Shown: piece after piece, positions 1 to 40,691 of the stretch
Numbering within the stretch: the stretch's first letter is position 1
How the letters are laid out: every line of letters starts with the position of its first letter
NCBI RefSeq assembly: GCF_000315625.1
Contig: NW_005434519.1
Location: 55,159-95,849, forward strand
From: Guillardia theta CCMP2712
Lineage: Eukaryota; Protista; Cryptophyta
Direction of reading: 5' to 3'
DNA length: 40,691 nt
The notes under the pieces: model-generated
Told to the model about the DNA's origin: nothing
What the model saw: only the letters and a program-made list of their open reading frames with translations
Databases searched by the model: none
Made by a program: the position numbers and the translations under genes

Positions 1-22
1 TGTCTGTCTGTCTGTCTGTCTG

Positions 23-106
<84 letters not shown>
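1..106. repeat. (TGTC)n microsatellite grading into (TC)n
   Basis: Directly visible tandem repeat; it leads into dispersed repeat copy A. Confidence 0.97.
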
Positions 107-785
107 GCTCTTGATCGCTCGCTCTCCTACAGCTCTCTCGCCTCTCTGCATTGCGACACTTCGCCTCAGAGGAACCCGGCGGGCTGTTTCCCAAAAAGGA
201 ATTCTGCTACTCGTACAGAGCTTTAACTTAAAATTTTGAGTAAAAGATCATTACAAGCGACTGGCAACTTCGGACGGGATTAAGTTCCGAGTTCAACGGT
301 TCCGATCGGATGGCCGGGCCCGGCCACCCGGCCAAAACAATAATGAACCCCATGTTGATTTTTACTTAACATTCCATGATCAGAAAATGATGACGGGGAA
401 GGTCATGTTCCTGCCCACGTCCCCCCGGAGTCAGCGAAGCTGAGCTAAAAAAAATGGAGGTGTAGGGGTGGTTCTATCAATGAAAATGGAAAAGAGTTCT
501 GCCAGGCTGAATTCAATGATTCAATGCTGACACTACTGGGCCGGACTTCGGTAAAGTTCTCCGAAAGGATGCAGGTCCGAGTAATATGCCCCCGAGCCTC
601 GTGATCACTGTTCAAGCCGCGGTCCGACCGGAGCCTTGGCAGCCCGGCCCGCCCCACTCAGTGACTGGCACGGACTGAACCCTGGCGCCGAGTCAAACTG
701 AACTTCCGAAAACAAAAATGAGGCAGGCGAACGAATGTTACCAGAGTTGTACCGTACTCTACAAGAACTTGATGCACTGAGTGAT
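88..785 (+). repeat. Dispersed direct repeat, copy A (partner 3757-4412)
   Basis: Shared collinear blocks with copy B, e.g. gctctcctacagctctctcgcctctctgcattgc, caagcgactggcaacttcggacgggatt, ttgatttttacttaacattccatga, gtaggggtggttctatcaatgaaaatggaaaag, aacgaatgttaccagagttgtac. Confidence 0.92.
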
Positions 786-1946
786 GCGGCCCGGGTATAG
801 TCCAGCAACTGAGCGATAGTGCACTTAGGAGTAGAACAGATGAACAATGAAGCTAGATTTGTTGACATGCCGTTCACAAACCCATATGCAGCCCCTAGCA
901 AATCTGGTCTTTTTTTTTCTACTTTTTTCAAGTTGGGGATTCACATGGGGTCCGCCGTTATATACACTTCCTGTTGACTACCCCCTGTTTTCACCGATCA
1001 AAGGGGGGGTAGAGAGACTGGACAAATTGAACTTTGAAAAGCGGGGTGGGGTGATTTGAATTTCTCTGGCGTGGAACCCTTCCCCGGCCTTGCAAGTTGG
1101 TTTTAGAGGTACTGCAATTTTAGTTTTACCCATCACATACATGGTAGTATAGATTGTACTGTATGAAAACATATTGGTACAAACGAGAGGTTTCCTGGTA
1201 CAGAAGTTCCCCCCTCCACCACCCTACCCCCCGGGCCCTTCTTATCGGTAGTATCTCCTCACAGAGGATATTTGAATCCACAGAGAAATCCCTCCGATGC
1301 TCCGACTGATATGAATACTCACTGTTATGCGCATCCCCCAGTCATTTATGTCGCCGCATGACCGTACTCAACAGCATCCCGTCACTGTGCGCTAGCCTGA
1401 GGAACCGTAACGGGCTTCCTGCAGTCTCCTCTCCATCAGGAGATTCTGTTCCTGGAGCCGCCCCGGGTGTTCGGCCTCTGCATACTAGAGCGGACAAGGC
1501 TAGTACGTGCAAGGGCGGCCGAGTTCCGACAGTTCGGAGCCTGAGTTCGGTTCACTGAGTCAATGGCGGCGCCGACGGTCACCGTGGCAGAGTCAACCGC
1601 ACTGCCGCACGGTCATTCGGATTGATGAGTTACTGAAAGTTTTTTCAAGTTTTGTTTTTCGGCGAACGACCTGAGCCCTGTCGTTTCAACGCAGGTGACA
1701 AAGCCTGATTGACGGTGAGCTTCCGGGCCGTAGATGATAGACACATAACCTTTATTCTTTAAATTACAAGGCCTCAACGGCCGCGTTAGGAGGACCACCG
1801 GTGGCAGCCTGATAGACAAGCGGCTGACTCTGTGACAACCATGGCTCAGTCACCAACAAATCTGCGAAAAGCATCCAGTCAAGTCAACTCAAGACACAAA
1901 ACCATTGCATCGAGTCACACCTGAGAGGTAAAACCATCCCGGGCCC

Positions 1947-3221
1947 TCACGGCATAATTCCCTCCGTCGTCCACCTCCGCACCAGCCTTGCAAGATAGGA
2001 AAGCTTCTCCGCCCCTGCCGTCCTTGACTTCCTCAGGTACATGAGCGACTCCTCCGTCATCTGCTCATCCCGGCTCTTGTCGCTGGGGTTTGCTCGCATC
2101 CCCGGCGGAAGGTATCGGTTCTTGAACTGCTCGTACTCCTCAAGCGACGTCACGTCAAACGTGATCGTGTACCCATACTGCCGCCCTTGATCATCAAACA
2201 TCTTGTGTAGGGTGCACTTGAGGTGGGTCACCCCTCCCTCGCTCCCTCCCCGCGCTCGACGCATCATCCGCCAGTACCACGTCACCTCGCGATGGAAAGC
2301 CTGACACAGCAGGCTGATAACCGTGACGAGAATCTCGTACTCGCTCACTTGCAGCGGCATGTCTCGGTTCGAGTGGCGGCACAGGATCTCCGTGTGGTGA
2401 TACCCCAGCAGCTCCGCTATCTCGTCTCCCAGCTTCAGCCGCTTGCTCAGAAGATTCTCCCTGTTAATCTCCACCGACAACCAGCGCCCATGCCCCCAGT
2501 ACTCGTTGCACGCGACTCGCTCAAACTCCTCTACCACGCCCCGCTCCTGCTTGGCGACTGCCAACCCCACGTCATCGCTCGGGAGGTTCTGACCATAGTT
2601 ACTGAGCCTCCCGTACGCATGCTGTCGGCACAGCACAGCCTTGTAGTCCGGGAGGACTTTGGACTTGTCCGACATGATGTGCTTCACCCTGTCGATCCCC
2701 TCGTCCATCGATGTCTTCAGATCCAGCGGCAGGATCTTGAACGCTCTGAACAAAGTCGACGCGCTCAGCCCCAGCTCCCACAGGGCGCGCACGATGGTGA
2801 TGTTGACGCCGACCTGCAAGCACGCATGCCTGAGCGACTCCAGCGAGATCTCCTGGTCCTCCACGCTTTGGAACCACGTCTCCTTGGGGTCGCAGATCTG
2901 CGCGTAGAGCGTCGACGTATCTGACTCTGCCAGGCACTGAGCGCTCGTCCCGGCTACGATGCACATGGCGCAGGGCCGCACGTTGCTGCACTTGCGCTTC
3001 TTCTGACGGCACTCGGAGCACGAGTTGGTGATGTACTTGGATCGCTTGCGACGAGGCTCCAGCCTTACAGCAAGAGCGTCCACAGCGACGTTGGGGTCGA
3101 CGAGAGGCTCGCAGTCGAGGGAGCAGGATGGCGGGGAGTGAGAGACGGCTGGGAGGTGGAGGGACCTCTCAAGGCTCTGAGCAGTCGCGGAGTTGAGTGC
3201 GGATAGCTGTTCAGCCATCAT
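1947..3221 (-). CDS. Zn(II)2Cys6 binuclear-cluster transcription factor with C-terminal PAS/PAC-like region, copy 1
   Basis: S-C-SE-C-RQKKRK-C-SNVRP-C-AM-C-IVAGTSAQ-C (2934-3020) fits the C-x2-C-x6-C-x5-C-x2-C-x8-C Gal4-type pattern. AELLGYHHTEILCR and FDDQGRQYGYTITFDVT resemble PAS/PAC signatures. First ATG is at 3221; a possible acceptor (tttgacag, 3242) could add a 5' exon. Confidence 0.85.
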   Translation of the reverse strand: MMAEQLSALNSATAQSLERSLHLPAVSHSPPSCSLDCEPLVDPNVAVDALAVRLEPRRKRSKYITNSCSECRQKKRKCSNVRPCAMCIVAGTSAQCLAESDTSTLYAQICDPKETWFQSVEDQEISLESLRHACLQVGVNITIVRALWELGLSASTLFRAFKILPLDLKTSMDEGIDRVKHIMSDKSKVLPDYKAVLCRQHAYGRLSNYGQNLPSDDVGLAVAKQERGVVEEFERVACNEYWGHGRWLSVEINRENLLSKRLKLGDEIAELLGYHHTEILCRHSNRDMPLQVSEYEILVTVISLLCQAFHREVTWYWRMMRRARGGSEGGVTHLKCTLHKMFDDQGRQYGYTITFDVTSLEEYEQFKNRYLPPGMRANPSDKSRDEQMTEESLMYLRKSRTAGAEKLSYLARLVRRWTTEGIMP

Positions 3222-3756
3222 CAAGCACCAATCGTCATCGTCTGTCAAACAATCAAAAACCAGCGTGTCTGTATGTTGTATTCTTTGAAACCTTTTATAT
3301 CCCGTTTCTCTTCGAGGTTGGAACGGATCATCCCAGTTGATTCTTTGATAAAAGATTAGTGTTCAGCAGCTTATAAAACGTTTTCCTTTTACTAATTGCT
3401 ATATTCTTTTTGTTTGTTTTCAGAGACAACTCCTCAGGGGAGGGTTTGGTTCGCTGGTATCGATCCAAGTGAGCTAAACACTACTAAAGACACAACTATC
3501 TCACTGTCAGCCTGAGTTTAAGTACTGATTGAGCAAATAAAACTCAAGTCACACTGCATGATAACATACAAGAGGCAATCTTCCACGTGCGATTCAAACC
3601 AACACAAACTAAAATGAGGTATCTGAACGCAGGACGTTCTGTTTTGAGCATGACCATGTTCTTTCCTTCAATTCTTTCAAGTGTATGAAACAACCTTGCA
3701 TTCACCTTATTCTCTTCTCCTTTGTTTGCGCCCACCTCTTCTCCATCTTGACATGT

Positions 3757-4412
3757 TCTCTCTCTCTCTCTCTCTCGCTCGCTCTCCTACAGCTCTCTCG
3801 CCTCTCTGCATTGCCTCACTTCGCCTCAGAGGAACCCGGCGGGCTGCTTCCCAAAACGGTGAACATCCCATCCCTGCGGTACAGATTTTTAGGTCAATAA
3901 CAAGCGACTGGCAACTTCGGACGGGATTCCGAGTTCCGATGACCGGGCCCGGCCAAGCGGCCCGGACTGCACTCACTGGTCAAAACAATAATACATAATA
4001 AAATACCTACTATAATAAATGAACCCCATCCCTTGATTTTTACTTAACATTCCATGAGCAGAAAATGATGACGTGGGAGGGGCCATCGCTCGTTATGTTA
4101 AATATGTTCCTGCCCACGTCCCCCCTCAGCGAAGTTGAGCTAAAAAAGATTGGTTTTGGACCCCTCTAAATGATGTCGTTTGTGTGAGTAATGGAGGGGT
4201 AGGGGTGGTTCTATCAATGAAAATGGAAAAGGGTTCTGCAATTGCTGACAGACTTCGGAATGCACAGAAGTAAAGCTCTCCGAAAGGATGCAGGTTTAAT
4301 ATGAACCTCGTGATCATTCATCCAGCCCGCCCCACAGACTGAACCAAAACAAAAATGAGGCAGTGAACGAATGTTACCAGAGTTGTACTCTACAAGAAAT
4401 GCACTGAGGTGG
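3757..4412 (+). repeat. Dispersed direct repeat, copy B (partner 88-785)
   Basis: Begins with (TC)n, then the same blocks in the same order as copy A; lies between the two divergent Zn-cluster genes. Confidence 0.92.
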
Positions 4413-4914
4413 CCAATTCGGATTGCTGACAGAATACTACGAACCGTTGAGTTTCTCAATTACAAACTCGTGACTCTCGGAATTTCTCTTGGGACTTAAA
4501 GTGCTTTAGTAAACCTCTCCCACCGTCCGACCTCCTCTTCCGCTGCCTTCCCATCTAAATCCGCTCCTGCTGTTTGTTTACCTAGCGCTGTTCTATCTTG
4601 CTTCTTGTTGCAGAAATGCTCCTCGAACCATGCCTTTACTTTCGCAGTAACCTAACTGTCTTGAAATCATCCCCCTCTGCCATGTGTACCAAAAGCTCAC
4701 TAACTTCACTGCAAATTATCCAAATCATGCACTAATTGTCCTATGAATCTTGACACTGAAATTTCGACTTGCAGAAACAAGAAAATTTTCCTTCCAAAAA
4801 ATAATACCTCATCTGTTGGTGGTAAAATTTGAAGCAGAACCAAAATCGTAAGGTAGATTTAAGATGCAACTCAGAATCTATCATTGACTTGAATTGAAAA
4901 CAGGGGGAAACAAA

Positions 4915-6267
4915 ATGATGCTTCATACTGCCCCATGCGAGTTTCCACAGAAGCGTCTCTGCTCTGAGTTCCTCGATCATGACGATTGGTGCTTGATGAT
5001 GGCTGAACAGCTATCCGCACTCAACTCCGCGACTGCTCAGAGCCTTGAGAGGTCCCTCCATCTCCCAGCCGTCTCTCACTTCCCGCCATCCTGCTCCCTC
5101 GACTGCGAGAATTTCTTCGACCCCAACGTCGCTGTGGACGCTCTTGCTGTAAGGCTGGAGCCTCGTCGCAAGCGATCCAAGTACATCACCAACTCGTGCT
5201 CCGAGTGTCGTCAGAAGAAGCGCAAGTGCAGCAACGTGCGGCCCTGCGCCATGTGCATCATAGCCGGGACGAGCGCTCAGTGCCTGGCAGAGTCAGATAC
5301 GTCGACGCTCTACGCGCAGATCTGCGACCCCAAGGAGACGTGGTTCCAAAGCGTGGAGGACCAGGAGATCTCGCTGGAGTCGCTCAGGCATGCGTGCTTG
5401 CAGGTCGGCGTCAACATCACCATCGTGCGCGCCATGTGGGAGCTGGGGCTGAGCGCGTCGACTTTGTTCAGAGCGTTCAAGATCCTGCCGCTGGATCTGA
5501 AGACATCGATGGACGAGGGGATCGACAGGGTGAGGCACATCATGTCGGACAAGTCCAAAGTCCTCCCGGACTACAAGGCTGTGCTGTGCCGACAGCATGC
5601 GTACGGGAGGCTCAGTAACTATGGTCAGAACCTCCCGAGCGATGACGTGGGGTTGGCAGTCGCCAAGCAGGAGCGGGGCGTGGTAGAGGAGTTTGAGCGA
5701 GTAGCGTGCAACGAGTACTGGGGGCATGGGCGCTGGTTGTCTATGGAATTTGATCGAGAGAATCTTCTGAGCAAGCGGCTGAAGCTGGGAGACGAGATAG
5801 CAGAGCTGCTGGGGTATCACCACACGGAGATCCTGTGTCGCCACTCGAACCGAGACATGCTGCTGCAAGTGAGCGAGTACGAGATTCTCGTCACGATCAT
5901 CAACCTGCTGTGTCAGTCGTTCCATCGCGAGGTGACGTGGTATTGGCGGCTGATGCGTCGAGCTCCGGGAGGGAGCGAGGGAGGGGTGACGTACCTCAAG
6001 TGCACCCTACACAAGATGTTTGATGATCAAGGGCGGCAGTATGGGTACACGATCACGTTTGACGTGACGTCGCTCGAGGAGTACGAGCAGTTCAAGAACC
6101 GATACCTTCCGCCGGGGATGCGAGCGAACAGCGACAAGAGCCTGGAGGAGCAGATGTCGAAGGAGACGCTCATGTACCTGAGGAAGTCAAGGACGGCAGG
6201 GGCGGAGAAGCTTTCCTATCTTGCAAGGCTGGTGCGGAGGTGGACGACGGAGGGAATCATCCCGTGA
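4915..6267 (+). CDS. Zn(II)2Cys6 transcription factor with C-terminal PAS/PAC-like region, copy 2
   Basis: Zn cluster at 5197-5283; PAS-like region about 5734-6069; ~94% amino-acid identity to the 1947-3221 product by manual comparison. Start is either ATG 4915 or the shared MMAEQ start at ~4996. Confidence 0.85.
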   Translation: MMLHTAPCEFPQKRLCSEFLDHDDWCLMMAEQLSALNSATAQSLERSLHLPAVSHFPPSCSLDCENFFDPNVAVDALAVRLEPRRKRSKYITNSCSECRQKKRKCSNVRPCAMCIIAGTSAQCLAESDTSTLYAQICDPKETWFQSVEDQEISLESLRHACLQVGVNITIVRAMWELGLSASTLFRAFKILPLDLKTSMDEGIDRVRHIMSDKSKVLPDYKAVLCRQHAYGRLSNYGQNLPSDDVGLAVAKQERGVVEEFERVACNEYWGHGRWLSMEFDRENLLSKRLKLGDEIAELLGYHHTEILCRHSNRDMLLQVSEYEILVTIINLLCQSFHREVTWYWRLMRRAPGGSEGGVTYLKCTLHKMFDDQGRQYGYTITFDVTSLEEYEQFKNRYLPPGMRANSDKSLEEQMSKETLMYLRKSRTAGAEKLSYLARLVRRWTTEGIIP

Positions 6268-6907
6268 GGAATTTGATTTTATCTTTCGTGACAGTTAGCG
6301 ATTTGATGATGATGGTTTTCGTGTGTTTCCACCGACATTCCTGAAGGTTTGACATTTCAGTTTTCAGCACTTGAATCGTAAGGTCAAGGAGACTGTTGTG
6401 ACTTAGATTTTATGATTTTTATAGATTGATAATATAAAGCATGTTTACACTGAAGTGTGTATTTGGTAGTGGGTTGCTTGTTGCAAAACTCATGCAAGGG
6501 TAGAAATGCATGATTGTTGTCAACTTGATGCTTTTTCACTTCTTGCCTATTTTCGAGATACATCTGTTGACGTGTACGCATGATTTCAGCTCATCAAAAT
6601 TTCTCAGACTTCCATGAGTTCATTTGTTTTGTTTTGTTTTCACGGTTTACTTTCTTTGCTTGCAGTAATAATTTCTTTGTTTTCTATCAGTTTATGAGTG
6701 TTCTTTGTCTATCTCTCCGTTCAGTCTCTGATCTTGTTAAGCTTTATGTCAACACGCTCTTGTGAGATCCAATTCTCCGCGGCTTTGGCAAGAGAGCTCC
6801 TTCTGAAACCACAACATTTCCATCTTCCTTTCTTCCCCCCCCCGCCAACTCGTCAAGTTTCCTGCATTGCAATCAGGCGCTCTCAACCAAACCTCCGCCA
6901 AACAGCA

Positions 6908-7218
6908 TCACATGCTCGGCCCTAAGTAGCTTCTTGTTGAGTCGACATGAATATCCATGTCATTGCCATTGTCCGTGTCCTTGTACTTATCCTGTCAGCA
7001 GGTTGAGCAAAGAGCGCTGACGTGCATTGTAACCTCAACGCCCAGCACATGCTTGTCAATGATGGTTCTTAGCTTACTCTTCTTCTGCTCGTTTGACAGC
7101 CCCGAGTGCCACTCCCAGTACGGCATCGAGAAGAGCTTGTAGCCGATCGCCTGCTGGCCGTCAATTGACTCCCTTACCCTCTTCCCCCTCCCCTTGCCTA
7201 CTTTCCTCCCCCTACCTC

Positions 7219-7291
<73 letters not shown>

Positions 7292-10200
7292 CCCTGTCCC
7301 TGTCCCTGTCCCTGTCCTCCCTCGATCTCCCTCTTTGCCTTCTTCCTCTGCTTCATTACTGACCTGCAGTTGCCTCCTCTTCATCAATGTCCGACCTAGC
7401 GGTATTTTGCTTCCTCTGGCGAAATGTGAAGGCCCGTCAACCTGTCAAGGTTGTGAGTGCATGCAAGGCAGAGAGAAAGGAGTAGAAGACAAGGAACAAG
7501 GGATGAGGTGGTGGTGAAGAAGAAGCAGGAATACGACAAGAGGAAGGAGCAGGAGAGGGACAAGGGTAAGAAGAAGGAGGAGGAGGATGAAGATACCTCG
7601 ATGGCGAAGGAAGCAGCAGCGATCGAGATGTCTAGGGAGTAGCTTGTAACGCGCTCAATCGTCTCCTCCTCAAGGGTCCAACTTTGATCCACCACTCTCT
7701 GCTCTTGAAGCTCCTTCCACACCACCCTCAACGTGTCCGCCACGTTCCTCTGCAGCCCGGACATGGCATCGGGCAGGAGGACGTCCGACGTAGCCGCTGC
7801 TCCCTTGTCTGTCAGGGTCATCGTCCCCTGCATGCCCGCGAGTTTGGAGGAGGAGAGGAGAGCGCGCTGGGTTGCGTGCCAGGCCTGCTCAATTCTTTTG
7901 CGGTGCTGCAGGAGACTGTCAAGCTCCGGGAGCTCCTTCTTGGGTACGAGACCCTCGACCTACGACAAGAGAGAGGCAAGGAGTCACGTCAGATGAGAGT
8001 AACAGTCGGAGCAGGAAGAGAAAGAGGAGGTGGAGGGAGGAACCTCGATGGCGAGGATGTACTGATGCAGCTGACTGAGCGCGTTGCCGTCCATGGAAGA
8101 AATCTGCGACAAGCAGGACGAGCAGATCCATCGATTGAGCGTCGGGTCGGAGATCTGCATGACGCATAAAAGGGTGAAAAAAATTAGAGGAAGGAGAGGA
8201 CAGGAGAAGACAGGAGAGGAGTTGAGAAGACACGAGAGGAGAGGAGAGGAGCGGAGAGGAGCGGAGAGGAGCGGAGAGGAGGAGGAGAGGAGAGGAGAGG
8301 AGAGGAGAGGAGGAGGAGGAGGAGAGGAGAGGAGACGGGAGGGGAGTGGAGGAGAGGAGAGGAAAGGAGAGGGAGACGGGAGGGGAGGGGAGGGGAGGGG
8401 TGGGGGGAGAGAGGAGAGTAGAGAGAGAGAGGAGAGGAGAGGAGAGGAGAGGANNNNNNNNNNNNNNNNNNNNNNNNNNNNNNNNNNNNNNNNNNNNNNN
8501 NNNNNNNNNNNNNNNNNNNNNNNNNNNNNNNNNNNNNNNNNNNNNNNNNNNNNCCAGAGCAGGAGAGGAGAGGAGAGGAGAGGAGAGGAGAGGAGAGGAG
8601 AGAAGAGGAGAGGAGAGGAGAGGAGAGGAAAAGAGACGAGGCGAGACGAGACGAGACGCTGGGAAGGAAGGGGAGAAAAGGCGAGGACACGATGTTTGAG
8701 ACCTTGAGGACTGCGATTGACCAGGCAATGTTCGAAAGTGCCTGAGCGTTGAAGTCTTTGGCCTGCATCATGGTCTGCCGGGAGCGGAGGAGAGTCGTTG
8801 CGACATGCCCCAGCAGCTCGCTGTCTTCCACGTTGAGTACAGCGAGAGCATGAAAGATGTTGGCGATCGCGTGCGCATCGAAGGCGGATGGCGACATGTC
8901 CTGCACGTCATCAGAGCCGCGCGTGAGCAGGAGCGCTTCCTACCATGGCGACCTTGGAGAGCCTCCGGAGAAGGGGGAGGTCGCGTATCCTGAGCTGCGC
9001 GTATGCGTTGAGCAGGATGCCGATCTTGGAGGCTTCGAACTGATGGGCAGACATGGCCTGGAGGAGGAGCGACATGTGGCCGAACAGCTCGGCGTCATGC
9101 ACGTGCGCCTTGGCAAAGGCGTTGACGATGTTGACCACGTCCTGAGGGCTGCAAGGAATCTCGAAGTTCCTCTGGCCCATCTGCTGCGCCACGCGGCTGA
9201 GGTGAGCAAACATGCAGCTGTCCTGCATGCCGAGCTTGGCGAAGGCGTTGACGATGAGCGCGACGCCCTGCGCGGAGAACTGCTGCTCGGAGAGACCCGT
9301 GACTATGCGAGCCTGCCAGAGCTTGAGCGTCTACCTCCCTTCCCACCATCAAGGGAGACGAGGGCAAAGTGAAGAGAGACAGGAAGGAGGAGGAAGCAGG
9401 GGAGGAATGAGCCGCACCAGACGTCGGAACAAAGTTTTGAGCGAGGTGTAGGCTGCAGGAGCAGCATCTGCGTATCTAGTCCACGCCTGAAAGCAGAGTC
9501 ATCTGCTTGTCTTCCCTCGCTCCCTCTCTCTACACCTGCGTGTTCTTGGCAAACGCGTTGACGATGTTGGCGATGCTCTGAGCATCGAAATCTTGATCCG
9601 GAATCTCCATGCACAAGAAGCACATGCGGCGGAAGAGAGCATGATCTCTCTCGCCATTCTGATTGGAATCAGAGGCTGGAGGGACGGCAGCAAGTCACCT
9701 TGGCGAAGGCGTTGGCGAGCATGGCAATGGTCTGAGAGGAGAAGGCAGGGGGAGGCAGAAGCATCGCCTGTTGTGAGATCCACCTACTCGACATAGTCAG
9801 CAGAAGTTCAGAGAATGGGAGAGAAAGAGAAGCAGGCAGGAGAGATGAAGTAGCAGAAGAACGGGGAACAGGAAAGACAAGAAGCTGAGCCCCATGGAGT
9901 GGGCAGGGAGGAAGGAGGAGAAAGGGAAGGATATGAACGAAAAAGACATCAAACCTGAAGAGAGTTGAATCTTTTAATTCTGCCTGAGGTCGGTCCAATT
10001 TCAGCAACAAGAGATTGATGTGGAAGGAGGGTAACTAGTGTTGTCTCCTGCTTTCTCAAACCTCCTTGTACTCGTACCGTCCCTCCTTCCTCCTTCCTCC
10101 TCCTTCTTCCTTCAATCATCCTCCTTTCTCTTTCTTCTTCCTTCAATCATCCTCCTTCCTCCTCCTTCCTCTTGATGCTCATCTTCTCAATCCCTTACCT

Positions 10201-12611
10201 CCCTCCCTTTCCTCTAATGACTCATTTCATCTCCTCCATGTGCATTCCCTTGTCTTTTCGCGTTCCCTTGTCACTCCTCTCCTCTCCTGCACCTTCACGT
10301 GCATCCTCACCTTTGCAAACGCGTTTGCAATCAGTGCAAGGGGAAGGGCCGATGCTTCAGAAGGCTGCACCATGGCAAGTTTGCCGAGATGCGACAAGAG
10401 CGCACTGTCCTTGTTTCCCAGTCTGACCTGCAGCAGAAGAGACGAGCAAACAAGTCAGAAGGACGAAAGACGGGAGGAAGGAGAGGGAACGATGCTAACG
10501 AAGGAGGAAGGAGAGAGGAATGGTGCGGAAGGAGGGATGCTGTTACCATGCCGTTAGCAATGCAGCTAATGTGCTGTAGACTTGTGTCTTGAGGTTGAAA
10601 CCTCATGACCACCTGATGAAACAGTAAATCATCTTTCCCCCGTCCTCTCCCTCCGATCCCGGTCCCCTTCTTCTTTCCTCCTCCTCCTCCTTGTACGCAC
10701 ATTCGTCAACAGTCTGATCAGGTCGACGCTCTCAAAGTTGGCGTTGGCGCAGGCGTTGACGATGTTGGAGACGGTCTGAGACGATATGGCTCCTTCTGCT
10801 CCTCCTCCCGCATTTGACATCTCCGACTCGAAGTGCTGCTGCAGCACAACAGCAAGGGAGGCGAATAGAGCGATGTCTTCCACCCCCTCACGCGAGTAGG
10901 CGTTGAGGATGAGAGCAGCGGACTGGGGAGAGAAGCGGGAGGGAGTGAGCTTGCCGAACCTCTTCCAGTACCGCAGCACCACCGACATGTGCTCCAGCAC
11001 TTCCCTGCTCTTCACCCCCGTGCGCGCGTACGCGTTGAGGATGGTAGCGATGTGCTGGCTGGTGAAGGAGGAGTACTGCATTTGAGTGAGAATGTCGGCA
11101 AACTCCTCGAACAGCCAGGGATGCTTCACGTTGGCCCGCGCAAAGGCGTTTAGAATGTTGGCAACAGCCTGCGAGTCGTACACGAGCGCCCCCCTTACCA
11201 CCAGAGCATGTCCGAGCGCTTTCTTGCGCGATGGAGCTGAAAAACTATGAGAGAGACAAACGATGTAGAGAAGGAGAGGAAGAGGGAGGAGAAGCAGGAG
11301 AAGCAGGAGAAGGAGCAGGAGGAGCAGGAAAAGCAGGAGACGCAGGAGGAGCAGGAGACTTCAACACATGGATGGTGCAAGAAAAGGGAAGACAGCGAGA
11401 TAAGGTTGAGGACAAGGAACAAAGATAGTCTTGACATGTTGCAAGGCAGGGGAAAGGAGAGAGAAGACAAACAGCAGGGCACCTGAGTTTCCTCGCTTCA
11501 AGACCTCTACCACCGCAAGGTATAGATCCTTCCTGACCACCCCTACCTTTGAAAATGCATTCACAATCAGAGCAATCGAGCGAACTGCGTCTCGAGGAGG
11601 CTCTCTCAGTCTCTTGAGGAGCTGGAGTGTGGATTCTGCCATGCTGTCGAAGAAGAGCAGATCACATTTCTTCACGTCCCATGCCGAAAGTTCCTCGTTC
11701 CTCTCCAGGAAGCGTGAGTACGAGTTGAGAATCATCGCGATGCTCTGCAGCGAGTGCCCCTGCGGCTGGATCGACCGCGCGTCCTCCCCGAGCGAGCGAA
11801 AGAGATCGCGCGGCCAGATGGACATGGAGGCGAACGAGTTGAGGATGGTGGCAAGAGCCTGAGAGTCGCGCACTGCGATCCTATTCTCCCTCATCATCTC
11901 CTCCGCGACCTGTTGAAAGAAAGCTGACGCGAAGGCCTCGGACGAGCAAGAGCTCCTGGCCAGCGAGTTGAGCATCATGGCGATGGACTGCGAGCTCGCC
12001 TCCTCATCCATTAGCTCCCGCAGGTTGTCTGTTGCAGCTACGCATGCAGTCTTGAACAGATCCATATCAGCCTGCGTCAGGTTCTCCTTCACAGCGTTGA
12101 GGGCGAGGGCGAGGGACTTGAGCGGGAGCTCCCGCGCATGCTGCCGGACAACCTGGACGAGACTTGCGCGCATGGACCAAAAGCTGTCGGAGGTTGCGTT
12201 GGCTCCTCGGATCTTGTTGAGAACGTACGCGGCGTTCTTGCCCGCAAGAGGAGAGCTGCTGTAGCTTTTGTCCATCAGGATCGGCATCACGTTTTCAAGG
12301 AGGTCGTCGGGGCTGCTGTATCTGTCCAGGCGAGGAAAGCTGTAGTTAGTCTTCCAAGAAGAGATGTCTGCTTGCACCTCCCCTGTGAATCGCTTCACGC
12401 TCATTGAGCGCTCCACATTTGCTATCACTTTCACGGGCATGCTCGCTTTCTTTGTTTGCTCTTTGGCGTACAACCTACATGACTGAGAGCATCGCAGCGG
12501 CTTGTTGCCATGCTTCGCTGTGAATAAAACGTTCTCCACAAACCCTCCATGCGCTAGCACCACATTGGATAACCACAAGAAACTGATTGCAACCACTGAG
12601 CTTGGCCGCAT
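6908..12611 (-). CDS. Multi-exon helical-repeat (OPR/FAST-like) protein with C-terminal RAP domain; probable plastid-targeted RNA-binding protein
   Basis: N-terminal signal-like MRPSSVVAISFLWLSNVVLAHGGF; about 17 repeats of the form xxQxIAxIxNAFAK; spliced C-terminus YSLDISI..FAIE|VDGPSHFARGSKIPLGRTLMKRRQLQ|AIGYKLFSMPYWEW is a RAP domain. Stop at 6995, or at 6908 if a last 42-nt intron is used. Spans an assembly gap. Confidence 0.8.
7221..7318. repeat. (CCTGTC)n intronic microsatellite
   Basis: Tandem hexamer inside an intron that splits the RAP domain. Confidence 0.95.
8205..8650. repeat. (GGAGA)n purine-rich intronic repeat containing a 100-N assembly gap (8454-8553)
   Basis: Directly visible. 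Confidence 0.95.
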
Positions 12612-13139
12612 CTTGAGGTTCAGTTTTGATATCAAGTGCAGAAATAAAACTTGGTGAAGATTTCCGCAGCTTTCTGTCTGATTGCTTTCAGCAGGTATGC
12701 ATGATGTTCAACAAGAGCAGCATATTGATGTCTCAGAGCTCAACTTGAGTCTACAAGTTCAGACGATTGACTTGAAAATCTGCGCACCATGACGTCAAGG
12801 ATACAACAAGAGGCTCTGCATCGCATCCATTCTGGAATTGCTCGCTTTCAATCGTTCCTGTCTCTCTGATGATTTTTCATACACAAAAATTTCTGCTCCA
12901 TGTGAACCTCTTTCACTTACCAGCCTTTAGACGAATGAACGTTCAGCTCCCCTCTATCATTCTGTGCCTTTGCTTTTTTCCTCTGCTTCTGCCTCTGCCT
13001 CTGCCTCCCTCTCTGCCTCCCCCTCTGTAACTTTTCCGCTTCCTTTTTCTGCTCTGTTTTCTCTTCCTGTCCAGCCGGATCGCTCGTCGGCAAGGACAGC
13101 ATTTAGGAGGCCATCATGGACCGTTACGAATCGTTACAG

Positions 13140-13760
13140 TCAACTGCGCGTTCTGAGACCACCCTAGTCACTCGTCGGACCGTGCGCCGCGCCGGCGCGC
13201 GGCCGCTCCCCGGGCCCGGACTGTCACCAGGCCCACCCGACTCTCCGAGGCTCCGATCCGATCATCGGATCAGGGCCGGGCCGGCCTGTGACCGTGACGG
13301 TCACCCGGCCGATCTGTGGACTGCCGCAAACTTCAAGTTATGCCGGCGGGCGGCCCGCTCCGAGGCTCCGACTCGGCAGCGCGGCGGCCCCCCGGTCGGG
13401 CCGCCGCGGCCACTCAGTACCGGGCCCCCGGGCCGGACAGTCACTGGGACTCCGGGCAGGACGGTGTCCGATCGGACGGAAGTTGCCGCGGCCACTATGC
13501 CGCACAAGCGGCAGTTAGGCGAGTTGGCCCGCAGCCGGGCATATCGGGATGATCAGTCAACGGCTTGAGCGGCCGCGGGCCCGACCATCACTGGAGCGGC
13601 CAGCCGGGCGGAGCCTGAGGCTCGGCCCGGCCAGGTCGGATTACCTGCCTGACCCCCGGCCGCCGTTCGGACCCCGGCGGTCGGATGGCCCGGGGACGAG
13701 GAGGATCATCCGGCGGACGGAGGGGGGCCGCGCAAGCCTTGAAGGCCGCCTGTCACCGGG
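13140..13760. other. GC-rich, short-palindrome-dense intergenic tract
   Basis: Dense CCGG, GGCC, CCGCGG, CCGATCGG, GTCAC/GTGAC and CTCAG words; overlapping ORFs are Pro/Arg/Gly/Ala-biased with no recognisable motif. Confidence 0.7.
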
Positions 13761-14416
13761 AAGTAGAGGTTTAGAGACGAACTTTGCTACAATAGTTTTA
13801 GAGTAATTGAGACTGCTCTGATTGCGAAAAGCTGTCTTTCCAATGATTTCCCGCTTTCGTCCTGTGTTGGTCATGATTTACCTGGTCATCAATCATAAGG
13901 TTGATGACATTTGCTGACCTTTAAGATACAATAATGAACCGATTCTTGTCAGCCATGACGAAGAAGACAGTAAGACGCAACGATCTGGAAAAGTCGGGGG
14001 TATTGCTGACATTTATAATACTATTATAGGTTTACCTAACTTGAGTGACTTGCTAAACTCTTTACCACCTTCCCTCAATGACCTTTCAGCCTCATCTTAT
14101 CGCAAGGGTAAGCACTATCCCATTCTGCATTAGTATCTCACTTATAGTCTCCTGTCTCTCAAGCTAGGACATTCTTCGAGATTCCCTTCGTTCAACCCCA
14201 CCTTCTTCGTACCATAGAACAGGCGGTCGGCCTTTTCCTTATAGCTCCCCTCCTTGCCGAGGCTCCATCCAACAAGCCGCCGCCCTCCCCCCCCACCCTC
14301 ACTTTCTACTACTCCTCCCTGTCAGTTCGAGCAAGCTCGACCGTCTTCTCTAGCTGATACACCTCCTCTGCACATCCCTTCCCCTGCCCAACTCGTCGTT
14401 CCTACATTCCACAAAC

Positions 14417-14964
14417 ATGCTCGCCCCCGCCGTCACCATCGTTCTACCCCGCAAGAAACCATCGGACGGAGACAACGGAAACCGAGAGATAGCGCTTACT
14501 GCTGAGTCCATTAGCAAACTATTCAAGATGCGTCAGTCTGACGCTGCAAAACACCTGGTGTGCGCTATCGTTTGTTCACCCAAAGCTAGTTGGCTGACGT
14601 CAATCCGCAGGGAATTTCTCTTACTGCGCTCAAGAGTGCATGTAGAAGAGTAGGAGTGCACAAATGGCCCTATATCCGCCATAGGCCTCGTTGCTCACTG
14701 CAAGATTGCTCCTTGCAGGAGTATGCCCCTAAGAAAGACGACAACTTTGAATCGCCATGCAAGCCCTCAGGGTGGTTGATGCAAGAACCGAGACGAGTCG
14801 ATTCCTCTTCGATCACGTGGGATTTCAAGACTTCTTTGTCTCATGTGAGGATCCCGACGCTGGTTGAGGATGGTCCCAATGTTCATTTTCGAGTATGCGG
14901 GCTCGGCTTGGAGGGTGCAGAGTTGCTAGAAGAAGCCTTCGAGCATGTGTACCGAAGTCTGTAG
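14417..14964 (+). CDS. RWP-RK domain transcription factor (2 exons; intron 14558-14610)
   Basis: Spliced sequence LTAESISKLFKMRQSDAAKHL|GISLTALKSACRRVGVHKWPYIR matches the RWP-RK pattern; 53-nt phase-0 GT-AG intron with ctgac branch site. Confidence 0.9.
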
Positions 14965-15236
14965 AAGTTCAAACACGTAAGACTAGTCATCATTTGTAAC
15001 ATTAGCGTGATAGCATCAATTCTCAATACATCTCCTTGACATGAAGCTAGTGCAAGATTGTTTCTTACGCTGGGTGATTGTGCCACATAAAGCATGTGAA
15101 TGGCGGGCCAGTGTCTCATAGGATTTAAACCAAGTCGACTGCGCCTTGGCAGTCGACTATATATTTCTTCTTCCAAAAAAAATCGCAGATGTACATTGTT
15201 GTGCATAGTCTGTTATCTCAACGCCCCCATGAGTCA

Positions 15237-17088
15237 TCAATAAAATCTCTGAATCAAAAATGCAACAATCTGCAGACAAAGTCAGCCTCGATCTTATCAG
15301 ATTGAGCAAGAAAGAGATCTCAAGGAAAAGAAACAATGACAAAGAGATGACAATCTGAGATCTGACAACTTTGGCCTTGCCGCGACATCAACACAGGAGA
15401 AACATGGAAACAGTGAGAGAGAGGGGAAGGAGTGTTGACTCACCAGGGATATGAAGGCCGTTAACAGCATCGTATTCAGTTGATTGATATTGAGAGAGCC
15501 CTGGGACTTGACGGTTGGAGCTGTTGCTGATGGACCGCTGTTCTGGAGAGAACGAGCCTGACAAACGACGTTGGCGTCACACCCTTTCATCCCAATAATC
15601 AGAAGAGCTACCTGCAACTCTACAAACTTCTTCTCCAGATCTTCGAGGGCCCTCTTCGTTGCATCGTTCTTTTCTTTCTCGTCCTACGAAGATTCGGACT
15701 GAGTGCAACCACCATGGTTTGCTGAAGAAACTGATGTACCTGAAGATTCTTTATCAGGACTCGCTCTCGCTCTCTTGCATCTCGCAGTTCTTTGGTCTGA
15801 TGAAACCGTAAATCAATTATTCAAGGAATTCCTTCAAGCTTCCCACCAAACGGTCACATCGATTTTGCTCTTCGCGCAGTTTTTCTTGGTCTGCGGTTGA
15901 CGCCCTATTTGAATGTTTCGTGTGCGGCTCCTCCTCCGAGCCCGTCTTAGCCTCTTCATTGAAACTCCTGCTGTTTGTCTGTGTCAGAAAGAGGAGGAGC
16001 TCGATGGAAGGGGCAAGCACATGCTTCCAGGCGTTTCACTTGAAGCATCTTGCAACGGAGAAAATGACTTGGAATCTGACAATTTAGAGGCCGAGCTTCT
16101 GGAAGCAGATCAGGACAAGGCAAGGAAGACACTCGCCATTCACTCTTGCTCGCGCCCGCTCGCAGCATCACTGGGAAGCGTAAAGGTGCAGACCAACTTC
16201 TGATCGACCGTCTCATCTTTGCTCATGTTTTCAAACACCTGACCTCAACTATCAGCCATTCCGAATCAAAACTCACATGTAACGCGTACAGATTTGGCGT
16301 CTCCAGTCTCATTGGTAGTGATTGCCGACTGTCAAATCAAAACTCAGAGGCATAAACCATCCTTGTCATTCACAAGCGGCAATGGAGCAAAGGAAAGCAT
16401 AGCAGGAGAACGCAACGCTCTTTCTATGCAAACCAGCAACAAAGAGAGGGACAATTTTTCAGACCTGAACAAGAAACTTGTCCTTCCAAGCTGTTGTGCT
16501 ACTTGGCAGGTCTTTCAAAGGTTGCATAACAATTTTCACTTCCATGGATTCTCTCGCGGGTATGACGCTGCTGTTTGGTCGTACACAGTACCGTTTTGGC
16601 GCAGTGGTCTAGAGAACTTCAGTTCATAACAGTGCAAGTATTCGAGTTCACCTTGACTTTAAACGCAACGGCATTGTCCGAGGTATTCTTGAGAAAGAGA
16701 CTCTTTTCCAAAGTCTTGCCTGTCACAACTTGAAAGAAGTGAGAAAAGTGAGATGGTGACGTTGATGTTGTGATCCTAAGGGATTGTACACATCAAACAG
16801 GATCAACTTTCAGAATCTCATTTTGATTCTAAAATGATACTTCATTTCAGAGGTACAAACCATCATCAGATCGATGCATGGTCTCCTCGAATGGTATCAT
16901 TCTAGCACAAAACGCATGCAACATGTCGTCCTTCCCCTCGTCGCTCCCCTCGCGCTCTTACCACATCATCCATCCTTCTTCCTGTGCTCTTCCACCTCCT
17001 ACCAACATCTTCCTCCACCTCATCTCTGCATTCCTCAACTTCACTTACGTTCCCATCGGATTTCGTTTGCTGGCAGAATCTCCAGCAT
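15237..17088 (-). CDS. VAMP-associated protein (VAP/Scs2 family; MSP domain, coiled coil, C-terminal TM anchor), multi-exon
   Basis: Manual translation: MLEILPANEIRWE..KTLEKSLFLKNTSDNAVAFKVK|TTAPKRYCVRPNSSVIPARESMEVKIVMQP..KDKFLVQ contains the VAP consensus FKVKTTAPKRYCVRPNS. Coiled-coil KRALEDLEKKFVELQ; tail LNTMLLTAFISL|IVAFLIQRFY*. The MSP exons are too short to appear in the ORF track. Confidence 0.9.
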
Positions 17089-18700
17089 TCCACAGCTGCG
17101 CTTCTATGACAGATTCGTTTTGAACAGTATTGAAATGTCTCTTCTGATATTCAAACCTTCATGAAGAGTCGATCTCATTTTCAATATTTGACTGTAAATT
17201 TCAAAGTTTATCAGCAGTTTTGAAATAGCTCCAAATCATATTTGAACATGAACTTTCAGTCGCCGGCCCGGCTTGTTGAATCAGCACGTGCGGCATGAAG
17301 AAGCGAGTATGCGGTGAGGTGAGCGAAGAAGAGGAAGAGGAGGTGAATGAGCGAAGAAGAGGGCTGAGAGTGAGATGTCTGGCATGCCTATGATGATCTT
17401 AATGTAACCTGGTAAGTTTATGAAAGACTTGATGAATTCATCAACATTCCCATTTATCCGAGGCATGTGAAGAATTATATATCAAGCAGCTTGAGATCTT
17501 GTCATTTAGTGTGACTTGCTTTGGATCCTGCAGGACAACAAGTCGGTATGCTCGCGTATCGTCCGTTTTGACTGAAAGCCACCAGTGTTAGTGTGTAAAT
17601 GTTTTCTGTTATGATATTCTTTGGCTGTGTAAAGTAAACGAGTTGTTGTAGAATAAAAAGCAAATGATCTTTGTATGTTTCTCTACCAGAGGCAACAGTT
17701 TCAAAGTCATTGTAAAAGAGATGCAACAAAAAAAATGATTTGATTTGTAGAAGTCTCAAACCACGTCTTCAATATGGTTGCAAGTAAGTCTTTTGGCAAC
17801 GAATCTGTTGAGATTTTATTAGGATTCAGTCCGTTTGCTCCCTCCCATTTGGACTAGCAATCCAACGGCTCCGGCAATAGAATAGAAGATCAGGATAGTC
17901 CGTTTCTCCCTTCATGTTTCAATACGTCAATCTTGTCCTGTTTGAAATCTCATTGTTGTGAAACCTCAGTAACGATGCTAATAAAAATGTCAGCTGGAAA
18001 TAGTTTGCTCGATCGGCACAGAAGGATTCAGCCTGATCTTGAAACCATCTTCCTACTCATCGCACCTCTCTCACGTGATAGAGATGTAGATTGCAGCATA
18101 TCTGCGCATTCGCTCTGCTTTCCCATCTACAAGCTCATGTCATTGCGGCGTTTCAGCTCTGAACAGTTCCTCTCATCGCAATCTGTACCGCTCTTAGAGT
18201 ACGCCCTTACACAGGGCATATCTCACGTGGTTCACAGCTGCTGCCCCTCCACATTTTGCGATGAGGCGTTTCACCTGTACCATGTTCCTGACAAGACTTT
18301 CTGAGTACGGCAGCCGACGCTCAATTTAATAATCAAGAATAAAACAAAAGAATGAAATTAGTTCTTCATACGACAGAGAAACAACCATAGTCCCAAGACA
18401 TTTAACCACTAATTCAAACAGAGACTGATGCATAGGTAAAAAATAATCGGGGAAAAAATCATTCTTCGAGAACGCAACGATGTCATTTGCAAGCCTCGAC
18501 GTAACAGAGGAGCCTCTCATGGAAATATGTCCTCTTGCAAAATTCGCCAAGGAAACCAAGGATGCGAACTGCGAAACAACGACTGCCCATGAACAAGAAT
18601 TAGTTGCTTTCAAATGAATAAAATCAATTTCCAACTCTGCAAAAAAAAAAGCAAAAGTTGCAATTAGTTTGAGACATTGAGGAGACCAAGAGTAATCACC

Positions 18701-20792
18701 TTAGAGTGGGCTATCTAGCAATTTGTCAACCCAAGAAGTGTCTTCCTGCTTAACCCACTCAGGGGTGCTGGCCTGTGCACGTGGATTTGAGGAGGCCATT
18801 GGATTTTCTATTGCTGAGCCATTAGGGATTGGGATGTGTACATGAAGGGCACTAGCACCTTGGTTAGCGTTTGCATTGTTTATCCGTGACGCATTGTATC
18901 CCGCCAATCCTATCATCTGCCGACGTGATGACGGGGCCTGCCCTGCATTCTGCGACGGGCTCTGTCCAACAAACGTTCTGCCTCCGTTTTGAGGTGTTCT
19001 CTCATTTTGCATGCGATATTGCCCTGTATTCCTCCCAGCTGACCGTGTTGAAGAATTGGGATTTTGCTCATTAACAATTCCAGAGCCCTGCGGTTTCAAC
19101 GGTTGAGCTGGAATTCCTAAACAGGAAGAAAGTTAGAGGAGGAAGACACAATCAAGGATAATCACCCATCGGACTCGGCATAAAATGCTGTTGTGGAGAA
19201 GTCATGGGATTCATGTTGTTGCCTGACCAAGTTTGTTGCTGTGGTTGGAATTGATTTGCCGTTCGCGTCTCATTCATTCGCCCACGACCAGTACCTACAT
19301 TTCTGTTGTTCTGACCGGATAGCGAGAACGGGGGACTTTCGTCTGGGAGCGGCACTGGCATTTGCGATTGTGATCCAGAAGGAGGGCTGGATAGGATATT
19401 ATTTCTCCTAGAGGGCGAGCCATGCACGTTAGGAGTCCCCCGTCCTTGAGCAGGAACCTTCTTTGATCCTGGCATCATTCCCATTGGGCTATTCTGGTTT
19501 TGTGGATGCCACATCCCTCCTGGGGACGCGAGTGGCCCCAATTTCATAGCGAGTTGCTGCATTGATCCCGGTTGGGGAGAACGAAGTTCTTCAATATCGT
19601 GTGCAAAAAAGCACATTCTACGTTGGCAGTTTCTTCCATATGCACAAAGATTTGTTCGGAAAGCATCAGGATGCAATCCTGCTTCCCAAGGGCCATGGGC
19701 CATCTGGCATCGGTCCGACCTTGGACAAGATTTTGTGGATTTGAAATCTGGACACGGCTGAGCTGTGTGCTGTGACCTGTAAACATAATAAAGATTATGC
19801 TGTACCATTCACAAATCTTAGAACATACGGGTGTCTTCTGCGGGCAGTTTCTCCTTCATGGGCATATGGACACTCTTTCCAGTCATGTACAAACTGTTTG
19901 CTACAATGCACCACCTACAAGAAGAAGTAAGCCATCCCAATCCCAAGTTGGCAATGGCATACGATGATTACATACACATCAAAGAAACATCGAAACATTC
20001 TCCAACACCAGCAACCCTTCCCAAATCAGGGCAACGATTAAGCGTAAAACGAGCTTAACAATCAAATTTGTATAAGTTACGAATCGGATCTTACCTTAAA
20101 CACATACATAGCAAACAAATCTTCATCGGTTTCTTCTGTCCGTCCGCCTTCTAAGCTTTGCTTAGAGACAGCGGATGCATCGGAACTCGCCAGTTGTTGA
20201 ACCATTTCATTGGTGCGCATACGAATTTCGGAGGCAGCTGCCCTTACTTCATCAATAGACGCATTACCTCCTGGCATGAACTTAGAAATACTTCCATTTT
20301 GTGGGTACTGCATGTTTCTGTCATTCTTGTTGCCTTCCTTAGCTTGTGTATAGTATTCAGGATCGTTAGCTACCATTGGATTCCAAAATCCACCTTCATT
20401 ATTCATTTCAGAATTCTTCGGTTGTGAGTGCGCAGTGAAAGTATTCGACATCATCAAGTTCCTCATCGATTCGTTGAGGTCATCTGGCTGAGTATTGAGA
20501 CCGTTCATATTCAAGTGTGAAGACTGATTCTCGATTTCACTCGTCTGAGAAGGCATGTTTTCATAAAGCTCCTGCGCCCTCGGATCGCTTTCCGGATCAC
20601 CCTCTATCGCATGTGACATTTCTGCAGTTTTAACAGAATCTGAGAATATTCACGAACAGCTTGTGCAGTCTGTGAATTCACAAACAGAAAAGCAAGTCAG
20701 TCTGGGAATTGGCTTCAAGTTAAAGACATACCATTCAAATATAGATGGCTTTCAGTCATGCCAAACTCTGACAACAACTCTGCGTAGCTCAT
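18701..20792 (-). CDS. Plant-type arginine-rich tandem CCCH zinc-finger (RR-TZF/unkempt-like) RNA-binding protein, multi-exon
   Basis: DLFAMYVFK|[88 protein letters not shown]. 5' end uncertain (ATG 20792 via an upstream exon, or 20619). Confidence 0.88.
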
Positions 20793-22293
20793 CAGTATCC
20801 CATGGTGATATTTCCCGATGTCATTATAAATCCCAAATTTAGAGTTCCAAATCAACATGGAGTCCAAAAACCAAAAAAATACATGAAAAATAATGAGCTG
20901 CCTAATCCACGACGACTGATGAACTATTTGATACGATCAACAGCTTGGTTTGAAATGCTGCGGTCATGCATGAATGCAATGACATAACATGAGGCCGCAT
21001 GCAATCGAGAAACAAACATGAGTTGTTACTAGATTAGAGGTCAGTGCAAAAAGACATGCCAATATAAGAAAAGACATCAACCTAGGGTACATGATAGGCT
21101 GCCGCTACTCCGCTTCACGTACAATGACAACAGTTCCTATGCATCACATCGGTTCAAGGCCCCCCTGCATATCGCATGCTACAGAATTTCGTTACTGCAT
21201 CGATTAAGAATGGACGAAAACAAAAACATCGGTCAAGACGACCCTGCAGCGACATCTTCCATAGCTACACCCCTACAACGGTCACAGTTTCCTGTCCATT
21301 CAAATCGCTGATCAAAGATGCTCGATCGAGCCAGATGCATCTCATTTAAGCTCCTCGAGTATGACTGCATTGACATGTCAACATAACTACGACCATTGAA
21401 GCAGAGGAAGAAGAGCAGCTGGAGCAACAAGGCCTCCGCCGCATCCATTCCGCATGTTTGCTCTGTTGCGCGCGAGCTCCCGCCTATACTTTTAAACGGC
21501 TAGTTTTAGTGGTGTACCACAAATTCGAAAACTTATTTCATCTCGGTCCCACAGTACTGATTTTCGTACCTATATTTGTAACAGATCTCATATAACAGGT
21601 AGTTTTATATATATTGACACATTTTTAAAAAAATAAATTTGGTACTTCTTGTACCAGAACAAACATCGAGGTACAAGCTTCTGCCCTCTCACCGTAGAAC
21701 TTTGCGCCACTCTCAAGAATCATAAAATTTAATAAATTGCCATGTTACTAACACACAAATGAGTAGCTACAAATTTCAGTACCTTCTCATAAATGTGGTA
21801 CTGAGATCAATATTATAACGTTATATTGTACATTTATTTGTATTACAAACCACATGGTGCAGTTTTAAATTGTACCATAGTCCCCTCTGTGTACAGTACT
21901 TTCGCTACCCCTGTCCGCCTTCCTACCTCCCCCTATATAATGGTCCTAGGATTCTAGGAGTGTGATAGATCAATCCTAGGACTCTCCTAGGCCTCGCAGG
22001 AGTGGTACGCCCCTGATCGCATCCGAATTCCAGAAAGGATTGACTAAAGAACCTAGTAATCATTTGACTACAAACAAGTTTTATTCACTACAGAGTTACA
22101 ATGTTGACTATGAGAGTGCAAGAGTGAAAATATATTGACTATGGGACCTGCCATCCATGACTTCCAAATCGGGACACTACTGTCCGGAGCCCGCGGCCGG
22201 GCCGGGCCCGGCGAACTCTGAGACACTCACCAACCATCGGGGCGGGGGGCGCATGTGAAGAGCATGGCTGGGTGAAGCGGGCGGAAGAGGAGG

Positions 22294-23870
22294 ATGAAGA
22301 GGAGTGCAAGAAGCATGTTGAAGACAACATGGCTGATGTTGGCTACGATCTCAATGATAACATCCATCAGAGATGACGTGCCTGGTCGCTCCAGCTGCTC
22401 TCTCTTGCTGGACACTAGTCCGTGGTGGAAACATGGTGCAGGAATCGATGGACAGGTCAGTTAGATTCCTTCTCTTGTATGTACAAGTACACGCTGATCT
22501 GTTGCAACCACTGCAATAGATATTCAAGATCGTTCCTCCAGGCATTTGTATCCGAGCTGCGAAATCCGGACACCACCTATCATCTCGTCTCCGGGGAGGG
22601 GACAGTGGGATGTTTGGAGCTTCTATGAACGCCATGATGGACGAAGAAGAGTCTGATGAACATGAAGAGGAATCTGAGGAACTGAGCTCCTCTGAACTTT
22701 ATCATGACCATTGTCTCGTGAGGGCGAAAGATGAAGTCACACTGGAGTATGCAAACGTTTTACTGCGTAAGATCTGCCTGCCCCCGAAGGATTTTCAGTC
22801 AAAGCAAGACTTGCATTCTCTGACGAACATCCTTTACTATCTACTTTCATTGGCGAGCCAAATCAATCGGTACGGCGTCTTGAACGATCCATGAGTCGTT
22901 TGAATCCGATGACAGCAAGTCCAAGTCCGTTCCCATCAACATTGAAGAGAGAGGTGGGCTTGAAGCACTCAGATCTTTCGGTTTCTGATAAGCTGAATGG
23001 AAGAGTTCTATTCCAAGTGTCAATCTCTGAGAACGAGCTTCGAATCTAAGAATGGAACTCGGTTTGAAGGTCCCGTCAACATCCCCATTGCTTCCTGGAG
23101 CGCCAACTGACTGTGGTCACAGAAAACTCAATTCTGCTGTTCCAATCTCAACATTCCAAGGCTGGGATCCCTAAGGAGTCGAATGTATTAACATCGCAGA
23201 ACAGCACGCGCAAACCTCTTACAACTCAACTCACGGTCTGATGCAACTTGATTTGCGACCAACACCCCTGACGGGATGTGCAGGCAGCTCAGATAGACCG
23301 AGCCAGGAGGAAACTCTTGATAGATGCATTTGAAGATCCACAGTACCACCTTTTTTCTCGTTGATTGATTACTTACACAGATGTCGTACCAGGCACAAGC
23401 AGAACGACACAACCATGGAACAACACAACACCCTGCTCGATCAAATATCAGTATCATTGAACAAATTTAAGATGAGCGCCAAGTCAAATTTGGATGACAT
23501 AATGAGGTGAAATCTCAAGAGTTCTCTCTTTTTCCTGTATCCACATAATATGATCAATATATGGCAGATCTTCCGAACTTGTAGACTCGGTAAAGCAGGT
23601 AGAAAGATCCAAAAAAACAACTTGCACCCAATTATGTTTGATTGACTATTTCAAGGGGATGGCAGGGTATGCTCCATATTTGAACAATGTTCGGAGGGAG
23701 GTGTGACCTTGTGTGCTCACAATTTCCTGGGTGACTCTGTTTTAGGTCGAAGAAAGCTTGAAGGAACTAAGGCAGAGAGATCGAGCTCTTTTCTTCGTCA
23801 ATGTACAAAATACAACCTTCGCGATACTTGAAATCGACTCATTGCTGTTTTTGTAGACTTTTGGTCTTGC
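22294..23870 (+). CDS. Hypothetical multi-exon protein with signal-peptide-like N-terminus, RLRGG motif and acidic stretch
   Basis: Exon 1, 22294-22455 (MKRSARSMLKTTWLMLATISMITS..IDGQ), splices in frame over a 64-nt GT-AG intron to exon 2 at 22520 (IFKIVPPG..LSSRLRGGDSGMFGASMNAMMDEEESDEHEEE). Further small AG..GT-bounded exons appear up to ~23870; 3' end unresolved. Confidence 0.55.
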
Positions 23871-24161
23871 CGGTATGCTCTTCCTGCTATACTCGATCAT
23901 GAAGTGGAAGGGCTAAAGATGCAGTGACAGTCAAGAGGGATGTTATTTAATGATATCAGCAAGCATACGTTGAATAGACTTGGAAAAGAAGTATCACTCC
24001 TGTATGACGATGATTTCAAGAGGGACACGAAGGTATACACAATGGTTCTGCACCCACAGAAGAGGCTGATCCCACAGCGTCGATGTTGCAACCTGCACTG
24101 TGCTGCAGGTAAACAATAGCACCTAGTTTGACTGTGGGCTCGATTGAGATCAGTTGCTTAT

Positions 24162-25269
24162 TTACAGTTCTGTGTGACTCTGTAGACTATTGCTTTCGGT
24201 TTCAATGATCCGAGATATGGACGACTGTTCCGCAAGTATGTCGAGAGGAACCAAAAGCTCCTCATGAAGGTTTGAATCTGCAAGGAGAGTGATGGAGCTG
24301 GGCTCGTCGTTTGATGTTTGACCATTCTCGACCTGCAGTCCAAGTTACTGGCAACAACTGGAGTGTGCAGAAGTATAAAAGAGACCATGAGGCGAGGTCT
24401 TTTGGCCTGATTCTCTGTGTTTTCAAGCGCTGGCTGCCTTCCATCGCTTTCGTTCTCAGGAGGTTTCGGTCCAATGCCGATAGACTGGCAAGCTCGCATC
24501 AGGATCATCGTCATCTGAGCCAAACGATTCTCGAGATTCTGTAGCAACAAGTGACGGCATGAAGGCAAAGAGAATGAACGACCTCTTGCCGCCGCTTGCT
24601 TTCAAGCATCTCTGCAACTATCATCTGCTTCTCGCTCTCCTTTTGCTGAATCGCAGCTTCCATTTGTCGATGCCGAGCTCTGCACCACTTTCAACGAACC
24701 ACGTCAACGTGTGCAAATGCTCATGCACCTCAACTCTTGTACGTACACAGACATCTGCTCGATTTCGGCACGTGCAACCTGTAACTCTCGATCGTTTCCA
24801 GAAGGGATCTTACGCCTGATATCCTTGAAAAGATGCTCATTCCCTCTCCTGCACCAAGAGGCATCAGAGGCAGCAGGGAAAGTATCATTCACTGCACTTG
24901 AAGATTGGATGTGAGAATTCACAGGCTCCATTGTCGAGCGATGCTTTGTGGAATCCGTACAAGTTCAGTTGACGGACAAAGGACGTGAAATTGCTGTGTT
25001 TGAAATACCTGTAGTTGGTGTGAATCAGGGCACAAATCACATAAGAAAACCAATCACCGGGATAGAACTTTAGTTGAGAACGAGGACGCGTCAAAGACTA
25101 CGATCTTCTCTCCACATGGCGACCACGATATGTATGGAGAGACCGTTGTGTCCTTGAGCATGTAATCAAGCTTTGCGATGAAAGAAGGAGAACCCTGCTT
25201 CTCCTCATCAAAGATCTCTGCTTGTAACAGCGGTGAAGATGCTTGGCTGAGTCTATCTGATGTACTCAT
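24162..25269 (-). CDS. Heat shock transcription factor (HSF DNA-binding domain + coiled coil), multi-exon
   Basis: PSFIAKLDYMLKD..ISWSPCGEKIVVFD..|YFKHSNFTSFVRQLNLYGFHK..EFSHPIFK|RGNEHLFKDIRRK; heptad region and an NLS-like AKRPRL follow. 3' end approximate. Confidence 0.9.
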
Positions 25270-25989
25270 CCTTGGCAGCTTGGCGGTGAGCCCACAATAT
25301 GGCGAGCTTTGCACGGCTGACACTTCCTGAGGGCCCTTCAACGACTTGGAATGCTCTCAGTCCTCTGGGCTAGATCATGTTGATATCTGCGCAGTACAAG
25401 TGAGATGCCTTTACAACACAAATATCACCCAGTTGAAACAATAGAAGCTGTAGAGTCATTGTGCGAAGTATCATCCCCCCTCCATCCAAGTGTCATGAAA
25501 CGGACCAAGGTAAATCACGTCTGTGTTGAGCTATGAACTATTGCTGACCTTTCATTCCTCATATCAAGCTCAGAGTCTCTTAGATGCTTATCTGTTAGAG
25601 GTCAAGGATACTTCGAATCCCTGAGATTAAGCTATGAAACGAGATCAGACCCTTCATGTAGCTGCCTAGAAGCTTCACATTTTAGCTTGAGTTCAGCATA
25701 TATCATGCTCAATCTCATCATTTTCTCGTGCTTTCGACATCAATATCATATTAATCGTTAATTTCATGTGTTTTTGTTCATTCTCTCTCTCTTCTTTTCC
25801 TCTTCATGCACCCTCCACTTGCTCCGTCGACGCCATAGAATTCTCTGGACCTTCCACTTCGCCTTCAAAAATTTACTCAATCTATGTACCCTACCTGTCA
25901 ATGAGCAGCCGTAAATACCACCCCTACCTTCCATTCACTCTAGCAGGAGGGCTCAGACATACCTACCGGCAGCCCTGGGATAGACAGGG

Positions 25990-26690
25990 GTAGGGTTATG
26001 GCCCAACTGGCCCTAGCCGGGCCGCCGGCGCCGGGAAGCAAACTTCACTGAGTCAGTTGCCCGGGGGGCCTGGGCGGCCGCGCCAACTAGTAGGAGGCCC
26101 GGCCCGGCCCGGTCCGCCGGGGGGCGATACCGGCGATAATCAGACGGTCCGACAGCGATGCCGCGCGGCACTCAGCCTGGCAGCCCGCCGCTGAGGCCGC
26201 CGAGCCTCGGAGTCCGAGTTACCCGAATTGCCGGGCCAGTGACGGTACGGCGGGGCGGCGGTGCGGCGCTCGCCCGCCGGCCCGGGCCCGCCGGCCCGGC
26301 GGCGGGCCGGGCCGCCGACGGTCCGAGTCACCCGGTTGTGAAGCATGGGACCTTGCACGGCACGGTCGCGGGCCGCGCCGGGCCCGTCCCGCGCCGCAGG
26401 CCGTTACCGGCGTTGAAGGCCCTTGGGTACCGTACTAGTACCCGGCAGACTGACCGTCTCAGTGAGAGTCTCGGGCCGTACACTGCCACCGAACGGTGGC
26501 ACCGTCACGGTACGGTCACGGCGGCCCGGCCCATCGATGATCCCGGAGTCCCGGCTGAGTCGACTAGTACTGTACCCGGTACCGTGGCACGGTCACGGTG
26601 AGTGCCCGGTGACCGTGTGTTTCGGATCTGAGGGCGGCCCAGTGCGGCGCCGGCCCGGCGGCGCCGGGCCGCCGCGGGCCCGAAAAGAGA
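25990..26690. other. GC-rich, short-palindrome-dense intergenic tract
   Basis: Same word set as 13140-13760, plus GTAC, ACTAGT and CACGGT; no credible protein. Confidence 0.7.
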
Positions 26691-27464
26691 TGGCTAGAAA
26701 TAGCCTCCTTTTTAGAAATAGACTTTATTTTTGCTATTTTCTGGCCGGTTGAGGGCATACATTACCCCCACCCCCACTATCACTGACTTTCACCCTCTAT
26801 TTCCCCTTTAGTCCTCCCTGTTTCCAGTGCGCCCCACCGGTACAACCTGTCCACACCACCAAGTTGACTGCTACGCACCGACACATGAACGCACCCCTCA
26901 TCATTACTCAGTGAACTCGGGAAATATCGGGGTGGGTGCATCTCAAATAGCTGGTGTCGGGGGTAGTAGATCTGAGGGTAGTCATCAATCTAACACTCTA
27001 TGGAAGAGGGTAGGGTTACAAAACAGGGGTCCTTTCATTGCAGAAATGCTGGTTAAATATATGGTAGGGTGGGGTGTAATGCAACGTGGGACCCCCACAA
27101 ACGTACATTTTAAAAAATTATTCCCCATATTCATATTGACTATGATGCTTACACTTCTTTAATAATCACTATGAACCTATATAGTCAAAAACCACCAAAA
27201 TGGTGGACGGGTGGTGGGTGGTAAGGGGTGCTATCACCACAACTTGCCCTCCACCCCACCCTGCTCGTGTTTTACACCCACCACCCACCCTCTCAGATTC
27301 ACCACCATTAAACTTCATGCACCATCCACTGTTCCTTTGAGTACCCCGGTATTTGAGGCAATTTACCCGGTGTCATCATACGAGGGGTGCCCATCTACCC
27401 CTCGAATATATACCCCCACCTCCTCCACCAGTACCCACCCCACTGGATCGCTCGTGCTGCAGAC

Positions 27465-30100
27465 ATGCTGCGCTTCACTGTGGTTGCTGCGGCATGCGCA
27501 GCATCGTCGGCGTCAATCATGCCGCAGTTTTCATCGTGGAGACAGGACTCTTCATCCCTCCTCGCATTTTCTCCCTCCTCTGCTCTTCTCCTTCCTCAGT
27601 CACGCCTTTCCTCCACCTGCTCATTCGTCAAGCCATCCAGCCCGCCCACCGCAAGATGCAGGTACCTATACTGGCTTCATCTTTGCTGTTTGACCGCCAT
27701 GGCAGAGGAATGAGATTCGTAAGGCCTGGAAGTCTGAGAATGAGTGGAGGGGAGATGAACATGAAGCCGATCAATGTTAAGCCGTCGAAGCATGACCTTG
27801 AAACTGGACGAGACCCAACAAGGGTGAAGGTACAGCAAGCATTAAAAAATGAGTGGATTGTGTCTGACAACGTTGTTTCAGGTGTTTGACACGACTCTCC
27901 GAGATGGAGAGCAGTCTCCTGGTTGCAGTATGACCTCAGACGAGAAGATGCAGGCAAGTCTTGCCACGTACGTTTTTCTCGAGTTGCTAATGAAACTTTG
28001 CAGGTGGCTAAGCAGCTTGCTCGTATGGGTGTGGACGTAATCGAGGCAGGGTACGTCAGCCGTAGACCTCTCAAATGCACATTTGCTCTGTCTTTCTGAT
28101 CTAGTTCCTGCCTTCCATTCGCAACGAGGCAACAGTGCCCCAAAGTTTATTCTGATGTAGGTTTCCCATTGCATCCAACGACGACTTCCTGGCCGTGAAG
28201 CAGATCGCTGATGTGGTATGATCCGCGTGTGCATTGTTGGCTTGTCATGTGACTCCTGCTGTAGGTTGGTAACTACGAGAATCCTCCAATCATCTGTGGT
28301 CTTGCTCGTGCAACCGAAGGCGACATCAGGAGGTGTGCCGATGCTGTCAAGGTAAGTCGATGTCAAATCGTTTGACAATAAGATACGATGTCTGAGAGTT
28401 GTGTGTCTCTTCAGGGAGCCAGATTTCCTCGCATCCATACTTTCATCGCAACTAGTGACATTCACATGGAGCACAAACTGCGCAAGTCCCGGTGACAGCT
28501 CGAATGATATCGAACGTATTGATGTCTGATATGCTTTGCTGTAAACAGTGAAGAGGTCTTGAAGATTACCAAGCAGATGGTGACGCTTGCCAAGAGCTTG
28601 GTAGACGATGTCGAATTCAGTGCAGAAGATGCTCTGCGATCAGACAGAGCGTTTCTCGCTCAGGTAAAGATTCATGCTTCACCTGCTTCACCTTTTGATT
28701 CATCAGGGGCGTTCGTCATGCTCATCGCTCTCTTGTTTTTGTTCTGACTGACTTTGTGGGCCTGTAGGTTTTTTCAGTAGCCATCAAGGCTGGGGCAACC
28801 ACTATCAACGTTCCTGACACCGTAAGTAAAATTTTCCTCGGCACTTAATCGCTACAACATGATCGTCTCACATGTCTTGATAGTTGAGCAGTTTTTCTCC
28901 GAATCCTCTGATTGTTCTTGGCAGGTTGGCTTCACCACCCCGACCGAGTTCAAGGAGACGATCGAGTACTTGAGGAAGCACACTGAGGGCATCGAGGATG
29001 TGACTATCTCTGTTCATGGTCACGATGACCTCGGCATGGTACTCTCCTTTTTTGCTTTTCTCGTAATGTCCTTGACGAGGATACAGGCCGTTGCAAATTT
29101 CTTGGGTGCTATCGAAGGAGGAGCCAGACAAGTCGAAGTGACTGTGAATGGCATTGGAGAGCGAGCTGGCAATGCAGCAATGGAGGAGGTTGTGATGGCT
29201 CTCCATGTGAGAAAGTCCTACTACAACCCCATGTTTGGACGCCCAGCTGACTCCAACGACGCTCTTACCAACATCGTCTTGAAGGAGATTCACCGCAGCT
29301 CTCGTTTGGTCACCAGCTTGACCGGGATGATGGTGCAGCCGAACAAGGCAATCGTTGGGGCCAACGCATTTGCTCATGAGTCGGGAATTCATCAGGATGG
29401 GATGCTTAAGAACAAGCTCACGTACGAGATCATCGATGCCAGCACCATCGGCTTGGACAACTCGGATGGTATCGTGCTCGGCAAGCATTCGGGCAGAGCC
29501 GCTTTCAAGGCCCGCCTTGCGGACCTTGGGATTGTTCTCAATGAAGATGAGACCAACAAGGCCTTCATCCGCTTCAAGGACCTTGCAGACAAGAAGAAGG
29601 AGATCACAAACGCTGACTTGGAGTCCATCGTCAACGACGAGGCTCAAGACCTCGCCGCCAACCGCTTCAAGGTCATGCACGTGCAAGTGACGTGCGGTAT
29701 TAGCATGGTGCCGACGGCTACCGTAACTCTCAGAGACGAGAAGGACGACCTGGAGCTCACAGACGCGTCCACGGGGACTGGACCTGTCGATGCTGCTTTC
29801 CAGGCGGTGAATCGCCTCTGCGGCATCCAGGGAGGCGGACAAGCCAACGCCGCTGACGTCAAGCTCATGGAGTACTCAGTCAGCTCAGTGACAGCTGGGA
29901 TCGACGCCCTCGGCGAGGTCACTGTACGTCTGCAGGACCCCCGTAGTGGGAGAGTCTTCCTGGGACGAGCTGCCGACACTGACGTCGTCGTGGCCTCTTG
30001 CGTCGCTTACGTCAACGCCCTCAACCGCCTCATCCTCCAGAGGTCTGACCTCGCCCCCAAGCTCCACCCACAGCTCTCAGTCGCTGGCAAGGCAATTTAA
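27465..30100 (+). CDS. leuA: 2-isopropylmalate synthase with bipartite plastid presequence, multi-exon
   Basis: [22 protein letters not shown]|[13 protein letters not shown]|[41 protein letters not shown] and regulatory domain [18 protein letters not shown]-terminus [28 protein letters not shown]. Confidence 0.97.
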
Positions 30101-30210
30101 CTGATTTTGTGCCTTCATTTAAAAGAAATCGATAAAAAACTGCTCAATAATTCATATGAACCCTCCGCCCTTTCCAGCCACCGTGAGGCACGAGACACCT
30201 CCGGACCAGC

Positions 30211-32180
30211 TCACATGTTAGAGTTGAGGATCTCCCGAAGAGAACTCCATGTTCGATGAAACAGGAGACGGAGGCTGCTTCTTGCCAGACCCTACAAAGT
30301 TGCAGGTTACCATCGCTGTAGCTCAGCAGCTTCTCAGCCTACCTCGATCCACGACTCGAGCCATAACCACTGTGATGTCGTCGAGCTTTCCTCCGATGAA
30401 GTCCAGCCCCTGCCTTCGAGCGTTTTCCGAAAAGGGGCACACACATGTGGTATCCTACCACCGAGGTAAGAACACATTCCAACCGGTCTAACTCTGTACA
30501 GACCTTTGCGTTGAGATGCGAAGCTTGCGCTATGCTGAGACAAAGGCTGTTTGTGCTCTTGTTCTCATCAGCAGTAATCAGATCGATCATGTCATCCTGA
30601 AACAGGTTGTCCCAGACTCCATCCGAAGCTACAACCTAGTGGTGAGTGTGTTATTGCCACGAAGGAATACAGCAGGCAGGCATGGGGTATACAATGAGAT
30701 CTCCTTCAGCAAGGTCTTCAAGAATGTAGTAGTCTGCATCGTCTGGGGTGTCGTAATTCCCCGTGCCGAGCTGGAACGGGCAGTTGAAGTAGTGTTGCTG
30801 CTCATTTGTCGAGAAGATGCTCACACCTATGAAACATCTTGACGGCTGTTCTTCTACAAAGGTGAGAGCAGAAGCATACCGTCACGGATCAGGTGCAAGC
30901 CTGAGTCTCCTAGGTTCAAAACATGCAGGTTGCCCGATCGTGTCAGCATTGCCAGGCAAGCAGTACAGGACCCTGGAATGTTCCGTTCACCGAGTTCATC
31001 CACAGCCTGCGCCTTTCACATCATGGCTTCTTTCATGTCAAGGCACACACAACCTTCTGCAAAAAGTTCACAAGAGGCTTTTCAGACTTTAGCTCGCAGT
31101 CCGGATCCTGTCTGAGCTGCTCCCCGATGATCTCGCCCAACTTTCTCGGATACTCTGCAGGGTCTACCCCAACCTCAGCCCAAGCTGATGACGAGACAGT
31201 CAGAGAAGGAGGAGCAGGAGAAGATCAAGACAAGCACCTCCTACTCCATCAAACACTCCCACTAGAGTCGAGCCTCCCGCTTTGCAGATGATGTGTGCAT
31301 CCTCTCCGCCTTTGTGGGCCTGGGGAGAGCAACACGTCAGAGGGATCAGGAGCAGAATGTAACACGTCTGAGAGGTCACCTTCAAGGGATGCGGGATGCT
31401 GCTGTACCCACACTCCATCGTGAACCTTGGCGGGTCACTCTCCTCAGAGCTGACCTGACTCGCACTGGAGATTTGAACTTCCCATCCTCCCTTCTCCTTC
31501 CCGCTGAGCTTCGCACCTCCTGCTGACGTCGAGTTCGATTCTTCCGTGTCCTTGCGAGGACGGGGGTCAGCCACTGTGTCCACACCTCCCACTTCAAGGT
31601 CCTCTTCCTCCCAGGAAGCTGATCTGTCATTGTTGGAGCCCCTGCTATCCAAGGAAGGGGAGTCCTCTTTCTTCTTCATCCTCAACGATGGCTTCCCGCC
31701 GCTTCCTCTGAACAGCACTGCATTCTTGCAGACGCCTCCGTCTCTAGGAAGAGGCCGCAGCTTGGACGGGCTCCCAAGGGCAGCGTGAGGGACATGGGCA
31801 GCATGTGCGAATCCTGCTACAGTTCCAAGAGTCGCAAGAGCAAGGTGCACCAGGAAGTAGCGTCTCCCTACCGTTCCTATCCCAGAGACTTTGCATGCAA
31901 CCCACCTCTTGAGCCAGTCGTTGGCGCTCTGAAAGATATCTCTGAGGCTCCCTTCTCTCCATCCTCCCCTCCTCTGTTGCCAGATCACGTGCTGCGCCTG
32001 AGTTAAAACCCGTTCCCTCCTTTGCGGAGCGGGAAGGAGCGGGGGCTGAGAGCCATGGGGCCTGATGGACATGCTGTGAGATGAAGGAGCATGAAGATGA
32101 TGCGAACAGGCAGGAACTGCATGCGATTCTCTTGAATCCTCCACCATGATCGCCTCGCCCGTCGCACGCTCCCCCGCCAT
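30211..32180 (-). CDS. PTC7/SpoIIE-type protein phosphatase 2C, multi-exon
   Basis: IPHPLK|AHKGGEDAH..VGVFDGVGG|WAEVGVDP..GGKLDDITVV motifs; stop after ..EILNSNM at 30211; start uncertain. Confidence 0.88.
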
Positions 32181-32429
32181 ACTGCCCTCGTTGAACAAGC
32201 AGGAAGTGCTCTAGTTTAGTTATACTTTGGCTAAATCAAGGGAGTGCTCCTATGCAATTTAAGCAAAAAGCTTTTAATTTGAAGTGAAATAACCCAAATC
32301 TCAGTTAACCCCCTGCACCTGGTGCACAGACCGTTATGGACATCGTTATATGAATGTAAGGCGGTGTTCTGTGGAAAGAACACGATTTTGTTCCCTGTAA
32401 GGAACAGCATTCCAACTTCACGTGCCCTC

Positions 32430-40691
<8,262 letters not shown>

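Follow-up and report, generated by a model that had tools for sequence, protein, structure and literature searches.

Aureochromes, found in stramenopile algae, are photoreceptors and transcription factors in one: their bZIP DNA-binding domain is followed C-terminally by a LOV domain. In fungi, an N-terminal Gal4-type Zn2Cys6 cluster followed by one PAS domain characterizes AcuK/AcuM of Aspergillus, Rds2/Ert1/Gsm1 of yeast, Aod2/Aod5 of Neurospora, and Pas2/Rds2 of Cryptococcus; AcuK/AcuM and Rds2/Ert1 are described as obligate heterodimers, formed by two paralogues, that control genes of gluconeogenesis or of the alternative oxidase. These fungal factors need the PAS domain for function; when it is mutated, the two partners of the heterodimer lose the function that they exert together, and they have no known ligand (PMC12719309). 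'Fungal TRF' (Zn_clus) factors have also been documented in haptophyte and stramenopile algae, so finding a fungal-type factor in an alga is by itself no novelty; this survey included no cryptophyte genome and reported no PAS partner for the algal 'Fungal TRF' proteins (PMC4827209).

The window analyzed here, a stretch of 40,691 nucleotides of the cryptophyte Guillardia theta CCMP2712 (contig NW_005434519.1), contains two head-to-head copies of one gene of ~444 amino acids, with a protein identity of 94%. The two open reading frames described in the earlier note (1947-3248 on the minus strand and 4894-6267 on the plus strand) were both present, and the copies form an inverted repeat (1945-3238 versus 4979-6269) with a complementarity of 95-97%; the 5' end of copy 2 departs from copy 1 upstream of position 4979. 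Copy 1 corresponds to GUITHDRAFT_119712. Its main exon, which was used for searches with the window, is 100% identical to the database protein P0001, the spliced product of this copy: joining positions 3241 and 3292 yields the P0001 N-terminus MIRSNLEEKRDIK and a coding length of 40 + 1292 nt, or 444 codons. A poly(A) tail was located near 1735, where the RNA contigs end in a loose poly-T. Outside the window, a short distance upstream, there is a third copy (G000:C155:51750-53048) with 96% identity. The features of the locus are listed in Table 1. In our view, the two copies most probably arose by recent duplication and belong to a large family of cryptophyte transcription factors that combine Zn2Cys6 and PAS in one polypeptide.

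Table 1. Features of the two gene copies, in window coordinates
Feature	Position	Strand	Basis
Copy 1, 3' UTR intron (59 nt)	1862..1920	-	RNA contig joints
Copy 1, main coding exon (including stop codon 1947-1949)	1947..3241	-	ORF; 100% identity to P0001; RNA-derived contigs with 0 differences
Copy 1, conserved C-terminal helical tail (..MRKS..G.EKLS.L..)	1950..2096	-	Alignments; helices with pLDDT of about 72-78 in full-length model
Copy 1, predicted PAS-fold domain with N-cap and C-terminal helix (P0001 255-395)	2097..2519	-	AF2 model; Foldseek, VIA-align, Atlas
Copy 1, conserved helical linker (motif GVNxxLVRxxWELG...AFxxLPxDLKxAIDE)	2520..2909	-	Alignments; helical in low-confidence full-length model
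Copy 1, Zn2Cys6 binuclear cluster (C77-C105 of 433-aa ORF)	2934..3020	-	Pfam PF00172; PDB profile alignment
Copy 1, 5' intron (50 nt, GT..AG)	3242..3291	-	Contigs of three runs, each from a separate study, show joint 3241/3292
Copy 1, first coding exon (ATG 3329-3331)	3292..3331	-	Sequence read; spliced contigs
Divergent intergenic region between head-to-head copies, presumably holding both promoters and 5' UTRs	3332..4893	.	Geometry; RNA contig at 3366-3748
Copy 2, intact open frame (first ATG 4915)	4894..6267	+	ORF; comparison with copy 1; hardly any RNA coverage
Copy 2, Zn2Cys6 cluster	5197..5283	+	Pfam PF00172, 24.7 bits
Copy 2, predicted PAS-fold domain, homologous to copy 1 2097-2519	5698..6120	+	94% identity; profile match C155:60859-61269, E 4e-36

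From the N- to the C-terminus, the protein consists of a variable N-terminus, a basic stretch (RRKRSKY), the Zn2Cys6 cluster, a helical linker, the PAS domain with its N-cap and C-terminal helix, and a helical tail. Both copies carry CSECRQKKRKCSNVRPCAMCI[VI]AGTSAQC, with the spacing CX2CX6CX5CX2CX8C, in agreement with the six-cysteine Gal4-type cluster noted previously. This spacing, as found in CSECRQKKRKCSNVRPCAMCIVAGTSAQC, follows the Zn2Cys6 rule CX2CX6CX5-12CX2CX6-8C, and both copies exceeded the Pfam gathering cut-off of 21 bits for Zn_clus (PF00172), with 26.2 bits (E 8e-6) for copy 1 and 24.7 bits (E 2.5e-5) for copy 2. In an alignment of 18 paralogues, the six cluster cysteines, K95, and P103 were invariant. 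A profile searched against the PDB matched only Zn2Cys6 DNA-binding domains (Pho7, Hap1, Gal4, Put3, and Lac9). As expected of this type, the cluster would bind two Zn(II) ions, and its putative target would be CGG-type DNA sites.

Structure prediction supported a PAS fold for the C-terminal domain, highly divergent from known PAS domains. The AF2 model of P0001:255-395, built with an alignment of 111 sequences, reached a pLDDT of 91.8 and a pTM of 0.83, with a predicted ββ-ααα-βββ topology followed by a C-terminal helix (E13-18, E25-30, H34-38, H42-50, H60-72, E78-86, E97-108, and E114-124). Foldseek returned 81 PDB matches at E ≤ 1e-3, with PAS/LOV domains making up all of the top 50 listed (TM about 0.6), and VIA-align against 48,161 chains gave 37 matches at Z>=8, the top 50 listed again being all PAS/LOV. 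The best of these was the aureochrome LOV domain 6i21 (Z 10.9, 123 residues aligned, rmsd 3.2), followed among aureochromes by 3ulf (Z 9.9), the match extending over the N-cap and the C-terminal helix. In the ESM Atlas shape search, PAS appeared in 10 of the 10 rows. The two PAS-like segments pointed out in the earlier note, EIAELLGYHHTEILCR and WYWR..GGVTYLKCTLHKMFDDQGRQYGYTITFDVT, were found at the described place in copy 2; in the model, EIAELLGYHHTEILCR falls on the helices that follow strand B, and WYWR..GGVTYLKCTLHKMFDDQGRQYGYTITFDVT on the last two beta strands.

The PAS assignment draws mainly on predicted structure, since no Pfam PAS model matched the copy protein or 17 paralogue domains significantly; among 134 relatives, PAS_3 touched one (E 0.0024). 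In PDB searches, shallow profiles built from 8 and 17 sequences returned Zn-cluster matches only, or nothing, and a weak PAS signal emerged with the 111-sequence family profile: the hERG PAS domain (1byw) was matched at E 0.0039 and EPAS1 at E about 0.3, and 21 of the 22 weak matches were PAS domains. The sole sequence-level PDB matches of this profile were cofactor-free PAS domains (hERG/EAG N-terminal, HIF-2alpha/AhR PAS-B), which were also strong structural matches to the model; these domains, however, belong to channel or bHLH contexts, and the likeness is marginal (14-19% identity). Language-model neighbours included the clusters PAS_3, PAS_9, and MEKHLA. The outcome that the earlier note had named as refuting its reading, no five-stranded PAS-like sheet and no PAS or GAF match in profile searches, did not occur: the model and the structure searches were PAS-like, and the hERG match, though weak, was specific.

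Within the predicted PAS core, a block N..A.L.G[ML]H.EELLAR was conserved (e.g., G293/H295/E298/R302). For the linker (residues 125-254), searches of Pfam, the PDB, and the Atlas found no relative; a designed helical bundle, the lone PDB row (E 0.005), was not taken as a real relative. A full-length AF2 model computed with 8 sequences had a pLDDT of 49 and served for secondary structure only.

Profile searches of the G. theta genome revealed at least 57 strong PAS-like loci, of which at least 49 had an upstream Zn cluster; the paralogues often sit in local pairs. An exhaustive search gave 340 cluster representatives at E<=1e-3, of which the best 150 were inspected and 30 sampled for organism labels; the organism-labelled relatives were all cryptophytes, belonging to four genera (Guillardia, Hanusia, Rhodomonas, and Teleaulax), and divergence within the family ranged from 20 to 50% identity. 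In databases, these proteins carry nothing beyond the automatic labels 'Zn(2)-C6 fungal-type domain-containing' or 'hypothetical', and their PAS domain is not annotated. To our knowledge, cryptophyte transcription factors are essentially unstudied. Our literature search found no paper on a Zn2Cys6-PAS family in cryptophytes, in line with the earlier suggestion that the family is uncharacterized in this lineage.

The parallel drawn previously with fungal Rds2/Ert1/AcuK/AcuM holds, in that the cluster lies N-terminal to a single PAS domain and both groups have several paralogues per genome; the likeness is one of architecture, as distinct from established homology. The cryptophyte family differs in its cluster-to-PAS spacing (about 190 residues, versus roughly 300-450 in the fungal proteins), in its size (at least 57 members in G. 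theta, versus 2-3 per genome for the fungal family), in a helical linker of its own without known counterpart, and in a PAS domain that, unlike that of the fungal system, is invisible to Pfam.

The shared domain order, together with the nearly intronless coding region, might suggest that a fungal gene of the AcuK/AcuM/Rds2 type was recently acquired by horizontal transfer, but we regard this as very unlikely. Two word-indexed searches, one of them with the full-length family alignment, found no fungal relative; the best fungal match, an Aspergillus Zn_clus/Fungal_trans protein (E 0.25), covered the Zn cluster alone, and the alignment search is uninformative on fungal homology. No fungus occurred among the organism-labelled clusters of the 30 sampled exhaustive-search matches, the cryptophyte family has many members that have diverged deeply from one another, and the linker matches nothing in the three resources searched. 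Even less credible is the idea that these proteins are zinc-cluster counterparts of aureochrome, that is, transcription factors that perceive blue light through a flavin-binding LOV domain. Aureochromes share the effector-then-sensor order with the cryptophyte family, and aureochrome and other LOV domains were the closest structural matches, both flanking helices included; yet the DNA-binding domain is bZIP in the former and Zn2Cys6 in the latter, and identity was only 10-16% to LOV domains and 12% to aureochromes. Moreover, the cryptophyte family, unlike aureochromes, has no flavin-binding motif or photoactive cysteine: the absence of NCRFLQ noted earlier extends to about 230 family proteins, none of which has an NCRFLQ-like motif, and the column of the photoactive cysteine holds Ala or Gly in 89 of the 111 members and Ser304 in P0001. 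The LOV reading was rejected on the lack of a flavin-cysteine motif across the family, and the PAS domain would not be a flavin/LOV photoreceptor.

Some observations would fit decaying or non-functional duplicates, either artefacts of annotation or pseudogenes left by a family that was once functional: dN/dS between the local copies, of which there are three, was 0.38-0.66, with few substitutions, which for such young copies suggests rather relaxed constraint; copy 2 had almost no RNA coverage; and in-frame stops interrupt one locus of the family (C172). This reading was nevertheless judged improbable, since the frames are complete and intact in all three local copies and copy 1 is transcribed, spliced, and polyadenylated, as seen in RNA contigs of runs from three studies; in addition, domain residues are kept across four genera. 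A stronger contender, although less likely than not, is that the PAS domain serves solely as an interface between proteins, choosing homo- or heterodimer partners among paralogues and sensing no small molecule; regulation would be exerted via expression level or partner availability. The same has been proposed for AcuK-AcuM and Aod2-Aod5. In its favour are the loss of joint function in fungal PAS mutants, whose heterodimers have no known ligand (PMC12719309), and the large number of cryptophyte paralogues, often arranged as local pairs, which would permit combinatorial dimers; in addition, no cofactor- or ligand-binding residues were identifiable in the PAS domain. On the other hand, PAS domains commonly pair ligand binding with dimer control, and the block N..A.L.G[ML]H.EELLAR sits in those helices that, in other PAS domains, form the walls of the ligand pocket. 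A homodimer prediction of P0001:125-444 scored 0.00, with the alignment unused and the partner fold uncertain, and is neutral on binding.

For the preferred reading, a one-polypeptide Zn2Cys6-PAS transcription factor, we propose that the PAS domain may control activity through small-molecule binding or the choice of a dimer partner among paralogues, and that the signal would pass via the flanking helices to the DNA-binding part N-terminal of the PAS domain, as in aureochromes and AcuK/AcuM. Sensing of a ligand, redox state, or metabolite, as suggested in the earlier note, would follow from the fold alone and is putative, since the PAS domain of the fungal factors has mainly been implicated in heterodimerization. 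It is also conceivable, but rather unlikely in our view, that the main environment-to-gene signalling of cryptophytes consists of dozens of such one-component, nuclear-receptor-like factors, each PAS domain tuned to its own metabolite or partner and drawn from a PAS lineage too diverged for domain databases to recognize, and that these were assembled independently of fungal AcuK/AcuM.

With at least 57 loci carrying a cryptic PAS domain, at least 49 of them with a Zn cluster, the family may be among the largest regulator families of this alga, and the PAS pocket and the conserved G-[ML]-H-x-E-E-L-L-A-R block offer handles on the signals sensed by cryptophytes. Pfam-based PAS censuses would undercount eukaryotic PAS domains. 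The results also pose an evolutionary question: the Zn2Cys6-PAS architecture may be ancient, or it may have originated separately in fungi and in cryptophytes. At the level of the PAS core, Pas2 of Cryptococcus (NPEFCELVGKTDNELLSR) and the cryptophyte family (GDEIAELLGYHHTEILCR) exhibited a common box pattern, N....G....E.L.R.

Sequence profiles alone barely made visible a putative PAS domain C-terminal to the zinc cluster. No Pfam PAS model matched P0001 (the product of copy 1) or 17 paralogue domains, PAS_3 was touched by one of 134 relatives (E 0.0024), and shallow profiles of the region found nothing in the PDB. When the post-cluster region was used as query in an exhaustive HMMER search, 340 cluster representatives were retrieved at E ≤ 1e-3, and A7, a 111-sequence alignment of the PAS-like domain, was built from them. 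With the A7 profile, the hERG PAS domain was matched along almost its entire length (E 0.0039); PAS domains made up 21 of the profile's 22 weak PDB matches. The profile searches proposed in the earlier note were divided, with Pfam giving no PAS match on P0001 whereas the deeper A7 profile gave a weak one.

The structure prediction proposed in the same note gave a PAS-type order of elements. The AlphaFold2 model of residues 255-395 (P0001:255-395; A7 as input, no templates) had a pLDDT of 91.8 and a pTM of 0.83, and was characterized by the order strand-strand-helix-helix-helix-strand-strand-strand, followed by a helix. A Foldseek search against the PDB returned 81 matches at E ≤ 1e-3, the best 50 of which were all PAS/LOV domains (TM ~0.6). 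Independently, VIA-align was run against 48,161 representative chains and gave 37 matches at Z ≥ 8; the first 50 were all PAS/LOV, and the best was the LOV domain of aureochrome-1a (6i21; Z 10.9, 123 residues, rmsd 3.2). A shape search of the ESM Atlas with the model found PAS clusters only, and the language-model neighbours included PAS_3, PAS_9, and MEKHLA clusters. The C-terminal domain as modelled adopts a PAS fold. The two strings likened to PAS and PAC motifs on first reading map, respectively, to the helices after the second strand and to the last two strands of this predicted fold.

A LOV identity was rejected: none of the fetched family proteins has an NCRF-like motif (NCRFLQ had been noted as absent on first reading), and the photoactive-Cys column, placed through the hERG alignment, holds Ala or Gly in 89 of the 111 members and Ser304 in P0001. 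The family signature in the PAS domain is N-x3-A-x-L-x-G-[ML]-H-x-E-E-L-L-A-R, with Glu298 and Arg302 nearly invariant in A7 and His295 present in 83 of the 111 members.

The six-cysteine Zn2Cys6 cluster was confirmed in both copies, with the spacing CX2CX6CX5CX2CX8C and Pfam Zn_clus scores of 26.2 (copy 1) and 24.7 bits (copy 2), above the cut-off of 21. The six Cys were invariant in all 18 paralogues, as were the loop Pro and a Lys located between Cys2 and Cys3, and the family profile of this region matched only Zn2Cys6 DNA-binding domains in the PDB (Pho7, Hap1, Gal4, Put3, and Lac9). Mean identity across paralogues was highest in the cluster (45%, versus 29% in the PAS domain and 26% in the linker). 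Cluster and PAS domain are connected by this conserved helical linker, with the motif GVNxxLVRxxWELG...AFxxLPxDLKxAIDE; searches of Pfam, the PDB, and the Atlas found no relative of the linker. A conserved helical tail lies C-terminal to the PAS domain.

The window corresponds to G000:C155:55159-95849 of Guillardia theta CCMP2712. The products of copies 1 and 2 are 94% identical. A third copy (G000:C155:51750-53048; 96% identical) was located 5.4 kb upstream of copy 1, beyond the window and on the same strand, so that the locus comprises a tandem pair and one further copy in head-to-head orientation. Copy 1 corresponds to the annotated GUITHDRAFT_119712 (P0001, 444 aa), which UniRef labels only as a 'Zn(2)-C6 fungal-type domain-containing protein', and the N-terminus of P0001 was reproduced exactly by joining the short first exon to the main exon. 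Just two introns were seen in copy 1, a small 5' coding one and one in the 3' UTR. Elsewhere in the window, microsatellites at 8186-8453, 34674-34913, 39546-39724, 7215-7317, and 1-103, namely (AGAGG)n, (GAT)n, (AGC)n, (CCTGTC)n, and (TGTC)n, cause the GC/AT-skew spikes of the composition profile.

Features of the two gene copies (window positions)
Feature	Position	Strand	Description
Copy 1 open frame	1947-3248	-	long ORF, head to head with copy 2
Copy 2 open frame	4894-6267	+	long ORF, head to head with copy 1
Inverted repeat in DNA	1945-3238 vs 4979-6269		95-97% complementary
Copy 1 first coding exon	ATG at 3329-3331	-	40 nt; spliced to main exon
Copy 1 5' intron	3242-3291	-	50 nt, GT..AG, contig joint
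Copy 1 3' UTR intron	1862-1920	-	59 nt, GT..AG, contig joint
Copy 1 poly(A) tail	1735	-	marked by poly-T loose end of contig

Two splice joints of copy 1 were present in contigs from three runs of three studies. These runs were classed as RNA by guess only; the splicing is seen in the contigs themselves, which must therefore be RNA-derived, so that copy 1 is transcribed and processed. Coverage of copy 2 was almost nil (a few sense-orientation reads on 5886-6500, from one raw-read RNA run only). All three local copies have intact reading frames, and dN/dS among them ranged from 0.38 to 0.66 on 26-42 substitutions; constraint is relaxed yet present.

In the G. theta genome, the PAS-domain profile matched at least 72 places, at least 57 of them with E < 1e-16, and Zn_clus matched at least 143, both counts being lower bounds. 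Cross-tabulation of the profile matches placed a Zn cluster 0.4-1.1 kb upstream in 49 of 57 strong PAS-like loci. Members form local groups, frequently as pairs, tandem or head-to-head, like that of the window. Among 30 relatives looked up, all organism-labelled clusters were from cryptophytes (Guillardia, Hanusia phi, Rhodomonas abbreviata, and Teleaulax amphioxeia), several being transcriptome-derived, and the rest were unlabelled environmental sequences.

Fungal Zn2Cys6-PAS regulators include AcuK/AcuM, Rds2/Ert1/Gsm1, Aod2/Aod5, and Pas2, in which the PAS domain is needed for function and has been implicated in heterodimerisation (PMC12719309). They share their domain order and PAS-core box pattern with the G. 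theta family, and the parallel drawn earlier with Rds2/Ert1 holds; word-indexed searches with family sequences recovered no sequence link to the fungal proteins. Zn_clus factors are already on record for haptophytes and stramenopiles (PMC4827209), so the cluster in an alga is not new. Our literature search found no paper describing a Zn2Cys6-PAS family in cryptophytes. The type, a Zn2Cys6-PAS transcription factor, is known; what is new is the cryptic PAS domain, the unique linker, and the large lineage-specific expansion.

The protein is most likely a sequence-specific transcription factor whose activity would be set through its PAS domain. The analysis established the two domains (PAS by prediction), the expression of copy 1, and conservation. 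The Zn2Cys6 cluster would bind DNA, and the PAS domain may serve in small-molecule sensing or partner selection; a homodimer prediction returned no answer, and speaks neither for nor against dimerisation. Of the earlier claim, the Zn2Cys6-PAS architecture is supported by the Pfam Zn_clus match and the predicted PAS fold, and it is the function as a sensing transcription factor that we only infer. The family bears on algal regulation and on PAS evolution.

In nearly all members, one uninterrupted open frame spans the Zn cluster and the PAS domain. A second head-to-head pair, P0004-like and with 472-aa frames each, was observed at G000:C20:38014-39156 (-) and 41127-42257 (+), which suggests that inverted local duplication is recurrent in the family. 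Two members (L018:1037-2107 and L019:788-2068, on G000:C18 and C250) exhibited two tandem Zn2Cys6 clusters ahead of the PAS-like domain and had no C-terminal tail. A PAS-like match at G000:C172:2483-2890 contains two in-frame TAG stops and is probably a pseudogene. Finally, eight tandem units of ~2.4 kb each (G000:C73:286329-303734) carry frames of 205-335 aa, each with two Zn_clus domains of identical score; this array is a separate Zn-cluster subfamily, and no PAS-like match to it was among the matches listed.
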